Shown here piece after piece: positions 1-30,219 of a DNA stretch of 30,219 nucleotides. The stretch spans positions 1 through 30,219 of the IMG/VR virus record IMGVR_UViG_2563366798_000006; one strand, written 5' to 3'. Source of the DNA: a virus. Lineage: Duplodnaviria > Heunggongvirae > Uroviricota > Caudoviricetes. The translations under genes were made by a program, and so were the position numbers. How positions within the stretch are numbered: the first letter of the stretch is position 1; each line of letters starts with the position of its first letter. Under the pieces are notes generated by a model, which had not been told where the DNA came from, did not search any database, and saw only the letters and a program-made list of their open reading frames with translations.

Positions 1-102
1 ATCACAAAGGCGGAGTTATCCCGCGTGGAGATAGTCGAGCTGCTCAGTCAGGAGTCGGAAAAATTTCACAATATCGGATTGTCTCGCGGGGAGGTGCTTT
101 GA
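1..102 (+). CDS. 3' end of an upstream phage early gene (5' end outside window)
   Basis: Frame 1 is open from the window edge to TGA at 100-102. In P2-type gene order the gene before orf80 sits here; identity not verifiable. Confidence 0.35.
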
Positions 103-401
103 TGTCCTGTTCTCATTCAGTTGTATTACTGAATAACGCCTTAAAAATCGCCGTTATGAAAAATGGCGATTTGTCTCTTATTCAACTTTGTCTTGATAAA
201 GAAAAACGCGACATCACTGAATCTGTTATCGCGATTTATCAGAATGAATTAAACCTCCTGTCTGATGTGGTCAATTTACTTGTTAAACGCGCTGTATTCC
301 ACAAGCAAATTTCCTCAGTGGATGAACTGACAAAATTAACGACAGAACTTGCCAGTTATTGCGCTGATGTATCCAGGAAACTTAACGATAAAAGGAGCTG
401 A
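102..401 (+). CDS. P2-family early-region hypothetical protein (orf80-like position)
   Basis: ATG at 102 preceded by GGGGAGGTG (88-96). The ORF track starts it at a TTG at 99. Placement by synteny upstream of the TraR-like gene and gene A. Confidence 0.5.
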   Translation: MSCSHSVVLLNNALKIAVMKNGDLSLIQLCLDKEKRDITESVIAIYQNELNLLSDVVNLLVKRAVFHKQISSVDELTKLTTELASYCADVSRKLNDKRS

Positions 402-403
402 TA

Positions 404-628
404 ATGCCGGACAACGTAGATTTTATTCAGGAGCAACAGGCTGAATTACTGGAGCGCCAGATTAACGCGGCAAGGGTAAAACATTGCGGTGCTTCTGCGC
501 TGGTTTGCGAAGAGTGTGACGCGCCAATACCTGCTGCCCGTCGTGCGGCTTATCCGTCAGCCACGCGTTGTGTTTCCTGTCAGTCAGTCTTTGAAACAAA
601 AAACAAACATTACCGGAGAATGGCATGA
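404..628 (+). CDS. TraR/DksA-family C4 zinc-finger protein (P2 Orf82-like)
   Basis: AAGGAG Shine-Dalgarno at 392-397. The 74-aa product has two Cys pairs (C..C and C..C) in the TraR/DksA C-terminal arrangement. Stop overlaps the next start (ATGA). Confidence 0.7.
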   Translation: MPDNVDFIQEQQAELLERQINAARVKHCGASALVCEECDAPIPAARRAAYPSATRCVSCQSVFETKNKHYRRMA

Positions 629-900
629 GTATTCGTATTGAAATTGGCGAACGTTATGTCGTTACCAGTGACAGCTTTCAGTTTATTCTCCACGAGAAAA
701 AGAGAGCGGAAAGCGGTAAAAACGCCGGTCAGGAATGGCTGGCGGTGGTTGGTTATTACCCGAAATTAAGCCAGCTCGTTTCCGGCCTGATGCATCACGA
801 TATTCTGACCGGAAGCGCAAAATCTTTTGCTGATTTAAACGCGCAGGTTGAGCAACTCAGCAAGCGTTGTTCAGAGGCTTTTGGCTCATATGGCCGTTAA
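625..900 (+). CDS. P2-family early hypothetical protein (orf83-like position)
   Basis: GGAGA SD 5 nt upstream of ATG 625. Start overlaps the preceding stop and its 3' end overlaps the gene A start. Confidence 0.5.
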   Translation: MSIRIEIGERYVVTSDSFQFILHEKKRAESGKNAGQEWLAVVGYYPKLSQLVSGLMHHDILTGSAKSFADLNAQVEQLSKRCSEAFGSYGR

Positions 901-3166
901 AGCCTCCGGGCGTTTTGTCCCTCCGTCAGCATTTGCCGCAGGCACCGGTAAGGCGTTTACCGGTGCTTATGCATGGAACGCGCCACGCGAGGCTGTCGGG
1001 CGCGAAAGACCTCTTACACGTGACGAGATGCGTCAGGTGCAAGGTGTTTTATCCACGATTAACCGCCTGCCTTACTTTTTGCGCTCGCTGTTTACTTCAC
1101 GCTATGACTACATCCGGCGCAATAAAAGCCCGGTACACGGGTTTTATTTCCTCACATCCACTTTTCAGCGTCGTTTATGGCCGCGCATTGAGCGCGTGAA
1201 TCAGCGCCATGAAATGAACACCGACGCGTCGTTACTGTTTCTGGCAGAGCGTGACCACTATGCGCGCCTGCCGGGAATGAATGACAAGGAGCTGAAAAAA
1301 TTTGCCGCCCGTATCTCATCGCAGCTTTTCATGATGTATGAGGAACTCAGCGATGCCTGGGTGGATGCGCATGGCGAAAAAGAATCGCTGTTTACGGATG
1401 AGGCGCAGGCTCACCTCTATGGTCATGTTGCTGGCGCTGCACGTGCTTTCAATATTTCCCCGCTCTACTGGAAAAAATACCGTAAAGGACAGATGACCAC
1501 GAGGCAGGCATATTCTGCCATTGCCCGTCTGTTTAACGATGAGTGGTGGACTCATCAGCTTAAAGGCCAGCGTATGCGCTGGCATGAGGCGTTACTGATC
1601 GCTGTCGGGGAGGTCAATAAAGACCGTTCTCCTTATGCCAGTAAACATGCCATTCGTGATGTGCGTGCACGCCGCCAGGCAAATCTGGAATTTCTTAAAT
1701 CGTGTGACCTTGAAAACAGGGAAACCGGCGAGCGCATCGACCTTATCAGTAAGGTGATGGGCAGTATTTCTAATCCTGAAATTCGCCGGATGGAGCTGAT
1801 GAACACCATCGCCGGTATTGAGCGTTACGCCGCCGCAGAGGGTGATGTGGGGATGTTTATCACGCTGACCGCGCCGTCAAAGTATCACCCGACACGTCAG
1901 GTTGGAAAAGGCGAAAATAAAACCGTCCAGCTTAATCACGGCTGGAACGATGAGGCATTTAATCCAAAGGATGCGCAGCGTTATCTCTGCCGTATCTGGA
2001 GCCTGATGCGCACGGCATTCAAGGATAATGATTTACAGGTCTACGGTTTGCGAGTCGTCGAGCCACACCACGACGGAACGCCGCACTGGCATATGATGCT
2101 TTTTTGTAATCCACGCCAGCGTAACCAGATTATCGAAATCATGCGTCGCTATGCGCTCAAAGAGGATGGCGACGAAAGAGGAGCCGCGCGAAACCGTTTT
2201 CAGGCAAAACACCTTAACCGGGGCGGTGCTGCGGGATATATCGCGAAATACATTTCAAAAAATATCGACGGCTATGCACTGGATGGTCAGCTCGATAACG
2301 ATACCGGCAGACCGCTGAAAGATACTGCGGCGGCTGTTACCGCATGGGCGTCAACGTGGCGCATCCCGCAATTTAAAACGGTTGGCCTGCCGACAATGGG
2401 AGCTTACCGTGAGCTACGTAAATTGCCTCGCGGCGTCAGTATTGCTGATGAGTTTGACGAACGCGTCGAGGCTGCTCGCGCTGCCGCAGACAGTGGTGAT
2501 TTTGCGTTGTATATCAGCGCGCAGGGCGGGGCAAATGTCCCGCGCGATTGTCAGACTGTCAGGGTCGCCCGTAGCCCGTCGGATGACGTTAACGAGTACG
2601 AGGAAGAAGTCGAGAGAGTGGTCGGCATTTACGCGCCGCATCTCGGCGCGCGTCATATTCATATCACCAGAACGACGGACTGGCGCATTGTGCCGAAAGT
2701 TCCGGTCGTTGAGCCTTTGACTTTAAAAAGCGGCATCGCCGCGCCTCGGAGTCCTGTCAATAACTGTGGAAAGCTCACCGGCGGTAATACTTCGTTACCG
2801 GCCCCCTCGCCTTCTGAGCACGCCGCAGCAGTGCTTAATCTGGTTGATGACGGTGTTATCGAATGGAATGACCCGGAGGTCGTGAGGACGCTCAGGGGTG
2901 CATTAAAACACGGCCTGAAAATACCAAATCGTCAGCAAAGAAACGGAAGCCCGTTAAAACCACATGAAATAGCACCGTCGGCCAGGCTGACCCGGTCGGA
3001 ACGATTGCAAATTACCCGTATCCGCGTTGATCTCGCTCAGAACGGTATCAGGCCGCAACGATGGGAGCTTGAGGCGCTGGCGCGTGGCGCGACCGTAAAT
3101 TATGACGGGAAACCTTTCACTTATCAGGTCGCTGATGATTGGCCGGGATTTTTGTTACCCATTTGA
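890..3166 (+). CDS. A: Rolling-circle replication initiator protein A (HUH endonuclease)
   Basis: Product contains PHWHMMLF (HUH-type His motif) and GYIAKYISK (paired catalytic tyrosines Y-x3-Y), as in P2 gpA. Start placed at ATG 890 (MAVKASGRF...); the ORF track's 848 is a TTG. Confidence 0.88.
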   Translation: MAVKASGRFVPPSAFAAGTGKAFTGAYAWNAPREAVGRERPLTRDEMRQVQGVLSTINRLPYFLRSLFTSRYDYIRRNKSPVHGFYFLTSTFQRRLWPRIERVNQRHEMNTDASLLFLAERDHYARLPGMNDKELKKFAARISSQLFMMYEELSDAWVDAHGEKESLFTDEAQAHLYGHVAGAARAFNISPLYWKKYRKGQMTTRQAYSAIARLFNDEWWTHQLKGQRMRWHEALLIAVGEVNKDRSPYASKHAIRDVRARRQANLEFLKSCDLENRETGERIDLISKVMGSISNPEIRRMELMNTIAGIERYAAAEGDVGMFITLTAPSKYHPTRQVGKGENKTVQLNHGWNDEAFNPKDAQRYLCRIWSLMRTAFKDNDLQVYGLRVVEPHHDGTPHWHMMLFCNPRQRNQIIEIMRRYALKEDGDERGAARNRFQAKHLNRGGAAGYIAKYISKNIDGYALDGQLDNDTGRPLKDTAAAVTAWASTWRIPQFKTVGLPTMGAYRELRKLPRGVSIADEFDERVEAARAAADSGDFALYISAQGGANVPRDCQTVRVARSPSDDVNEYEEEVERVVGIYAPHLGARHIHITRTTDWRIVPKVPVVEPLTLKSGIAAPRSPVNNCGKLTGGNTSLPAPSPSEHAAAVLNLVDDGVIEWNDPEVVRTLRGALKHGLKIPNRQQRNGSPLKPHEIAPSARLTRSERLQITRIRVDLAQNGIRPQRWELEALARGATVNYDGKPFTYQVADDWPGFLLPI

Positions 3167-3426
3167 GTAAAAATACAGCGTGATTTTATATGTCTTTGAA
3201 TGGATTATGCGAAGCACCTCTAAGGTAGATGAGGAGCAATAGCGTGTTGAATCAGAAGGCTAAATTGTATTGAATCGTTAGCATGTAATTGAAGGCAGCT
3301 ATTTGATTCGAGTCATAAAAGAGCATCTATTTCGGTTAATAAAACCATTGCGAGTGACTTTATGTCGAAGCATAATTCATCTCGAGCGAAGTCTTGCTAG
3401 TCTTTCATCGGATTGATGACGGGCGC

Positions 3427-3456
3427 AAAAAAACCACCCTGGCAGGTGGTTTTTTT
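3427..3456. terminator. Bidirectional intrinsic terminator (A-tract / GC stem / T-tract)
   Basis: AAAAAAACCACC-CTGGCA-GGTGGTTTTTTT: 6-bp GC-rich stem ACCACC/GGTGGT flanked by A7 and T7 runs, so it can terminate transcripts on both strands. Confidence 0.6.
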
Positions 3457-3468
3457 GTTTGAAGCATA

Positions 3469-3582
3469 CTAAAGAAAAATACTTACATGGATATTACTGA
3501 CGTTTACTGACAAACCACTCGGACTACCATATGGATAGCCAAAGAGGGCCAGAACGAGAATGCAGTAATAGCACTTCTTCAT
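3469..3582 (-). CDS. Candidate small ORF (37 aa, MKKCYYCILVLALFGYPYGSPSGLSVNVSNIHVSIFL)
   Basis: Minus-strand ATG at 3582-3580 preceded by a perfect AGGAGG SD (spacer CGAT). Stop TAG at 3471-3469, 12 nt before the terminator hairpin. Hydrophobic N-terminus. Not in the ORF track because it is under 60 aa. Confidence 0.25.
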   Translation of the reverse strand: MKKCYYCILVLALFGYPYGSPSGLSVNVSNIHVSIFL

Positions 3583-4238
3583 ATCGCCTCCTGTAAGCAG
3601 AGGGCAATTTCCGCCGATATATGCGCTTCTAAGGCGGAGTGACTATTGAGCGAAGTCTTGCCCTGAAATAATGCTCTGTTTAAACGCAAAGTGATCTGGC
3701 ATATCACTGAACAGAGAACCTGAACAACACAACATATAGTATGTCGTTGTTTCTGGTTGCATTTTATGTTGTGTAATACTGGTTTTGCATCAAGGATGTT
3801 TGAGCTTTTTTTGATATAGCTCAAAGTAAAAAGCAGAGACTACGGATGATAAGGTCTTGAAAGCAATGTAAATTTTTTAAAGTTGTGAGTGGCTAGAAAT
3901 GCACAGTTTCAATATGGCGGATTTAAACAAGTAATTAAAAATAGCGCCATAAATTCCAATAAAATCATTATGTTGCGTTTTCTGTGGAAACTGCGGTGAC
4001 TCTGAAATTTTCTTTTAGTGTCGCTGAGGTTTAACAACTCGCTGCGCAAGTAGTTAGTGTTTTTTTAACTCAATATCCTGATTTATAAGGTTTTTTATAA
4101 ATCGTGGGCTGATTGCGCGTATTCATCTCGTGTTATCAGCAAAGATAAGCGCTATATGCAAAACTGAATGCATATATGATGTCGAAAATGTTATGGGAAA
4201 ACGTGGATTAGTGTTATAGTAATGGCTGAAAAACAGCC

Positions 4239-4267
4239 TTGACATAAAATAACAACTGTGATATGGC
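4239..4267 (+). promoter_or_regulatory. Putative sigma70 promoter for the ImmA-like gene
   Basis: TTGACA (4239-4244), 17-bp spacer, then TGaTATGGC (TG at 4259-4260, hexamer 4262-4267), about 37 bp upstream of the ATG. The -10 is imperfect. Confidence 0.35.
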
Positions 4268-4303
4268 TGTGCATACTTAACTTTTTTAACGTAGGAGGCA
4301 ACC

Positions 4304-4789
4304 ATGAGCTATGCAGCTAAAAAACTGCTTGACCGCTATTGGGATCGCCGACTACCTGTCGATCCGTTTAAGCTTGCTAAAGCGTGGGGTGCTCGTGTTG
4401 AAGCACTTGAGGAATCGGCTTATAACAACGATGGGTTAAGCGGTCTGGCTGTCATCAAAAAGGGTGTCCATAGGATTTATTTTGATTCTAGTGAACATTC
4501 TAATCGTCAACGTTTTACTGTTGCACACGAGTTAGGTCATCATGTGCTGGGGCATACCCAGGACGGAGAGTACCATCGGGATAATGTCGGGAATTATTCA
4601 ACAGGTGCTCGTGATTACCGTGAGGTTGAAGCAAACAAGTTTGCTGCTGAGTTGTTAATGCCTGAGTCTGCTATACGTCAATTGGTATCCAGAGAAGGTA
4701 TTGATAGCACTTTGAGATTAGCAAGCATCTTTAATGTATCAGAAGCCGCTATGCATTGGCGCTTAAAGAGCTTAGGAATGGCTTATTAA
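4304..4789 (+). CDS. ImmA/IrrE-family (COG2856, M78-type) zinc metallopeptidase, no N-terminal HTH
   Basis: AGGAGG SD 7 nt upstream of ATG 4304. Product has FTVAHELGHHVLGH (HEXXH zinc motif) followed by EVEANKFAAELLMPE, the hallmark ImmA/IrrE arrangement. AT-rich coding sequence. Confidence 0.8.
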   Translation: MSYAAKKLLDRYWDRRLPVDPFKLAKAWGARVEALEESAYNNDGLSGLAVIKKGVHRIYFDSSEHSNRQRFTVAHELGHHVLGHTQDGEYHRDNVGNYSTGARDYREVEANKFAAELLMPESAIRQLVSREGIDSTLRLASIFNVSEAAMHWRLKSLGMAY

Positions 4790-4817
4790 TTAGCCTTTAA
4801 CTTTTAACCTGTTTAAA

Positions 4818-4855
4818 ATCACCTTTACGTTTGTACATGTAAGGGTGATTTTTTT
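4818..4855 (+). terminator. Strong intrinsic terminator / attenuator hairpin after the ImmA-like gene
   Basis: 11-bp stem ATCACCTTTAC / GTAAGGGTGAT (10 Watson-Crick pairs plus one G-U), 10-nt loop, followed directly by a T run to 4855. The right arm contains the AAGGGTGA SD of the downstream ORF, whose ATG is at 4856. Confidence 0.55.
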
Positions 4856-5455
4856 ATGGCTGATATTGATTTATCTGGACAGTCCCCAGAGCAAGGAACC
4901 ACTCCTAAGGGCGATTTAGATCCTGATATCCTTATAAGGCGAGATCGACGCGATGGTATAGAGCGTAGAAGTATGCGATTAGTGCTCTCTGCCGTTGTGC
5001 TTTGTTTTGCTTGTACATTTCTATGGCAGGGGCTTAACTTTGCTTTGGCTGTTGGAAATGGCTTGCTGGAAGCGAAAAGCAGTATTGCCACAGCGATAAC
5101 ACAAAAAGTAGATGCACAAACTTGTGTTTCAGCAGAAAAATGTTCTGCTTTATCTGCGGATCCGAAGATGGCTGATGAGAGGATAACACCATCTTCAGAC
5201 ACTAATAAAGTTAGAAAATCTATTTCTGGTTTATCCACCGATTGGTTATCGGCCAGTTCTCTAATAGCTATTGTTGCATTCATCCTTGGTGTGGGTTTAA
5301 CTTTGCTTTTGACTCTTCTTAAATCAGCATTTCAACACCCGACAGATAAAGACTTTAGAACAAAGTCGACATCTAATACTATTGAGTTGGCCACGCCAAT
5401 CAGTGAATTAATAATTGGTGTTCTGAATATAATTAAAGACAAACTATCTAAGTAA
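4856..5455 (+). CDS. Small membrane protein with two predicted transmembrane helices
   Basis: 199-aa product: charged N-terminus (RRDRRDGIERR), helix LVLSAVVLCFACTFLWQGLNFALAV, soluble segment, second helix LIAIVAFILGVGLTLLLTLL, amphipathic C-terminus. Its own terminator lies about 40 nt downstream. The start is sequestered in the upstream hairpin, so expression is uncertain. Confidence 0.5.
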   Translation: MADIDLSGQSPEQGTTPKGDLDPDILIRRDRRDGIERRSMRLVLSAVVLCFACTFLWQGLNFALAVGNGLLEAKSSIATAITQKVDAQTCVSAEKCSALSADPKMADERITPSSDTNKVRKSISGLSTDWLSASSLIAIVAFILGVGLTLLLTLLKSAFQHPTDKDFRTKSTSNTIELATPISELIIGVLNIIKDKLSK

Positions 5456-5496
5456 AGCATTAGTTGTGATTTTTTATTGGTTTTAGTGATAATACA

Positions 5497-5530
5497 TCTC
5501 CAGTACTTATTGTTACTGGAGAGTATTTTT
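5497..5530 (+). terminator. Intrinsic terminator after the membrane-protein ORF
   Basis: 9-bp stem TCTCCAGTA / TACTGGAGA (5497-5505 / 5514-5522), 8-nt loop, then GTATTTTT. It sits between the convergent gene ends at 5455 and 5538. Confidence 0.45.
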
Positions 5531-5537
5531 AGTCGTT

Positions 5538-6479
5538 TTATATTTTTAATGTTAGTGAATGATATTCACGAGAGTTCACGTTCGATGTGATGTAATCGGG
5601 GGCGTTAACACCAAGAATCGCAACGAGCAATCGGCAAATTAAAGCCTGCATTTGTTGTAATATGTCATCTCCATATTGATAATTGTTAATAGTGGTAAAG
5701 CCAAGTGGTTGACCATGAAACATAGCTTCATGAAAGTTTTCATTGCGGATGTTTGTAATGTTTTTTTTGCCTGTAACCCATGATGGTCGTGGTATGCCAT
5801 AAGTTTTGCAGATCCACTTCAAGCGCCTGGAGTGATTTAGAGTCTTTTCTGTACACTTGTTCTTTTCTGCCCATGTTAAAGCAAAGCAACTATCCAGTGC
5901 CATATAAAGATACTGGAATTTTTCGAAGCTAAGGTATTGTGGGTTTTGGGATAAAAATAGTGCATGCACTATTGCTGCTATATTTATTGGTGCGTGTTTG
6001 GTTTTTTTCTCGCTAGACATGTATTTGAGTGCTAATTCTATAACCTCTTTTTCAGAACACTTGACCAGAATAAAGTCAGTTAATTTGCTGGGTTTTATTG
6101 GGGTTGCGTCTAAAAAACCGGCATCAGTAGTTGTTAATCTTATCCCTTTGAAAAAAGACAGACACCACACAGCAAAATTGAGAGTTTCTAGTGAAGATGT
6201 ATTTTTTAATTTTAGTGAGTGTGTTTTGGGTAAGCCAAATACTCGTTGGCTAAAAGGCATTGTGGATATGCCTCCATTGAGGTTATATACTTCTTGGTTT
6301 CCTGGGTATATCCAACCGTTAATAACATTTCTGTGATTGTTTATAAGATTTGTTTTTTCCGCTAGACCGGGTAAAGTAAGTAAAGAAAAATCATCAGTTT
6401 CAACGTTAACCTCTACTGGATAGTATCCAAACTCAGCTTCAATATCATTGGATTGCTGTTCGTCAACTTTACCTTGCAT
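5538..6479 (-). CDS. Hypothetical 313-aa cargo protein; candidate HEPN-like (R-N-x3-H) abortive-infection protein
   Basis: Minus-strand ATG at 6479-6477 with GGAG SD 6 nt upstream. AT-rich. Product contains IRNENFHEAMF, which fits the HEPN R-x4-6-H motif. No Walker or other motif recognised. Confidence 0.6.
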   Translation of the reverse strand: MQGKVDEQQSNDIEAEFGYYPVEVNVETDDFSLLTLPGLAEKTNLINNHRNVINGWIYPGNQEVYNLNGGISTMPFSQRVFGLPKTHSLKLKNTSSLETLNFAVWCLSFFKGIRLTTTDAGFLDATPIKPSKLTDFILVKCSEKEVIELALKYMSSEKKTKHAPINIAAIVHALFLSQNPQYLSFEKFQYLYMALDSCFALTWAEKNKCTEKTLNHSRRLKWICKTYGIPRPSWVTGKKNITNIRNENFHEAMFHGQPLGFTTINNYQYGDDILQQMQALICRLLVAILGVNAPDYITSNVNSREYHSLTLKI

Positions 6480-6716
6480 ACATTGCTCCGGTCAAAAATA
6501 GGCTCGATAATTCTCGTAAGCCTATCATGTTCGCAAAGTATCCATACCTGTGGATTTTGTAAATTTAAGTTGATTTGTCATTAAATAAGCCGTGCATGCA
6601 ACAAGTGAATGTTTTTGCATGCGTCGGGGATGCCCGTTCCGGCTGCTTGCGGTCAGAGCTGGTGCGGATCCATAGTATCTAAGCAACTGCATTAAAACCG
6701 CCCTATGAAGCGGGCG

Positions 6717-6735
6717 GGCGAGGCGGGGAAAGCAC
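6717..6735. other. cos: cos site (19-nt cohesive-end sequence of P2-type phages)
   Basis: GGCGAGGCGGGGAAAGCAC matches the P2 cohesive-end sequence as I recall it. It lies where expected, between the TO region and gene Q. Confidence 0.6.
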
Positions 6736-6876
6736 TGCGCGCTGGCGGTGGTGCTGATTTTATTTTTTCAGCGTCTGAGCGCGTCGTGATGGCGTTTAGA
6801 TTGTTCGCCGGGGCGTTGGTTTGTCTGCGGGGTGTTTTGCGCGGAGGTAAGCGTGTGAGGGCGTGATGACGGGGTG

Positions 6877-6899
6877 TAAAAAAGCCGCCCGCAGGCGGC
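6877..6899 (-). terminator. Intrinsic terminator downstream of Q (minus strand)
   Basis: Hairpin GCCGCC-cgca-GGCGGC at 6884-6899; on the minus-strand transcript it is followed by a U run (plus-strand A run 6877-6883), starting 5 nt after the Q stop. Confidence 0.5.
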
Positions 6900-6904
6900 G
6901 ATGT

Positions 6905-7939
6905 TCAGCCGTTGTCAGTGTCCAGTGAGTAGTTTTTAAAGCGGATGACCTCCTGATCGAGCCAGCCGTTTATCTCGCGGATCCTGTCCTGTAACGGGAT
7001 AAGCTCATTGCGGACAAAGACCTTTGCCACTTTCTCAATATCTCCCAGCGACCCGACGTTCTCCGGCTTGCCGCCCATCAACTGAAAGGGGATGCGGTGT
7101 GCGTCCAGCAGGTCAGCGGCGCTGGCTTTTTTGATATTAAAAAAATCGTCCTTCGTCGCCACTTCACTGAGGGGGATAATTTTAATGCCGTCGGCTTTCC
7201 CCTGCGGGGCATAGAGAAACAGATTTTTAAAGTTATTGCGGCCTTTCGACTTAACCATGTTTTCGCGAAGCATTTCGATATCGTTGCGATCCTGCACGGC
7301 ATCGGTGACGTACATGATGTATCCGGCATGTGCGCCATTTTCGTAATACTTGCGGCGGAACAGCGTGGCCGACTCATTCAGCCAGGCAGAGTTAAGGGCG
7401 CTGAGATATTCCGGCAGGCCGTACAGCTCCTGATTAATATCCGGCTCCAGCAGGTGAAACACGGAGCCGGGCGCGAAGGCTGTCGGCTCGTTGAAGGACG
7501 GCACCCACCAGTAAACATCCTCTTCCACACCACGGCGGGTATATTTTGCCGGTGAGGTTTCCAGTCTGATGACCTTACCGGTGGTGCTGTAACGCTTTTC
7601 CAGAAACGCATTACCGAACACCAGAAAATCCAGCACAAAGCGGCTGAAATCCTGCTGGGAAAGCCACGGATGCGGGATAAATGTCGAGGCCAGAATATTA
7701 CGTTTGACGTAAATCGGGGAGCTGTGATGCACGGCAGCACGCAGGCTTTTTGCCAGACCGGTAAAGCTGACCGGTGGCTCATACCATCTGCCGTTACTGA
7801 TGCACTCAACGTAATCCAGAATGTCACGGCGGTCGAGTACCGGCACCGGCTCACCAAAGGTGAATGCCTCCATTTTCGGGGCGCTGGCGGTCATTTTTTT
7901 TGCCGCAGGTTGCGGTGTTTTCCCTTTTTTCTTGCTCAT
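6905..7939 (-). CDS. Q: Portal (capsid portal) protein Q
   Basis: 344-aa product at the size and position of P2 gpQ, first gene after cos on the minus strand. Start overlaps the P stop (ATGA). Confidence 0.88.
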   Translation of the reverse strand: MSKKKGKTPQPAAKKMTASAPKMEAFTFGEPVPVLDRRDILDYVECISNGRWYEPPVSFTGLAKSLRAAVHHSSPIYVKRNILASTFIPHPWLSQQDFSRFVLDFLVFGNAFLEKRYSTTGKVIRLETSPAKYTRRGVEEDVYWWVPSFNEPTAFAPGSVFHLLEPDINQELYGLPEYLSALNSAWLNESATLFRRKYYENGAHAGYIMYVTDAVQDRNDIEMLRENMVKSKGRNNFKNLFLYAPQGKADGIKIIPLSEVATKDDFFNIKKASAADLLDAHRIPFQLMGGKPENVGSLGDIEKVAKVFVRNELIPLQDRIREINGWLDQEVIRFKNYSLDTDNG

Positions 7940-9711
7940 CAGTAAAACTCCAGAATGGTGGATGTCAGCGGGGTGCTGATACCGGCGGTGAGTGGCTCAT
8001 TTAACAGGGCGTGCATGGTCGCCCAGGCGAGGTCGGCGTGGCTGGCTTCCTCGCTGCGGCTGGCCTCATAGGTGGCGCTGCGTCCGCTGCTGGTCATGGT
8101 CTTGCGGATAGCCATAAACGAGCTGGTGATGTCGGTGGCGCTGACGTCATATTCCAGACAGCCACGACGGATAACGTCTTTTGCCTTGAGCACCATTGCG
8201 GTTTTCATTTCCGGCGTGTAGCGGATATCGCGCGCGGCGGGATAGAACGAGCGCACGAGCTGGAACACGCCGATACCGAGGCCGGTGGCATCAATTCCGA
8301 TGTATTCGACGTTGTATTTTTCGGTGAGTTTGCGGATGGATTCAGCCTGGGTGGCAAAGTCCATGCCTTTCCACTGGTGACGCTCAAGTATTCTGAATTT
8401 GCCACCGGCCACCACCGGCGGTGCCAGCACCACGCATCCGGCGCTGTCGCCACGGTGTGACGGGTCGTAACCAATCCATACCGGACGGGAGCCGAATGGA
8501 TTCGCGGCAAACGGCGCATAGTCTTCCCATTCTTCCAGCGTGTCGACCATGCAGCGTTGCAGCTCCTCGAACGGGAACACCGATGCCTTGTCGTCAACAA
8601 ATTCACACATGAACAGGTTTTTAAAATCGTCGGCGCTGTTTTCGCGTTTGAGCTGCTCAATGTCGAACAGCGTGCAGCCACCTTTCAGGGCGTCCTCAAT
8701 GGTGACAATCTGCCGCCACTGGCCGTCCGCACAGAGAAGCCCACCGGCAAGGGCGTTATGACTGACGTCGATTTCCACGCGTTCAGCGGCGCTGGCGCGT
8801 CCCCGGTTAAACAGTTCACCCGACCAGAACGGGTAGGCGTCGTGCGCCAGCGTGGACGGGGTGGAGAAATAGGTCGAGCGCAGGTGACTCTGTGAGGCCA
8901 TACCTGATGCCACCTTACGCAGTACCTGAAAATTCGGGATCCAGAAAATCTCGTCGACGTACAGGTCGCCGTTATGGCTCTGTGCGGTGTTGGAGTTGGT
9001 GCCGAGAAAAATCAGTTTTGCGCCGTTATTGCCCAGGACAATCGGGTCACCGGTCAGGTCAACGTCAACCAGCCGGGCAAAGGCGATGATGTATTCGCGG
9101 AACACATACGCCTGCGTTTTACTGGCCGACAGAAAAATCTGGTTATGACCGGTTTTCAGGGCGCGCAGCAGCGCCTCGCGGGAAAAATAAAACGTCGCGC
9201 CAATCTGGCGGGATTTCAGGATATCGCGGATGCGGTGCTCAAGCCCGGCGCGATACCAGTGCAACTGATAGTCGAAAGACTGCTCAAAGAAAATCTGCTC
9301 CAGCTTTTCGATGGCCTCGTCACTGAAAAAATTCTTTTTCGGTTTGCGACGCCCGCCTTTGTTGCGGTTAGCGACGTTCGGATTAAGGTCTGCCTCGTTG
9401 CCGGTCTGACTGTAACGGTTGACCCGTGCCAGTCGTTCAATCTGGCGTCCCAGCAGGTCAATTTCCTTGAAGTCACCGCCGGTTTTCTGCGGTTTGATGA
9501 TGAGCTGGGTCAGCCGCGCTTCCAGACTCATTTCGACACGGCTGATGGGGGCAACGCTGTCCCAGCCGTCGCGCTGTTTCCAGCTCTGCACCGTCGGGCG
9601 TTTCATCTGCAATATGGCGGCAATCTGCGGCACGGAAAACCCCTGCCAGTACAGCAGCGCCGCCTGACGACGCGGGTCGTGTAAAAGAGTGGTGTCTGTG
9701 GTGATGGTCAT
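7939..9711 (-). CDS. P: Terminase large (ATPase) subunit P
   Basis: About 590-aa product. Start placed at the internal Met (MTITTDTT...) with GAGGT SD 5 nt upstream. Synteny Q-P divergent from O. Confidence 0.88.
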   Translation of the reverse strand: MTITTDTTLLHDPRRQAALLYWQGFSVPQIAAILQMKRPTVQSWKQRDGWDSVAPISRVEMSLEARLTQLIIKPQKTGGDFKEIDLLGRQIERLARVNRYSQTGNEADLNPNVANRNKGGRRKPKKNFFSDEAIEKLEQIFFEQSFDYQLHWYRAGLEHRIRDILKSRQIGATFYFSREALLRALKTGHNQIFLSASKTQAYVFREYIIAFARLVDVDLTGDPIVLGNNGAKLIFLGTNSNTAQSHNGDLYVDEIFWIPNFQVLRKVASGMASQSHLRSTYFSTPSTLAHDAYPFWSGELFNRGRASAAERVEIDVSHNALAGGLLCADGQWRQIVTIEDALKGGCTLFDIEQLKRENSADDFKNLFMCEFVDDKASVFPFEELQRCMVDTLEEWEDYAPFAANPFGSRPVWIGYDPSHRGDSAGCVVLAPPVVAGGKFRILERHQWKGMDFATQAESIRKLTEKYNVEYIGIDATGLGIGVFQLVRSFYPAARDIRYTPEMKTAMVLKAKDVIRRGCLEYDVSATDITSSFMAIRKTMTSSGRSATYEASRSEEASHADLAWATMHALLNEPLTAGISTPLTSTILEFY

Positions 9712-9884
9712 GAATACCTCGCCGTGATGAATACACGGCAAGGCTACTGAGTCGCGTCCCGCGATTCGCTAAGGTGCTGTTGTGTCAGTGATAAGCCATC
9801 CGGGACTGATGGCGGAGGATGCGCATCGTCGGGAAACTGATGCCGACATGTGACTCCTCTAATCACTATTCAGGACTCCTGACA

Positions 9885-10739
9885 ATGGCAAAAAAAGTCT
9901 CAAAATTCTTTCGTATCGGCGTTGAGGGTGACACCTGTGACGGGCGTGTCATCAGTGCGCAGGATATTCAGGAAATGGCCGAAACCTTTGACCCGCGTGT
10001 CTATGGTTGCCGCATTAACCTGGAACATCTGCGCGGCATCCTGCCTGACGGCATTTTTAAGCGTTATGGCGATGTGGCCGAACTGAAGGCCGAAAAGATT
10101 GACGATGATTCGGCGCTGAAAGGCAAATGGGCGCTGTTTGCGAAAATCACCCCGACCGATGACCTTATCGCGATGAACAAGGCCGCGCAGAAGGTTTATA
10201 CCTCAATGGAAATTCAGCCGAACTTTGCCAACACCGGCAAATGTTATCTGGTGGGTCTGGCCGTCACCGATGACCCGGCAAGCCTCGGTACGGAATACCT
10301 GGAATTCTGCCGCACGGCAAAACACAACCCCCTGAACCGCTTCAAATTAAGCCCTGAAAACCTGATTTCAGTGGCAACGCCCGTTGAGCTGGAATTTGAA
10401 GACCTGCCTGAAACCGTGTTCACCGCCCTGACTGAAAAGGTGAAATCCATTTTTGGCCGCAAACAGGCCAGCGATGACGCCCGTCTGAATGATGTGCATG
10501 AAGCGGTGACCGCTGTTGCTGAACATGTGCAGGAAAAACTGAGCGCCACTGAGCAGCGCCTCGCGGAGATGGAAACCGCCTTTTCCGCACTTAAGCAGGA
10601 TGTAGCTGACAGGGCGGATGAAACCAGCCAGGCATTCACCCGCCTGAAAAACAGTCTCGACCACACCGAAAGTCTGACCCAGCAGCGCCGCAGCAAGGCC
10701 ACCGGCGGTGGCGGTGACGCCCTGATGACGAACTGCTGA
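9885..10739 (+). CDS. O: Capsid scaffolding protein O
   Basis: Start placed at MAKKVSKFFRIGVEGDTCDGR (P2 gpO N-terminus as recalled), not at the track's 9819. Coiled-coil-like C-terminus. Confidence 0.85.
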   Translation: MAKKVSKFFRIGVEGDTCDGRVISAQDIQEMAETFDPRVYGCRINLEHLRGILPDGIFKRYGDVAELKAEKIDDDSALKGKWALFAKITPTDDLIAMNKAAQKVYTSMEIQPNFANTGKCYLVGLAVTDDPASLGTEYLEFCRTAKHNPLNRFKLSPENLISVATPVELEFEDLPETVFTALTEKVKSIFGRKQASDDARLNDVHEAVTAVAEHVQEKLSATEQRLAEMETAFSALKQDVADRADETSQAFTRLKNSLDHTESLTQQRRSKATGGGGDALMTNC

Positions 10740-10797
10740 CCGGCGTCAGTCTGTCCGGGAAAACCTTCACGATTAACCCTTAATTTCAGGAAAAACT

Positions 10798-11871
10798 ATG
10801 CGCCAGGAAACCCGCTTTAAATTTAATGCCTACCTGTCCCGTGTTGCCGAACTGAACGGCATCGACGCCGGTGATGTGTCGAAAAAATTCACCGTTGAAC
10901 CGTCGGTCACCCAGACCCTGATGAACACCATGCAGGAGTCCTCTGACTTTCTGACCCGCATCAACATTGTGCCGGTCAGCGAAATGAAAGGGGAAAAAAT
11001 TGGCATCGGTGTCACCGGCTCCATCGCCAGCACCACCGACACCGCCGGTGGCACCGAACGTCAGCCGAAGGACTTCTCGAAGCTGGCGTCAAACAAGTAC
11101 GAATGCGACCAGATTAACTTCGATTTTTATATCCGCTACAAAACGCTGGACCTGTGGGCGCGTTATCAGGATTTCCAGCTCCGTATCCGTAACGCCATTA
11201 TCAAACGCCAGTCCCTTGATTTAATCATGGCCGGTTTTAACGGCGTGAAGCGTGCCGAAACCTCTGACCGCAGCAGTAACCCGATGCTGCAGGATGTGGC
11301 GGTCGGCTGGCTGCAGAAATACCGCAATGAAGCCCCGGCGCGCGTGATGAGCAAGGTTACTGACGAGGAAGGTCACACGACCTCTGAGGTCATCCGCGTG
11401 GGTAAGGGCGGTGATTATGCCAGCCTTGATGCACTGGTGATGGATGCGACCAACAACCTGATTGAACCGTGGTATCAGGAAGACCCTGACCTTGTGGTGA
11501 TTGTGGGGCGTCAGCTACTGGCGGACAAGTATTTCCCCATCGTCAACAGGGAGCAGGACAACAGCGAAATGCTGGCCGCTGACGTCATCATCAGCCAGAA
11601 ACGCATCGGTAACCTGCCGGCAGTGCGCGTCCCGTACTTCCCGGCAGATGCGATGCTCATCACGAAGCTGGAAAACCTGTCTATCTACTACATGGATGAC
11701 AGCCATCGCCGCGTGATTGTGGAAAACCCGAAACTCGACCGCGTGGAGAACTACGAGTCAATGAACATTGATTACGTGGTGGAAGACTACGCCGCCGGTT
11801 GTCTGGTGGAAAAAATCAAGGTCGGTGATTTCTCCACACCGGCTAAGGCGACCGCAGAGCCGGGAGCGTAA
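10798..11871 (+). CDS. N: Major capsid protein N
   Basis: 357 aa, the same length as P2 gpN; AGGAAA SD; synteny O-N-M. Confidence 0.9.
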   Translation: MRQETRFKFNAYLSRVAELNGIDAGDVSKKFTVEPSVTQTLMNTMQESSDFLTRINIVPVSEMKGEKIGIGVTGSIASTTDTAGGTERQPKDFSKLASNKYECDQINFDFYIRYKTLDLWARYQDFQLRIRNAIIKRQSLDLIMAGFNGVKRAETSDRSSNPMLQDVAVGWLQKYRNEAPARVMSKVTDEEGHTTSEVIRVGKGGDYASLDALVMDATNNLIEPWYQEDPDLVVIVGRQLLADKYFPIVNREQDNSEMLAADVIISQKRIGNLPAVRVPYFPADAMLITKLENLSIYYMDDSHRRVIVENPKLDRVENYESMNIDYVVEDYAAGCLVEKIKVGDFSTPAKATAEPGA

Positions 11872-11874
11872 CCG

Positions 11875-12618
11875 ATGACGAGTCCCGCACAGCGCCACAT
11901 GATGCGGGTCTCGGCAGCGATGACCGCGCAGCGGGAAGCCGCCCCGCTGCGACATGCAACTGTCTATGAGCAGATGCTGGTCAAGCTGGCCGCAGACCAG
12001 CGCACACTGAAAGCGATTTATTCAAAAGAGCTGAAGGCCGCAAAAAAACGCGAACTGCTGCCGTTCTGGTTGCCGTGGGTGAACGGCGTGCTGGAGCAGG
12101 GCAAAGGTGCACAGGATGACATTCTGATGACGGTCATGCTGTGGCGTCTGGATACCGGCGATATTGCCGGTGCGCTGGAGATTGCCCGTTATGCCCTGAA
12201 GTACGGTCTGACCATGCCGGGTAAACACCGCCGCACCCCGCCGTACATGTTCACCGAGGAGGTGGCGCTCGCGGCCATGCGCGCTCACGCTGCCGGTGAG
12301 TCTGTGGATACCCGCCTGCTGACGGAGACCCTTGAACTGACCGCCACGGCTGACATGCCTGATGAAGTGCGCGCAAAGCTGCACAAAATCACCGGTCTGT
12401 TTCTGCGTGACGCTGGTGATGCCGCCGGTGCGCTGGCTCACCTGCAACGTGCGACACAGCTCGACTGTCAGGCAGGCGTCAAAAAAGAGATTGAACGACT
12501 GGAGCGGGAGCTGAAACCGAAGCCGGAGCCGCAACCCAAAGCGGCCACCCGTGCCACGCGTAAGACCCGGAGCGTGACACCGGCAAAACGTGGACGCCCG
12601 AAAAAGAAAGCCAGTTAA
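11875..12618 (+). CDS. M: Terminase small/endonuclease subunit M
   Basis: 247 aa, basic KR-rich C-terminal tail, same size and position as P2 gpM. Confidence 0.85.
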   Translation: MTSPAQRHMMRVSAAMTAQREAAPLRHATVYEQMLVKLAADQRTLKAIYSKELKAAKKRELLPFWLPWVNGVLEQGKGAQDDILMTVMLWRLDTGDIAGALEIARYALKYGLTMPGKHRRTPPYMFTEEVALAAMRAHAAGESVDTRLLTETLELTATADMPDEVRAKLHKITGLFLRDAGDAAGALAHLQRATQLDCQAGVKKEIERLERELKPKPEPQPKAATRATRKTRSVTPAKRGRPKKKAS

Positions 12619-12717
12619 CAACCGAATGCGCCCCGCGCCAGGGCGGCACGCCGGTCAGTGAGGGTGAATCACCTGACACTACACCGGCGTCCACCGCCCG
12701 ACTTTTCAGAGGTAGTC

Positions 12718-13227
12718 ATGATGACGCTGATTATTCCGCGAAAGGAGGCTCCCGTGTCCGGTGAGGGTACGGTGGTCATCCCGCAACCGGCAGGCGACGA
12801 GCCGGTGATTAAAAACACGTTCTTTTTTCCCGATATCGACCCGAAGCGCGTCCGGGAACGTATGCGCCTTGAGCAGACCGTCGCCCCCGCCCGTCTGCGT
12901 GAGGCCATCAAGTCAGGCATGGCTGAAACGAATGCGGAGCTGTACGAGTACCGCGAACAGAAAATTGCTGCCGGTTTTACGCGTCTGGCGGACGTCCCGG
13001 CGGACGACATCGACGGTGAAAGCATCAAAGTTTTTTACTACGAGCGCGCCGTGTGTGCGATGGCGACCGCGTCGCTTTATGAGCGTTACCGCGGCGTGGA
13101 TGCCAGTGCGAAAGGCGACAAGAAGGCCGACAGCATTGACAGCACTATTGATGAGCTGTGGCGGGATATGCGCTGGGCGGTGGCGCGTATCCAGGACAAG
13201 CCGCGCTGCATCGTGAGTCAAATCTGA
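12718..13227 (+). CDS. L: Head completion/stabilisation protein L
   Basis: Start at ATG 12718 (GAGGTAG SD) gives 169 aa as in P2 gpL. Stop overlaps the X start (TGATG). Confidence 0.8.
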   Translation: MMTLIIPRKEAPVSGEGTVVIPQPAGDEPVIKNTFFFPDIDPKRVRERMRLEQTVAPARLREAIKSGMAETNAELYEYREQKIAAGFTRLADVPADDIDGESIKVFYYERAVCAMATASLYERYRGVDASAKGDKKADSIDSTIDELWRDMRWAVARIQDKPRCIVSQI

Positions 13228-13430
13228 TGAAGACCTTTGCGCTACAGGGCGACACGCTCGACGCCATTTGTGTCCGGTATTACGGGCGCACTGAGGGCGT
13301 GGTTGAGACCGTGCTCGCCGCAAATCCGGGACTGGCTGAACTGGGTGCGGTGCTGCCACACGGCACCGCCGTCGAACTGCCCGACGTTCAGACCGCGCCC
13401 GTGGCTGAAACTGTCAATCTGTGGGAGTAA
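13227..13430 (+). CDS. X: Tail protein X
   Basis: 67-aa product starting MKTFALQGDTLD at the P2 gpX position; the track's longer ORF starts at an upstream in-frame codon inside L. Confidence 0.75.
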   Translation: MKTFALQGDTLDAICVRYYGRTEGVVETVLAANPGLAELGAVLPHGTAVELPDVQTAPVAETVNLWE

Positions 13431-13433
13431 CGC

Positions 13434-13715
13434 ATGACAGCAGAAGAAAAAAGCGTCCTGTCGCTTTTCATGATTGGGGTGCTGATTGTTGTCGGCAAGG
13501 TGCTTGCCGGTGGTGAACCCATCACCCCGCGTCTGTTTATCGGGCGCATGTTGCTCGGTGGTTTTGTCTCGATGGTTGCCGGTGTTGTTCTGGTGCAGTT
13601 TCCTGACCTGTCACTGCCTGCGGTGTGCGGCATCGGCTCCATGCTGGGTATCGCCGGTTATCAGGTAATTGAGATTGCCATTCAGCGCCGCTTTAAGGGC
13701 AGGGGGAAACAGTAA
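13434..13715 (+). CDS. Y: Holin Y
   Basis: 93 aa with three hydrophobic helices, directly upstream of the endolysin. Confidence 0.8.
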   Translation: MTAEEKSVLSLFMIGVLIVVGKVLAGGEPITPRLFIGRMLLGGFVSMVAGVVLVQFPDLSLPAVCGIGSMLGIAGYQVIEIAIQRRFKGRGKQ

Positions 13716-14212
13716 TGCCGGTAATTAACACGCATCAGAATATCGCCGCCTTTCTCGACATGCTGGCCGTGTCCGAAGGGACGGCGAATCATCCGCTGAC
13801 GAAAAACCGGGGCTATGACGTGATAGTCACCGGACTGGACGGGAAGCCGGAAATTTTCACCGACTACAGTGACCACCCGTTCGCGCATGGCCGACCGGCG
13901 AAGGTGTTTAACCGTCGCGGTGAAAAATCCACGGCCTCCGGTCGCTATCAGCAGCTTTACCTGTTCTGGCCGCATTACCGCAAACAGCTTGCCCTGCCGG
14001 ATTTCAGTCCGTTGTCACAGGACAGACTTGCCATTCAGTTGATCCGCGAACGCGGTGCACTGGATGACATCCGGGCGGGACGCATTGAACGCGCCATTTC
14101 ACGCTGTCGCAATATCTGGGCGTCCCTGCCGGGAGCCGGTTACGGTCAGCGTGAGCATTCACTGGAAAAACTGGTCACCGTCTGGCGTACCGCCGGCGGC
14201 GTACCGGCTTAA
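13715..14212 (+). CDS. K: Endolysin K
   Basis: 165 aa following the holin, P2 gpK size and position; start overlaps the Y stop. Confidence 0.85.
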   Translation: MPVINTHQNIAAFLDMLAVSEGTANHPLTKNRGYDVIVTGLDGKPEIFTDYSDHPFAHGRPAKVFNRRGEKSTASGRYQQLYLFWPHYRKQLALPDFSPLSQDRLAIQLIRERGALDDIRAGRIERAISRCRNIWASLPGAGYGQREHSLEKLVTVWRTAGGVPA

Positions 14213-14226
14213 ACGGAGTAAACACC

Positions 14227-14652
14227 ATGAAGAAATTATCCCTTTCACTGATGCTGAACGTGTCGCTGGCGCTGATGCTGGCACTGTCCCTGATTTACCC
14301 GCAGAGCGTGGCCGTCAGTTTTGTCGCCACCTGGGCGATTCTGGCGACGGTTATCTGTGTGGTTGCCGGTGGTGTCGGCGTGTATGCCACGGAGTATGTG
14401 CTGGAACGCTACGGGCGGGAGCTGCCGCCGGAATCGCTGGCCGTGAAGATTGTCACGTCGCTGTTTTTGCAGCCGGTGCCGTGGCGCAGACGGGCGGCGG
14501 CTCTGGTGGTGATGGTGGCGACGTTTATCTCGCTGGTCGCTGCCGGGTGGATTTTTACCGCGCTGATTTATCTTGTGGCGTCGCTGTTTTTCCGGCTGAT
14601 ACGTAAAGCCTGTCGTCAGCGTCTTGAGGGGCGGGAACTATGTCAAAGCTGA
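14227..14652 (+). CDS. lysA: Lysis timing membrane protein LysA
   Basis: 141-aa multi-pass hydrophobic protein after K, P2 LysA size and position. Confidence 0.7.
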   Translation: MKKLSLSLMLNVSLALMLALSLIYPQSVAVSFVATWAILATVICVVAGGVGVYATEYVLERYGRELPPESLAVKIVTSLFLQPVPWRRRAAALVVMVATFISLVAAGWIFTALIYLVASLFFRLIRKACRQRLEGRELCQS

Positions 14653-15065
14653 TGACTGTGCTGGTCGTGTTGTTATCGCTGGCGGTGGCCGGTCTGTTTC
14701 TGGTGAAACACAAAAATGCCAGCCTGCGCGCCTCGCTGGACAGGGCGAACAGCGTCGCCAGCGGGCAGCAGACGACCATCACCATGCTGAAAAATCAGCT
14801 TCATGTTGCGCTCACCAGGGCAGACAAAAACGAGCTGGCGCAGGTGGCACTGCGTCAGGAACTGGAGAACGCCGCGAAGCGTGAAGCACAGCGCGAGAAA
14901 ACCATCACGAGGTTACTCAATGAAAACGAAGATTTTCGCCGCTGGTATGGCGCTGACCTGCCTGATGCTGTGCGCCGGTTGCACCAGCGTCCGGCCTGCA
15001 CTGACGCCAGTGATTGTCCCCAACGCCTGCCCGAAAGTGAGCCTTTGCCCGATGCCGGGCAGTGA
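14640..15065 (+). CDS. lysB: LysB (Rz-like inner-membrane spanin)
   Basis: 141 aa, N-terminal TM helix then charged coiled-coil-like region; overlaps the lysA end. Confidence 0.7.
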   Translation: MSKLMTVLVVLLSLAVAGLFLVKHKNASLRASLDRANSVASGQQTTITMLKNQLHVALTRADKNELAQVALRQELENAAKREAQREKTITRLLNENEDFRRWYGADLPDAVRRLHQRPACTDASDCPQRLPESEPLPDAGQ

Positions 15066-15210
15066 CCCGCAGACGAACGGCGATTTAAGTGCCGATATCC
15101 GGCAGCTTGAGAACGCGCTGGCACGCTGTGCCAGCCAGGTAAAAATGATTAAACACTGTCAGGACGAAAACGATGCTCAAACCCGACAGCCTGCGCAGGG
15201 CACTGACTGA
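14920..15210 (+). CDS. lysC: LysC (Rz1-like outer-membrane lipoprotein spanin) in the +1 frame of lysB
   Basis: ATG 14920 with ACGAGG SD. Product MKTKIFAAGMALTCLMLCAGCTS has a signal peptide and lipobox (LCAGC). Embedded in and extending past lysB, as for P2 lysC. Confidence 0.6.
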   Translation: MKTKIFAAGMALTCLMLCAGCTSVRPALTPVIVPNACPKVSLCPMPGSDPQTNGDLSADIRQLENALARCASQVKMIKHCQDENDAQTRQPAQGTD

Positions 15211-15640
15211 TGCCGTCACGGTGCTGAAAACCAGCCCCGAGATGCTGCGGATATTCGTGGATAACGGGAGTATTGCCTCCACACTGGCGACGTCGTTGTC
15301 ATTCGAAAAGCGTTACACGCTCAATGTGATTGTGACCGACTTTACCGGTGATTTTGACCTGCTCATTGTGCCGGTGCTGGCGTGGCTGCGGGAAAATCAG
15401 CCCGACATCATGACCACCGACGAAGGTCAGAAAAAAGGTTTCACGTTTTATGCAGACATCAACAATGACAGCAGCTTTGATATCAGCATCAGCCTGATGC
15501 TGACCGAGCGCACGCTGGTCAGTGAGGTGGACGGCGCGCTGCATGTGAAGAATATCCCGGAACCCACGCCGCCGGAGCCGGTCACCCGCCCGATGGAGCT
15601 TTATATCAATGGCGAACTGGTGAGCAAGTGGGATGAATGA
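15173..15640 (+). CDS. R: Tail completion protein R
   Basis: 155 aa, same size and position as P2 gpR. Confidence 0.8.
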   Translation: MLKPDSLRRALTDAVTVLKTSPEMLRIFVDNGSIASTLATSLSFEKRYTLNVIVTDFTGDFDLLIVPVLAWLRENQPDIMTTDEGQKKGFTFYADINNDSSFDISISLMLTERTLVSEVDGALHVKNIPEPTPPEPVTRPMELYINGELVSKWDE

Positions 15641-16085
15641 GTTTAAGCGTTTTGAAGACCGGCTGACCGGACTGATTGAGTCGCTGTCACCGTCAGGGCG
15701 TCGGCGACTGAGTGCCGAACTGGCGAAACGTCTGCGGCAGAGTCAGCAGCATCGTGTGATGGCACAGAAAGCCCCGGACGGCACCCCCTACGCGCCACGC
15801 CAGCAGCAGAGCGCCAGAAAAAAGACCGGTCGCGTTAAGCGAAAAATGTTTGCGAAACTTATCACCAGTCGTTTTTTGCATATCCGCGCCAGCCCTGAAC
15901 AGGCATCAATGGAGTTTTACGGCGGGAAGTCACCGAAAATAGCCAGTGTGCATCAGTTCGGTCTGTCAGAAGAAAACCGGAAAGACGGTAAGAAAATTGA
16001 TTATCCGGCGCGTCCTCTGCTCGGCTTTACCGGTGAGGATGTGCAGATGATTGAAGAGATTATCCTGACTCACCTCGATCGTTAG
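15633..16085 (+). CDS. S: Tail completion protein S
   Basis: 150 aa, overlaps the R end, P2 gpS position. Confidence 0.8.
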   Translation: MNEFKRFEDRLTGLIESLSPSGRRRLSAELAKRLRQSQQHRVMAQKAPDGTPYAPRQQQSARKKTGRVKRKMFAKLITSRFLHIRASPEQASMEFYGGKSPKIASVHQFGLSEENRKDGKKIDYPARPLLGFTGEDVQMIEEIILTHLDR

Positions 16086-16151
16086 TTGTGCCATTCCCGA
16101 CACCTCATCGTCACATTGCCGCCGGTATGACCCGGCGGCATCCTTCCCGTT

Positions 16152-16793
16152 ATGAACACTCTCGCAAATATTCAGGAACTCGCGCGCGCACTGCGCAACA
16201 TGATCCGCACCGGCCTTGTCGTCGAAACCGACCTTAACGCCGGTCGCTGCCGTGTGCAGACCGGCGGCATGTGCACCGACTGGCTTCAGTGGCTGACCCA
16301 TCGCGCCGGACGTTCGCGCACATGGTGGGCGCCTTCCGTGGGGGAACAGGTTCTGATTCTGGCCGTGGGCGGTGAACTCGACACGGCGTTCGTTCTGCCG
16401 GGGATTTATTCCGGTGATAACCCCGCGCCGTCTGCGTCGGCGGATGCCCTGCATATCCGTTTCCCTGACGGGGCGGTGATTGAGTATGAACCCGAAACCA
16501 GTGCACTCACGGTAAGCGGAATTAAAACGGCCAGCGTGACGGCTTCTGATTCTGTTACCGCCACGGTGCCGGCGGTCATGGTGAAAGCATCAACCCGCGT
16601 CACCCTGGACACACCAGAGGTGGTCTGCACTAACAAACTGACTACCGGCACGCTGGAAGTGCAGAAGGGCGGGAAGATGCACGGCAACATCGAGCATACC
16701 GACGGGAAATTCACGTCTAACGGCGTTCAGGTGGATGACCACGGTCACGGTGGTGTTAAGTCAGGTGACAACTGGACGCAGGGGACAAAATGA
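16152..16793 (+). CDS. V: Baseplate spike protein V
   Basis: 213 aa, first gene of the baseplate block V-W-J-I. Confidence 0.85.
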   Translation: MNTLANIQELARALRNMIRTGLVVETDLNAGRCRVQTGGMCTDWLQWLTHRAGRSRTWWAPSVGEQVLILAVGGELDTAFVLPGIYSGDNPAPSASADALHIRFPDGAVIEYEPETSALTVSGIKTASVTASDSVTATVPAVMVKASTRVTLDTPEVVCTNKLTTGTLEVQKGGKMHGNIEHTDGKFTSNGVQVDDHGHGGVKSGDNWTQGTK

Positions 16794-17137
16794 CAGCGCG
16801 TTATCTCGGAATGAATCGCAGTGATGGCCTGACTGTCACTGACCTTGAGCATATCAGCCAGAGTATCGGCGATATCCTGCGCACACCGGTCGGCTCGCGG
16901 GTGATGCGTCGTGATTACGGCTCGTTGCTGGCGTCAATGATTGACCAGCCGCAGACCCCGGCGCTTGAGTTGCAGATTAAGGTCGCCTGTTACATGGCAG
17001 TGCTGAAATGGGAACCCCGCGTCACCCTGGCATCCGTCACCACGGCGCGCAGCTTTGACGGTCGAATGACAGTTACGTTAACCGGCCAGCATAACGACAC
17101 CGGCCAGCCACTTTCGTTAACCATCCCTGTGAGTTGA
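16790..17137 (+). CDS. W: Baseplate wedge protein W (gp25-like)
   Basis: 115 aa, start overlaps the V stop, P2 gpW size. Confidence 0.85.
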   Translation: MTARYLGMNRSDGLTVTDLEHISQSIGDILRTPVGSRVMRRDYGSLLASMIDQPQTPALELQIKVACYMAVLKWEPRVTLASVTTARSFDGRMTVTLTGQHNDTGQPLSLTIPVS

Positions 17138-17141
17138 AACC

Positions 17142-18050
17142 ATGCCGATTATCGACCTGAACCAGCTACCCGCACCGGATGTGGTTGAGGAGCTGGACTT
17201 TGAAACCATTCTTGCCGAACGCAAGGCGACACTGATTTCCCTTTACCCGGAAGACCAGCAGGAGGCGGTCGCCCGTACCCTGACGCTGGAATCCGAGCCT
17301 CTCGTCAAACTGCTGGAGGAAAATGCTTATCGTGAGCTTATCTGGCGTCAGCGTGTGAATGAGGCCGCACGGGCAGTAATGCTGGCCTGTGCCGCCGGTA
17401 ATGACCTTGATGTGATTGGTGCCAATTACAACACCACGCGCCTGATTATCACCCCGGCAGATGATTCGACCATCCCGCCGACACCGGCAGTGATGGAGTC
17501 TGACACCGATTATCGTCTGCGTATTCAGCAGGCGTTTGAGGGCTTAAGCGTCGCCGGGTCGGTGGGAGCATATCAGTATCATGGTCGCAGTGCCGACGGG
17601 CGTGTCGCGGATATCTCTGTCACCAGTCCGTCTCCGGCCTGCGTCACCATCTCTGTGCTGTCACGTGAAAATAACGGCGTCGCATCCGAAGACCTGCTGG
17701 CTGTGGTACGTAACGCCCTGAATGGCGAGGATGTCAGGCCGGTGGCCGACCGCGTGACCGTGCAGTCTGCCGCCATCGTTGAATACCAGATAAACGCCAC
17801 GCTTTACCTTTACCCTGGTCCCGAAAGCGAACCCATCCGCGCTGCCGCCGTGAAAAAACTGGAAGCGTATATCACGGCACAGCACCGGCTGGGGCGCGAC
17901 ATCCGTCTGTCTGCCATTTATGCCGCTTTGCATGTGGAAGGCGTGCAGCGTGTCGAACTGGCTGCACCACTGGCCGACATCGTGCTCAACAGTACGCAGG
18001 CGTCTTTCTGTACAGAATACCGCGTCGTGACCGGAGGCTCGGATGAGTGA
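17142..18050 (+). CDS. J: Baseplate protein J
   Basis: 302 aa, P2 gpJ size and position. Confidence 0.85.
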   Translation: MPIIDLNQLPAPDVVEELDFETILAERKATLISLYPEDQQEAVARTLTLESEPLVKLLEENAYRELIWRQRVNEAARAVMLACAAGNDLDVIGANYNTTRLIITPADDSTIPPTPAVMESDTDYRLRIQQAFEGLSVAGSVGAYQYHGRSADGRVADISVTSPSPACVTISVLSRENNGVASEDLLAVVRNALNGEDVRPVADRVTVQSAAIVEYQINATLYLYPGPESEPIRAAAVKKLEAYITAQHRLGRDIRLSAIYAALHVEGVQRVELAAPLADIVLNSTQASFCTEYRVVTGGSDE

Positions 18051-18573
18051 TTCGCGACTGCTGCCGACCGGTTCATCACCGCTTGAGGTTGCTGCTGCAA
18101 AAGCCTGTGCGGAAATTGAAAAAACGCCGGTCAGTATTCGTGAGCTGTGGAACCCGGACACCTGCCCGGCAAATCTGCTGCCGTGGCTGGCGTGGGCGTT
18201 TTCGGTCGACAGGTGGGATGAAAAGTGGCCGGAAGCGACAAAACGCGCCGTTATCCGCGATGCCTATTTCATCCACTGTCATAAAGGCACTATCGGCGCA
18301 ATCCGGCGTGTGGTGGAGCCGCTCGGCTATCTCATTAACGTAAAGGAATGGTGGGAGACAAACGACCCGCCCGGAACCTTCCGCCTTGATATCGGCGTAC
18401 TGGAAAGCGGCATCACGGAGGAGATGTATCTGGAAATGGAACGGCTGATTGCCGATGCCAAACCCGCAAGTCGCCACCTTATCGGTCTGAACATTATCCA
18501 GGACATTCCCGGCTGTCTGTATACAGGCGGTGTGGTCTGTGATGGTGATGTTATTACTGTTTATCCCGGATAA
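18043..18573 (+). CDS. I: Baseplate protein I
   Basis: 176 aa, overlaps the J end, P2 gpI size and position. Confidence 0.85.
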   Translation: MSDSRLLPTGSSPLEVAAAKACAEIEKTPVSIRELWNPDTCPANLLPWLAWAFSVDRWDEKWPEATKRAVIRDAYFIHCHKGTIGAIRRVVEPLGYLINVKEWWETNDPPGTFRLDIGVLESGITEEMYLEMERLIADAKPASRHLIGLNIIQDIPGCLYTGGVVCDGDVITVYPG

Positions 18574-18583
18574 GTGAGAAACA

Positions 18584-21196
18584 ATGAGCACGAAATTTAA
18601 AACCGTTATCACTACTGCCGGAGCCGCGAAGCTGGCAGCCGCCACTGTTCCCGGCGGGAAAAAAGTAAACCTGTCTGCAATGGCTGTGGGTGACGGTAAT
18701 GGCCAATTGCCGGTGCCGGATGCCGGTCAGACGAAACTGGTGCATGAAGTCTGGCGTCATGCCCTGAATAAAGTCAGTGTGGATAACAAGAATAAAAACT
18801 ATATCGTGGCTGAACTGGTTGTTCCGCCAGAAGTGGGCGGCTTCTGGATGCGTGAGCTTGGTCTGTATGACGATGCCGGAACACTGATTGCGGTATCCAA
18901 CATGGCAGAAAGCTATAAGCCAGAACTGGCTGAAGGCTCCGGACGTGCGCAGACCTGCCGCATGGTTATTATTCTCAGCAACGTGGCGTCCGTTGAGCTG
19001 AGTATTGATGCCAGCACAGTGATGGCGACGCAGGATTACGTCGATGACAAAATCGCAGAGCATGAGCAGTCCCGCCGCCATCCTGACGCCACGCTGACAG
19101 AAAAAGGTTTTACTCAGTTAAGCAGTGCAACAAACAGCACCAGTGAGTCATTGGCGGCAACGCCAAAAGCGGTCAAGGCAGCAAATGACAACGCAAATTC
19201 ACGTCTGGCGAAAAATCAGAATGGTGCAGATATCCAGGATAAATCAGCTTTTCTGGACAATGTTGGCGTTACCAGCCTGACGTTTATGAAAAACAACGGC
19301 GAAATGCCGGTTGATGCTGATCTGAATACATTTGGTCCTGTTAAGGCTTATTCAGGTATCTGGTCTAAAGCAACGTCCACCAACGCAACACTGGAGAAAA
19401 ATTTCCCGGAAGATAATGCTGTCGGTGTGCTTGAGGTTTTTGCTGGCGGCAATTTTGCAGGCACGCAACGCTATACCACACGTGACGGAAATTTGTATAT
19501 CCGCAAACTCATTGGAACATGGAATGGTAATGATGGACCATGGGGAGCATGGCGCCATGTTCAGGCTGTAACGCGTGCTCTAAGTACGACCATTGACCTT
19601 AACTCTCTCGGTGGCGCAGAACATTTAGGTTTATGGAGAAACAGCAGTTCAGCAATAGCTTCTTTTGAACGACATTACCCTGAGCAGGGAGGAGACGCGC
19701 AGGGCATTCTGGAAATTTTCGAAGGTGGGCTATATGGACGCACGCAGCGTTATACAACCCGTAACGGGACTATGTATATTCGCGGCCTGACAGCCAAATG
19801 GGATGCAGAAAATCCACAGTGGGAAGACTGGATCCAAATTGGTTATCAGACCAGTAGTACCTTCTATGAGGATGACCTGGATGATTTGATGTCTCCGGGT
19901 ATTTACAGTGTGACAGGCAAAGCGACCCACACCCCAATCCAGGGGCAGTCTGGTTTTCTGGAAGTCATCAGGCGCAAGGATGGTGTCTATGTTTTGCAAC
20001 GTTACACGACCACAGGAACCAGCGCAGCTACAAAAGACCGTTTATATGAGCGAGTTTTTCTTGGTGGCTCATTTAACGCGTGGGGGGAGTGGCGACAGAT
20101 TTATAACTCAAACTCTTTGCCGTTAGAGTTGGGTATCGGTGGCGCAGTGGCAAAACTCACCAGCCTGGACTGGCAGACATACGATTTTGTGCCGGGCAGT
20201 CTGATAACCGTTCGGCTTGATAATATGACCAACATTCCCGACGGTATGGACTGGGGCGTCATTGATGGCAACCTGATAAACATCGCAGTTGGTCCGAGTG
20301 ATGATTCCGGTACGGGGCGCTCAATGCATGTATGGCGCAGCACTGTAAGTAAAGCGAACTACCGCTTTTTTATGGTGCGTATTTCAGGAAATCCGGGAAG
20401 CCGCACGATCACGACAAGACGTGTGCCAATTATCGACGAAGCTCAGACATGGGGCGCGAAACAGACATTCAGTGCTGGCCTTTCTGGCGAACTGTCCGGC
20501 AATGCGGCTACAGCTACAAAGCTGAAAACGCCAAGGACAATTAACGGCGTAAAATTTGACGGCTCGGCAAATATTGAAGCGTTTCCGCCAGGTGTTCCGC
20601 TGCCGTGGCCATCAGATACACCACCTGCAGGCTATGCGATCATGCAGGGGCAGACGTTTGATAAGGCTGCATATCCGAAACTGGCTATTGCCTATCCTTC
20701 TGGTGTTATTCCTGATATGCGCGGCTGGACAATCAAGGGCAAACCCGCCAGTGGGCGTGCCGTATTGTCACAGGAACAGGACGGGATTAAATCGCATACT
20801 CACAGCGCCAGTGCGTCAAATACGGACTTAGGAACGAAAACGACCAGTTCATTTGATTACGGGACAAAAACAGTCAGTACGTTTAACCACGGCACAAAAT
20901 CAACCAATACTTCTGGCAATCATACACATACCGTCGGTTTTGCTGTGAGCGTGCAATCAGGCGGTGCAGATTATGGTGTTCCGCGAAGTGATAAAGGTGC
21001 TACGACTACAAGTTCATCAGGCAATCATGCACATACAGTCGACATTGGAGCACATAACCATACTGTTGGTATTGGTGCACATTCACACACTGTTGCTATT
21101 GGCTCACACGGGCATTCCATTACCGTAAATGCTACTGGTAATACCGAAAACACCGTCAAAAACATCGCATTTAACTATATTGTGAGGCTTGCATAA
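18584..21196 (+). CDS. H: Tail fiber protein H (mosaic: P2-type N-terminus, internal triple repeat, collar-like domain, His-x-His C-terminus)
   Basis: The N-terminal ~200 aa match P2 gpH as recalled. 870 aa (P2 H is shorter, from memory). C-terminal part has a PWPSD...YPKL...DMRGW tail-collar-like motif and GNHTHTV / GNHAHTV / GAHNHTV / GAHSHTV / GSHGHSI repeats. Confidence 0.85.
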
Positions 21197-21774
21197 TGGC
21201 TTTCAGAATGAGTGCAGAAGCACAAACTATCCGCGTTTTCAATTTACTTGATGGAACCAATGAGTTTATTGGCGAAAGTGATGCATATATTCCGCCGTAT
21301 ACTGGCCTGCCTGCAAACAGTACAGATATTGCACCACCTGATATTCCTGCTGGTTATGCAGCCGTTTTCAATGCAGATGAAATGAAATGGGAGTTGATGG
21401 AAGATCATCGCGGAAAGACTGTCTACGAAACGAAAATGGGAGCAGCCATTTATATTTCTGAACTTGGCGCATTACCTCCAGACGTGACAGCCATTTCCCC
21501 GGAGGGGGATTATCAGAAATGGAACGGAAATGCGTGGGTGAATGATGAGAATGCAGAGCGTGATGCACTTGTCAGAGCGGCTGAGTCTCAGAAGAAAGAG
21601 CAGATTGCATATGCAGGTGAAATCATTGCCATGCTGCAGGATGCTGTCGATTTAGATATGGCTACCGAGGAAGAAAAGTTAAGCCTGACACACTGGAAAA
21701 AATACCGTGTGCTGCTTAATCGCGTTCAGCCGGAAAATGCTCCGGATATAGAATGGCCTGAAATGCCGCAATAA
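21196..21774 (+). CDS. G: Tail fiber assembly chaperone G
   Basis: 192 aa immediately after H; start overlaps the H stop (TAATG). Confidence 0.75.
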
Positions 21775-22072
21775 ATTGTATAAGCTCTGATGTGAGTTTA
21801 TACATCTATGGCACAGAGTAAAACCTAATCTGACTGTCCGCTCTGTGCTAGGAGCGGACGTGATGCATATCTGTCACCAAATTTAATGTGCCACTACAAA
21901 CAGAGTATATAGTTGAATATTATAGTGCACCCCGGCCTCATGAATATAACGGTGGATTACCGCCGAACGAGTCGGAAAATAGATACTGGAAAAACTCTAA
22001 AATCGAGGCCAGTTTTTGTTGTTCTCTACAATAATAATCGGATTTTCCCATGACAAGTTTAATAGTATTTAG

Positions 22073-23182
22073 GTGCCTGAAGTGAAGTTGAAGAAGCTAT
22101 TGATGAAAGTTGTGAAAGTGGTAAAGGAGCAGGTTCTAAGTACCGTTATTTCGGGAATAATAGGCATAGCGGCTACAGTAGGGCTTTTCCATTTCACTTC
22201 ACAGCCAATACGATCTGCTGATGTTCGCGAAAAATTAGTTGAAATGGCTCGGGAGTGCATCCAGCAGCAGCTTGCCACACATTTGGACTCAGTGGCGTTT
22301 GACTCAGTGGCTAGCGAGTCTCTCGATCTAAGCACCTCAAACTCCGTTGTAGTCTACGGAAGAGCTGTGAGCACAAATGGTGCCCTTAGCCGTTTCCTGA
22401 TGGTCTTCGAGCCCTCTGGACAGAGTTTGATAGATAAGGTGGTTGGCAGACCTGGATTCTACGATATTGGGTATTGGGCAATCATCCCAGACGCAGGGGA
22501 CGACGAGGTTGTGGCTTCTTCAGTAAACATTGAAGACCTCGACAAAGATGGTAACAAGGACATACTAGTCCGCTTAAAGTCAACTTACGCGGATGGTGTA
22601 TCCAAAGGGCTTCTTATACTTAAAAAGGATATCCATGATGTATGGCATTTGATGGGGCTTCCATCAATGACAGAGATCATGCATTCCATTGCTGCAGGTC
22701 AGCCTCCCCAGCCGGAAGGTCTTCACCTTCCACTTCCGGCAATACAATGGTTTAGTAATGACGAAAAACTCAAACCAAAGTCTGATATCAAACAATATCT
22801 TAATTGGGAAATTGACGAAGATAACTTGCAGGTCGCTGATTCCACTGGAAATCATTCTTTTTGGATGTTCAGAAACGGCACCAAGATAAAAATGTTCGAG
22901 AATGGACAAGCCGGCTACAAGCACTTTGGTGTACTGGTCAACATCAATGATGAAGAGGCGATACAGGGAAGGCATCATCTCATGGTCAGCTTTTTCAAGA
23001 TAGAGAATAATAGTTTGGTTCCTGATCCGAATTGGAACTGGGCCTATCCCATGTTCTCTATCGGATTAGAGGATAGCCAAGAAGTTGAATTGAGTGACAT
23101 GCAGGAAGCGGGCTTACAAGCTCATGTTTCTGGTAGCTCCGTTTTCGGCCTGACAGAGTTTGGGAAAATGGACTCAGATTAA
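22073..23182 (+). CDS. Cargo gene at the Z/fun hotspot position: N-terminally membrane-anchored 369-aa protein of unknown function
   Basis: AT-rich ORF between G and FI. Lys-rich N-terminus then one hydrophobic helix (VLSTVISGIIGIAATVGLFHF), predicted N-in/C-out, and a ~330-aa soluble domain with a DLDKDGNKD motif. The track start is GTG 22073; an in-frame ATG at 22103 is an alternative. Confidence 0.6.
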   Translation: MPEVKLKKLLMKVVKVVKEQVLSTVISGIIGIAATVGLFHFTSQPIRSADVREKLVEMARECIQQQLATHLDSVAFDSVASESLDLSTSNSVVVYGRAVSTNGALSRFLMVFEPSGQSLIDKVVGRPGFYDIGYWAIIPDAGDDEVVASSVNIEDLDKDGNKDILVRLKSTYADGVSKGLLILKKDIHDVWHLMGLPSMTEIMHSIAAGQPPQPEGLHLPLPAIQWFSNDEKLKPKSDIKQYLNWEIDEDNLQVADSTGNHSFWMFRNGTKIKMFENGQAGYKHFGVLVNINDEEAIQGRHHLMVSFFKIENNSLVPDPNWNWAYPMFSIGLEDSQEVELSDMQEAGLQAHVSGSSVFGLTEFGKMDSD

Positions 23183-23493
23183 TATTCGCTAACCTTACCA
23201 ACGAAGAGCAGGTCACAGGTATGGCCTAATTATGTTTTCAGAGGAGTCAGGGCTCAAGAATGCCCCCAGATAAGCCGTAAATCCTGTAGCGCAAAATCGT
23301 CTCAGATGACGCAGAGATATTAAAAACGCCTCAACCTGTTCATCAATTAATTGATAGGTTGAACTGTTAGTTAAACTTTCACCAGCAGAAAGGTATGAAC
23401 TTTTTCGACTCGCTCAAAGCTGGCTGTCAGAGCTGATAGCGTTTTGGCTACGTAAATTGTCAGTTGGAAACTGAGCGAGTACAAATCAAGACT

Positions 23494-23520
23494 GGCGGGC
23501 TGATTGCCCGCCTTTTCTTT
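23494..23520 (+). terminator. Intrinsic terminator downstream of the Z/fun-position cargo gene
   Basis: GGCGGGC-tgatt-GCCCGCC perfect 7-bp GC stem followed by TTTTCTTT. Confidence 0.5.
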
Positions 23521-23616
23521 ATCTGTTGTTTCATCCACTGACCAGCCAGGTCAAATAGCGTCTCATGCACTGCCCAACAGAAAATAGTTGCACCCATTAA
23601 CCACGGAGTTAAACGG

Positions 23617-24807
23617 ATGAGCGACTATCATCATGGCGTGCAGGTGCTGGAGATTAACGACGGCACCCGCGTCATTTCCACCGTATCCACCGCCATTGTC
23701 GGCATGGTCTGCACGGCCAGCGATGCGGATGCGGAAACCTTCCCCCTCAATAAACCGGTGCTGATTACCAATGTGCAGAGTGCGATTGCAAAGGCCGGTA
23801 AAAAAGGCACGCTGGCGGCGTCGTTGCAGGCCATCGCTGACCAGTCAAAACCGGTCACCGTTGTTGTGCGCGTGGAAGACGGCACCGGCGACGACGAAGA
23901 AACGAAACTTGCGCAGACCGTTTCCAATATCATCGGCACCACTGACGAAAACGGTCAGTACACCGGACTGAAAGCCCTGATGGGGGCTGAGTCGGTTACC
24001 GGCGTTAAACCGCGCATTCTTGGTGTGCCGGGGCTGGACACCAAAGAGGTTGCCGTCGCACTGGCATCGGTATGCCAGGAACTGAATGCATTCGGGTATA
24101 TCAGCGCATGGGGCTGTAAAACCATTTCCGAGGTGAAAGCCTACCGCCAGAATTTCAGCCAGCGTGAGCTGATGGTCATCTGGCCGGATTTCCTCGCATG
24201 GGATACGGTTACCAGTACCACCGCCACCGCGTATGCCACCGCCCGTGCGCTGGGGCTGCGCGCTAAAATCGACCAGGAGCAGGGCTGGCATAAAACGCTG
24301 TCCAACGTCGGGGTAAACGGTGTTACCGGCATCAGCGCATCTGTATTCTGGGATTTGCAGAAGTCTGGCACTGATGCTGACCTGCTGAACGAGGCAGGCG
24401 TCACAACGCTGGTTCGCCGCGACGGTTTCCGTTTCTGGGGTAACCGTACCTGCTCCGATGACCCACTGTTCCTCTTTGAAAGCTACACACGCACCGCGCA
24501 GGTACTGGCTGACACGATGGCTGAGGCGCACATGTGGGCTATTGATAAGCCCATCACCGCAACACTGATTCGCGACATCATTGATGGCATCAATGCCAAA
24601 TTCCGCGAACTGAAAAGCAACGGTTATATCGTGGATGGCACATGCTGGTTCAGTGAAGAATCCAACGATGCGGAAACCCTCAAGGCCGGAAAACTGTATA
24701 TCGACTACGACTATACCCCGGTGCCTCCCCTCGAAAACCTGACCCTGCGCCAGCGTATTACTTCTAGATACCTGGCAAGTCTGGTCACCTCGGTTAACAG
24801 CAATTAA
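23617..24807 (+). CDS. FI: Tail sheath protein FI
   Basis: 396 aa, GGAG SD, P2 gpFI size and position. Confidence 0.9.
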   Translation: MSDYHHGVQVLEINDGTRVISTVSTAIVGMVCTASDADAETFPLNKPVLITNVQSAIAKAGKKGTLAASLQAIADQSKPVTVVVRVEDGTGDDEETKLAQTVSNIIGTTDENGQYTGLKALMGAESVTGVKPRILGVPGLDTKEVAVALASVCQELNAFGYISAWGCKTISEVKAYRQNFSQRELMVIWPDFLAWDTVTSTTATAYATARALGLRAKIDQEQGWHKTLSNVGVNGVTGISASVFWDLQKSGTDADLLNEAGVTTLVRRDGFRFWGNRTCSDDPLFLFESYTRTAQVLADTMAEAHMWAIDKPITATLIRDIIDGINAKFRELKSNGYIVDGTCWFSEESNDAETLKAGKLYIDYDYTPVPPLENLTLRQRITSRYLASLVTSVNSN

Positions 24808-24819
24808 GGAGCCTGACCG

Positions 24820-25338
24820 ATGGCAATGCCGCGCAAACTCAAATACATGAATGTCTTTCTGAACGGCTACAGCTATCAGGGCGTTGCAAATTCCGTCACG
24901 CTGCCAAAACTGACCCGTAAGCTCGAAAATTATCGCGGTGCGGGAATGAACGGCAGCGCACCGGTAGACCTCGGCCTTGATGATGATGCGCTGTCAATGG
25001 AGTGGTCGCTCGGTGGATTCCCGGATTCGGTTATCTGGGAGCTTTACGCTGCAACCAGTGCTGATGCCGTACCGATTCGTTTTGCTGGTTCTTACCAGCG
25101 CGACGATACCGGCGAAACGGTGGCCGTCGAAGTGGTCATGCGTGGGCGTCAGAAAGAAGTCGACACCGGAGAGGGTAAACAGGGAGAGGATACCGAATCG
25201 AAACTCCCGGTGATTTGTACTTATTTCCGGCTGACGATGGACGGTAAGGAGCTGGTCGAAATCGACACCATCAACATGATTGAGAAGGTGAACGGCGTCG
25301 ACCGGCTGGAGCAACACCGCCGCAATATCGGCCTGTGA
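24820..25338 (+). CDS. FII: Tail tube protein FII
   Basis: 172 aa, AAGGAG SD, P2 gpFII size and position. Confidence 0.9.
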   Translation: MAMPRKLKYMNVFLNGYSYQGVANSVTLPKLTRKLENYRGAGMNGSAPVDLGLDDDALSMEWSLGGFPDSVIWELYAATSADAVPIRFAGSYQRDDTGETVAVEVVMRGRQKEVDTGEGKQGEDTESKLPVICTYFRLTMDGKELVEIDTINMIEKVNGVDRLEQHRRNIGL

Positions 25339-25394
25339 TTTTCATCCGGTCAGCCTGGCTGACCGGTTAACCCTGATTCAGAAGTGAGAAAACC

Positions 25395-25670
25395 ATGAAC
25401 AAAGAAAATGTGATTACCCTGGACAATCCGGTCAAGCGTGGTGAGCAGGTTATCGAACAGGTCACGCTGATGAAACCCAATGCCGGGACGCTGCGCGGTG
25501 TCAGTCTGGCAGCGGTCGCGAACTCCGAAGTCGATGCACTGATTAAGGTGCTGCCGCGCATGACGGCACCGATGCTGACCGAGCAGGAAGTTGCCGCGCT
25601 GGAACTGCCTGACCTTGTGGCGCTGGCCGGTAAGGTGGTCGGTTTTTTGTCGCCGAACTCGGTGCAGTGA
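25395..25670 (+). CDS. E: Tail assembly chaperone E
   Basis: 91 aa, upstream of the tape measure gene. Confidence 0.8.
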   Translation: MNKENVITLDNPVKRGEQVIEQVTLMKPNAGTLRGVSLAAVANSEVDALIKVLPRMTAPMLTEQEVAALELPDLVALAGKVVGFLSPNSVQ

Positions 25671-25822
25671 CGTTTCCGAAAAATCTCTCGGTCGATGACC
25701 TGATGGCGGATGTGGCAGTGATATTTCACTGGCCGCCATCAGAACTGTATCCCATGAGCCTGACCGAACTCATCACATGGCGCGAAAAGGCGCTCCGGCG
25801 AAGCGGAAACACGAATGAGTAA
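25395..25822 (+). CDS. E+E': E+E' fusion produced by programmed -1 ribosomal frameshift
   Basis: Slippery heptamer T-TTT-TTG at 25643-25649 in the zero frame of E. The -1 frame stays open from 25649 to TAA at 25820-25822, giving about 142 aa, and ends overlapping the T start. Confidence 0.6.
25643..25649 (+). promoter_or_regulatory. -1 frameshift slippery site (TTTTTTG)
   Basis: X-XXY-YYZ heptamer in the correct phase near the 3' end of E; the mechanism is conserved in tail chaperone genes (lambda G/GT, P2 E/E'). Confidence 0.6.
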
Positions 25823-28262
25823 CAATGTAAAATTACAGGTATTGCTCAGGGCTGTTGACCAGGCATCCCGCCCGTTTAAATCCATCCGCACAGCGAGTAA
25901 GTCGCTGTCGGGGGATATCCGGGAAACACAAAAATCACTGCGCGAGCTGAACGGTCACGCATCCCGTATTGAGGGATTTCGCAAGACCAGCGCACAGCTC
26001 GCCGTGACTGGTCATGCACTTGAAAAGGCACGGCAGGAAGCCGAAGCCCTTGCCACACAGTTTAAAAACACTGAACGTCCGACCCGTGCTCAGGCGAAAG
26101 TGCTGGAATCCGCAAAGCGTGCGGCGGAGGACTTACAGGCGAAATATAACCGCCTGACGGATTCCGTTAAACGCCAGCAGCGGGAACTGGCCGCTGTGGG
26201 AATTAATACCCGCAATCTTGCACATGATGAGCAGGGACTGAAAAACCGTATCAGTGAAACCACCGCACAGCTTAACCGTCAGCGCGACGCGCTGGCGCGT
26301 GTCAGTGCGCAACAGGCAAAACTTAACGCAGTAAAACAGCGTTATCAGGCAGGAAAGGAACTGGCCGGAAATATGGCCTCGGTGGGCGCTGCCGGTGTGG
26401 GGATTGCGGCGGCGGGAACGATGGCCGGAGTTAAGCTGCTTATGCCCGGTTATGAGTTTGCGCAGAAAAACTCAGAATTGCAGGCCGTGCTCGGAGTGGC
26501 AAAAGACTCCGCCGAAATGACCGCACTACGCAAACAGGCGCGCCAGCTCGGCGACAATACCGCCGCCTCGGCGGATGATGCGGCCGGTGCACAGATAATC
26601 ATCGCGAAAGCGGGTGGGGATGTTGATGCCATTCAGGCGGCAACGCCGGTCACGCTGAATATGGCGCTGGCGAACCGCCGCACGATGGAAGAAAACGCCG
26701 CCCTGCTGATGGGGATGAAATCCGCCTTTCAGCTTTCAAACGATAAGGTCGCTCATATCGGGGATGTTCTCTCCATGACGATGAACAAAACCGCCGCCGA
26801 TTTTGACGGCATGAGCGATGCGCTGACCTATGCCGCACCTGTGGCAAAAAATGCCGGTGTCAGCATTGAAGAAACCGCCGCAATGGTCGGGGCGCTGCAT
26901 GATGCAAAAATCACAGGCTCAATGGCGGGGACGGGAAGCCGTGCCGTGTTAAGCCGCCTGCAGGCACCGACGGGAAAAGCATGGGATGCACTCAAAGAGC
27001 TTGGAGTGAAAACCTCAGACAGCAAGGGAAACACCCGGCCAATATTTACCATTCTGAAAGAAATGCAGGCCAGTTTTGAGAAAAACCGGCTCGGTACTGC
27101 CCAGCAGGCTGAATACATGAAAACTATTTTCGGGGAGGAGGCCAGCTCAGCCGCCGCCGTGCTGATGACTGCCGCCTCAACCGGAAAGCTGGACAAACTG
27201 ACCGCTGCGTTTAAAGCCTCAGACGGGAAGACCGCCGAGCTGGTAAATATCATGCAGGACAACCTCGGCGGTGACTTTAAAGAGTTTCAGTCCGCTTATG
27301 AGGCAGTGGGGACTGACCTGTTTGACCAGCAGGAAGGCGCGCTGCGTAAGCTCACGCAGACGGCCACAAAGTATATGTTAAAACTCGACGGCTGGATCCA
27401 GAAAAACAAATCACTGGCGTCAACCATCGGCATCATTGCCGGTGGCGCGCTGGCGCTGACTGGCATCATCGGTGCCATTGGCCTCGTAGCCTGGCCGGTT
27501 ATCACCGGCATCAATGCCATCATCGCGGCAGCAGGCGCAATGGGGGCAGTCTTCACGACGGTTGGCAGTGCTGTTATGACCGCCATCGGGGCTATTAGCT
27601 GGCCGGTTGTGGCCGTGGTGGCCGCCATTGTCGCCGGGGCGTTGCTTATCCGTAAATACTGGGAGCCTGTCAGCGCATTCTTTGGCGGTGTGGTTGAAGG
27701 GCTGAAAGTGGCATTTGCGCCGGTGGGGGAACTGTTCACGCCACTTAAGCCGGTGTTTGACTGGCTGGGTGAAAAGTTACAGGCCGCGTGGCAGTGGTTT
27801 AAAAACCTGATTGCCCCGGTCAAAGCCACTCAGGACACCCTGAACCGTTGCCGTGACACGGGGGTCATGTTCGGGCAGGCACTGGCTGACGCGCTGATGC
27901 TGCCGCTTAATGCGTTCAACAAACTGCGCAGCGGTATTGACTGGGTACTGGAAAAACTCGGTGTTATCAACAAAGAGTCAGACACACTTGACCAGACCGC
28001 CGCCAGAACTCAAGCCGCCACGTATGGCAGCGGTGGTTATATTCCGGCGACCAGCTCTTATGCAGGCTATCAGGCTTATCAGCCGATCACGGCACCGGCT
28101 GGCCGCTCTTATGTAGACCAGAGTAAAAACGAATATCACATCAGCCTGACGGGTGGTACTGCGCCGGGGACACAGCTTGACCGCCAGTTACAGGATGCGC
28201 TCGAAAAATACGAGCGGGATAAACGTGCGCGCGCCCGTGCCAGCATGATGCATGACGGTTAA
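25815..28262 (+). CDS. T: Tail tape measure protein T
   Basis: 815 aa, coiled-coil N-terminus, Ala/Gly-rich hydrophobic central segments, P2 gpT size and position. Confidence 0.9.
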   Translation: MSNNVKLQVLLRAVDQASRPFKSIRTASKSLSGDIRETQKSLRELNGHASRIEGFRKTSAQLAVTGHALEKARQEAEALATQFKNTERPTRAQAKVLESAKRAAEDLQAKYNRLTDSVKRQQRELAAVGINTRNLAHDEQGLKNRISETTAQLNRQRDALARVSAQQAKLNAVKQRYQAGKELAGNMASVGAAGVGIAAAGTMAGVKLLMPGYEFAQKNSELQAVLGVAKDSAEMTALRKQARQLGDNTAASADDAAGAQIIIAKAGGDVDAIQAATPVTLNMALANRRTMEENAALLMGMKSAFQLSNDKVAHIGDVLSMTMNKTAADFDGMSDALTYAAPVAKNAGVSIEETAAMVGALHDAKITGSMAGTGSRAVLSRLQAPTGKAWDALKELGVKTSDSKGNTRPIFTILKEMQASFEKNRLGTAQQAEYMKTIFGEEASSAAAVLMTAASTGKLDKLTAAFKASDGKTAELVNIMQDNLGGDFKEFQSAYEAVGTDLFDQQEGALRKLTQTATKYMLKLDGWIQKNKSLASTIGIIAGGALALTGIIGAIGLVAWPVITGINAIIAAAGAMGAVFTTVGSAVMTAIGAISWPVVAVVAAIVAGALLIRKYWEPVSAFFGGVVEGLKVAFAPVGELFTPLKPVFDWLGEKLQAAWQWFKNLIAPVKATQDTLNRCRDTGVMFGQALADALMLPLNAFNKLRSGIDWVLEKLGVINKESDTLDQTAARTQAATYGSGGYIPATSSYAGYQAYQPITAPAGRSYVDQSKNEYHISLTGGTAPGTQLDRQLQDALEKYERDKRARARASMMHDG

Positions 28263-28276
28263 GGAGGTGACGAAAA

Positions 28277-28756
28277 ATGATGCTCGCGTTAGGTATGTTT
28301 GTTTTTATGCGCCAGACGCTGCCACACCAGACCATGCAGCGTGAATCAGATTATCGCTGGCCGTCAAATTCCCGTATCGGCAAACGGGATGCCTTTCAAT
28401 TTCTCGGTGTGGGTGAGGAAAACATGACGCTTGCCGGTGTGCTTTATCCCGAACTGACCGGCGGAAAGCTGACGATGACCACGCTCAGGCTGATGGCGGA
28501 GGAAGGCCGGGCGTGGCCGTTGCTGGATGGCACTGGCATGATTTACGGCATGTATGTCATCAGCAAGGTGAGTGAAACAGGGAGTATTTTCTTTGCAGAC
28601 GGCACACCCCGAAAAATTGATTTTACGCTGTCGCTCACCCGCGTTGATGAATCACTGGCCGCGCTGTATGGCGATATCGGTAAACAGGCGGAATCGCTCA
28701 TCGGTAAGGCTGGCAGTATGGCGACCAGATTCACGGGTATGACGGGGGCGGAATAA
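28277..28756 (+). CDS. U: Tail protein U
   Basis: 159 aa, AAGGAGGTGA SD, P2 gpU size and position. Confidence 0.85.
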   Translation: MMLALGMFVFMRQTLPHQTMQRESDYRWPSNSRIGKRDAFQFLGVGEENMTLAGVLYPELTGGKLTMTTLRLMAEEGRAWPLLDGTGMIYGMYVISKVSETGSIFFADGTPRKIDFTLSLTRVDESLAALYGDIGKQAESLIGKAGSMATRFTGMTGAE

Positions 28757-29919
28757 TGCTGGATGCGCTGACATTTGATGCAGGCAGTACGCTGACGCCG
28801 GATTACATGCTGATGCTCGACAGCAGGGATATTACCGGCAATATCAGCGACCGTCTGATGAGCATGACCCTGACGGATAACCGGGGCTTTGAGGCTGACC
28901 AGCTTGATATTGAACTGAACGATGCCGACGGGCAGGTCGGGCTGCCGGTTCGTGGCGCTGTCCTGACGGTGTATATCGGCTGGAAAGGTTTTGCCCTGGT
29001 ATGCAAAGGGAAATTTACCGTTGATGAGGTTGAACACCGGGGCGCGCCGGATGTGGTCACCATCCGCGCCCGGAGTGCAGATTTTCGCGGGACGCTCAAT
29101 TCCCGCCGTGAAGGCTCCTGGCATGACACCACGCTCGGTGCGATTGTTGAGGCAATAGCCTCCCGTAACAAGCTGGAAGCCAGTGTCGCTCCGCCACTGG
29201 CCGGAATTAAAATCCCGCACATCGACCAGTCGCAGGAGTCCGATGCGAAATTCCTGACCCGTCTTGCTGAACGCAACGGCGGTGAGGTGTCGGTAAAAAT
29301 GGGAAAACTGTTGTTTCTCAAAGCGGGGCAGGGGGTGACGGCCAGCGGTAAGAAAATCCCGCAGATTACCATCACCCGCAGCGACGGCGACCGTCATCAT
29401 TTTGCGATTGCTGACCGTGGAGCCTACACCGGCGTAACGGCAAAGTGGTTACACACCAAAGACCCGAAGCCGCAAAAGCAGAAGGTAAAACTGAAACGCA
29501 AAAAGAAAGAGAAACACCTGCGCGCACTGGAGCACCCGAAAGCGAAACCGGTCACGCAGAAGAAAGCACCAAAAGTACCGGAAGCGCGCGAAGGTGAATA
29601 CATGGCCGGTGAGGCTGACAACGTTTTTGCCCTGACCACGGTATATGCCACGAAAGCGCAGGCAATGCGCGCCGCTCAGGCGAAGTGGGACAAACTGCAA
29701 CGGGGCGTTGCGGAGTTCTCCATCAGCCTTGCCACTGGTCGGGCTGATATTTACACGGAAACGCCGGTCAGAGTGTCAGGCTTTAAGCGCGTCATAGACG
29801 AGCAGGACTGGACAATCACTAAGGTGACACATTTTCTGAATAATAGCGGCTTCACGACGTCCTTAGAGCTTGAGGTCAGGCTTTCTGATGTGGAGTACGA
29901 AACAGAAGATGATGAGTGA
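28756..29919 (+). CDS. D: Tail protein D (late control region)
   Basis: 387 aa, start overlaps the U stop, P2 gpD size and position. Confidence 0.85.
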   Translation: MLDALTFDAGSTLTPDYMLMLDSRDITGNISDRLMSMTLTDNRGFEADQLDIELNDADGQVGLPVRGAVLTVYIGWKGFALVCKGKFTVDEVEHRGAPDVVTIRARSADFRGTLNSRREGSWHDTTLGAIVEAIASRNKLEASVAPPLAGIKIPHIDQSQESDAKFLTRLAERNGGEVSVKMGKLLFLKAGQGVTASGKKIPQITITRSDGDRHHFAIADRGAYTGVTAKWLHTKDPKPQKQKVKLKRKKKEKHLRALEHPKAKPVTQKKAPKVPEAREGEYMAGEADNVFALTTVYATKAQAMRAAQAKWDKLQRGVAEFSISLATGRADIYTETPVRVSGFKRVIDEQDWTITKVTHFLNNSGFTTSLELEVRLSDVEYETEDDE

Positions 29920-30000
29920 TGTTTTTATTTTATCTGTTTGTTTTATAAGGATAAATTAACTAAAATGACACCATCAAAAAAACCGGAAGAGGTGCTCGCG

Positions 30001-30219
30001 ATGTTTCATTGTCCTTTATGCCAGCATGCCGCACATGCGCGTACAAGCCGCTATATCACTGACACGACAAAAGAGCGTTATCACCAGTGTCAGAACGTGA
30101 ATTGCAGCGCCACGTTCATCACTTATGAGTCGGTACAGCGATACATCGTGAAGCCGGGAGAAGTCCACGCCGTGAGGCCGCACCCGTTGCCGTCAGGGCA
30201 GCAAATTATGTGGATGTGA
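30001..30219 (+). CDS. ogr: Late gene transcriptional activator Ogr (zinc finger)
   Basis: 72-aa product MFHCPLCQHAAHARTSRYITDTTKERYHQCQNVNCSATF... with the C-x2-C ... C-x4-C zinc-binding arrangement of P2 Ogr. Start at internal ATG 30001; stop is at the window edge. Confidence 0.85.
   Translation: MFHCPLCQHAAHARTSRYITDTTKERYHQCQNVNCSATFITYESVQRYIVKPGEVHAVRPHPLPSGQQIMWM

Follow-up and report, generated by a model that had tools for sequence, protein, structure and literature searches.

Three separately exchanged cassettes of putative toxin type occupy the tin/old position of a P2-like phage

The DNA analyzed here, referred to as the window, is the full 30,219-nucleotide stretch of a tailed phage record (IMGVR_UViG_2563366798_000006). 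Comparison with reference P2 (NC_001895) gave 96.4% identity over positions 1–3150, where P2 homology ends; it restarts at 6688, and the annotated cosR of P2 is matched exactly by the 19-mer GGCGAGGCGGGGAAAGCAC at the right-hand limit of the region (Table 1). The cargo coordinates 3167–6716 proposed in the first-pass annotation therefore match a real homology break. That annotation had also held that tin and old, the AT-rich lysogenic-conversion cargo that P2 carries in the same slot between gene A and cos, were replaced by unrelated DNA. This was borne out, as tblastn searches with P2 Tin, Old, and Orf91 gave a best E value of 0.29 against the island and no match at E ≤ 1e-3 in the whole window, and the PADLOC Old and Tin models had no match among the three proteins of the island. 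GC content is 0.384 across the island (3167–6587) versus 0.540 in the rest of the window, with a minimum of 0.459 among all 3421-nt windows to the right of the island, and GC3 of the three island genes is 0.36, 0.29, and 0.32 versus 0.55 for A, 0.65 for Q, and 0.71 for the terminase. The view of the region as exchangeable, compositionally foreign cargo at the gpA–cos–gpQ hotspot, in place of orf91–tin–old, is thus supported.

All three open reading frames described previously are present, namely an ImmA/IrrE peptidase, a 199-aa protein with two membrane segments, and a convergent 313-aa protein (ORF313), and none completes a named defence system in PADLOC v2 (2023 version), as had been suspected. 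As to the expression signals claimed for each gene, hairpins flank the 199-aa gene, and promoter-like hexamers occur upstream of ORF313 and of immA, but the 13 promoter-like sites in the region are not above the shuffled expectation of 9.6, and such signals are therefore weak evidence. Left of the peptidase gene lies a 1.1-kb stretch (3167–4303) in which the longest ORF is 81 aa. It matches 150 of 5426 Escherichia coli genomes, never with an annotated feature at that place. A unit within it, M1, was overlooked in the first-pass annotation and is without RefSeq annotation.

Table 1. Features of the gene A–Q interval (window coordinates)
Feature	Position	Strand	Details
Gene A	848–3166		Left flank of cargo region; Pfam Phage_GPA 1e-123
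M1, type-I-toxin-antitoxin-like module	3167–3931	.	Conserved, unannotated; directly 3' of gene A; GC 0.390
Candidate antitoxin sRNA (~78 nt)	3383–3460	+	5' seed, covarying middle hairpin, intrinsic terminator; promoter-like -35 3348–3353, -10 CATAAT 3371–3376
Seed copy of 14-nt direct repeat GAGCGAAGTCTTGC	3384–3397	+	Exact repeat; 5' end of sRNA candidate
Bidirectional intrinsic terminator	3426–3457	.	Common to convergent mRNA and sRNA; 13-nt arms, 100% complementary, A-run/T-run flanks
37-aa ORF MKKCYYCILVLALFGYPYGSPSGLSVNVSNIHVSIFL, putative membrane toxin	3469–3582	-	SD GGAGG at 3587–3591 (reverse complement)
Second copy of repeat GAGCGAAGTCTTGC	3648–3661	+	Complementary target site on minus-strand mRNA, 66–79 nt upstream of AUG
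immA upstream region	3932–4303	+	Promoter-like TTGACA (4239–4244), TG-extended -10, SD AGGAGG; read from sequence
M2, peptidase/two-TM protein cassette	about 4185–5476	+ (genes)	
M2a, 161-aa ImmA/IrrE (M78, COG2856) Zn-metallopeptidase	4304–4789	+	Peptidase domain only; PF06114 3.8e-21
Terminator-like hairpin	4815–4852	+	3' arm holds the only SD-like sequence; U-run ends 3 nt before TM-gene ATG
M2b, 199-aa two-TM protein, putative membrane effector/toxin	4856–5455	+	Hydropathy: TM1 ~41–66, TM2 ~131–155
Bidirectional hairpin	5497–5522	.	Separates convergent TM gene and ORF313; 9 base pairs, detected on both strands
M3, ORF313, solitary 313-aa protein, putative RNase effector	5538–6479	-	Beta-rich N-domain (~1–140), helical HEPN-like C-domain
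cosR (P2 cos)	6717–6735	+	Right-hand limit of cargo region
Portal Q	6905–7939	-	Right flank of cargo region

The small ORF of M1 has 37 codons in all variants, with substitutions distributed by codon position as 4/9/16 and 9/5/16, an excess at the third position; nonsynonymous changes are frequent (13–14 of 23 and 21 changed codons), and the hydrophobic stretch of the peptide spans only ~13–15 residues. An upstream in-frame extension to 88 or 97 aa, found in some databases, was rejected, as it is interrupted by a stop codon here and frame-shifted on plasmids. The convergent sRNA candidate folds at a minimum free energy of -31.9 kcal/mol (z = -4.6). Its middle hairpin shows compensatory changes in four of nine pairs, with 92.5% of cells paired compared with 44–63% in slid controls; the covariation score was reached by 17 of 500 shuffles, modest support because only six distinct sRNA sequences are available. 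The -10 element CATAAT and its 7-nt spacing to the seed are conserved in the phage, plasmid, and Citrobacter copies. Two exact copies of the 14-nt repeat occur in the window where 0.02 would be expected by chance, and the duplex of the first 20 nt of the sRNA, containing this seed, with the mRNA was calculated at -28.9 kcal/mol (shuffles: mean -14.9, best -23.5). The terminator, at which mRNA and sRNA would also overlap, is invariant in all homologues. No convincing promoter could be placed for the mRNA, because a conserved TTGATG lies 21 nt from a conserved TAAAAT.

The first ~765–843 nt of the M1 region are kept at 86–94% identity in relatives with different cargo or none. Full-length, 37-codon homologues of the ORF were found by tblastn on 392 Klebsiella and Enterobacter plasmids, 332 of them conjugative, at identities from below 60% to 65%. 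M1 is carried by both phages and conjugative plasmids. The parts that recur on these plasmids and in Citrobacter are the leader hairpin, target copy, SD, ORF, terminator, seed copy, and sRNA -10, which are invariant while the flanks diverge; both repeat copies, in particular, are unchanged in the Klebsiella, Enterobacter, and Citrobacter versions. M1 is entirely absent from reference P2.

The layout of M1 is that of a type I toxin-antitoxin-like locus, with a putative toxin and a candidate antisense sRNA. The loci tisB/istR-1, zorO/orzO, and dinQ/agrB are type I toxin-antitoxin systems with limited-complementarity sRNAs. In these loci and timP/TimR, the leader is long and structured, and a neighboring small RNA with a terminal intrinsic terminator base-pairs through its 5' end with the leader at a site far upstream of the ribosome-binding site; the predicted layout of M1 is the same in these respects. 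The ORF is of toxin size, TimP having 38 aa compared with 37 in M1 and, likewise, an N-terminal hydrophobic segment (PMC7667032). In the known loci the sRNA gene lies upstream and is divergent, whereas in M1 it lies downstream of the ORF and is convergent, with a common bidirectional terminator and an added 3' overlap. M1 also differs in matching no Rfam family (ryfA/timP RF00126 included), in having no LexA box, and in being found on P2-like phages and conjugative plasmids rather than at a fixed chromosomal site. A ~330-nt minus-strand mRNA would encode the hydrophobic peptide. The 5' 14 nt of the plus-strand sRNA would base-pair with the leader ~70 nt ahead of the start codon, and the sRNA would also pair with the mRNA 3' end at the common terminator. 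Such pairing would keep the peptide untranslated, by the same logic as in tisB/istR-1 and timP/TimR.

M2 comprises the peptidase gene and its downstream neighbor. The region upstream of immA is conserved in P2DC1, and similarity to the cassette of strain OHT76-1 begins at 4185. M2a matches the PADLOC capP model (1.1e-30, model positions 8–153 of 242) and the C-terminal half only of RmrA (6e-17), and its best PDB match is the peptidase domain of CapP (7t5t, 7.6e-7). H75-E76-x2-H79 and the E109 position (E or H) are kept in eight homologues at 42–88% identity, and the sequence contains no HTH, no GAF, and no cysteine. M2a has a peptidase domain homologous to those of CapP/CapH, IrrE/DdrO, and ImmA/ImmR (PMC13228613) and retains HExxH and the third ligand, but it lacks the central HTH, the C-terminal GAF domain with its ssDNA-binding groove, the cysteine switch, and an adjacent HTH substrate gene, its conserved neighbor being a membrane protein.

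That neighbor, M2b, has no match in Pfam, PADLOC, or NCBIfam and no similarity to any known toxin; it falls in PHROG 8096, labelled function unknown. None of its 51 homologues in Enterobacterales and Vibrio has a Pfam domain, and the TM2 core AFILGVGLTLxLTLLK is near-invariant. An AF2 model of low confidence (mean pLDDT 66.6) places helices at residues 25–88, 116–159, and 181–198. The peptidase had been called an orphan, which does not fit its surroundings, as the TM gene lies immediately downstream in all eight independent contexts examined: three P2 variants, a Serratia chromosome, a Vibrio integrative element, a siphovirus-like prophage, an Enterobacter plasmid, and a Pectobacterium prophage end. 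The intergenic stretch folds at -25.1 kcal/mol, and an equivalent hairpin with a different stem sequence abuts the second ATG in seven of eight homologous loci, that of Vibrio included; only L036 has none. On the Serratia chromosome the pair adjoins a Rosmer-like pair, and on the Enterobacter plasmid it is near a zeta toxin.

M2 fits best as a RosmerTA-like protease/membrane-toxin pair without the HTH domain. RosmerTA (RmrT/RmrA) is said to go back to Millman et al. 2022. As in RosmerTA and the NetFlax network, where ImmA is documented as a promiscuous antitoxin hub of RosmerTA-like defence systems (PMC10440598), the gene for a COG2856/M78 Zn-peptidase is closely linked to that of a variable partner of unknown fold, on phages and plasmids and in defence-associated neighborhoods. 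Unlike RmrA, M2a has no N-terminal XRE HTH, the hallmark of that family; the partner is a two-TM protein matching no RmrT model, the peptidase gene comes first with a terminator/RBS hairpin between the genes, and toxicity and defence are putative for M2. The peptidase would be made in excess and would restrain or gate the effector; the simplest way would be to bind or cleave one of its cytoplasmic segments. The hairpin would throttle effector synthesis by termination and by sequestering the RBS. Membrane damage would follow when infection or DNA damage upsets this balance.

In M3, the motif R-N-x3-H-E and an acidic residue upstream of it are invariant. R-x4-H with N after R is the HEPN signature as defined in PMC3710099. 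Structural matches to HEPN are weak, and no Pfam HEPN family or PADLOC ApeA, PD-T7-3, or PD-T4-2 model was matched. A homologue in Pseudomonas aeruginosa lies in an ICE-like island ~3 kb from an OLD-type ATPase and UvrD (Gabija-like) pair, and one in Aeromonas stands alone. ApeA (10.64898/2026.01.26.701840), DARNA/PD-T7-3 (10.64898/2026.02.22.705581), and PrrC/RloC resemble M3 as stand-alone genes with an Rx4H motif, a non-catalytic domain that may be a sensor, and mobile-element or defence-hotspot contexts. M3 is not ApeA, which is ~580 aa, all-helical, and of three domains; DARNA is 456 aa with the HEPN at its N terminus. M3 is probably a single-gene abortive-infection RNase of predicted HEPN-like type, in which detection of an infection cue by the conserved N-terminal domain would unleash RNA cleavage, the target probably being tRNA or mRNA as in ApeA and DARNA.

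The first-pass annotation treated the three genes as one module, and they could be imagined as one defence system in which, for instance, the protease would be the sensor, and the RNase and the membrane protein would be a first and a second effector. They are indeed contiguous and ≥98.8% identical in 46 of 5426 E. coli genomes and in Salmonella phage MET_P1_103_31; however, this very uniformity points to one recent lineage. ORF313 occurs at 74–81% nucleotide identity without ImmA and TM, and with other neighbors, in 52 other E. coli genomes. It stands beside cos with at least four other upstream partners (P2-EC67 ORF73 and ORF226, a DUF2158 set, a DUF3850 and IS2 set, and a DinI-like set), and homology begins at 5644 in four prophages with other partners. 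Conversely, ImmA and TM occur without ORF313 in P2DC1, OHT76-1, Serratia, Vibrio, Enterobacter, and Pectobacterium, with direct joining to cos at 5476|6586 in two relatives (L012 and L002), and in an empty-site relative (L006) position 3927 is joined directly to 6581. ORF313 is also convergent, with a bidirectional hairpin between it and the TM gene. A single three-gene system is thus very improbable and already contradicted by distribution; related prophages, plasmids, and chromosomes split the island into three separately exchanged units.

Each unit has its own alternative. M1 may belong to the phage backbone, as a regulatory region or the 3'-UTR of gene A, or may be what is left of former, decayed cargo, its ORF and repeat persisting by chance or for another reason, or the peptide might be, for example, a harmless secreted or membrane protein. 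Its position directly after gene A, kept whatever the cargo, the unplaced promoter, and the short hydrophobic stretch would agree with this, as would small pseudogene-like intergenic stretches at these hotspots, which are recombination remnants according to De Sousa et al. (PMC13586616). We consider it unlikely, as the same architecture recurs outside any P2 backbone, its functional elements are invariant amid divergent flanks, and its absence from reference P2 means that it is not essential backbone. The type I reading of M1 is preferred. Less likely still is that M2a is an anti-repressor or counter-defence enzyme cleaving an XRE-type repressor whose gene lies elsewhere (the repressor of a prophage or ICE, or a CapH-like protein regulating a host immune operon), with M2b an unrelated lysogenic-conversion or superinfection-exclusion protein. 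All characterized relatives cleave HTH repressors (PMC13228613, PMC2701414), CapP is the best HMM and PDB match, and exclusion is a frequent role of prophage membrane proteins; but an HTH gene adjoins the peptidase in none of the eight contexts, M2a lacks the GAF and HTH domains through which CapP/IrrE bind ssDNA and CapH (PMC13228613), and the conserved hairpin over the TM-gene RBS argues for a coupled, tightly dosed pair. For M3, it is doubtful that ORF313 is no nuclease, with an R-x4-H motif and a helical bundle present by coincidence and another role such as a structural or regulatory moron function.

Experiments have established the gpA–gpQ interval as a reservoir of defence systems (PMC9122126, PMC9519451, PMC13586616), and from this location and the domain content a defence function of the cargo is plausible. 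We consider it reasonably likely that the island represents three independently acquired toxin-type cassettes of addiction or abortive-infection build: a type I toxin-antitoxin-like module, a protease/membrane protein pair, and a HEPN-type RNase.

The window is a P2-like prophage whose first 3150 nucleotides (1-3150) share 96.4% identity with reference P2 (NC_001895). Because P2 homology breaks after 3150 and returns only at 6688, P2 orf91-tin-old have been replaced by an island of other cargo; an exact copy of the annotated P2 cosR 19-mer follows at 6717-6735. The three ORFs that the first-pass annotation had described in the slot between gene A and cos were present, and its statement that none of them resembles Tin or Old was confirmed by tblastn searches with P2 Old, Tin, and Orf91, in which the best match in the island had E = 0.29 (3.7 for Tin, 253 aa) and nothing was returned at 1e-3 across the whole window. 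P2 Old is a protein of ~586 aa with an ABC-type ATPase and a TOPRIM domain; the island ORFs are all of 313 aa or less, and the PADLOC Old model (2023 release, as used throughout) was without match. Homology of the island to Tin, Old, or Orf91 was ruled out by direct tblastn. The AT-rich shift was borne out when GC content was computed, with 0.384 in 3167-6587 versus 0.540 in the remainder of the window and 0.459 as the lowest value for any window of equal length to the right of the island. The third codon positions of the three island genes follow suit (GC3 of 0.36, 0.29, and 0.32 versus 0.55-0.71 in A, Q, and terminase). Copies of this 3.9-kb segment with an identity of 98.8% or more are present in Salmonella phage MET_P1_103_31 and in 46 of 5426 complete E. 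coli genomes.

The observations of the first-pass annotation therefore stood, but its interpretation was only partly supported, since the proposal of one three-gene module was refuted by the distribution of the genes across related loci. In a relative without protein cargo, window position 3927 is fused directly to 6581. In P2DC1 and strain OHT76-1, the peptidase and two-TM protein genes are followed at once by the cos region (5476 joined to 6586) without the gene for the 313-aa protein (ORF313). Conversely, ORF313 at 74-81% nucleotide identity adjoins cos in 52 other E. coli genomes and in P2-EC67 (AM157369), with ORF73 and ORF226, a DUF2158 set, DUF3850 and IS2, or a DinI-like set in a 186-like phage as its upstream partners. 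The P2-EC67 ORF313 reportedly derives from Odegrip et al. 2006. A single three-gene system is thus ruled out and, because related loci show these breakpoints, the island is divided into the units M1 (small ORF and candidate sRNA), M2 (peptidase and two-TM protein), and M3 (ORF313), the lesson being that genes side by side in a hotspot do not equal one system.

Features of the island and its flanks (window coordinates)
Feature	Position	Strand	Remarks
Gene A	848-3166		Left flank of island; Pfam Phage_GPA 1e-123
Unit M1	3167-3931		Limits from breakpoints in related loci
Promoter-like site of sRNA candidate	-35 3348-3353, -10 3371-3376	plus	-10 CATAAT
Exact 14-nt direct repeat GAGCGAAGTCTTGC	3384-3397 and 3648-3661		0.02 expected by chance
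Perfect bidirectional terminator	3426-3457
37-codon ORF MKKCYYCILVLALFGYPYGSPSGLSVNVSNIHVSIFL	3469-3582	minus	SD GGAGG 4 nt before ATG
Unit M2	about 4185-5476		Upstream region from 3932; limits from breakpoints in related loci
Unit M3	about 5477-6587		Limits from breakpoints in related loci
Portal gene Q	6905-7939	minus	Right flank of island

The longest ORF in 3167-4303 is of 81 aa, and all 150 E. coli genomes with this stretch leave it without an annotated feature. Its first 765-843 nt are nevertheless kept, at 86-94% identity, before AAA-ATPase pairs, retron Ec48, an IS, or nothing. This segment carries a 37-codon ORF, which encodes a small (<60 aa) hydrophobic product, has its own ribosome-binding site, and is kept on plasmids. 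Next to this toxin-size ORF, the sequence signals of a candidate sRNA gene (promoter and terminator) are present and conserved. The promoter-like site would launch an RNA of ~78 nt exactly at the first repeat copy, terminating at 3426-3457; this RNA is predicted to fold as a seed, a hairpin, and a terminator (MFE -31.9 kcal/mol, z = -4.6). The 5' end of the sRNA candidate is the complement of a site in the minus-strand mRNA leader, 66-79 nt 5' of the AUG, with a duplex energy for its first 20 nt (14-nt seed included) of -28.9 kcal/mol versus -14.9 ± 2.3 for shuffles. The two transcripts would additionally overlap at the common terminator.

Full-length homologues of the 37-aa product, at below 60% to 65% identity, were found by tblastn on 392 Klebsiella/Enterobacter plasmids, of which 332 are conjugative; none of these copies is annotated. 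A search with the exact double-repeat pattern gave further matches in one Citrobacter genome and 8 IMG/VR contigs. The plasmid layout is identical in kind (leader hairpin, target copy, SD, 37 codons, same terminator, seed, and sRNA -10/-35), the functional elements being invariant and the flanks diverged. The middle hairpin of the sRNA candidate keeps its shape with different sequences: among only 6 distinct sequences, 4 of the 9 base pairs show compensatory changes, and the share of paired cells is 92.5%, versus 44-63% in slid controls. Substitutions in the 37-codon ORF are biased to third codon positions. Public gene callers have placed products of 37, 68, 88, 97, and 149 aa over the small ORF (3469-3762 minus; P0173, P0175, P0187), the length depending on the variant, in some of which the upstream frame is open. 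In the window a TAG closes this frame, leaving a separate 39-aa ORF at 3643-3762. The 88- and 97-aa calls are interrupted by a stop codon in the window and, on the plasmids, do not stay in frame; the conserved coding unit in M1 is the 37-aa ORF.

Two conserved nested inverted repeats were seen in the presumed mRNA leader (3677-3784, minus), one formed by CTCTGTT...AACAGAG with an inner GTGAT...ATCAC and kept on Klebsiella and Enterobacter plasmids, and the other with arms at 3717-3736 and 3765-3784; processing or translational inertness are possible roles. No sigma-70 promoter could be placed for the M1 mRNA, where conserved TTGATG and TAAAAT lie 21 nt apart. A search for LexA (SOS) boxes showed no enrichment, and the sole near-match in M1 has one mismatch. 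ISVsa5 (IS4-like) lies inside the hotspot in some strains (H27, NZ_CP182145.1, 2111-7350; L007, 5639-6847), and in L007, a degraded prophage, it cuts M1 after about 620 nt.

The closest analogue of M1 is timP/TimR (PMC7667032). TimP is a 38-aa protein with a signal-like N terminus, and the leader of its mRNA pairs with the sRNA 5' end (PMC7667032). M1 shares the sRNA-mRNA complementarity of the tisB/istR and timP/TimR class, through the 14-nt seed and target and the terminator overlap. It differs in the position of the sRNA gene, which is downstream and convergent in M1, whereas that of timP/TimR is upstream and divergent. It also differs from the described RNA families (ryfA/timP, istR, sok, and others) in having no Rfam membership: at two thresholds, no family was matched at E <= 10 beyond weak terminator-driven matches, and ryfA/timP were absent. 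Judged by these sequence features, M1 is somewhat more probably than otherwise a new type I toxin-antitoxin-like family.

The 161-aa protein of M2 is a member of M78/COG2856 that consists of the peptidase domain alone. It matches PF06114 (3.8e-21), PADLOC capP (1.1e-30, model positions 8-153 of 242), 14 PADLOC RmrA models (6e-17 to 5e-7) in their C-terminal halves only (model start ~140-215), and, in the PDB, CapP 7t5t (7.6e-7, residues 75-155 of 291). A gene for an M78 peptidase of ~161 aa was found directly 5' of a homologue of the gene for the 199-aa TM protein in all 8 contexts inspected, namely three divergent P2-type prophages, a Serratia chromosomal island beside a Rosmer-like HTH-peptidase pair, a Vibrio harveyi element with serine recombinases, a siphovirus-like prophage, an Enterobacter plasmid near a zeta toxin, and a Pectobacterium prophage end. 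All of these peptidases share H75-E76-x2-H79, and either E or H occupies the third-ligand position, E109. The TM proteins have a variable, low-complexity N-terminal tail, and their TM2 (AFILGVGLTLxLTLLK) and C-terminal helix are conserved. A strong terminator-like hairpin, with a stem sequence that differs by locus, lies between the two genes in 7 of the 8 loci; its 3' arm holds the sole SD-like sequence, and its U-run stops at most a few nt before the ATG. This arrangement implies that the TM product is kept scarce relative to the peptidase.

Two named families had to be weighed against M2. Like CapP/CapH and IrrE/DdrO, the M2 peptidase has an M78 Zn-peptidase domain with HExxH and a third ligand. 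CapP and IrrE also have HTH and C-terminal GAF domains that bind ssDNA and CapH (PMC13228613), but the central HTH and the GAF domain with its ssDNA groove are missing from the 161-aa protein, in which no HTH Pfam match was obtained. It is likewise devoid of cysteine and so lacks the cysteine-switch loop seen in a subset of CapP proteins. An adjacent XRE HTH gene of the CapH/DdrO/ImmR type was not found: none is called beside it in any of the loci from Serratia, Vibrio, phage, plasmid, or Pectobacterium, and in window 3167-4303 no ORF reaches 82 aa and neither RefSeq nor the phage record has an annotated gene. Nor did a hidden HTH gene or pseudogene turn up in this stretch, which holds short ORFs only, as read by eye, and is empty in RefSeq. 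Membership in CapP/CapH was ruled out on the lack of HTH, GAF, CapH gene, and cysteine. With RosmerTA, M2 shares a peptidase domain of the RmrA type, and the gene adjacent to it in 8 of 8 contexts would be the toxin partner, but the N-terminal XRE HTH fusion of RmrA is missing and the TM protein matches no PADLOC RmrT model.

ImmA-type proteases are promiscuous antitoxins in RosmerTA-like defence systems (PMC10440598). Together with this role, the constant pairing and the hairpin dosing support a reading of M2 as a putative protease/membrane-toxin cassette, in which the protease would act on the effector and not on a repressor. In P2DC1 (OU784750, 3355-3979) the TM gene is annotated from an internal start as 159 aa; the ATG directly 3' of the conserved hairpin gives a homologue of the window TM protein of ~207 aa. 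In the Serratia loci (L013/L014, 6463-8246), a gene for a 223-aa protein overlaps one for a 371-aa HTH_3 and Peptidase_M78 protein about 1.8 kb 3' of the peptidase-TM pair. As these form a RosmerTA-type pair, two ImmA-protease cassettes of different architecture lie side by side.

ORF313 has 603 homologues across the Gammaproteobacteria and, at E <= 1e-3, 650 cluster representatives, of which almost all have ~300 aa and match over their full length. No Pfam, NCBIfam, or PADLOC model matches it, Pfam scans of 41 close and 10 distant relatives gave nothing, and its only database label is one UniRef cluster name, "Apea-like HEPN". A confident AF2 model (pLDDT 83.4, pTM 0.84) has a beta-rich N-domain and a helical C-domain; with this model Foldseek returned no match in PDB or BFVD, and a profile search against PDB sequences gave spurious RNR-R2 matches only. 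Among 41 close and 23 distant members, down to 26% identity, R244 and H249 never vary, conservation of N245 is 90% or higher, and E250 is near-invariant. E185, D195, and H86 are also invariant, and the exact Ex3[KR] spacing is absent. HEPN RNases are defined by Rx4-6H in which a polar residue follows the R, together with an acidic residue upstream (PMC3710099); ORF313 carries all of these, although it matches no curated HEPN HMM. ApeA is a helical protein of ~580 aa with N, Mid, and HEPN_ApeA domains (10.64898/2026.01.26.701840), from which ORF313 differs in its 313 aa, its modelled beta-rich N-domain, and the lack of a PADLOC ApeA match at E <= 1; identity with ApeA or with DARNA/PD-T7-3 was ruled out by HMMs and architecture. 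The ORF313 gene is solitary, and the Aeromonas copy stands alone between housekeeping genes. The most likely function predicted for ORF313 is that of a compact HEPN abortive-infection RNase that works as a single protein and has its sensor domain at the N terminus. In P. aeruginosa (L020-L023, 9984-12960), an ICE-like island (DUF932, ParB_N) contains the ORF313 homologue, at a distance of about 3 kb from a Gabija-like pair of an OLD-like TOPRIM ATPase and a UvrD helicase.

Both the gpA-gpQ hotspot and its function as a reservoir of defence systems are firmly established in the literature (PMC9122126, PMC9519451, PMC13586616). Three related loci (L004, 5837-7861; L005, 5758-7942; L008, 5837-8229) have protein cargo between cos and portal gene Q, comprising two different AAA-ATPase pairs and the retron Ec48 RT with its membrane effector, unlike the window, in which the cargo precedes cos (compare 6581-6904). 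The hotspot therefore has two insertion points flanking cos. The second P2 hotspot, the Z/fun position between G (tail-fibre assembly, 21196-21774) and FI (sheath, 23617-24807), holds a 369-aa ORF (22073-23182, plus) inside an AT-rich region of ~20750-23500 with local GC of 0.40-0.46; neither Pfam nor PADLOC gave a match for this ORF.

The island is not categorically new, and each unit belongs in kind to a recognisable class: type I toxin-antitoxin for M1, ImmA-protease toxin-antitoxin or defence for M2, and HEPN Abi for M3. Each nevertheless fails at least one defining feature of its nearest named family. No description of M1, M2, or M3 was found in the literature searched, and RefSeq accessions, the 37-aa peptide, and the repeat sequence gave no literature match. 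It can only tentatively be proposed, as a joint reading, that M2 is an HTH-less ImmA/IrrE peptidase acting directly on a membrane toxin with no repressor and M1 an undescribed family of convergent, terminator-sharing sRNA type I toxin-antitoxins. Equally doubtful is the part of that reading in which the M1 family would have been spread by P2-like phages and Klebsiella conjugative plasmids, unseen by current annotation.

The island adds three candidates within 3.4 kb, all experimentally tractable, to a proven source of new anti-phage systems, and two of them have unusual designs, an HTH-less ImmA protease tied to a membrane protein and a putative convergent, terminator-sharing sRNA/toxin pair. 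The M2 pair is a clean cloning target, given its conservation across eight contexts, and, if the proposal is true, would broaden the ImmA/IrrE paradigm, until now that of a protease cleaving an HTH repressor, to include a membrane effector under direct control. ORF313, if a HEPN protein, would be among the smallest stand-alone HEPN immune proteins, from a family without a Pfam model. The ~0.8 kb that passes for "intergenic" DNA in about 390 plasmids and 150 complete E. coli genomes probably codes for a small toxin with its RNA antidote, a reading with consequences for the stability of plasmids and prophages and for studies in which hotspot DNA of this type is regarded as debris of recombination.

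What the first reader, a model, noticed from the sequence alone, without database searches (positions are those of the whole stretch)
4304..4789. Orphan ImmA/IrrE-type HEXXH metallopeptidase with no partner HTH repressor
ImmA/IrrE peptidases normally sit next to or are fused to an Xre-type HTH repressor that they cleave in response to a signal (for example ImmA/ImmR, or the CapP/CapH pair that regulates CBASS). This copy has the catalytic HELGH...E signature but no HTH domain and no adjacent small HTH gene on either side; it has its own promoter and a strong terminator. Its substrate is therefore unknown. It could act in trans on another repressor, such as one from a co-resident prophage, or serve as the sensor protease of a defense module.
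Basis: partly seen in the sequence, partly recalled or inferred. Interest (0 to 1): 0.65.

Follow-up and report, generated by a model that had tools for sequence, protein, structure and literature searches.

The report
Prophage protease paired with membrane toxin
The supposedly partner-less ImmA/IrrE protease is the first gene of a conserved two-gene prophage cassette whose second gene encodes a small two-helix membrane protein, and the cassette most closely resembles the known RosmerTA toxin-antitoxin anti-phage systems, so it is a new member of a known kind rather than an orphan.

Summary
The ORF at 4304-4789 is real. It encodes a 161-aa Peptidase_M78 (ImmA/IrrE) protein with invariant HEXXH…E. 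It has no HTH domain, and no HTH gene lies beside it. It is not an orphan.

In every relative examined, a small inner-membrane protein with two TM helices follows it on the same strand (window 4856-5455). This holds in P2-like, Mu-like and lambdoid prophages and in genomic islands of at least nine genera. It also holds when the search starts from the membrane protein.

It ends directly at the partner's AUG and buries its Shine-Dalgarno sequence.

The window is a P2-like prophage of E. coli. The pair lies in the gpA-gpQ defence hotspot, in cargo 3928-6580. Rousset et al. 2022 already list it there as untested system #21 (148 occurrences).

The closest characterised relative is the RosmerTA system of Gordonia phage Kita. 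Its protease antitoxin also lacks an HTH and is 38% identical over its full length. Its pore-forming two-TM toxin has the same position and topology, but no detectable homology to the window's partner.

The best reading is a RosmerTA-like toxin-antitoxin/defence module. Toxicity, cleavage and defence are untested. Novelty and interest are modest.

The parts
3928..6580 (.). Low-GC cargo inserted in the gpA-gpQ (cos-proximal) hotspot of a P2-like prophage. It contains the M78 + two-TM pair and a separate 313-aa gene.
   Evidence: BLASTN against the empty-site prophage L101 aligns window 1-3927 and 6581-8000 only. GC falls to 0.32-0.44 here against about 0.55 in the flanks. gpA is at 848-3166 (Phage_GPA, 1.1e-123). 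Portal and terminase genes are annotated in the identical locus L001.
4239..4267 (+). Putative sigma-70 promoter of the pair: TTGACA, 17-nt spacer ending in TGa (extended -10), then TATGGC.
   Evidence: Read directly from the sequence. The same design (TTGACG ... TGa TAAGGC) occurs in the 87%-identical P2 variant L002. The consensus scan did not flag it. This part is inferred.
4293..4298 (+). Shine-Dalgarno AGGAGG, 5 nt upstream of the M78 start codon.
   Evidence: Sequence.
4304..4789 (+). 161-aa single-domain Peptidase_M78 (ImmA/IrrE) protein, RmrA-like, RefSeq WP_000119270.1. The HEXXH motif covers H75-H79 (4526-4540). The third zinc ligand is E107 (4622-4624).
   Evidence: It is 38% identical over its full length to Gordonia phage Kita gp32 / RmrA (BLASTP 2e-29).
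4815..4855 (+). Intercistronic hairpin plus U-tract that abuts the next AUG. The 3' arm holds the SD-like GGGUGA of the downstream gene. Predicted to act as a transcription attenuator and translation occluder.
   Evidence: MFE is -18.4 kcal/mol, z = -6.5. The same architecture, with at least four unrelated stem sequences, occurs in 11 of 16 lineages folded: Enterobacteria, Aeromonas, Klebsiella, Vibrio and L116. The function is inferred.
4856..5455 (+). 199-aa partner protein (WP_000763339.1, phrog_8096). Layout: disordered cytoplasmic N-tail with a conserved DLSG motif; TM1 at about residues 41-63 (4976-5044); a variable loop with two Cys; a highly conserved TM2 at about residues 133-156 (5252-5323; AFILGVGLTLLLTLLK); and a C-terminal amphipathic helix. 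Predicted membrane toxin/effector.
   Evidence: It lies immediately downstream of an M78 gene in all loci checked. It has no Pfam, NCBIfam or PADLOC match. The family comprises only 75 clusters at 50% identity among 1.84 billion representatives.
5497..5522 (.). Bidirectional terminator-like hairpin between the convergent two-TM gene and the 313-aa gene. It marks the right end of the pair's transcription unit.
   Evidence: Terminator scan, both strands; sequence.

Best explanation
The M78 gene (4304-4789) and the two-TM gene (4856-5455) form one bicistronic, horizontally mobile cassette. It is carried as cargo in the defence hotspot of a P2-like prophage.

The cassette is a RosmerTA-like toxin-antitoxin/anti-phage module of the HTH-less subtype exemplified by Gordonia phage Kita gp32/gp33. 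The small inner-membrane protein is the toxic effector, acting by membrane depolarisation or pore formation through oligomerisation of its very conserved TM2. The cytoplasmic ImmA-type zinc protease is its cognate neutraliser or regulator.

The protease is made in excess. It has a strong SD. The hairpin plus U-tract between the genes attenuates read-through and hides the effector's SD, keeping the effector scarce.

Because the zinc-binding and catalytic residues are invariant, neutralisation or control probably needs proteolysis. The most likely targets are the effector's cytoplasmic N-tail or its C-terminal helix. Infection by another phage would upset this balance and release the effector, aborting the infection and so protecting the lysogen population and the resident prophage.

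Shown here: the fold and active site, the absence of an HTH, obligate synteny, the topology, the hairpin, the hotspot location, and homology of the protease to a validated RmrA.

Inferred: toxicity, the direction of control (antitoxin versus activator), the substrate, the trigger and the defence phenotype.
For: (1) Obligate pairing.
- Starting from the M78 side, a homologous two-TM gene follows in Aeromonas Mu-like prophages, P. aeruginosa lambdoid prophages, Klebsiella, Maridesulfovibrio and Silvimonas, and Pseudoalteromonas phage ACA1.
- Starting from the two-TM side, every hit has a Peptidase_M78 gene 0-75 nt upstream on the same strand. These include IMG/VR contigs, E. coli, Vibrio, Acinetobacter and an E = 2e-5 outlier next to a type I R-M gene.

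(2) The cargo sits in the P2 gpA-gpQ hotspot. Rousset 2022 list it as two-gene system #21, 148 occurrences. In P. aeruginosa the pair follows the cI-type repressor, the position rexAB holds in lambda (the lambda comparison is from general knowledge).

(3) The RosmerTA definition is a Zn-peptidase antitoxin plus a toxin of unknown function. The window protein hits PADLOC RmrA models at up to 6e-17. That pattern is the same as for the validated Kita RmrA.

(4) Kita gp32 has no HTH, is 38% identical over its full length, and is followed by a 119-aa two-TM protein with a 4-nt overlap. That toxin depolarises and permeabilises E. coli membranes, and the pair defends against BASEL phages (PMC10440598).

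(5) H75, E76, H79, H84 and E107 are invariant.

(6) The hairpin/U-tract/AUG arrangement is conserved with unrelated stem sequences. Antitoxin-first order with higher antitoxin output is the usual type II layout (general knowledge).
Against: - Nothing has been tested experimentally for this cassette. It was catalogued but is not among the systems Rousset 2022 report as validated.
- The membrane partner shows no detectable homology to Kita RmrT or its relatives (hhalign probability 5.8%). The toxin assignment therefore rests on analogy of size, position and topology.
- In Kita the antitoxin only partly neutralised the toxin, and no complex could be modelled.
- A binding-only antitoxin would not need an invariant active site. 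The same data therefore fit a protease that activates the effector instead.
- Canonical RmrA proteins are 357-400 aa with an N-terminal HTH, and the window protein matches only their peptidase half.
- The two-TM AF2 model is of low confidence (pLDDT 66).
Confidence: 0.6

Rival explanations
1. Protease-activated abortive-infection module. The M78 protein is the infection sensor and activator, not an antitoxin. On a phage cue it clips the cytoplasmic N-tail (DLSG motif) or the C-terminal helix of an otherwise inert two-TM protein. The clipped protein then oligomerises into a pore, by analogy with protease-activated bacterial gasdermins.
For: - The catalytic residues are invariant.
- The partner has a conserved, disordered, cytoplasmic N-terminal motif and a conserved C-terminal helix, both accessible to a cytoplasmic protease.
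- CapP and IrrE relatives are signal-activated proteases.
- The pair is obligate and sits in defence contexts.
Against: - The protein lacks the GAF/sensor domain and the cysteine-switch region through which CapP and IrrE sense ssDNA.
- In the nearest tested relative, the membrane protein is toxic on its own and the protease counteracts it.
- Tight repression of the second gene by the hairpin suggests the membrane protein is intrinsically dangerous.
Confidence: 0.2
2. Trans-acting antirepressor, the first reader's idea and the ACA1 annotators' label. The protease cleaves an HTH repressor encoded elsewhere, either the prophage's own or that of a co-resident element. The membrane protein is an accessory or unrelated moron.
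For: - All mechanistically characterised ImmA, IrrE and CapP proteases cleave HTH repressors.
- Pseudoalteromonas phage ACA1 gp1 is annotated "antirepressor".
- In P. aeruginosa the pair lies next to the S24-type cI repressor gene.
Against: - No HTH partner lies in the window or in most related loci.
- The host elements carry unrelated repressor types, and only the two-TM gene is constant.
- The cassette sits in a cargo hotspot, not in the immunity region.
- Kita RmrTA functions in a heterologous host.
- The ACA1 label is an annotator's inference from an HHpred match.
Confidence: 0.07
3. Membrane-tethered protease complex. The two-TM protein recruits or regulates the protease at the inner membrane. 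There the protease cleaves an incoming phage protein (superinfection exclusion) or an essential host protein (Lit-like abortive infection). The protease, not the membrane protein, would be the effector.
For: - An HTH-M78 fusion (PD-lambda-2B) was itself toxic when over-expressed.
- The pairing is obligate and the partner has conserved cytoplasmic segments that could dock the protease.
- The cassette is prophage-borne and probably expressed in lysogens.
Against: - The partner is expressed below the protease because of the hairpin, which is a poor fit for a stoichiometric tether or inhibitor.
- The most conserved part of the partner is TM2, not a cytoplasmic docking surface.
- The closest tested relative has a membrane-acting toxin.
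Confidence: 0.08

Closest known systems
RosmerTA of Gordonia phage Kita (RmrA gp32 + RmrT gp33; Ernits et al. 2023, PMC10440598)
   Same: - Both have a single-domain ImmA/M78 protein of about 160-180 aa with no HTH. The two are 38% identical over the full length and give the same PADLOC hit pattern.
- In both, a small two-TM protein with no known domain follows directly on the same strand.
- Both are carried by a temperate phage outside the immunity switch.
- In Kita the membrane protein depolarises and permeabilises cells, and the pair defends E. coli.
   Different: - The membrane partners show no detectable homology (hhalign probability 5.8%). Kita-type partners end in an ...LFP/LFK motif right after TM2. 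The window type has a DLSG N-tail, a longer periplasmic loop and a C-terminal amphipathic helix.
- The Kita genes overlap by 4 nt. Here a hairpin plus U-tract separates them.
- No phenotype is known for the window pair.
Canonical RosmerTA (Millman et al. 2022) and related Xre-COG2856 TA systems, including PD-lambda-2
   Same: The Zn-peptidase (M78) component is paired with a variable toxin of unknown function, and the systems are anti-phage. PADLOC RmrA models hit the window protein at 6e-17 to 5e-7.
   Different: Canonical RmrA proteins are 357-400 aa with an N-terminal Xre HTH, and the window protein matches only profile positions of about 140-290. The gene order is often toxin first. PADLOC has no RmrT model that matches the window partner.
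CapP/CapH and IrrE(PprI)/DdrO
   Same: These give the best sequence and fold matches for the protease domain: PADLOC capP 1.1e-30; PDB 7t5t, 8sln and 3dti. The HEXXH(x4)H…E signature is shared.
   Different: CapP and IrrE carry a C-terminal GAF domain and sense ssDNA in an inter-domain groove. They cleave an adjacent HTH repressor. The window protein has neither the domain nor the partner.
ImmA/ImmR of ICEBs1 and phage phi105-type antirepressor modules
   Same: The protease is of similar size and single-domain, from the same Pfam family, and encoded on a mobile element.
   Different: ImmA is encoded next to its HTH substrate ImmR in the immunity region. Here there is no HTH neighbour, and the gene is in a cargo hotspot with a membrane-protein partner.
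Lambda RexA/RexB and other sensor + small-TM-effector exclusion systems
   Same: Both are two-gene prophage modules with a cytoplasmic protein plus a small membrane protein. In P. aeruginosa the pair sits right after cI, as rexAB does in lambda (the comparison is from general knowledge).
   Different: There is no sequence relationship. RexA is not a protease and RexB has four TM helices.

Membership tests
Peptidase M78 / ImmA-IrrE (PF06114, COG2856) | Profile match above the curated threshold | tested here: met
   PF06114 scores 75.6 bits against a cutoff of 22, E = 3.8e-21.
Peptidase M78 / ImmA-IrrE (PF06114, COG2856) | HEXXH motif plus a downstream Glu zinc ligand, conserved among relatives | tested here: met
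   H75, E76, H79 and E107 are invariant in 38 sequences. E107 aligns with the IrrE ligand position in the phmmer alignment.
Peptidase M78 / ImmA-IrrE (PF06114, COG2856) | IrrE/CapP-like protease fold | tested here: met
   The AF2 model has pLDDT 87. The Foldseek top hits are 7t5t, 8sln, 3dti, 8slm and 3dte, with E from 4.5e-6 to 9e-5 and TMq of 0.51-0.60.
Peptidase M78 / ImmA-IrrE (PF06114, COG2856) | Zinc-dependent proteolytic activity | not testable with these tools
   Requires biochemistry.
ImmA/ImmR-type antirepressor module | Fused or adjacent Xre-type HTH repressor that is the substrate | tested here: not met
   No HTH was found in the protein, in any flanking ORF of at least 20 aa, or in most related loci.
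CapP/CapH, IrrE/DdrO | C-terminal GAF/sensor domain with an ssDNA groove (and the cysteine-switch loop in CapP) | tested here: not met
   The 161-aa protein covers only positions 8-153 of the 242-position capP profile. It covers only the N-terminal part of the 278- and 240-residue PDB chains.
CapP/CapH, IrrE/DdrO | Adjacent CapH/DdrO-type HTH substrate and a regulated defence operon | tested here: not met
RosmerTA | Antitoxin component containing a Zn-peptidase (M78) domain | tested here: met
   14 PADLOC RmrA models hit, the best at 6.1e-17. The protein is 38% identical to the validated Kita RmrA.
RosmerTA | N-terminal Xre HTH on RmrA (the canonical architecture, 357-400 aa) | tested here: not met
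   Only the peptidase half of the RmrA profiles is matched. The validated Kita RmrA also lacks the HTH, and Ernits et al. say the HTH is present 'often', not always. The feature is therefore typical rather than strictly defining.
RosmerTA | Adjacent co-oriented partner gene of unknown function (the toxin), conserved in synteny | tested here: met
   The two-TM gene follows in all loci examined.
RosmerTA | Partner homologous to a validated RmrT | tested here: not met
   hhalign of the window-type family (A6) against the Kita-type family (A8) gives probability 5.8%. There is no PADLOC hit. RmrT toxins are heterogeneous by definition.
RosmerTA | Partner is toxic, the M78 protein neutralises it, and the pair protects against phage | not testable with these tools
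   Needs toxicity/neutralisation assays and plaque assays.

The most novel reading that the evidence does not exclude
The protease acts directly on its own membrane partner. One version is an enzymatic antitoxin that continuously trims or degrades a pore-forming toxin, which would be a protein-degrading antitoxin class not yet described. The other version is a proteolytic switch that cuts the conserved cytoplasmic DLSG tail to arm the pore. In either case the substrate of an ImmA-family protease would be a membrane protein rather than an HTH repressor. The widespread single-domain M78 + small two-TM pairs seen here from Proteobacteria to Actinobacteria, Saccharibacteria and Clostridia would then share this logic.
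Probability: 0.25. Interest if true: 0.65.

Novelty: new member of a known kind. Interest (0 to 1): 0.33.

Why it matters
If the reading holds, about 1% of complete E. coli genomes (50 of 5,426) and many P2-like, Mu-like and lambdoid prophages carry an unrecognised RosmerTA-type module. PADLOC-type tools miss it because the toxin family has no model.

The cassette offers a native E. coli / P2 system for an open question about RosmerTA: what the conserved ImmA protease activity does, and on which substrate, when no HTH is present.

It also corrects a tempting annotation error. "ImmA without ImmR" should not be read as an orphan antirepressor until the downstream small membrane ORF has been checked. 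A hairpin followed by Us is not necessarily the end of an operon.

Tried and rejected
No interface model exists.
- RNAalifold on a MAFFT alignment of the intercistronic regions was uninformative, because the stems are not homologous in sequence and were misaligned. It was replaced by per-sequence folding with shuffles.
It served as background only.
- The pattern scan with the 10-sequence two-TM alignment failed for lack of conserved stretches. The 4-sequence alignment was used instead.
- Rfam found nothing above gathering score in 3000-7000.
- No LexA box lies near the promoter. The short AT-rich inverted repeats upstream were not interpretable.
- I first thought the 1.1 kb upstream might be a conserved leader or ncRNA of the module. 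This was rejected. Positions 3167-3927 are prophage backbone, present with other cargo or none, and they are absent from the Klebsiella version.
- I considered the 313-aa convergent gene as a third component. This was rejected, because the pair occurs without it (L002, L120-125) and Rousset 2022 list it as a separate system.
- Literature searches found no experimental test of this pair.

Full report
**Setting.** The window is a P2-like (Peduovirus) prophage of E. coli. It contains the replication gene A at 848-3166 (Phage_GPA, 1.1e-123), the portal gene Q at 6905-7939 (-), the terminase gene at 7939-9741 (-) and the scaffold gene from 9819 onward. A 99.5%-identical RefSeq locus carries the same annotation. 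Between A and Q lies the classic cos-proximal cargo hotspot. GC drops from about 0.55 to 0.32-0.44 there. Comparison with a P2-like prophage whose hotspot is empty (L101) places the inserted cargo at 3928-6580.

**Observation.** The ORF at 4304-4789 (+) is exactly as described: 161 aa with an ATG start and an AGGAGG Shine-Dalgarno 5 nt upstream.
- It is a confident Peptidase_M78 (PF06114, 75.6 bits against a cutoff of 22).
- It matches phrog_87 "metallo-protease" and PADLOC capP at 1.1e-30, plus 14 RmrA models.
- RefSeq names it an ImmA/IrrE family metallo-endopeptidase, WP_000119270.1.
- In an alignment of 38 homologues at 42-88% identity, H75, E76, H79, H84, E107, R68, R70, R92 and N111 are invariant.
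- phmmer against the PDB aligns the HELGH helix and the E107 region with CapP (7t5t) and IrrE (3dte, 8slm).
- An AF2 model (pLDDT 87, pTM 0.83) has CapP and PprI/IrrE as its five best PDB matches (E from 4.5e-6 to 9e-5).

There is no HTH domain. The whole protein is colinear with the protease part of the capP profile. None of the flanking ORFs has an HTH hit. This covers the small ORFs in the 1.1 kb upstream as well as the 199-aa and 313-aa ORFs.

The "strong terminator" is a hairpin at 4815-4852 followed by a U-run (-18.4 kcal/mol, z = -6.5). The U-run ends at 4855 and an ATG follows at 4856. This ATG opens a 199-aa ORF (WP_000763339.1, phrog_8096, no Pfam/NCBIfam/PADLOC hit) with two hydrophobic helices.

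A P2 variant (OU784750, L002) keeps both genes at about 85% identity and keeps the hairpin with a different stem sequence.

Contexts found starting from M78 homologues:
- In Aeromonas the pair (51% and 35% identity) sits between mor and the lysis genes of Mu-like prophages.
- In P. aeruginosa it follows the S24-type cI repressor of lambdoid prophages.
- In Klebsiella it lies at the end of an HP1/P2-like element.
- It also occurs in Maridesulfovibrio and Silvimonas.
- In the P2-like Pseudoalteromonas phage ACA1 it is gp1/gp2.

Contexts found starting from the membrane protein:
- All 14 IMG/VR loci had a Peptidase_M78 gene 0-75 nt upstream on the same strand.
- So did all contexts fetched for divergent database hits: E. 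coli, a Vibrio harveyi recombinase island, an Acinetobacter DUF927/SSB element, Mu-like metagenomic contigs, and an E = 2e-5 outlier beside a type I R-M gene.
- An exhaustive HMM search found only 75 clusters of this membrane family among 1.84 billion representatives. All are 49-263 aa and single-domain.

The pair is therefore an obligate, mobile two-gene cassette. Its only constant partner is the membrane protein. No HTH gene is conserved next to it.

**Anatomy of the partner**.
- A disordered, low-complexity N-tail begins with a conserved acidic "x-D-L-S-G" motif.
- A basic ERRxMR stretch comes next, then TM1.
- A variable loop of 0-80 aa follows. In enterobacteria it carries two conserved cysteines, which is consistent with a periplasmic location (inference).
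- TM2 (AFILGVGLTLLLTLLK) is the most conserved segment. It is nearly identical from E. coli to Vibrio and Acinetobacter while the rest of the protein diverges.
- An acidic linker follows, then a C-terminal amphipathic helix ending in K-x-K.
- Positive-inside charges place both termini in the cytoplasm, within reach of a soluble protease (inference).

**Regulation.** A plausible promoter precedes the M78 gene: TTGACA at 4239-4244, a 17-nt spacer ending in TGa, then TATGGC. The design is conserved in L002, but the consensus scan did not flag it.

Between the genes, 11 of 16 lineages folded have a stable hairpin whose 3' arm contains an SD-like purine run (GGUGA, GGUGG or GAGGG). U5-8 follows, then AUG. 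At least four unrelated stem sequences give this same design. Other lineages use overlapping or closely coupled genes instead.

This predicts more protease than membrane protein, with the latter's ribosome-binding site occluded. Such an arrangement is typical of a dangerous second gene (inference).

A bidirectional hairpin at 5497-5522 closes the unit against the convergent 313-aa gene.

**Comparison with what is known.** Rousset et al. 2022 (PMC9122126) catalogued this exact pair in the P2 hotspot as system #21: "Peptidase_M78 + protein with 2 TM", 148 occurrences. They listed the 313-aa gene as a separate system #11 with 218 occurrences. Neither appears among the systems they report as validated. 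I found no later test of either.

Millman et al. 2022 defined RosmerTA as an antitoxin with a Zn-peptidase plus a toxin of unknown function. PADLOC's RmrA models are what the window protein hits.

Ernits et al. 2023 (PMC10440598) describe the ImmA-protease node as an antitoxin hub that "often" carries an N-terminal HTH and pairs with many toxins. They validated the Gordonia phage Kita pair. Its toxin localises to the membrane, depolarises and permeabilises E. coli, is partly neutralised by the protease protein, and the pair defends against some BASEL myoviruses.

I retrieved that locus.
- Kita gp32 is a 178-aa protein with only the M78 domain. It is 38% identical to the window protein across its whole length (BLASTP 2e-29) and gives the same PADLOC hit pattern.
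- gp33, overlapping gp32 by 4 nt, is a 119-aa protein with two TM helices.
- gp33 belongs to a second family of two-TM partners, ending in ...LFP just after TM2. I found this family downstream of distant single-domain M78 genes in Actinobacteria, Saccharibacteria, Clostridia, Bacteroidota and Proteobacteria.
- The two membrane families show no detectable homology (hhalign probability 5.8%).

**Interpretation.** The best-supported reading is a RosmerTA-like toxin-antitoxin/anti-phage module of the HTH-less, membrane-toxin subtype. It is carried as prophage cargo and expressed from its own promoter.
- The functional linkage of the two genes is well supported (about 0.9).
- That the membrane protein is the toxic effector rests on analogy and on the regulatory design (about 0.6).
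- Whether the protease neutralises or activates it cannot be decided from sequence. The invariant active site suggests that catalysis matters.

The antirepressor idea is unlikely, for three reasons. The host elements have unrelated repressors. The cassette lies outside immunity regions. The Kita pair works in a heterologous host.

CapP/IrrE-type sensing is not supported, because the GAF/ssDNA-sensing part is absent.

**Verdict.** The feature is real, and the "orphan" reading is wrong. The locus is a new, untested member of a known kind. It is modestly interesting as a native E. coli model for how ImmA-type proteases control membrane toxins.

Noticed in passing
window 3167-3927 (small ORF 3469-3582, minus strand): About 760 nt of unannotated prophage backbone follows gpA. 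It is present in about 150 complete E. coli genomes, with other cargo (SIR2 in L102) or with none (L101). It holds a conserved 37-aa hydrophobic ORF (MKKCYYCILVLALFGYP...) with an AGGAGG SD, followed by a bidirectional terminator at about 3425-3455. There is a sub-threshold RNAI-like Rfam hit (27.8 bits against 47). It could be a small membrane peptide or a type-I-toxin-like element. This was not resolved.
   Followed up: partly
window 5538-6479 (minus strand): A 313-aa hypothetical protein (WP_001517496.1, phrog_5937) lies convergent to the pair. It has no Pfam, PADLOC, NCBIfam or PDB-sequence match. Rousset 2022 list it as a separate single-gene P2-hotspot system #11 (218 occurrences). A relative occurs in P2-EC67. 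It occurs with and without the M78 pair.
   Followed up: partly
L019:5475-6836, L035:5445-6842, L023:5458-6846 (and similar genes of about 450-465 aa in L020, L026, L034, L047, L065): Other distant single-domain M78 genes are followed directly by different partners. Some have an SbcB-like exonuclease (RNase_T + Exonuc_X-T_C). One has a Schlafen AlbA_2 + HATPase_c_4 protein. This suggests further partner classes for HTH-less ImmA proteins.
   Followed up: partly
window about 4033-4066: An imperfect palindrome (AACTCGCTGCGCAAGTAGTT) followed by T7-8 lies just inside the left edge of the cargo, upstream of the M78 promoter. A counterpart exists in L002. It may insulate the cassette from read-through out of gpA. 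The terminator scan did not flag it.
   Followed up: no
L102:5337-8042 versus window 6565-6741: In another P2-like prophage a SIR2 gene is inserted to the right of the segment equivalent to window 6565-6741. The M78 cargo is inserted to its left. The hotspot therefore has at least two insertion points.
   Followed up: no
L127:1966-2331 (Pseudoalteromonas phage ACA1 gp4): The P2-like phage that carries the same M78 + two-TM pair also encodes a LexA-like "SOS sensing protease" that, according to its annotators, has no DNA-binding domain. Any link to the pair is unknown.
   Followed up: no
L130:1-787: In one Mu-like metagenomic contig a TIR_2-domain gene lies just upstream of mor and the M78 pair. 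This fits the region being an accessory/defence slot in Mu-like phages.
   Followed up: no

Follow-up and report, generated by a model that had tools for sequence, protein, structure and literature searches.

How would a gene for a membrane protein be expressed when its Shine-Dalgarno sequence lies inside a terminator-like hairpin whose T run touches the start codon, and what kind of protein would be kept under such control? This question is raised by a 199-aa ORF in a P2-like E. coli prophage, which we analysed over a stretch of 30,219 nucleotides (IMG/VR record IMGVR_UViG_2563366798_000006; hereafter the window). The ORF and the peptidase gene upstream of it sit in the gpA/portal cargo hotspot of the prophage, a P2 hotspot that has demonstrably yielded anti-phage systems. 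The features on which the analysis rests are collected in Table 1.

Table 1. Coordinates of the features of the locus, numbered from the first letter of the window
Feature	Position	Strand	Basis and details
Promoter-like element 1, extended -10 (TGtTATAGT)	4212-4220	+	Conserved upstream of the peptidase gene in enterobacterial loci
Promoter-like element 2: -35 TTGACA (4239-4244), 17-nt spacer, TGa and weak -10 TATGGC (4259-4267)	4239-4267	+	
Shine-Dalgarno AGGAGG of the peptidase gene, accessible	4293-4298	+	Sequence; opening energy 5.6 kcal/mol
Stand-alone M78 (ImmA/IrrE-type) zinc metallopeptidase, 161 aa	4304-4789	+	Pfam, PADLOC, phrog_87, PDB, PGAP
AU-rich single-stranded spacer, peptidase stop codon to hairpin	4790-4814	+	Sequence and locus comparison
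Terminator-like hairpin	4815-4852	+	Arms 4815-4830/4837-4852, loop 4831-4836; 16 pairs; -17.9 kcal/mol; conserved
Shine-Dalgarno-like AAGGGTGAT of the membrane-protein gene	4841-4849	+	Wholly in the hairpin 3' arm; sequence
Run of seven T abutting the start codon	4849-4855	+	Sequence; 5-8 T in hairpin-bearing loci except L029
Two-TM membrane protein, 199 aa	4856-5455	+	ORF, PGAP CDS, phrog_8096, homologues, dN/dS
Bidirectional terminator-like hairpin	5497-5522	.	Terminator scan, both strands; common to the membrane gene and the convergent 313-aa gene
Prophage's own holin	13434-13715		phrog_175, 1.8e-46; spanin also present

The hairpin and the two genes

The left arm of the hairpin reads AAAATCACCTTTACGT and the right arm ATGTAAGGGTGATTTT, and TTT followed by the ATG lies directly 3' of the right arm. 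Four of the pairs in the stem are G-C and two are G-U. A sequence-only reading of the locus had placed an 11-bp hairpin at 4818-4849; the hairpin is real, but that extent is only the core of the 16-pair stem. The same reading had put the Shine-Dalgarno sequence in the right arm and the T run against the ORF start, and the sequence confirms both, AAGGGTGAT being the sole purine-rich Shine-Dalgarno-like stretch before the ATG. Folding of positions 4790-4880 gave -23.6 kcal/mol (z = -3.69), and 1 of 200 shuffles was as good. Furthermore, the window contains a single copy of the motif AATCACC-N(10-24)-GGTGATTTTT, and 100 shuffles contained none.

The energetic cost of opening the two ribosome-binding sites is strongly asymmetric. 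Single-stranding of positions -15 to +5 was computed to cost 23.4 kcal/mol at the membrane gene, compared with 5.6 at the peptidase gene, and the membrane gene is the extreme value among the 32 long ORFs of the window, whose median is 9.0 kcal/mol. Across loci the corresponding ranges are 14-24 kcal/mol for the membrane gene and 5-9 for the peptidase gene. As to the features of an intrinsic terminator, a stable stem-loop followed at once by U7 is present on the transcribed strand and a G+C-rich stem is absent, the stem being AU-rich with its four G-C pairs. As to those of a lock on translation, the Shine-Dalgarno sequence is base-paired in the most stable fold and its pairing is maintained by compensatory change. 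The consensus terminator scan of the window did not call the hairpin, probably because four of the T count as stem through their pairing with the 5' A run. No Rfam family was found in the whole window, and the promoter scan showed no consensus promoter between 4304 and 4856.

The membrane protein begins with a variable, P/Q-rich N-tail that carries a DLSG motif. TM1 (about residues 42-66) is followed by a loop with conserved Cys90 and Cys96, and the near-invariant TM2 (about 133-155; AFILGVGLTLLLTLLK) by a C-terminal amphipathic helix. The ORF length and the two hydrophobic segments thus agree with the earlier description of a 199-aa two-TM protein. An AF2 model (pLDDT 65) has helices at 23-89, 117-159 and 180-198, and its fold search against BFVD gave no match with E below 2. 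When the protein and 25 homologues were compared with Pfam, NCBIfam and PADLOC, only chance-level TM matches appeared. The family is small (55 representatives). A family-pattern scan of genome contigs yielded 80 pattern matches and no confirmed relative; the hydrophobic TM2 patterns are too unspecific.

Could the ORF be no gene at all, or could the antisense 152-aa ORF (4825-5283, minus strand) be translated in its place, as the sequence-only reading had allowed? The existence of the antisense ORF is the sole point in favour, and it shrinks to just 45-93 aa in 12 of 13 homologous loci. PGAP calls the plus-strand gene, homologues at 27-65% protein identity occur in many genera, and dN/dS is 0.16-0.29 with dS up to about 1.3, indicating purifying selection. 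Because of these dN/dS values and the lack of conservation of the antisense ORF, we treat 4856-5455 as a real gene; that it is silent is refuted, and we give the antisense alternative next to no chance. Codons upstream of the internal Met40 have a dN/dS of 0.11-0.17, and the gene starts at ATG 4856, not at Met40 as in an older RefSeq model and the published table of Rousset et al. (2022). Taken as the phage's own lysis holin, the term 'holin-like' in the earlier reading is excluded, since the prophage has its own holin and spanin. As a candidate lysis-cassette holin the 199-aa protein was rejected: it is located in the cargo hotspot, and the one holin Pfam match was at chance level and confined to a single homologue.

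The upstream gene encodes a peptidase with HELGH at residue 75 and no cysteine. It matched Pfam PF06114 (3.8e-21), phrog_87 and CapP in PDB 7t5t (7.6e-7). Among PADLOC models capP was best (1.1e-30) and the best RmrA model reached 6.1e-17, in each case over the peptidase part only. A dN/dS of 0.03-0.08 revealed purifying selection on this gene too. When the 300 nt preceding the peptidase gene were aligned for 14 loci, TGnTATAGT/TATATT proved to be kept; this first promoter-like element is absent from the consensus promoter scan, which requires a -35, and its function is presumed. The TTGACA of the second element is conserved in close loci, where it may likewise serve as a promoter. GTAGGAGGCxACCATG is conserved at the peptidase gene start, and the hairpin at 5497-5522 probably marks the 3' end of the operon.

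Conservation of the layout and of the gene pair

Of the first 15 distinct homologous loci, 14 have the hairpin, T run and ATG, and so do Aeromonas and Klebsiella relatives; the layout is therefore more than chance. In these hairpin-bearing loci the intergenic gap is 67-74 nt (66 nt in the window), and GGTGA, GGTGG or GAGGG stands at the Shine-Dalgarno position in every one. The stems themselves differ, with at least five different sequences (AAAATCACCTTTACG, CACCATTAT, CACCATCAT, AAGCCCTCA and AAAGCCACC), and the hairpin, embedded Shine-Dalgarno sequence, T run and contact with the ATG are kept even across loci whose peptidases are only 45% identical. Except in L029, where the T run is CTTATT, a 5' A run of only 2-4 faces a 3' T run of 5-8, as expected for a plus-strand terminator. 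In an alignment of 14 sequences, 5 of 13 stem pairs have changed on both sides and 92% of cells pair; none of 500 shuffles reached the covariation score of the stem. This kept geometry supports the earlier idea that the hairpin would throttle both transcription into the membrane gene and its translation. The hairpin is absent from P. aeruginosa family members (13-nt gap) and from L014 (30-nt gap), indicating that the module can work without it.

The earlier reading had also taken this layout as a sign of a toxic effector. Other phage contigs carry the same AATCACC..GGTGATTTTTTTATG layout as well, in front of one gene for an endolysin, one for the tail and small unknown genes. Since it is found before endolysin and tail genes, the layout is no toxin marker. 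To judge from these sequences, phages repeatedly employ terminator-like hairpins that embed the Shine-Dalgarno sequence of the next gene.

A stand-alone M78 peptidase gene (161-170 aa) lies directly upstream of the membrane gene in every context fetched: the P2 hotspot, another prophage end, a plasmid, islands and a Mu-like prophage. The two proteins co-diverge (r = 0.95), and the pair is spread over Enterobacterales, Vibrio, Aeromonas and Pseudomonas. This invariable partnership in a mobile two-gene module had been missed by the sequence-only reading. By analogy with RosmerTA, the pairing would be a stronger argument for a toxin-like effector than the hairpin layout. In Serratia the module lies 1.8 kb from a RosmerTA-like pair, and in P. 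aeruginosa a Peptidase_S24 gene, a type that encodes CI/LexA-type repressors, stands upstream of the pair. One Salmonella Infantis genome, CP148870, has a frameshifted peptidase gene beside an intact membrane gene, which, unless it is a homopolymer sequencing error, argues against simple antitoxin dependence. The convergent 313-aa neighbour was rejected as a third component, being absent from most loci.

Relation to catalogued and known systems

The pair is already catalogued. Table S5B of Rousset et al. (2022) lists it as the P2-hotspot 'Peptidase_M78' system no. 21 with 148 occurrences, making it the 21st most common cargo of this hotspot in E. coli; the entry remarks '2 TM in protein 2' and gives no function. 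The listed peptidase is identical to that of the window, and the TM protein matches and is listed from Met40. Table S2A of the same source records a cloned 'Peptidase + TM' system (pFR104, from TA280). The insert is an L004-type variant together with its native upstream region; identity to the window proteins is 88% for the peptidase and about 55-58% for the TM protein. Three additional P2 systems are reported there to defend against a narrow panel of eight phages; this variant, which carried the native lock, is not one of them. The hairpin is not mentioned in the available part of the catalogue. A literature search found the RefSeq accessions of the pair in no main text, and none of the peptidase or TM terms looked for appears in a 2026 NAR paper on P2/P4 hotspots.

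Among known systems, the RmrT/RmrA toxin-antitoxin pairs called RosmerTA have been described as phage-defence systems (Millman et al. 2022; Ernits et al. 2023), and RmrT of Gordonia phage Kita is a validated toxin that is membrane-localised and depolarising. RosmerTA resembles our pair in having an M78/ImmA zinc peptidase gene beside a family-variable partner of unknown fold, and in being carried by phages and found in defence contexts. Unlike the window peptidase, which has 161 aa and aligns with profile positions of about 146-292 only, RmrA has 360-400 aa and usually an N-terminal HTH; no HTH Pfam match was found in the window peptidase. The two-TM partner also differs in matching no PADLOC or Pfam model, and an intergenic terminator/RBS hairpin is not mentioned for RosmerTA in the passages of these sources covered here.

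[quoted passage not shown] The HExxH zinc site and the fold family are common to CapP and the window peptidase, but the latter lacks the GAF domain (the capP profile was covered over 8-153 of 242) and, having no cysteine, the cysteine switch, which is not universal. Moreover, in loci with Pfam calls there is neither a CapH-like HTH partner nor a downstream immune operon. ImmA, of about 160-170 aa, is likewise a stand-alone, peptidase-only protein of a mobile element. In contrast to ImmA/ImmR, no adjacent ImmR-like repressor was found in any context, with Peptidase_S24 in P. aeruginosa as sole candidate, and the conserved partner is a membrane protein.

The hairpin itself has a parallel in the ColE7/ColE2 operon, where the T1 terminator precedes the lethal lysis gene cel and is passed by part of the transcripts; in ColE7 the Shine-Dalgarno sequence lies beside the stem and translation is repressed by CsrA (Yang et al. 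2010). Both loci have an intercistronic terminator or terminator-like hairpin just upstream of a membrane-acting gene, lethal in ColE7 and presumably harmful in the window. The genes are unrelated, and in the window, unlike in ColE7, the 3' arm doubles as the Shine-Dalgarno sequence and the AUG follows directly on the U run. For the pairing, gasdermin, EACC1 and Pepco (Evans et al. 2025, preprint) are protease-effector modules with proteolysis-gated pore formers. They share with our pair the conserved coupling, in defence contexts, of a protease gene with a small membrane-active protein (here predicted). Their proteases differ in being serine/cysteine proteases fused to sensors and their effectors in having a soluble pro-form, and no sequence relation connects them to the window pair.

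Proposed control of the membrane protein and its alternatives

The explanation that we favour, by analogy and with a little more confidence than doubt, is that a leaky terminator and an RBS lock keep the membrane protein much scarcer than the peptidase, the two forming a RosmerTA-like toxin-antitoxin or abortive-infection module. The pair would form a self-contained two-gene cargo operon, with the promoter(s) at about 4212-4267, the peptidase gene at 4304-4789, a 66-nt spacer and the membrane gene at 4856-5455. The hairpin at 4815-4852 with its U7 would act as a leaky intrinsic terminator, so that most transcripts would end in the U run before the AUG, giving a stable mRNA with the peptidase only and leaving the second gene solely to read-through transcripts. 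On these the same hairpin would lock the RBS, since the Shine-Dalgarno sequence of the membrane gene lies in its 3' arm. Through both roles, the level of the membrane protein could stay orders of magnitude under that of the peptidase. The likeliest reason for such scarcity is that the membrane protein does harm; the peptidase would then be its protective or controlling partner, and the module, if RosmerTA is a guide, a toxin/antitoxin-type abortive-infection or exclusion device. An effector that is possibly almost silent under the hairpin would also explain why the natively regulated clone may have shown nothing.

The obligate pairing and the co-divergence of the two proteins would also fit a licensing scheme modelled on gasdermin, EACC1 and Pepco, in which the peptidase is a sensor and activator that on infection cleaves the conserved cytoplasmic N-tail of the membrane protein (DLSG...RRD..ERR), so that the protein oligomerises and depolarises the cell, with the hairpin setting only the dose. 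The N-terminal motif persists as far out as Aeromonas and Pseudomonas, the N-tail has the low dN/dS of 0.11-0.17, the membrane gene is intact in the genome with the frameshifted peptidase, and proteolysis-gated pore formers are an established class. We nevertheless regard licensing as unlikely, though worth keeping in view: a latent, harmless pro-effector would need no such tight double lock, the known modules use serine/cysteine proteases fused to sensors and not a 161-aa M78 domain, and the peptidase is without the GAF domain and cysteine switch by which CapP/IrrE sense ssDNA. Somewhat less credible still is normal expression of the membrane gene, with the hairpin as merely a terminator or 3' stabiliser of the peptidase mRNA. 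Transcripts starting inside the hairpin, from the conserved TAAAAT/TATAAA on the 5' side of the stem, would lack the left arm and have a free Shine-Dalgarno sequence, or ribosomes might easily open the AU-rich stem. Most loci do have a -10-like hexamer at the foot of the left arm (TAAAAT at 4814-4819; TAGAAT, TATAAA or CATAAA elsewhere), and compact terminator/Shine-Dalgarno overlaps precede ordinary phage genes. Yet there is no -35 and no correctly spaced TG, the promoter scan was empty at the hairpin base, and pairing with the U run accounts for the A run just as well. The compensatory changes moreover show selection for a paired Shine-Dalgarno sequence, and initiation faces a large barrier in a stem of -12 to -20 kcal/mol.

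Defence and toxicity might play no part if the pair were a prophage regulatory or exclusion device, with an ImmA-like anti-repressor acting on an HTH repressor encoded elsewhere and a low-copy inner-membrane protein (an injection blocker or signal receiver, for example) that is harmful merely when overproduced. The size of the stand-alone peptidases (about 160-170 aa) fits the ImmA architecture, a Peptidase_S24 gene precedes the P. aeruginosa pair, the cloned variant has no reported defence, and two cysteines are conserved in the periplasmic loop. Because no HTH gene accompanies the pair in the other contexts fetched, and the module is not confined to prophages, being found on a plasmid and in islands too, we rate such a device slightly below normal expression. 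Very improbable is a role of the inverted repeat as DNA, either an operator for a dimeric regulator or a recombination site. Its outer half-sites, AAATCACC and GGTGATTT, are strongly conserved among Enterobacterales, but the arms differ in Vibrio, Aeromonas, Klebsiella and L028/L029 with pairing, T run and ATG distance kept, the inner stem positions covary, and a DNA site offers no rationale for the asymmetric T run and the embedded Shine-Dalgarno sequence. Several further ideas were rejected. A CsrA site like that of ColE7 would need GGA in a loop, which the hairpin does not have. Its stem is too stable for an RNA thermometer, and its duplex too short for an RNase III site. Against an antisense RNA that stops at this hairpin, the minus strand offers just 3-4 U, and 4856-5480 contains nothing promoter-like on that strand. 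Unwinding by the ribosome that terminates on the peptidase gene was dismissed as well, the stop codon lying 25 nt short of the stem.

The double lock and the pairing could also be joined in a more speculative scheme, which we think rather doubtful. Here the minimal, sensor-less M78 peptidase would itself process the conserved cytoplasmic N-tail of its dedicated two-TM partner, either for constant destruction, as a protease antitoxin, or for licensing on infection, and an infection cue would unlock the dual hairpin through changed termination, RNA cleavage in the left arm or a start inside the hairpin. If true, N-tail processing would define a new class of metallopeptidase-controlled membrane effectors in prophage hotspots that are armed at the RNA level. 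No smaller M78-controlled effector module would be known if the peptidase does act on the membrane protein, and the pair would then help to explain how the HTH-less relatives of RosmerTA, CapP and ImmA function.

A terminator-like hairpin around the ribosome-binding site

The gene for the two-transmembrane (two-TM) membrane protein is preceded by an RNA hairpin of 16 pairs (4 G-C, 2 G-U) with a folding energy of -17.9 kcal/mol. Its right arm is followed by TTT and the ATG at 4856, with a seven-T run at 4849-4855, and the only purine-rich Shine-Dalgarno (SD)-like sequence upstream of this ATG, AAGGGTGAT (4841-4849), is the 3' arm itself. The sequence-only reading had described this arrangement, and our analysis confirmed it with strong comparative support; the hairpin is larger, however, than the 11 bp at 4818-4849 then proposed, its stem-loop spanning 4815-4852. 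Folding of 4790-4880 gave -23.6 kcal/mol (z = -3.69 against dinucleotide shuffles), and the hairpin sequence motif occurs once in the window and in 0 of 100 shuffles. Opening the region from -15 to +5 of the membrane-protein gene costs 23.4 kcal/mol, compared with 5.6 kcal/mol for the upstream peptidase gene and a median of 9.0 kcal/mol for 32 long ORFs of the window. The only equal cost among these ORFs belongs to a mechanically chosen TTG start for the terminase, which the PGAP annotation does not use. A consensus terminator scan of the window did not return the hairpin site, which the tool's stated rules would explain because four basal A-U pairs use up part of the T run.

We found the same geometry of hairpin, T run and ATG in 14 of the first 15 distinct loci, with intergenic gaps of 66-74 nt, as well as in the Aeromonas and Klebsiella relatives. 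The stem reads AAAATCACCTTTACG.. in the window, ..CACCATTAT.. or ..CACCATCAT.. at other loci, AAGCCCTCA/TGAGGGCTT in Vibrio and AAAGCCACC/GGTGGCTTT in Aeromonas, Klebsiella and the comparison locus L028, and the 3' arm of every variant contains an SD-like GGTGA, GGTGG or GAGGG. When 14 sequences were aligned, pairing held in 92% of cells and double-sided changes were present at 5 of 13 pairs; the covariation score was reached by 0 of 500 shuffles, and slid registers pair at 31-69%. Across loci, opening the ribosome-binding site (RBS) costs 14-24 kcal/mol for the membrane-protein gene versus 5-9 kcal/mol for the peptidase gene. No hairpin was found at locus L014, where the gap is 30 nt, or at the P. 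aeruginosa locus, which has a 13-nt gap and a 135-aa partner.

Features of the window around the peptidase and membrane-protein genes
Feature	Coordinates	Strand	Sequence or remark
Replication endonuclease gpA	848-3166
Promoter-like element	4212-4220	+	extended -10 TGtTATAGT (TGnTATAGT in loci)
Promoter-like element, in tandem with the preceding	4239-4267	+	TTGACA-17-TGaTATGGC
M78 peptidase gene (cargo)	4304-4789	+
Hairpin, left arm	4815-4830	+	AAAATCACCTTTACGT
Hairpin, loop	4831-4836	+
Hairpin, right arm	4837-4852	+	ATGTAAGGGTGATTTT
Two-TM gene (cargo)	4856-5455	+
Convergent 313-aa gene (cargo)	5538-6479	-	phrog_5937
Portal	6905-7939	-
Terminase	from 7939	-

The membrane protein and its peptidase partner

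The plus-strand 199-aa ORF is annotated by PGAP and matches phrog_8096 end to end. Homologues with 27-65% identity are present in Salmonella, Klebsiella, Citrobacter, Leclercia, Pectobacterium, Serratia, Enterobacter (on a plasmid) and Vibrio, with more distant ones in Aeromonas, Klebsiella and P. aeruginosa, and an exhaustive profile search revealed a small family (55 cluster representatives among 1.84 billion). The gene has a dN/dS of 0.16-0.29 at dS 0.2-1.3, and at 12 of 13 homologous loci only 45-93 aa remain of the antisense 152-aa ORF. These results led us to reject both the earlier alternative that the ORF is not expressed and the proposal that the antisense ORF is the translated one; the reading of the ORF as a non-gene was likewise rejected. 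Because the codons upstream of the internal Met40 are under purifying selection (dN/dS 0.11-0.17) and an N-terminal DLSG motif is retained as far as Aeromonas and Pseudomonas, the ATG at 4856 (WP_000763339, 199 aa) is supported as the start rather than Met40. Met40 (4973) is the start used by the older RefSeq entry WP_024165494, by the published table and by several database homologues (144-168 aa).

The protein has a variable, P/Q-rich N-terminal tail, a basic stretch before TM1 (residues 27-41, 7 K+R), TM1 (residues ~42-66), a loop with conserved Cys90 and Cys96, a near-invariant TM2 (AFILGVGLTLLLTLLK) and a conserved C-terminal amphipathic helix. The cysteines would suit a loop in the periplasm and an N-in/C-in topology. 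An AF2 model showed a helical hairpin with modest confidence (pLDDT 65), and no relative was found in Pfam, PADLOC or BFVD. A lysis-holin identity was ruled out, since the prophage encodes its own holin and spanin.

The peptidase matches Pfam PF06114 (3.8e-21). Among PADLOC models, capP scores best (1.1e-30) and many RmrA models come next, covering the peptidase part only; the closest solved structure is CapP 7t5t. It carries HELGH at residue 75, further glutamates downstream in EANKFAAELLMP and no cysteine. CapP and IrrE run on into a GAF domain that forms a ssDNA groove, whereas the window's protein ends there. It is therefore an enzyme of ImmA size with the peptidase part alone, and a search for relatives of ~160 aa gave many (283 clusters at E 1e-10 or better). 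Among enterobacterial loci the ~130 nt upstream of the peptidase gene, which hold both tandem promoter-like elements and a strong AGGAGG, are conserved in alignment, and no regulator gene accompanies them. In Salmonella Infantis CP148870.1 (locus L037, 3001-3354), a 1-nt deletion in a GGGG run shifts the frame after HELGHHVLG, giving a 117-aa product without the third zinc ligand, while the 199-aa membrane-protein and 313-aa genes are intact. This may be either a homopolymer sequencing error or a sign that peptidase loss is tolerated.

A mobile module and its known relatives

The window is a P2-like prophage of E. coli, and the module lies between gpA and portal, in the cargo hotspot where P2 has tin and old. 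The pair occurs at an identity of at least 99.4% in 47 of 5,426 complete E. coli genomes and also in isolated P2-like phages. In every context fetched, a Peptidase_M78 gene of 161-170 aa stands immediately upstream of the membrane-protein gene on the same strand, and no HTH gene belongs to the module. These contexts are P2 hotspots of E. coli and Salmonella, islands in Serratia and in Vibrio (the latter with flanking recombinases), an Enterobacter plasmid, a phage-like contig and other prophages: the end of one in Pectobacterium, the end of one in Klebsiella, a Mu-like one in Aeromonas (L031, 2419-4810), where the module stands between mor and an endolysin gene (Glyco_hydro_108), and one in P. 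aeruginosa, where it adjoins a Peptidase_S24 gene, a type encoding CI/LexA-like repressors. In L030, a sister locus of L031, IS66 follows the module instead, and the Mu-like prophage is a further moron insertion site. Identities of the two proteins co-vary (Pearson 0.95, 136 locus pairs), the membrane protein evolving faster (65% identity where the peptidase has 89%).

The 313-aa gene is absent from most pair-carrying loci and is thus probably cargo in its own right, a single gene for a candidate HEPN RNase. Its product carries the Rx4H motif RNENFH at residue 245, has no Pfam match, and is related to hundreds of proteins in Enterobacterales, Aeromonas, Acinetobacter and Pseudomonas; one homologue with 46% identity is named 'Apea-like HEPN domain-containing protein' in UniRef. 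Between it and the convergent membrane-protein gene, a 9-bp G+C-containing hairpin (5497-5522), terminator-like on both strands, is a predicted shared bidirectional terminator. The ~1.1 kb from gpA to the cargo operon (3166-4200) has no PGAP gene, only short minus-strand ORFs, and a strong hairpin with a T run at ~3424-3458 (AAAAAAACCACCctggcaGGTGGTTTTTTT) is probably the early-operon terminator. In Serratia (L008/L009, 7463-9246), a RosmerTA-like pair, consisting of a 223-aa unknown protein and, after a 4-nt overlap, a 371-aa HTH_3 + Peptidase_M78 protein, lies 1.8 kb downstream of the module, placing two M78-based modules in one island.

The exact pair was catalogued by Rousset et al. 2022 (PMC9122126) as P2-hotspot system 21, 'Peptidase_M78' (148 occurrences, '2 TM in protein 2'), and its TA280 variant was cloned as pFR104, 'Peptidase + TM'. 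This variant is of the type of our locus L004, with a TM protein 58% identical to that of the window. The listed start of its insert matches the end of gpA and the 3166-4200 stretch, so the clone presumably carried the native upstream sequence. The main text of PMC9122126 reports defence in only 3 of the 8 additional P2 systems tested (DUF4238, a three-gene system and DprA+PRTase). The pair is not among them, from which we infer that defence against the eight-phage panel was undetectable for this variant; the paper itself does not state this outright.

The closest functional class is RosmerTA, in which an M78-peptidase antitoxin is combined with variable toxins, that of Gordonia phage Kita depolarising the membrane. 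For the regulation, the nearest precedent is the ColE7 operon: there a terminator, T1, stands between cei and cel, the lethal lysis gene, and restricts read-through, and translation from the SD is also repressed. The tested features separate the pair from RosmerTA, CapP and ImmA. The gene pair was already catalogued, yet uncharacterised; new are the conservation of the terminator/RBS lock, the correction of the start codon, the wide distribution of the module and this separation.

A proposed double brake and its rivals

We scanned IMG/VR with the exact pattern AATCACC-N(10-24)-GGTGATTTTTTTATG and obtained 25 contigs, of which ~10 carry the peptidase/TM module. In the others, the same arrangement stands before the gene of a 179-aa endolysin (phrog_181, 8e-55), before a 500-aa tail or tape-measure-like gene, or before small unknown genes. 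The layout alone is thus no toxin marker, contrary to the earlier view that it betrays a toxic effector, and the SD-embedding terminator hairpin looks like a recurrent phage device attenuating the downstream gene. An identical hairpin, AAAATCACCGTATAGGCAACTAGCGGTGATTTTTTTATG, lies between a tail-fibre-like ORF and the gene of the 179-aa endolysin (phrog_181) in several viral contigs of IMG/VR that are unrelated (L042, for example at 4080-4116, L045, L048, L056, L060 and L061), and similar hairpins precede 113-132-aa unknown ORFs in contigs L038, L046, L049, L053 and L057. The toxic-effector reading rests instead on the peptidase partnership and the hotspot.

A terminator/RBS lock is a plausible regulatory interpretation. 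The operon would be transcribed from its own promoter(s), and the U run would halt most polymerases, so that the peptidase would be made from a short mRNA with a protective hairpin at its end. The membrane-protein gene would be carried by a minority of read-through transcripts with the SD paired. In the thermodynamic model of the RBS calculator, the initiation rate scales with exp(-0.45 x deltaG). Under this model, the difference of 10-18 kcal/mol would place initiation at the membrane-protein gene 100-fold to >1,000-fold below that at the peptidase gene, adding to termination.

We lean slightly towards this mechanism as a whole, a leaky terminator plus an RBS lock keeping the membrane protein scarce relative to the peptidase. 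Against it stand the two family branches without the hairpin, the layout before non-toxin genes, the cloned variant without reported defence, and the Salmonella Infantis frameshift beside an intact membrane-protein gene, which may be a sequencing error. If the hairpin were instead a DNA operator, its asymmetry would be unexpected: in hairpin-bearing loci the 3' T run has 5-8 T (sole exception locus L029, CTTATT) and the 5' A run only 2-4, which fits a plus-strand terminator and argues against an operator. Proteolytic licensing is another rival, an alternative logic known from the proteolysis-gated pore formers gasdermin, EACC1 and Pepco. An ordinary terminator with an internal transcription start and a regulatory or exclusion role are further rivals. 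Under the favoured mechanism, that selection has maintained such a double brake suggests a membrane protein harmful above trace amounts and a peptidase always needed in large excess, the arrangement expected of an antitoxin-first toxin-antitoxin or abortive-infection module.

Follow-up and report, generated by a model that had tools for sequence, protein, structure and literature searches.

The last cargo gene before the cos site of a P2-like prophage raises a simple question, namely what its product does for the element that carries it. The window (the whole stretch of 30,219 nucleotides that was analysed) is a P2-like (Peduovirus) prophage, and its stretch 3100-6735 matches the end of the Peduovirus Salmonella phage MET_P1_103_31 at 99% identity. 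In the variable region of P2-EC67 the protein goes by the name 'ORF313', and its gene sits in the P2 gpA-gpQ variable hotspot. Rousset et al. showed that this hotspot carries defence systems, together with non-defence cargo; in P2 itself, it is occupied by the exclusion genes old and tin. The features of the locus are listed below.

848-3166, plus strand: Phage_GPA replication protein (domain match)
4304-4789, plus strand: ImmA/IrrE gene (Peptidase_M78, E 3.8e-21), on the strand opposite to ORF313
5497..5522, no strand: stable hairpin (RNA fold -17 kcal/mol, z -6.5)
5538..6479, minus strand: ORF313 coding sequence (RefSeq WP_001517496.1, 'hypothetical protein'; ORF313 family of P2-EC67; phrog_5937)
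6486..6489, minus strand: ribosome-binding site GGAG, 6 nt 5' of the ORF313 ATG
6554..6581, minus strand: candidate sigma-70 promoter ATGACA-16-CAAAAT, 9/12; weak, as promoter-like matches in the region are not above those in shuffles
6717..6735, plus strand: P2 cos 19-mer GGCGAGGCGGGGAAAGCAC, exact, 238 bp upstream of the ORF313 ATG
6905-7939, minus strand: portal protein (domain match)
7939-9741, minus strand: terminase
9819, start: scaffold gene

A preliminary description of this DNA had reported a 313-aa gene encoding IRNENFH that is AT-rich, has a good ribosome-binding site, runs opposite to the ImmA gene and lies in the hotspot, and each of these points holds. The gene has an ATG start and the motif occupies residues 244-250, followed by E251. 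GC content is 33-39% in the gene, compared with 52-60% in the flanking phage backbone, and the whole gpA-gpQ insert is AT-rich (33-43%). The exact cos 19-mer marks the end of the virion DNA, which makes ORF313 the final cargo gene before cos. In P2-like phages, the ~215 bp between cos and the start of ORF313 are strongly conserved, exceeding even the coding sequence, and represent the cos flank; the promoter of ORF313 must share DNA with this packaging region. A palindrome, GCATGCAA-N13-TTGCATGC, is contained in 6500-6735. At its other end, ORF313 is convergent with a gene for a 199-aa protein, and the hairpin between the two is likely to be a bidirectional terminator that ends the ORF313 transcript.

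The neighbouring cargo consists of the ImmA/IrrE M78 metallopeptidase (161 aa; top PADLOC match capP, E 1e-30) and the 199-aa protein (4856-5455, plus strand; phrog_8096), which has weak, sub-threshold similarity to transmembrane-protein families. There is no HTH/ImmR-like partner ORF upstream of ImmA. In Table S5A of Rousset et al., the present arrangement appears as 'hypothetical + hypothetical + Peptidase_M78' (WP_001517496 + WP_024165494 + WP_000119270); the same table contains WP_024165494 + WP_000119270 without WP_001517496, and also pairs this ImmA with other 'hypothetical' pairs. Because the ImmA pair is found there both with and without ORF313, the two are considered to be separate modules; a functional link between them was rejected, and the ImmA and 199-aa genes look like a two-gene module of their own. 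The ~1.1 kb of AT-rich sequence between gpA and ImmA (3167-4303) contains no ORF longer than 81 aa and gives only sub-threshold Rfam matches (RNAI-like at 3371-3535, E 0.03-0.5); it may be a non-coding RNA or regulatory region, or the remains of decayed genes.

The suggestion that ORF313 could be an RNase of HEPN type came from the motif, and the features of the protein that bear on it are as follows.

5580..6059, minus strand: C-terminal all-alpha HEPN-like domain, residues ~141-300 (helices 143-155, 163-178, 184-205, 216-227, 241-254 and 273-288)
5727..5747, minus strand: R245-N246-E-N-F-H250-E251, putative HEPN catalytic motif of Rx4H form in which a polar N follows the Arg, located where its helix ends C-terminally
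5823..5834, minus strand: H216-x2-R219, conserved in 55/56 and 53/56 homologs, in the insert between HEPN helices 2 and 3
5922..5924, minus strand: E186 codon; invariant acidic residue at a helix start two helices upstream of the motif, candidate for the HEPN 'helix-2' acidic residue
6060..6443, minus strand: N-terminal alpha/beta domain, residues ~13-140, with near-invariant W56, R79, T86, H87, G112, R114 and D135

The motif alone is not significant, since among 20,000 shuffles of the protein R[NHQD]x3H occurs in 4.0% and Rx4H in 21%. It is raised above chance by its conservation across homologs, the first of the tests that could have overturned the proposal. R245, N246, H250 and E251 are invariant in 33 homologs with at least 45% identity. 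In a broader set of 56 members, reaching down to 26% identity, H250 and an acidic residue (E/D) at position 251 are present in all 56, R245 in 55 and N246 in 52. Just 27 of the 313 positions are conserved at 90% or above in this set; all four motif residues are among them, and residues 241-262 form the most conserved segment of the protein. The near-invariant set in the N-terminal half includes H87 and G112, each found in 56/56.

The predicted structure, the second such test, places the motif in an alpha-helical, HEPN-like domain. Judged by the features set out for the superfamily (Anantharaman et al. 2013, PMC3710099), the C-terminal domain is modelled as an all-alpha, four-helix up-and-down core; the Rx4-6H motif closes helix 3, ahead of the loop that leads into helix 4; and the Arg is followed directly by a polar residue of the N/D/H type. 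The high-confidence model has R244..H249 at the end of helix 239-250. HEPN proteins also have a conserved upstream acidic residue in helix 2, often in an Ex3[KR] context and spatially near the motif (PMC3710099). The invariant E186, at the start of helix 184-205, is a candidate for this role outside such a context. In addition, HEPNs of the AbiV/AF0298 type carry an alternative catalytic His in the insert between helices 2 and 3 (PMC3710099), and it is possible that H216 and R219 are extra active-site or pocket residues. The N-terminal domain always co-occurs with the HEPN domain, and the high pTM of the predicted model suggests that the two form one rigid unit. Conservation and fold together support the HEPN interpretation, and it is very probable that the protein has a HEPN fold with a functional-looking site.

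Profile searches against HEPN and Abi families, which had also been proposed as a check, gave no link to any named family. Scans of the ORF313 protein and of the 33 + 56 homologs with Pfam, NCBIfam and PADLOC gave no significant family, curated HEPN families included. When the 89 homologs were scanned singly, HEPN_RiboL-PSP (E 0.074) and HEPN_Apea (E 0.15) appeared below threshold, in one member each and amid noise. Abi_2 (Pfam PF07751) and AbiV had no matches among these 89. For ApeA there was no PADLOC match, and the Pfam HEPN_Apea hit concerns one of the 56 members. Neither RnlA/LsoA nor HepT/MntA gave a family match, and no conserved adjacent antitoxin (RnlB/LsoB or MNT) was seen at 27 loci. 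PD-T4-2, PD-T7-3 (DARNA) and the other PADLOC HEPN systems yielded no PADLOC family for the ORF313 protein and nothing relevant in the 56 members. As no search linked it to them, ORF313 is not regarded as a member of Abi_2/AbiD/AbiF, RnlA/LsoA or ApeA. An hhalign comparison of the C-domain profile with one bona fide HEPN_MAE_28990 protein gave a probability of 0.3%, which is uninformative with a one-sequence template.

Structural databases were similarly silent: Foldseek with the first of two structure models against the PDB and BFVD returned nothing at E<=0.001, and when PDB sequences were searched with full-length, divergent and C-domain profiles, all matches stayed below threshold. Among these, six of the nine PDB matches of the divergent family profile (E 0.003-0.6) were to RyR repeats, over residues ~13-60 (6300-6443); a RyR reading of the first 60 residues was set aside, as the short helix that the AF2 models place at 39-47 is at odds with such a repeat. 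The motif region (residues ~240-280, NIRNENFHEAMFHGQPLGF...) resembles the N-terminus of the E. coli ribonucleotide reductase R2 protein NrdB (TKNDQLKEPMFFGQPVNV...) at E 0.018, probably by chance, and a match to ribose/galactose isomerase was taken as chance or unexplained.

What does exist is a large family of its own. A collection of 5.8 billion proteins contains 603 relatives, and an exhaustive profile search recovered 655 representatives at 50% identity, nearly all of 290-320 aa and matching from end to end. When profiles of the C-domain only and the N-domain only were run against the same collection, just the ORF313 family and its fragments came back, so there is no bridge to named families and no sign of domain shuffling. 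The ORF313 family is thus an unnamed, Proteobacteria-wide group of ~300-aa two-domain proteins; its PHROG family, phrog_5937, has no annotated function. Partial-length representatives were considered as alternative architectures and rejected, being frameshifted copies with nonsense tails. Truncated or frameshifted copies are common in public genomes (132/144 aa in Salmonella Infantis, 246-247 aa in E. coli, nonsense-tailed in GC-rich genomes; clusters include P0123, P0129, P0130, P0157 and P0232), which either a fitness cost or sequencing errors could account for.

The fold, the solitary cargo position on mobile elements and the location in the hotspot make a role as an abortive-infection RNase plausible. 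RNase activity of the protein is probable. Confidence in a defence role is lower, though the balance tips slightly in its favour, and the same holds for the full reading, in which ORF313 would be a single-gene anti-phage abortive-infection RNase of HEPN type that is latent until a phage cue. The mechanism is proposed by analogy with ApeA, DARNA/PD-T7-3, HepS and PrrC, which work as single-protein HEPN defences. In a lysogen the protein would be made but stay latent, probably assembled into a HEPN-HEPN dimer or a larger oligomer, with the N-domain and/or the H216/R219 insert holding back its RNase activity until a superinfecting phage supplies a cue. The composite, metal-free Rx4H site would then cut RNA, most likely tRNA anticodon loops or mRNA; H216, R219 and residues of the N-domain may contribute to the active site or to a regulatory pocket. 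Translation would halt and the infection be aborted, protecting the lysogen population and the prophage. A more specific version, held with somewhat less than even confidence, is that the family is an unrecognised single-gene immune system in which the N-domain (T86-H87, R114, D135) and H216/R219 sense a new cue, be it a small molecule (as for ApeA) or a phage protein or nucleic acid, and switch on a HEPN tRNase. If so, it would be a portable abortive-infection module for P2-like prophages, ICEs and plasmids across Proteobacteria.

The literature searched contains no activity or phenotype data for the family, and no mention of WP_001517496 or of ORF313 of P2-EC67 was found there. Rousset et al. 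list ORF313 in Table S5A only as 'hypothetical', outside the systems that they cloned; their 'Putative HEPN' (pFR103) is an unrelated, longer protein. DefensePredictor led to the validation of four new HEPN-containing systems in E. coli. In the part of its supplementary sequences that was compared there is no ORF313-family match, and DS-40, which is of similar length (311 aa), is an unrelated membrane protein.

The contexts in which the family occurs help to weigh the alternatives. The ORF313 allele is present in 47 of 5,426 complete E. coli genomes, always on the chromosome and annotated as 'hypothetical protein'. In P2-like phages the gene always adjoins cos and its companions vary: ORF226 and ORF73 in P2-EC67 and vB_EcoM-720R8, two small ORFs only in Yersinia phage VB-YPM-4, and a different set in vB_EcoM-613R3. 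Elsewhere, the homolog is a moron between capsid and portal genes in an Acinetobacter prophage; is flanked by integrase/AlpA and Trb conjugation genes in an ICE of Xanthomonas, Achromobacter, Thauera and Albidiferax; has resolvase neighbours in Pseudomonas; lies beside Gabija in a P. aeruginosa island; and has HD-CE/HATPase, REase-like and PDC-S49 genes among its other neighbours. Six plasmids carry homologs. As to enrichment in defence islands or mobile-element hotspots, the P2 hotspot, the Gabija and PDC-S49 neighbours and the cargo positions on ICEs and prophages point one way, whereas nine of ten unannotated neighbours without a PADLOC match and the Aeromonas copies described below point the other. 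It has also been considered that ORF313 serves the mobile element offensively, either as an anti-defence enzyme (for example by degrading cyclic-oligonucleotide signals, as HEPN domains of the Csm6 type are able to) or as an RNase that reshapes host or phage RNA in the phage's own cycle. This is unlikely, as the gene occupies the old/tin exclusion hotspot rather than an early or anti-defence region, forms its own promoter-proximal unit apart from the late genes, and is also found in chromosomal, non-phage contexts and next to Gabija or PDC-S49; moreover, no CARF or other signal-binding domain was detected.

Two contexts deserve separate mention. In Aeromonas, the copies lie amid housekeeping genes, always at one chromosomal site, where an AlkZ-like (PF06224) gene in the same orientation ends 105 bp upstream of the homolog (L008-L012; homolog at 6001-6963 in L008-L010, 4585-5547 in L011 and 1878-2840 in L012); unlike all the others, this context is apparently non-mobile. 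In Allosphingosinicella (L038, 4324-10647), the homolog is part of a tight co-directional cluster with ORFs of 549, 307, 576 and 361 aa, separated by gaps or overlaps of no more than ~12 bp. The 549-, 307- and 576-aa ORFs have no Pfam or PADLOC match, and the cluster is possibly a larger uncharacterised system.

An addiction function would also suit a gene that is always on or near mobile elements: HEPN domains are common as toxins of toxin-antitoxin pairs (HepT/MntA, RnlA/RnlB), and the frequency of frameshifted and truncated copies in databases is what would be expected of a costly gene. ORF313 would then be a toxin that stabilises its element and is neutralised by an unrecognised antitoxin (a small RNA or tiny peptide) or by its own N-domain, with no sensing of phage. 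This is unlikely. Across 27 diverse loci there is no common neighbouring ORF of at least 30 aa, save where loci share the whole element. The one candidate peptide, a 55-aa ORF upstream (6525-6692), was rejected, as indels break its frame in relatives and the conserved DNA there is cos flank. Neither tandem repeats nor a relevant, antitoxin-like Rfam family were found near ORF313, and the N-domain has no MNT/NTase signature. A two-gene or RNA-antitoxin system is disfavoured by the lack of a common neighbour, the broken ORF, and the absence of repeats and of a known RNA family. ORF313 forms an autonomous module of a single gene that has an RBS and a likely terminator of its own and lacks any conserved partner.

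The protein itself might have the HEPN-like fold and yet be no RNase, acting instead as a ligand-binding or regulatory protein or as an enzyme whose active site is mainly that of the N-domain (T86-H87, R114, D135). Precedents are the non-catalytic HEPN folds of MtlR and of NTase-fused HEPNs; the invariant polar residues are as many in the N-domain as in the HEPN domain, and the pTM points to a single rigid two-domain unit. However, non-catalytic HEPNs typically lose Rx4-6H (PMC3710099), whereas the ORF313 family retains the Arg, the polar Asn, the His and the upstream acidic residue, which makes this alternative improbable. Finally, the motif could have arisen by chance in a protein that has nothing to do with HEPN, as the 4% of shuffles containing the strict form and the unmatched HEPN-family profile searches might suggest; this reading is already disfavoured and is highly improbable.

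If the abortive-infection reading is confirmed, the known HEPN defences would gain a compact family, encoded in 0.94 kb, that brings a new regulatory domain and at present escapes Pfam, NCBIfam and PADLOC; one unannotated arrangement in the P2 hotspot catalogue would be accounted for, and a small, tractable model for the latency and triggering of HEPN RNases would become available. Abortive-infection RNases made of a single HEPN protein are already well established, so the gain would be an incremental one that does not change the field; ORF313 represents a new two-domain HEPN family within a well-known type of system, and will not surprise the specialist.

How the family compares with such systems can be stated more exactly. 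Minimal HEPN toxins (HepT of the HepT/MntA type VII TA system; SO_3166, PDB 5yep/7ae2/8xdj; sacsin HEPN 3o10) are stand-alone domains of ~130 aa paired with an MNT antitoxin that AMPylates a Tyr in RX4HXY. In contrast, ORF313 has a fused 140-aa N-domain, no MNT neighbour and E rather than x-Y after the His, at a sequence identity of 7-10%. AbiV typically does without the canonical His (PMC3710099), which the ORF313 family retains. P2 Old, like Tin, occupies the same gpA-gpQ hotspot and is now known as an abortive tRNase (PMC12445682); it is an ABC-ATPase with a TOPRIM domain, unrelated to ORF313 in sequence and fold, and the two are alike only in position and perhaps in function. ApeA (Gao et al. 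2020; 10.64898/2026.01.26.701840) resembles ORF313 in being a single-gene HEPN system of P2/P4 hotspots with a non-catalytic N-terminal part and a C-terminal HEPN domain, and one ORF313-family homolog is named 'Apea-like HEPN' in UniRef. It causes abortive infection by tRNA anticodon cleavage, activated through a ligand pocket between its N-domain and HEPN (10.64898/2026.01.26.701840). ApeA differs in its size (~560-580 aa) and in its mostly alpha-helical N/Mid/split-HEPN architecture, as against the 313 aa and beta-rich N-domain of ORF313. DARNA/PD-T7-3 and HepS, the latter encoded by a prophage (Gifsy-1), are HEPN tRNases consisting of one protein, which a phage cue brings out of latency (ssDNA on phage SSB and the lambda-type tail tip, respectively). 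ApeA, DARNA, HepS and PrrC all cut tRNA anticodon loops after a non-catalytic domain has sensed a phage cue.

Follow-up and report, generated by a model that had tools for sequence, protein, structure and literature searches.

Gene H of the P2-like (Peduovirus) prophage analyzed here raises the question of which phages the parts of its tail fibre came from, and which of these parts would meet the host. Within the window, i.e., the whole stretch of 30,219 nucleotides that we analyzed, we find that H is very probably a mosaic that recombination assembled from three or more modules, among them a P2 anchor, T6/pyocin-like knobs and a T4/lambda-type tip. The 870-aa open reading frame that the preliminary description placed at 18584-21196 on the + strand is real, exactly as stated there. 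Its product is an exact match to WP_001517505.1, annotated as a "phage tail protein" of Escherichia sp. KTE11, and matches PHROG tail fibre families with E values down to 1e-252; a scan against NCBIfam, using both H and the knob region and accepting E values as high as 1, yielded no family. The gene lies between gene I (baseplate) on one side and gene G (fibre assembly) on the other, and upstream of the sheath gene FI, with window positions 23409-23700, around the start of the FI-like ORF, matching P2 DNA that spans the pF promoter and the FI start (82% identity). The features of this locus are as follows.

18043-18573: gene I (Tail_P2_I, Pfam)
18584..21196, + strand: gene H, tail fibre protein, 870 aa (ORF; stop codon TAA at 21194-21196)
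18584..19204, + strand: H aa 1-207, P2 gpH-type N-terminal module, in which a part for baseplate attachment precedes a Phage_fiber_2 repeat (Pfam, BLASTP)
19289..19570, + strand: H aa 236-329, knob domain R1
19571..19849, + strand: H aa 330-422, knob domain R2 (similarity to R1)
19850..20113, + strand: H aa 423-510, knob domain R3, which is divergent and varies more among homologues than the other knobs (HMMs of R1 and R2)
20114..20455, + strand: H aa 511-624, conserved shaft domain, here called R4
20456..20590, + strand: H aa 625-669, conserved linker with a 27-residue motif, holding a recombination junction
20591..20734, + strand: H aa 670-717, collar domain of the T4 gp37 D10 / gp12 type (Pfam)
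20735..20929, + strand: H aa 718-782, needle-stem strand that runs outwards, bearing a GTKxxSxF repeat as well as the HxH motifs of aa 738 and 780 (from alignment to lambda Stf, P24A7b and T4 gp37)
20930..21025, + strand: H aa 783-814, hypervariable distal tip, predicted receptor-contact cassette
21026..21193, + strand: H aa 815-870, returning needle strand on which four HxH motifs recur every 9 residues (815, 824, 833, 842), ending in an 11-residue C-terminal sequence
21196..21774, + strand: gene G, 192 aa, chaperone for tail fibre assembly, of the same type as lambda Tfa and T4 gp38 (Pfam)
23617-24807: FI-like ORF

The region downstream of these genes carries cargo unlike that of other P2-like phages, as would be expected if H belonged to a decayed prophage from which a functional fibre is no longer made, and a PADLOC scan of a 369-aa ORF downstream returned no match. 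We consider such decay very unlikely, as H contains no frameshifts or internal stops, all of its structural His residues are retained, and the ORFs of H, G and their neighbours of the I, J, W, V, FI and FII types are all intact and keep the order found in functional phages; window positions 16001-20529 are 96% identical to Escherichia phage 899.

A P2-type anchor that ends at residue 207

Examination of the N-terminus demonstrated matches to Pfam Phage_tail_fib (PF12571) over aa 1-151 (E 2.4e-57) and to Phage_fiber_2 over aa 170-211 (E 5e-21). Using BLASTP against the canonical P2 gpH (NC_001895, 669 aa), aa 1-207 align at 83% identity, in agreement with the proposal that the first ~200 residues are P2 gpH-like, and beyond aa 207 this comparison returned no alignment, so that the C-terminal region is not colinear with that of canonical P2 gpH. 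At the DNA level, similarity to P2 stops at window position 19189, with none found in H beyond this point. The further claim that the rest of H differs from P2 is correct for the canonical protein, but does not extend to all P2-like phages, since the H proteins of Escherichia phage 899 and Yersinia phage GMG73 are 95% identical to ours over aa 1-671. We propose that aa 1-207 would serve as a P2-type anchor, attaching the fibre to the baseplate beside gpI and gpJ. A junction after 207 N-terminal residues has likewise been reported for the GpH protein of phage L-413C (PMC7460101).

Three knob domains and a conserved shaft domain

The preliminary description proposed a tandem triple repeat of a ~50-aa unit starting at 19417. 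Our analysis of this region confirmed three copies, R1, R2 and R3, with QRYTT motifs at aa 295, 388 and 472, but the unit is 88-94 aa in length, and the block extends over window positions 19289-20113, so that a start at 19417 omits roughly the first 40 residues of copy one. Local alignments compared with 500 shuffles gave significant internal similarity, with z=27.7 for R1/R2, z=6.6 for R1/R3 and z=3.4 for R2/R3. HMMs built from the R1 or R2 units of other proteins match R3 of H in register (i-E about 7e-4) and match nothing in H outside the repeat copies, and single-chain structure prediction gave one five-strand pattern, shared by R1, R2 and R3 at high pLDDT. By pairwise alignment, the similarity of R3 to R2 is marginal.

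These units have the organization of pyocin knobs, i.e., tandem antiparallel sheets of five to six strands with outer loops. A profile of 18 knob units matches the pyocin fibre structures 6cl5, 6cl6 and 6ct8 at about the position of Knob2, with E values of 1.8e-3 to 4.5e-3 that are weak but specific, and also matches Pa193 gp47 (9b45; E 2.3e-4); NCBI labels relatives of H as "pyocin knob domain-containing protein". These knobs would assemble as a trimeric beta-prism around the fibre axis.

Immediately downstream of R3, the R4 domain is conserved, with 90% mean pairwise identity among homologues versus 72% (minimum 32%) for R3, the least conserved domain of the shaft. At the amino acid level, R3 is 40% identical to P24A7b and 57% identical to the P2SIDE7 record. 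R4 falls inside the block shared with T6 gp37, its AF2 pLDDT is low (about 41-67), and a search of PDB sequences with an R4 profile returned only noise. We rejected R4 as a fourth knob, since a comparison of the knob and R4 profiles by hhalign yielded a probability of 0.1%. Together, aa 226-634 would form a shaft resembling the proximal part of T6 gp37, with three tandem R-pyocin-type knobs followed by a conserved fourth domain. The linker motif that follows R4 is also found at T6 gp37 aa 63-106, ahead of the T6 knob block.

A collar and needle tip of the T4 gp37 type

The collar-like domain that had been proposed for the distal part of H is recognized by Pfam Collar (PF07484; E 2.3e-10) at aa 670-717, and corresponds in alignment to the D10 collar as defined in T4 gp37 (PMC6957217). 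The homology extends well beyond the collar, with H aa 634-870 matching the T4 gp37 tip structure 2XGF (E 6e-77; 68% identity in a MAFFT alignment) and aligning with T4 gp37 aa 785-1026; a short tail fibre (9cuy) is a further match to the collar region (E 1e-4). The run of HxH motifs was also as described, except that there are six motifs rather than five, located at aa 738, 780, 815, 824, 833 and 842 (window 20795-21115); given the amount of His in H, chance alone would yield about 0.55. Six motifs are the norm in this family (108 of 118 sequences), each of the 12 His residues is kept in 116-117 of 117 homologues, and the motifs align with the iron-binding HxH motifs of T4 in 2XGF, which bears out their assignment to the T4 needle type.

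These data also decide whether the triple repeat and the HxH run could be compositional or chance features lacking structural meaning. The weak R2/R3 score would suit such a reading, but it is contradicted by the R1/R2 score, by cross-family HMMs whose only matches in H are the three copies, all in register, by the common strand pattern, and by invariant His residues that align with the iron ligands of 2XGF. We regard it as refuted.

The needle of T4 gp37 is a homotrimer in which His residues of three chains coordinate Fe2+ octahedrally (PMC6957217). Based on the 68% identity to this solved trimer, we predict that the tip of H also forms a trimer and coordinates metal ions. The chain of the needle would run outwards to a 32-residue hypervariable tip and then return, stapled by the six HxH motifs, at which the trimer is expected to bind six metal ions, Fe2+ in T4, along its axis.

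The end of the needle contrasts with its stem. In a four-way alignment, collar and stem are conserved and the tip cannot be aligned, and aa 783-814 occur as 53 distinct variants among 118 aligned sequences, with flanks that are 80-99% identical. This segment aligns with T4 gp37 residues 932-965, which include the receptor-contact residues I933, N937, G938, K945, I951 and Y953 (PMC6957217).

Probable recombinational origin of the modules

The preliminary description attributed the distal part of H to recombination. Consistent with this, DNA similarity breaks sharply at two positions within H: that to P2 is lost at 19189, and that to phage 899 and to the P2SIDE7 record stops at 20529, in the linker, with lambda similarity beginning at 20579. 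The lambda similarity covers 20579-20909 and 21026-21760 and skips the tip. In addition, GC content steps at the junctions from 57-59% to 46-49%, then to 52% and then to 42-45%, the best relatives differ from segment to segment, and different P2-like phages have different segments of H in common with it, at 95-100% identity. We rejected T4 gp37 as the source of the knobs, since its BLASTP match to H is confined to the tip and it is T6 gp37 that contains the knobs.

The chaperone gene adds to this picture. G matches Pfam Caudo_TAP (PF02413; E 2.8e-39), and H ends and G begins in overlapping codons (TAATG), as is also the case for lambda stf/tfa. The G protein is 97% identical to G of P24A7b and 65% identical to lambda Tfa over its full length, it is 29% identical to T4 gp38 (E 6e-20), and it aligns with P2 G over aa 95-192 only (40%). 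This pattern fits the modular model of Tfa proteins, in which the N-domain binds the fibre and is variable, and the C-domain is conserved (PMC9608196). From these homologies, G has evidently travelled together with the tip: its variable N-terminal half would have arrived with the tip, which it would fold and trimerize, and its conserved C-terminal half would represent the common Tfa trimerization domain.

An alternative is that H is a P2 gpH that diverged vertically, with no exchange of modules, through the rapid evolution of receptor-binding proteins. Tail fibre genes do evolve fast, and both the first 207 residues and the genomic position of H are P2-like. However, gradual divergence does not account for a fall from 83% identity to no alignment at aa 207, for matches to gp37 of two unrelated phages (56% identity of the middle part to that of T6, and 57-68% of the distal part to that of T4) and to lambda Stf (72%), for P2-like phages that share different segments at 95-100%, or for the GC steps. 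On these comparisons vertical divergence is effectively refuted. The DNA breakpoints, the different best relatives of each segment, the GC steps and the transfer of the cognate chaperone with the tip thus argue for recombinational acquisition. Since the receptor-binding tip is unrelated to that of P2, it is reasonable to expect a host range different from that of P2, as was suggested earlier.

Proposed sites of host recognition

Mosaic P2 tail fibres have reportedly been described since 1992 (Haggard-Ljungquist, cited in PMC9594776). H changes no concept, as such fibres were already known and its architecture is common among Escherichia genome sequences; it illustrates, clearly but in an ordinary way, the exchange of host-recognition modules among phages. 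It is also a clean natural case of tail-fibre module shuffling among P2-like, lambda-like and T-even phages, and it offers candidate fusion points for engineering the host range of P2- or pyocin-based particles, namely residue 207, either boundary of R3, the linker around aa 649 with its NAATATKL sequence, and the cassette at the tip (aa 783-814).

In our proposed mechanism, which none of the results contradicts, H would be the trimeric side tail fibre of the phage, aa 634-870 would be the receptor-binding tip of the T4 gp37 / lambda Stf type, a collar followed by a needle, and host recognition would take place mainly at aa 783-814, through binding of LPS and/or an outer-membrane protein; knob R3 may contribute to specificity. 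A stronger form of this last suggestion is that H has two specificity sites, with R3 as a putative glycan (LPS / O-antigen) site and the needle tip as the other, each an independently exchangeable cassette; a comparable arrangement has been proposed for Knob2 and the foot domain in R-type pyocin fibres. The low identity of R3 relative to R4 is consistent with this, and the DNA similarity to P24A7b is lost over window positions 19854-20159, roughly R3 (19850-20113), and lost again at the tip. In R1 and R2 pyocins, Knob2 and the C-terminal domain are the most diverse regions, and knob-like domains of the K1F endosialidase bind saccharides (PMC6116203), which also favors two sites. Against this, variability of a knob could equally reflect neutral mosaicism or evasion of antibodies or defences, and is not unique to R3, given that R1 of P24A7b is also strongly different (45%). 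We therefore hold two separate sites to be possible but doubtful. More specifically, R3 (aa 423-510) and the tip (aa 783-814) might read two different receptors along one polypeptide, e.g., a glycan and an outer-membrane protein, with R4 (aa 511-624) between them perhaps a fold new to the PDB, a combination that we consider unlikely. Our preferred reading remains recognition mainly by the needle tip.

Comparison with known systems

Yersinia phage L-413C carries a P2-like GpH that is a four-part mosaic (PMC7460101), and its knob region is 63% identical to H over 100% of aa 225-660. Its C-terminus is not T4/lambda-like, with the C-terminal 137 aa being P2 gpH-like (PMC7460101). The R1/R2 pyocin fibres (PDB 6CL5, 6CL6, 6CU2) have two knobs versus three in H, sequence similarity to them is marginal, and they terminate in a lectin-like foot rather than in a collar and needle, their only iron site lying in the shaft (PMC6116203).

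The gp37 protein of T6, of the T2 type, matches the shaft, its aa 105-516 being 56% identical to H aa 226-634 and spanning R1, R2, R3 and R4, but its distal part is different, carries the gp38 adhesin and does not contain the HxH needle. The reverse holds for T4 gp37 (2XGF; D10 collar, D11 needle), which has no match to H outside the tip, but shares with it the collar, the GTK repeats, the aligned HxH motifs and an identical 11-residue C-terminal sequence, and has a gp38 homologous to G. The needle of H is not identical to that of T4, since T4 has seven HxH motifs (883, 915, 929, 966, 980, 989, 998) and H has six, and the tip residues of T4 that contact OmpC and LPS are not conserved in H. Stf (orf-314) and Tfa (orf-194) of lambda (Ur-lambda) resemble H and G, with 72% amino acid identity over collar and needle and 70-78% identity at the DNA level; the tip insert of Stf is much longer and contains extra HxH motifs, and its N-terminal part and virion context are different.

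The remaining relatives are P2-like phages. In phages 899 and GMG73 the three knobs are 96-100% identical to those of H, but their C-terminal modules lack HxH motifs and are unrelated to that of H, and G is a chaperone of another type, aligning over aa 95-191 only (40%). In Peduovirus P24A7b (NC_049390), whose H is 77% identical overall, R1 (45%), R3 (40%) and the tip cassette (31%) have been replaced, and only two QRYT motifs are present. Its collar and stem are nevertheless 96-100% identical to ours, its DNA is 89-92% identical over distal H plus G, and the order of parts is the same, running from a P2 N-terminus through a knob shaft to a collar and a six-HxH needle of the T4/lambda type, and on to the same chaperone. 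This same H architecture is present in P24A7b and in 85 complete E. coli genomes.

Mosaic organization of the tail fibre gene

The window contains a P2-like prophage block of tail and baseplate genes, within which the tail fibre gene, H, lies between a baseplate gene and the gene encoding its assembly chaperone, G:

18043-18573, Tail_P2_I baseplate gene (Pfam), upstream neighbour of H
18584-21196, + strand, H, intact open reading frame, 870 aa
21196-21774, G, Caudo_TAP tail fibre assembly gene (Pfam), downstream neighbour of H

The H protein is identical to WP_001517505.1, a "phage tail protein" of Escherichia sp. KTE11 that belongs to a cluster of 127 sequences at 90% identity, and at least 80% of H plus G is present in 85 of 5,426 complete E. 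coli genomes (megablast; best identity 94%). We also found a 174-aa database fragment (P0159), 97% identical to the H fibre tip, under the NCBI label "Streptococcus pneumoniae", most likely as a result of enterobacterial DNA contaminating those assemblies.

The preliminary description of H, i.e., a P2-type N-terminus with a swapped-in T4-type tip module, is supported by our analysis with small numerical corrections. The N-terminus contains the Pfam domains Phage_tail_fib (aa 1-151) and Phage_fiber_2 (aa 170-211), and canonical P2 gpH (669 aa) can be aligned to H over aa 1-207 only, at 83% identity, with DNA similarity to P2 ending at 19189; this confirmed both the proposed likeness to gpH and the proposed divergence of the remainder. 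Comparison with H of phage 899 and of Peduovirus P24A7b resolved this remainder into segments of differing ancestry.

Identity of H segments to H of phage 899 and of P24A7b (values below ~30% are forced global alignments of unrelated sequence)
N-terminus, aa 1-207: 899, 96%; P24A7b, 98%
Repeat unit R1, aa 236-329: 899, 96%; P24A7b, 45%
Repeat unit R2, aa 330-422: 899, 100%; P24A7b, 81%
Repeat unit R3, aa 423-510 (19850-20113): 899, 100%; P24A7b, 40%
Shaft segment R4, aa 511-624 (20114-20455): 899, 96%; P24A7b, 69%
Linker, aa 625-669: 899, 75%; P24A7b, 97%
Collar and outward stem, aa 670-782: 899, 15%; P24A7b, 96%
Tip, aa 783-814: 899, 28%; P24A7b, 31%
Returning stem, aa 815-870: 899, 19%; P24A7b, 100%

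At the DNA level, positions 16001-20529 are 96% identical to Escherichia phage 899, and the distal junction at ~20529 falls inside a conserved linker motif of 12 residues; the same motif occurs in T6 gp37 (aa 63-106), ahead of its knob block, in keeping with recombination at motifs common to both. Similarity to P24A7b is lost over 19854-20159, i.e., roughly at R3, which suggests that knobs can be exchanged individually. Across 16000-24000, steps in GC content follow the mosaic layout: the baseplate genes stand at ~57-59% and the knobs at 46-49%, R4, linker and collar rise to ~52%, the needle and the 5′ half of G drop to 42-45%, the cargo region ranges over 39-50%, and the sheath gene FI is back at 53-57%. 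In addition, relatives of the knob shaft bear differing C-terminal Pfam domains (PF07484, PF21446, PF12604 and PF21882).

Tandem knob domains in the fibre shaft

The three tandem repeats noted from the sequence alone are real, with a unit of 88-94 aa and not the ~50 aa first estimated. The QRYTT motif recurs at aa 295, 388 and 472, local pairwise scores exceeded those of shuffled sequences (R1/R2, z = 27.7; R1/R3, z = 6.6; R2/R3, z = 3.4), and HMMs built only from R1 or R2 units of other proteins matched R3 of H in register (i-E ~7e-4) and nothing else in the H protein. AlphaFold2, run on aa 225-660 with an alignment of 44 sequences, modelled each repeat at pLDDT ~80-89 with an identical five-strand pattern. 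The structures listed for these units are the AS12 gp42 tailspike (6eu4), the receptor-binding proteins of phi812 (9euf) and phi11 (5efv), phage K gp144 (5m9f) and T4 gp34 (5nxh); among them is the majority of the knob-like domains gathered by Buth et al. 2018 (PMC6116203). A profile of 18 knob units matched Pseudomonas phage Pa193 gp47 (E 2e-4) and, at approximately the Knob2 position, the fibres of R1 and R2 pyocins (E 2e-3 to 4.5e-3), and many close relatives are labelled "pyocin knob domain-containing protein" by NCBI. R1-R3 are thus a tandem array of three knob domains of the pyocin type. Taken together, residues 226-634 of H are 56% identical to T6 gp37 aa 105-516 and are absent from T4 gp37 and canonical P2 gpH. 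R4, also common to H and T6 gp37, shows the highest conservation within the shaft (90% mean pairwise identity); profile comparison gave no knob signal, no sequence relative was found in the PDB, and AlphaFold2 modelled it at low confidence.

A variable tip within a conserved collar and needle

The tail-collar-like motif noted previously corresponds to a Pfam Collar domain at aa 670-717 (E 2.3e-10). The T4 needle type proposed for the C-terminus was also borne out, with aa 651-870 matching the solved T4 gp37 receptor-binding tip (2XGF, E 6e-77) and a four-way alignment giving 68% identity to T4, 72% to lambda Stf (orf-314) and 86% to P24A7b. In T4, D10 forms the collar and D11 a needle in which HxH motifs bind seven iron ions, and residues around 933-953 of the distal tip make the contacts with OmpC and LPS (PMC6957217). 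Whereas T4 gp37 has seven HxH motifs (883, 915, 929, 966, 980, 989 and 998), H has six, one more than initially counted: two on the outward strand (aa 738 and 780) and four on the return strand (aa 815, 824, 833 and 842), the latter with a 9-residue period. Six is the family norm (108 of 118 sequences), and all twelve histidines are kept in 116-117 of 117 homologues, among which the isolated His769 is not conserved.

The counterpart of the T4 tip, aa 783-814, could not be brought into alignment across the four fibres (H, P24A7b, lambda and T4). Among 118 aligned C-terminal modules we observed 53 distinct tip sequences in a dozen or more unrelated classes, flanked by collar and stem regions that are 80-99% identical, the signature of a predicted receptor-specificity cassette within a conserved scaffold. 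The same tip type is also found on short fibres of ~280-330 aa.

Co-transfer of the chaperone gene

G (192 aa) shows 97% identity to G of P24A7b, full-length identity of 65% to lambda Tfa and 29% identity to T4 gp38 (E 6e-20), while P2 G resembles it over aa 95-192 only (40%). This pattern fits the modular Tfa model, as outlined in PMC9608196 citing North et al. 2019, which pairs a variable N-domain that binds the tip of the fibre with a conserved helical domain at the C-terminus that trimerises. The stop codon of H and the start codon of G share one base (TAATG, 21194-21198), as in lambda stf/tfa and P24A7b H/G but unlike canonical P2, which has a 3-nt gap; this is therefore consistent with the tip and chaperone having moved as one translationally coupled unit. 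DNA similarity to P24A7b spans 20160 to 21859, and that to lambda covers 20579-20909 and 21026-21760, leaving out the tip. From 21751 to 21859 (the last ~24 nt of G and ~85 nt downstream), the sequence again resembles every P2-like phage compared, canonical P2 among them, which marks the right-hand boundary of the exchanged tip and chaperone module.

Between G and FI, where canonical P2 holds the non-essential lysogenic-conversion gene fun(Z), lies a 369-aa open reading frame (22073-23182, + strand), whose true start is likely the ATG at 22103 (359 aa). It matches PHROG 15038, "unknown function" (E 5e-259), with no Pfam or PADLOC match, and has a hydrophobic stretch at its N-terminus and a GC content of 39-50%; it may be a cargo gene for lysogenic conversion or defence.

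Predicted host recognition and comparison with known fibres

The predicted homotrimeric fibre would dock on the P2-type baseplate via aa 1-207, and the knob shaft would extend its reach and may add secondary contacts to glycans; variability in pyocin fibres is highest in Knob2 and the C-terminal domain, the two putative binding regions (PMC6116203). The Tfa chaperone would nucleate the needle and set its register, six His6-metal sites would lock it, and the 32-residue tip would touch the receptor, by analogy with T4 most likely LPS and/or porin. A host range differing from that of P2 would be expected, because the tip is unrelated to the P2 gpH C-terminus.

Horizontal exchange of P2 tail fibre segments with unrelated phages was described by Haggard-Ljungquist et al., 1992 (as cited in PMC9594776), and GpH of L-413C has been described as a mosaic of four parts that shares the junction following residue 207 (PMC7460101). 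The full architecture of H is shared by the sequenced Peduovirus P24A7b and occurs in many Escherichia genomes; H, itself uncharacterised, belongs to a well-known kind of mosaic fibre.

Follow-up and report, generated by a model that had tools for sequence, protein, structure and literature searches.

The interval between the tail fibre assembly gene G and the tail sheath gene FI in the window (the whole 30,219-nucleotide stretch analysed) contains one long open reading frame on the + strand (Table 1), and both neighbouring genes are identified by Pfam matches; the G product is also labelled 'tail fiber assembly protein' by PGAP in near-identical genomes. Window positions 21751-21859 match the annotated left repeat of AJ512683 and positions 23410-23646 its right repeat, and both stretches also align to P2 and fiAA91-ss. 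This assigns the locus to the Z/fun hotspot, and in the P2 annotation fun(Z) occupies the same slot on the strand opposite to that of the cargo gene. The contents of the slot vary: in 65 phage records the match is confined to the flanks, with other cargo between them, and 1949 of 5426 complete E. coli genomes match the query, with the island present in 52 of these. In the best-scoring phage and genome matches without the island the alignment is restricted to the flanks. A preliminary description had placed a single AT-rich gene at the Z/fun position and proposed comparing related prophages for cargo turnover, and on these points it is borne out; the GC content is 0.441 in the island and 0.453 in the cargo gene compared with 0.522 in the window and 0.559 in FI, yet gene G itself (0.456) is as low as the cargo gene. 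It is nearly certain that this region is the variable cargo of the known Z/fun slot of a P2-like prophage. The G-FI slot of P2-like phages is a defence-enriched hotspot (PMC9519451; bioRxiv 10.1101/2024.10.15.618418), and three of the PD systems reported by Vassallo et al. 2022 are among its cargo. P2 hotspots are also known to house genes with no part in defence, cytolethal distending toxin being one example (PMC9122126).

Table 1. Features of the G-FI interval and its flanking genes, in window coordinates.
Feature	Coordinates	Strand	Evidence
P2 gene G, tail fibre assembly protein (left flank)	21196..21774	+	Pfam Caudo_TAP, E 2.8e-39
P2 backbone after G, part of the 'left inverted repeat' of P2-ECxx Z-region records	21775..21835		alignment
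Boundary hairpin A, GTCCGCT-CTGTGCTAGG-AGCGGAC, left edge of the variable slot	21836..21859		shared in P2-like phages
Cassette left-end scar, upstream of the lost first gene	21860..21897	+	similarity to L004/L006
IS3-family remnant: last 44 codons of transposase (21900-22034) and right end of element	21898..22040	+	PGAP, blastn
Conserved cargo-gene leader with Shine-Dalgarno-like motifs and alternative starts GTG 22073 / GTG 22082	22041..22102	+	alignment
Cargo gene, 359-aa single-pass membrane protein (WP_001599801.1, phrog_15038)	22103..23182	+	PGAP, phrog_15038, selection
Predicted transmembrane helix codons, residues 11-31	22133..22195	+	hydropathy
DLDKDGNKD (D145-D153), FG-GAP-type calcium-loop motif	22535..22561	+	motif, profile
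Cassette 3' flank, travels with the gene	23183..23409	+	similarity in relatives' loci
Degenerate boundary hairpin B, cassette/backbone junction	23404..23427		alignment to L004, fiAA91-ss
P2 backbone, 'right inverted repeat': long stem-loop, terminator, late pF promoter region	23410..23616	+	conservation
Strong intrinsic terminator	23494-23512	+	terminator scan
FI tail sheath gene (right flank)	23617..24807	+	Pfam Phage_sheath_1, Phage_sheath_1C, Gp18_domIII_N

The DNA on either side of the cargo gene was initially taken to be non-coding, about 300 bp upstream and 430 bp downstream with a terminator of the gene's own, and is in fact composite. In the upstream part, P2 backbone gives way to a boundary hairpin, which is followed by the scar of a cassette end, an IS3 remnant and the gene leader. 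Window 21751-21859 is 88% identical to AJ512683 7-115 and also aligns to fiAA91-ss, and hairpin A (DNA fold z -4.45) is present in P2, P2-EC58 and fiAA91-ss, whose inserts diverge immediately after it. A 2.4-kb cassette at two loci that carry relatives of the cargo gene, L004 and L006, begins with the same hairpin, and the segment at 6900-6970 of these loci, which precedes a gene for a 245-aa protein, shares 76-79% identity with window 21835-21899. At the IS3 remnant PGAP reports a pseudo-CDS ('IS3 family transposase, missing N-terminus'), and in blastn an ISEc52-like element and many other IS3 elements cover query 9-151 (window 21898-22040); because this is only a 143-bp fragment, it is not a functional element. 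The homology with the cassettes of relatives begins at window 22030-22051, and alignment of the leader shows AAGGTG and (G)AAGGAG motifs. No sigma-70-like promoter was found upstream of the cargo gene on the + strand.

In the downstream part, the cassette 3' flank accounts for 227 bp and P2 backbone for the other 207 bp. The 3' flank is 82-85% identical to the DNA following the homologue in L004-L010 and approximately 80% identical in L022, and the similarity ends at window 23402-23420. Here hairpin B aligns with TCCGCT-TCTCGCTCAC-AGCGGAC of L004 and with GTCTGCT-ATTCGCTCAA-AGCAGAC of fiAA91-ss, where the pair change is compensatory; in the window it no longer folds (z +1.0). The backbone to its right is 92-94% identical in the 65 phage records with other cargo and contains a stem-loop (RNA fold z -4.46). 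The strong terminator sits in this backbone, common to P2-like phages with any cargo, and so does not belong to the cargo gene. In the P2 annotation pF lies 97-69 bp before FI, and it is in P2 that the region corresponding to this backbone contains the activator site and the late promoter start.

These features have their counterparts in the parent cassette. L004 and L006 share exactly 6901-9320 (99.8% identity) in unrelated contexts, and L013 has the same span at 86.8% identity; in L004 this span is the intact two-gene cassette of Erwinia/Pantoea type. The match between L004 and L006 breaks off precisely where the stems of the outer hairpins end. These hairpins have the format GTCCGCT-N10-AGCGGAC with loop A at the left and loop B at the right in the same orientation, and A...B hairpin pairs recur in seven viral contigs. 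The genes for the 245-aa and 359-aa proteins lie 178 bp apart and are found together in three unrelated contexts (L004/5/7, L006 and L013), between which the 245-aa proteins are 88% identical. The window retains both ends of the cassette, with hairpin A intact and hairpin B degenerate, and the IS3 remnant occupies the place expected for the 245-aa gene. It is nearly certain from this anatomy that the cargo is a decayed remnant of a 2.4-kb, two-gene, hairpin-bounded cassette. An IS3 insertion, followed by deletion, removed the first gene, and the second gene survived together with its leader and 3' flank. The cassette circulates in Enterobacterales islands, in conjugative elements and in prophages. 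We considered integron attC sites, Xer/dif sites and IS200/IS605 ends as identities for the hairpins and found no support for them: no core motifs matching these were seen, and the sequence shared by different cassettes ends at the edges of the stems, not beyond.

The cargo gene probably starts at either ATG 22103, the start used by PGAP and phrog_15038 (359 aa), or GTG 22082 (366 aa), where a Pantoea relative has ATG. The 369-aa product from GTG 22073 given in the preliminary description has the least supported of the starts, as a 1-nt indel before 22082 in relatives breaks its frame. The Shine-Dalgarno sequence before ATG 22103 is weakened, being GAAGAAG here and GAAGGAG in relatives. Comparison with five relatives gives dN/dS values of 0.13-0.26, which indicates that the open reading frame is a real gene under purifying selection. 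The island is 99.4-99.9% identical across E. coli and E. albertii prophages, and in the prophages that share it FI differs from the window by 3-6%, G by up to 7% and H by up to 25%.

Could the gene be a silent passenger in this prophage, left behind by the movement of cassettes and subject there to neither expression nor selection? The IS scar and lost first gene, the degenerate right hairpin, the missing promoter-like site and the weakened Shine-Dalgarno sequence would all suit such a history, and the very high identity among carriers gives little information on selection within E. coli. Against this, over 200 cluster members from Escherichia species and Salmonella retain an unbroken frame, purifying selection acts on the family taken as a whole, and diverged phage backbones have acquired this same island. 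Read-through from the late V operon is also possible because hairpin A has no T-run, and we regard silence as very unlikely.

The anatomy of the cassette raises a different question, which is whether the survivor is the orphan half of a two-gene sensor-effector or abortive-infection pair, inactive or partly active and hitch-hiking, with the 245-aa partner perhaps a HEPN-like RNase. The joint travel of the two genes in three contexts, the retained left-end scar with the IS3 remnant in place of the first gene, and the absence of an upstream promoter-like site in the window are consistent with this, as is a weak hint in the 245-aa protein itself, where an R-x4-H motif occurs and the RNIMAH region matches HEPN_Swt1. 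This match has an E value of only 0.11 and the protein is not similar to the RiboL-PSP HEPN protein of L021, so we do not classify it as a HEPN protein. The partner is absent from most relatives (L008-L012, L014-L018, L021 and L022), and its homologues on E. coli plasmids follow a GIY-YIG nuclease gene and have no membrane gene beside them. The scarred island is moreover nearly unchanged across diverged prophages, and the cargo gene shows low dN/dS and no decay; these observations argue against an orphaned half, which we consider unlikely. Nor is the 245-aa gene a single conserved partner, since the linkage is seen in three contexts only and the gene stands alone on plasmids. In Pantoea-type loci a different pair of genes (275 aa and 251 aa) precedes the homologue, as also in L018 at 29-31% identity, and the other relatives have neither the 245-aa gene nor this pair. 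If the two cassette proteins do work together, the survivor may be inert now that the first is lost.

Hydropathy analysis of the cargo protein reveals a hydrophobic helix (Kyte-Doolittle mean 2.13 over 19 residues) at residues 11-31, and all 32 aligned family members have one helix at this position. A second strongly hydrophobic segment occurs only in P0040, where it is an extra N-terminal segment that would place the domain of that protein in the cytoplasm. The single helix claimed initially thus stands, and the outward orientation of the large domain, which had been deduced from the positive-inside rule, needs a different argument. The plain count of Lys and Arg on either side of the helix is near balanced (3 vs 3 in this protein, 77 vs 68 in the family) and is uninformative as a topology test, but net charge (+3 before the helix and 0 after it here; mean +2.9 vs +0.3) favours an N-in/C-out orientation in 27 of the 32 members. 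The motif DLDKDGNKD, previously noted as calcium-binding-like, fits the FG-GAP calcium-loop pattern DxDxDGxxD within a four-stranded blade, and D145 and G150 are nearly invariant in the family alignment. Elsewhere in the protein W181, H291, D308, W311 and N312 are among the invariant or nearly invariant residues. FG-GAP-type calcium loops are typical of exported proteins, and the loop and the net charge together moderately support a location of the large domain outside the inner membrane.

The family comprises 15 close clusters and approximately 40 full-length distant relatives; in the latter a lone membrane helix at the N-terminus is combined with one FG-GAP-type DxDxDG blade and, at the C-terminus, a conserved beta domain. 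Its profile matches FG-GAP_3/FG-GAP repeat proteins, with the match limited to profile positions ~131-177. The AlphaFold model is of high confidence (pLDDT 90.0, pTM 0.84) and has no close structural match. We infer a short basic cytoplasmic tail, one inner-membrane helix and about 325 periplasmic residues. These would comprise a helix close to the membrane and two beta domains, the first organised around a single FG-GAP-type calcium loop and the second also conserved.

Neither the single protein nor the 32-member alignment matches Pfam, NCBIfam or PDB sequence families, and searches of PADLOC-DB 2.0.0 gave no match to the protein at E values up to 1 and none to any of the 32 family members at E values up to 0.1. 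The only database family matched is phrog_15038, whose function is not annotated, and our literature search found no paper on the family. Homology to Fun(Z), left undecided in the preliminary description, is excluded, as the best BLASTP alignment with NP_046777 (528 aa) has an E value of 6.2 and consists of short random segments. Both genes are AT-rich, non-essential and prophage-variable and lie in the same G-FI slot between the same backbone repeats, but Fun(Z) is soluble and encoded on the opposite strand, whereas the cargo protein is membrane-anchored and has no sequence similarity to it. The architecture had also been called usual for superinfection-exclusion proteins; this is a loose analogy, there being no similarity to known exclusion or defence families. 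T4 Spackle, a 75-residue helical bundle, excludes phages through inhibition of the tail lysozyme, an example in which blocking this one enzyme suffices (PMC7677548). The cargo protein resembles Spackle and Imm in being phage-encoded with a predicted inner-membrane or periplasmic location, and differs from both in being larger and all-beta with no relation in sequence or fold. Lactococcal Sie2009 and HK97 gp15 are envelope-level superinfection-exclusion proteins, and known Sie proteins are mostly much smaller than this one. FG-GAP/VCBS propellers such as integrin alpha and CRTAC1 have seven blades compared with the one recognisable here; approximately 150 residues align with the model at high rmsd, and the cargo protein itself neither matches Pfam FG-GAP or FG-GAP_3 nor has the repeats of a closed propeller.

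In its fold the model weakly resembles the PliI, Tsi1 and X-Tfi class of periplasmic peptidoglycan-hydrolase inhibitors, whose targets are lysozymes and secreted effectors (PMC10933484), and the FG-GAP repeat proteins that match the family blade also weakly match Pfam PliI and CarG-like. The identity of the cargo protein to this class and to CarG is ~11%, and it does not match Pfam PliI (PF16743). The PliI class is soluble or lipid-anchored whereas the cargo protein is tethered by a membrane helix; it is also three times the size of PliI, with an additional conserved C-terminal domain of ~150 residues, and no counterpart of the PliI-class inhibitory loop was identified in it. These resemblances would accommodate a moron that protects the envelope against agents other than phages. 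A periplasmic PliI/CarG/Tsi1-like domain would inhibit peptidoglycan hydrolases or other external agents that attack the envelope, either host lysozymes or the type VI/IV secretion effectors of competing bacteria, and the protein would then be an orphan immunity or virulence-fitness factor of the prophage. The island is frequent in human extra-intestinal isolates, including O25b:H4 strains, and the cytolethal distending toxin provides a precedent for such cargo. We consider this quite unlikely, however, given the weak fold evidence, the differences in size and domain content, and the neighbourhoods of the relatives, in which anti-phage genes that target nucleic acids are found and, in all relatives examined, no effector or secretion-system genes.

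The relatives usually adjoin restriction, GmrSD, DUF4238, HEPN or reverse-transcriptase genes. One locus contains a GmrSD protein (a PADLOC HEC-05 match), an NgoMIV restriction-modification system and DUF4238; another, on a conjugative element, has DUF4238, an EcoRII restriction-modification system and a reverse transcriptase; L021 encodes GmrSD_N and the RiboL-PSP HEPN protein; a further locus has a cytosine methylase and an HNH protein; and a PLD-like nuclease also occurs near relatives. DUF4238 alone protects against T7 (PMC9122126). Because these neighbours vary, there is no conserved partner that hints at a mechanism.

The location of the gene, the defence-rich neighbourhoods of its relatives and the weak fold resemblance point to an anti-phage protein acting at the envelope, a reading to which we give a little less than even probability. 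The protein would bind part of the incoming tail tip, for instance its peptidoglycan hydrolase or the proteins that penetrate the membrane, and would thereby keep the phage genome out, a form of lysogenic conversion by superinfection exclusion; this entry-block mechanism is less likely than not and is put forward tentatively. Counter-evidence to the anti-phage reading is that the protein has no homology to resistance families and that no phage or plasmid record carries the gene (tblastn, 0 of 50,697 phage records and 0 of 72,556 plasmids). Expression in the lysogen is putative, as a consensus sigma-70 promoter is absent upstream. There is also a small chance that the family is a new one of membrane-tethered periplasmic inhibitors, with a PliI/Tsi1-like calcium-binding domain directed at phage tail tips or secreted effectors, giving single-gene exclusion from a hairpin-bounded cassette. 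Such inhibitors would have no relative among known defences and would spread via phages, conjugative elements and genomic islands, the cassette being bounded by two sequence-specific hairpins that some recombination machinery might serve.

The locus is of an already known kind, and what is new is the candidate protein. The P2 Z/fun slot has already been the source of several validated defence systems, and an uncharacterised, well-folded family that lies in this slot and recurs near defence genes is thus a concrete and cheap candidate for an envelope-level anti-phage or immunity function. To our knowledge, the mechanism has been worked out for few of the exclusion proteins of Gram-negative bacteria. 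About 1% of complete E. coli genomes, many of them from human clinical isolates, carry the island, which could bear on the choice of therapeutic phages. The same two hairpins bound cargo here and in unrelated islands, which provides a handle on the exchange of cargo at phage hotspots.

The prophage is P2-like, and between genes G and FI, at the slot where P2 carries the 528-aa fun(Z) on the minus strand, it has a single long open reading frame (22073-23182, + strand). GC content is 0.441 across the island (21775-23616) and 0.453 in the cargo gene, compared with a window-wide value of 0.522 and an FI value of 0.559; at 0.456, gene G is as low as the cargo. Phage records align to the flanks only (at 92-94% across the last 208 bp), and the query is matched by 1949 of 5426 complete E. 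coli genomes, 52 of which carry the whole island at ≥99.5%. The island is therefore variable cargo of the Z/fun slot, as the preliminary description had proposed, and this slot is a published defence-enriched hotspot (PMC9519451; bioRxiv 10.1101/2024.10.15.618418). The second P2 hotspot (3167-6904), between replication gene A and the portal gene, is also cargo-bearing. The 3' part of G gives a sub-threshold match to Rfam IS009, a putative small RNA of E. coli (21539-21737; 52 bits, gathering score 117).

The preliminary description was right that a gene lies between G and FI but imprecise about its start, flanks and terminator. The 369-aa product it proposed probably gives way to one of 359 aa: phrog_15038 matches residues 11-369 of the longer reading (E 4.7e-259), PGAP annotates 359 aa from ATG 22103 (WP_001599801.1), and a 1-nt indel in relatives breaks the GTG 22073 frame. 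GTG 22082, with AAGGTG about 8 nt upstream, corresponds to ATG in a Pantoea relative; the motif 5' of ATG 22103 is GAAGGAG in relatives and GAAGAAG in the window, where the Shine–Dalgarno sequence of the cargo gene is weakened. No sigma-70-like site was found upstream of the gene; hairpin A, the left boundary hairpin, lacks a T-run, so the gene may be transcribed by read-through from the late V operon. Silent passenger DNA is a rival explanation. In comparisons with five relatives the gene has dN/dS values of 0.13-0.26.

The flanks, earlier described as about 300 bp and 430 bp of non-coding DNA, contain backbone, a hairpin, the 3' end of an IS3 element and cassette flank. The terminator once given to the cargo gene lies in P2 backbone that is present whatever the cargo, and therefore belongs to the phage. 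By alignment, this right backbone holds the region where P2 has its late pF promoter and activator site, and it forms a long stem (CUCGCUCA...UGAGCGAG, window 23398-23522) followed by the terminator (z -4.46); the same interval has a sub-threshold match to Rfam PrrB/RsmZ (22 bits, gathering score 44). One possible reading of this conserved fold is a compound terminator that insulates the F operon; another is a small RNA common to P2-like phages. A 55-aa hypothetical protein annotated here by PGAP in related genomes (23371-23538, minus strand) is probably spurious, since it runs across both the cassette/backbone junction and the terminator.

Coordinates of features in the window and at loci elsewhere that carry relatives of the cargo gene or parts of its cassette
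Feature	Record	Coordinates	Strand	Remark
Gene A	window	848-3166
M78/ImmA-like protein (Peptidase_M78), 161 aa	window	4304-4789		second P2 hotspot cargo
199-aa protein	window	4856-5455		second P2 hotspot cargo; without Pfam match
312-aa protein	window	5538-6479	minus	second P2 hotspot cargo; without Pfam match
Portal gene	window	6905-7939	minus
Gene G	window	21196-21774		Caudo_TAP; left neighbour
P2 backbone, 'left inverted repeat' of AJ512683	window	21751-21859		alignment
Hairpin A, GTCCGCT-N10-AGCGGAC	window	21836-21859		end of left backbone
Cassette left-end remnant	window	21860-21897		matches DNA that in related cassettes precedes another gene
IS3-family element, 3' end	window	21898-22040
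Gene-linked 3' flank	window	23183-23409		accompanies cargo gene in other genomes
Hairpin B	window	23404-23427
P2 backbone	window	23410-23616		independent of cargo
Intrinsic terminator	window	23494-23512		in right P2 backbone, after long stem
FI	window	23617-24807		tail sheath; right neighbour
Hairpins	L004/L006	6901-6924 and 9297-9320
Hairpins	L006	6861-6884 and 4746-4769
245-aa cassette gene	L004	7086-7823
245-aa cassette gene	L013	2360-3178
Plasmid counterpart of 245-aa gene	L031	4017-4745
275-aa + 251-aa pair	L010	5921-7507		Pantoea-type
275-aa + 251-aa pair	L022	3922-5508		Pantoea-type
275-aa + 251-aa pair	L018	2152-3704		at 29-31%

The cargo is a decayed cassette. An 82%-identical homologue of the gene lies in L004 and L006, two contexts unrelated to each other, whose common DNA is exactly 6901-9320 (2420 bp, 99.8%) and nothing beyond; L013 carries the same unit at 86.8%. 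The order in the intact unit is hairpin A, a 245-aa gene, 178 bp, the 359-aa gene, 235 bp and hairpin B. The window retains hairpin A, 38 bp of the cassette left end and all from 72 bp 5' of the second gene onward, with an IS3 fragment in place of the ~960 bp expected to hold the 245-aa gene; the simplest history would be insertion of an IS into the cassette and then a deletion removing that gene. Only the scarred version was present among the P2-like elements found. It is 99.4-99.9% identical among E. coli and E. albertii prophages whose FI, G and H genes are 93.9-97.2%, 93.3-99.7% and 75-90% identical to those of the window; recent transfer has thus carried the scarred island from one diverged phage backbone to another. 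The identical protein is also on record from E. marmotae and Salmonella. The 87 bp of left backbone (21775-21861) are 93.1% identical to all five other island carriers compared, with the island itself above 99%, which hints at a recombination breakpoint near hairpin A in this prophage.

The P2 slot is framed as the cassette is, by hairpins A and B: in P2, P2-EC58 and fiAA91-ss hairpin A forms the end of the left backbone and hairpin B the start of the right one, with a compensatory C:G to T:A change in hairpin B of fiAA91-ss and P2-EC58. In the L004/L006 unit the two hairpins have an identical 7-bp stem in identical orientation, with loops yTGTGCCAGG (A) and TCTCGCTCAy (B). More widely, A...cargo...B units of 0.5-2.5 kb are framed by two hairpin classes on the GTCCGCT-N10-AGCGGAC stem (loop consensus yTGTGCCArr for A and yyTCGCTCAa for B), adjacent units being linked as B-15/18 bp-A, and are also present in viral contigs L048, L060, L063, L107, L116, L125, L140 and L147. 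At least 120 viral contigs contain the exact stem, and the 131 hairpins comprise 57 A, 37 B and 37 with other loops. This pattern suggests that the hairpins are sequence-specific recombination sites or conserved linkers for cargo exchange; no recombinase for them was identified. The left and right inverted repeats reportedly described by Nilsson et al. in 2004 probably correspond to this hairpin-framed structure.

The surroundings of the relatives form a defence-island pattern. They include a CP4-57-like island with antirestriction, RadC, CbeA and WYL genes (L004, L005 and L007), a primase island with a second A...B unit directly upstream (L006), an adjoining integrase (L013), a Pantoea lambdoid prophage with a GmrSD protein that matches PADLOC HEC-05, NgoMIV restriction-modification and DUF4238 (L008-L010 and L022), and a conjugative element with DUF4238 immediately downstream, EcoRII restriction-modification and a reverse transcriptase (L012), as well as GmrSD_N with RiboL-PSP HEPN (L021), a cytosine methylase with HNH (L011), a PLD-like nuclease (L016), and YaaC-like and DndB-like genes (L014). 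DUF4238 by itself is protective against T7 (PMC9122126). No single neighbour is conserved among the loci examined.

A further rival sees the cargo protein as the sensor or effector of a two-gene system, left without its other half. The 245-aa gene of the intact cassette is linked to the cargo gene in three contexts only, and plasmids carry it downstream of a GIY-YIG nuclease gene without the membrane gene (an E. coli plasmid homologue immediately 3' of that gene is 77% identical). Its product carries the R-x4-H motif RNIMAH and shows a weak hint of similarity to HEPN_Swt1 (E 0.11), and the gene may be an independent defence-type module. A pair encoding 275-aa and 251-aa proteins lies 5' of a cargo-gene relative in two lineages (29-31% identity between them); neither protein matches Pfam or PADLOC. 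Hydrophobic segments near the N-terminus and a GDYxGGxxNP motif mark the 251-aa protein, and the two genes may form a system of their own or serve as a second, alternative partner.

A word-indexed search returned only 15 clusters of the protein family among 5.8 billion, and an exhaustive profile search 67 representatives, of which some 40 are full length (340-420 aa). Common to all 32 aligned members, which are 18-82% identical to the query, are a short and mostly basic tail, the single hydrophobic helix already recognised in the preliminary description, and a T-S-x-P motif, together with FEP...LIDKLVGRxGFY, a D-x-D-x-D-G-x-K-D/E loop, A-D-S...W181, L-P-S, R-N-G-G, H-P, D283...H291 and D308-x-x-W-N-W-G-Y-P-M-x-S. 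None of the 32 matches Pfam or PADLOC, the alignment profile has no match among PDB sequences, and a literature search found no paper on the family. Fun(Z), the PADLOC families and Pfam FG-GAP proteins were rejected as identities. Proteins whose matches, in many copies, are confined to profile positions 131-177 belong to the FG-GAP_3/FG-GAP repeat class, and the motif first described as calcium-binding-like is thus a single FG-GAP-type blade.

Net charge averages +2.9 in the N-tail against +0.3 beyond the helix, and with the N side more positive in 27 of 32 members an N-in/C-out topology is favoured; the outside-facing domain earlier predicted from the positive-inside rule is moderately supported by net charge, but the two sides of the helix are even in K+R over the nearest 15 residues. 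In P0040, a distant member, the family helix is preceded by an additional hydrophobic segment at the N-terminus, which contains a lipobox-like LLGC, and then by an acidic loop; if the start codon of P0040 is correct, its large domain would face the cytoplasm, the reverse of the topology favoured for the other members. A first structure model was poor (pLDDT 56.6), and one built from the 32-sequence alignment reached pLDDT 90.0 and pTM 0.84; it gave no significant match in a viral structure library. FG-GAP repeat proteins weakly match Pfam PliI and CarG-like, and a common blade-derived fold is therefore the probable source of the PliI resemblance. An immunity or lysozyme-resistance factor with a target other than phages is a third rival.

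We favour an envelope-level anti-phage role for the cargo protein, and the superinfection-exclusion function first proposed is plausible and partly supported. In such a role, the periplasmic domain, tethered at the inner membrane, would bind a tail-tip component of an incoming phage, for which T4 Spackle, an inhibitor of the gp5 lysozyme, is a precedent (PMC7677548). The PliI/Tsi1/X-Tfi fold class sets a precedent for inhibition of peptidoglycan hydrolases by beta-sheet proteins (PMC10933484). The status as cargo, the family architecture and the cassette history are established; the type of locus is known, and the protein is a new candidate in a known kind of hotspot. Its importance would grow if exclusion were seen in plating, or if the hairpins prove to be dedicated recombination sites.
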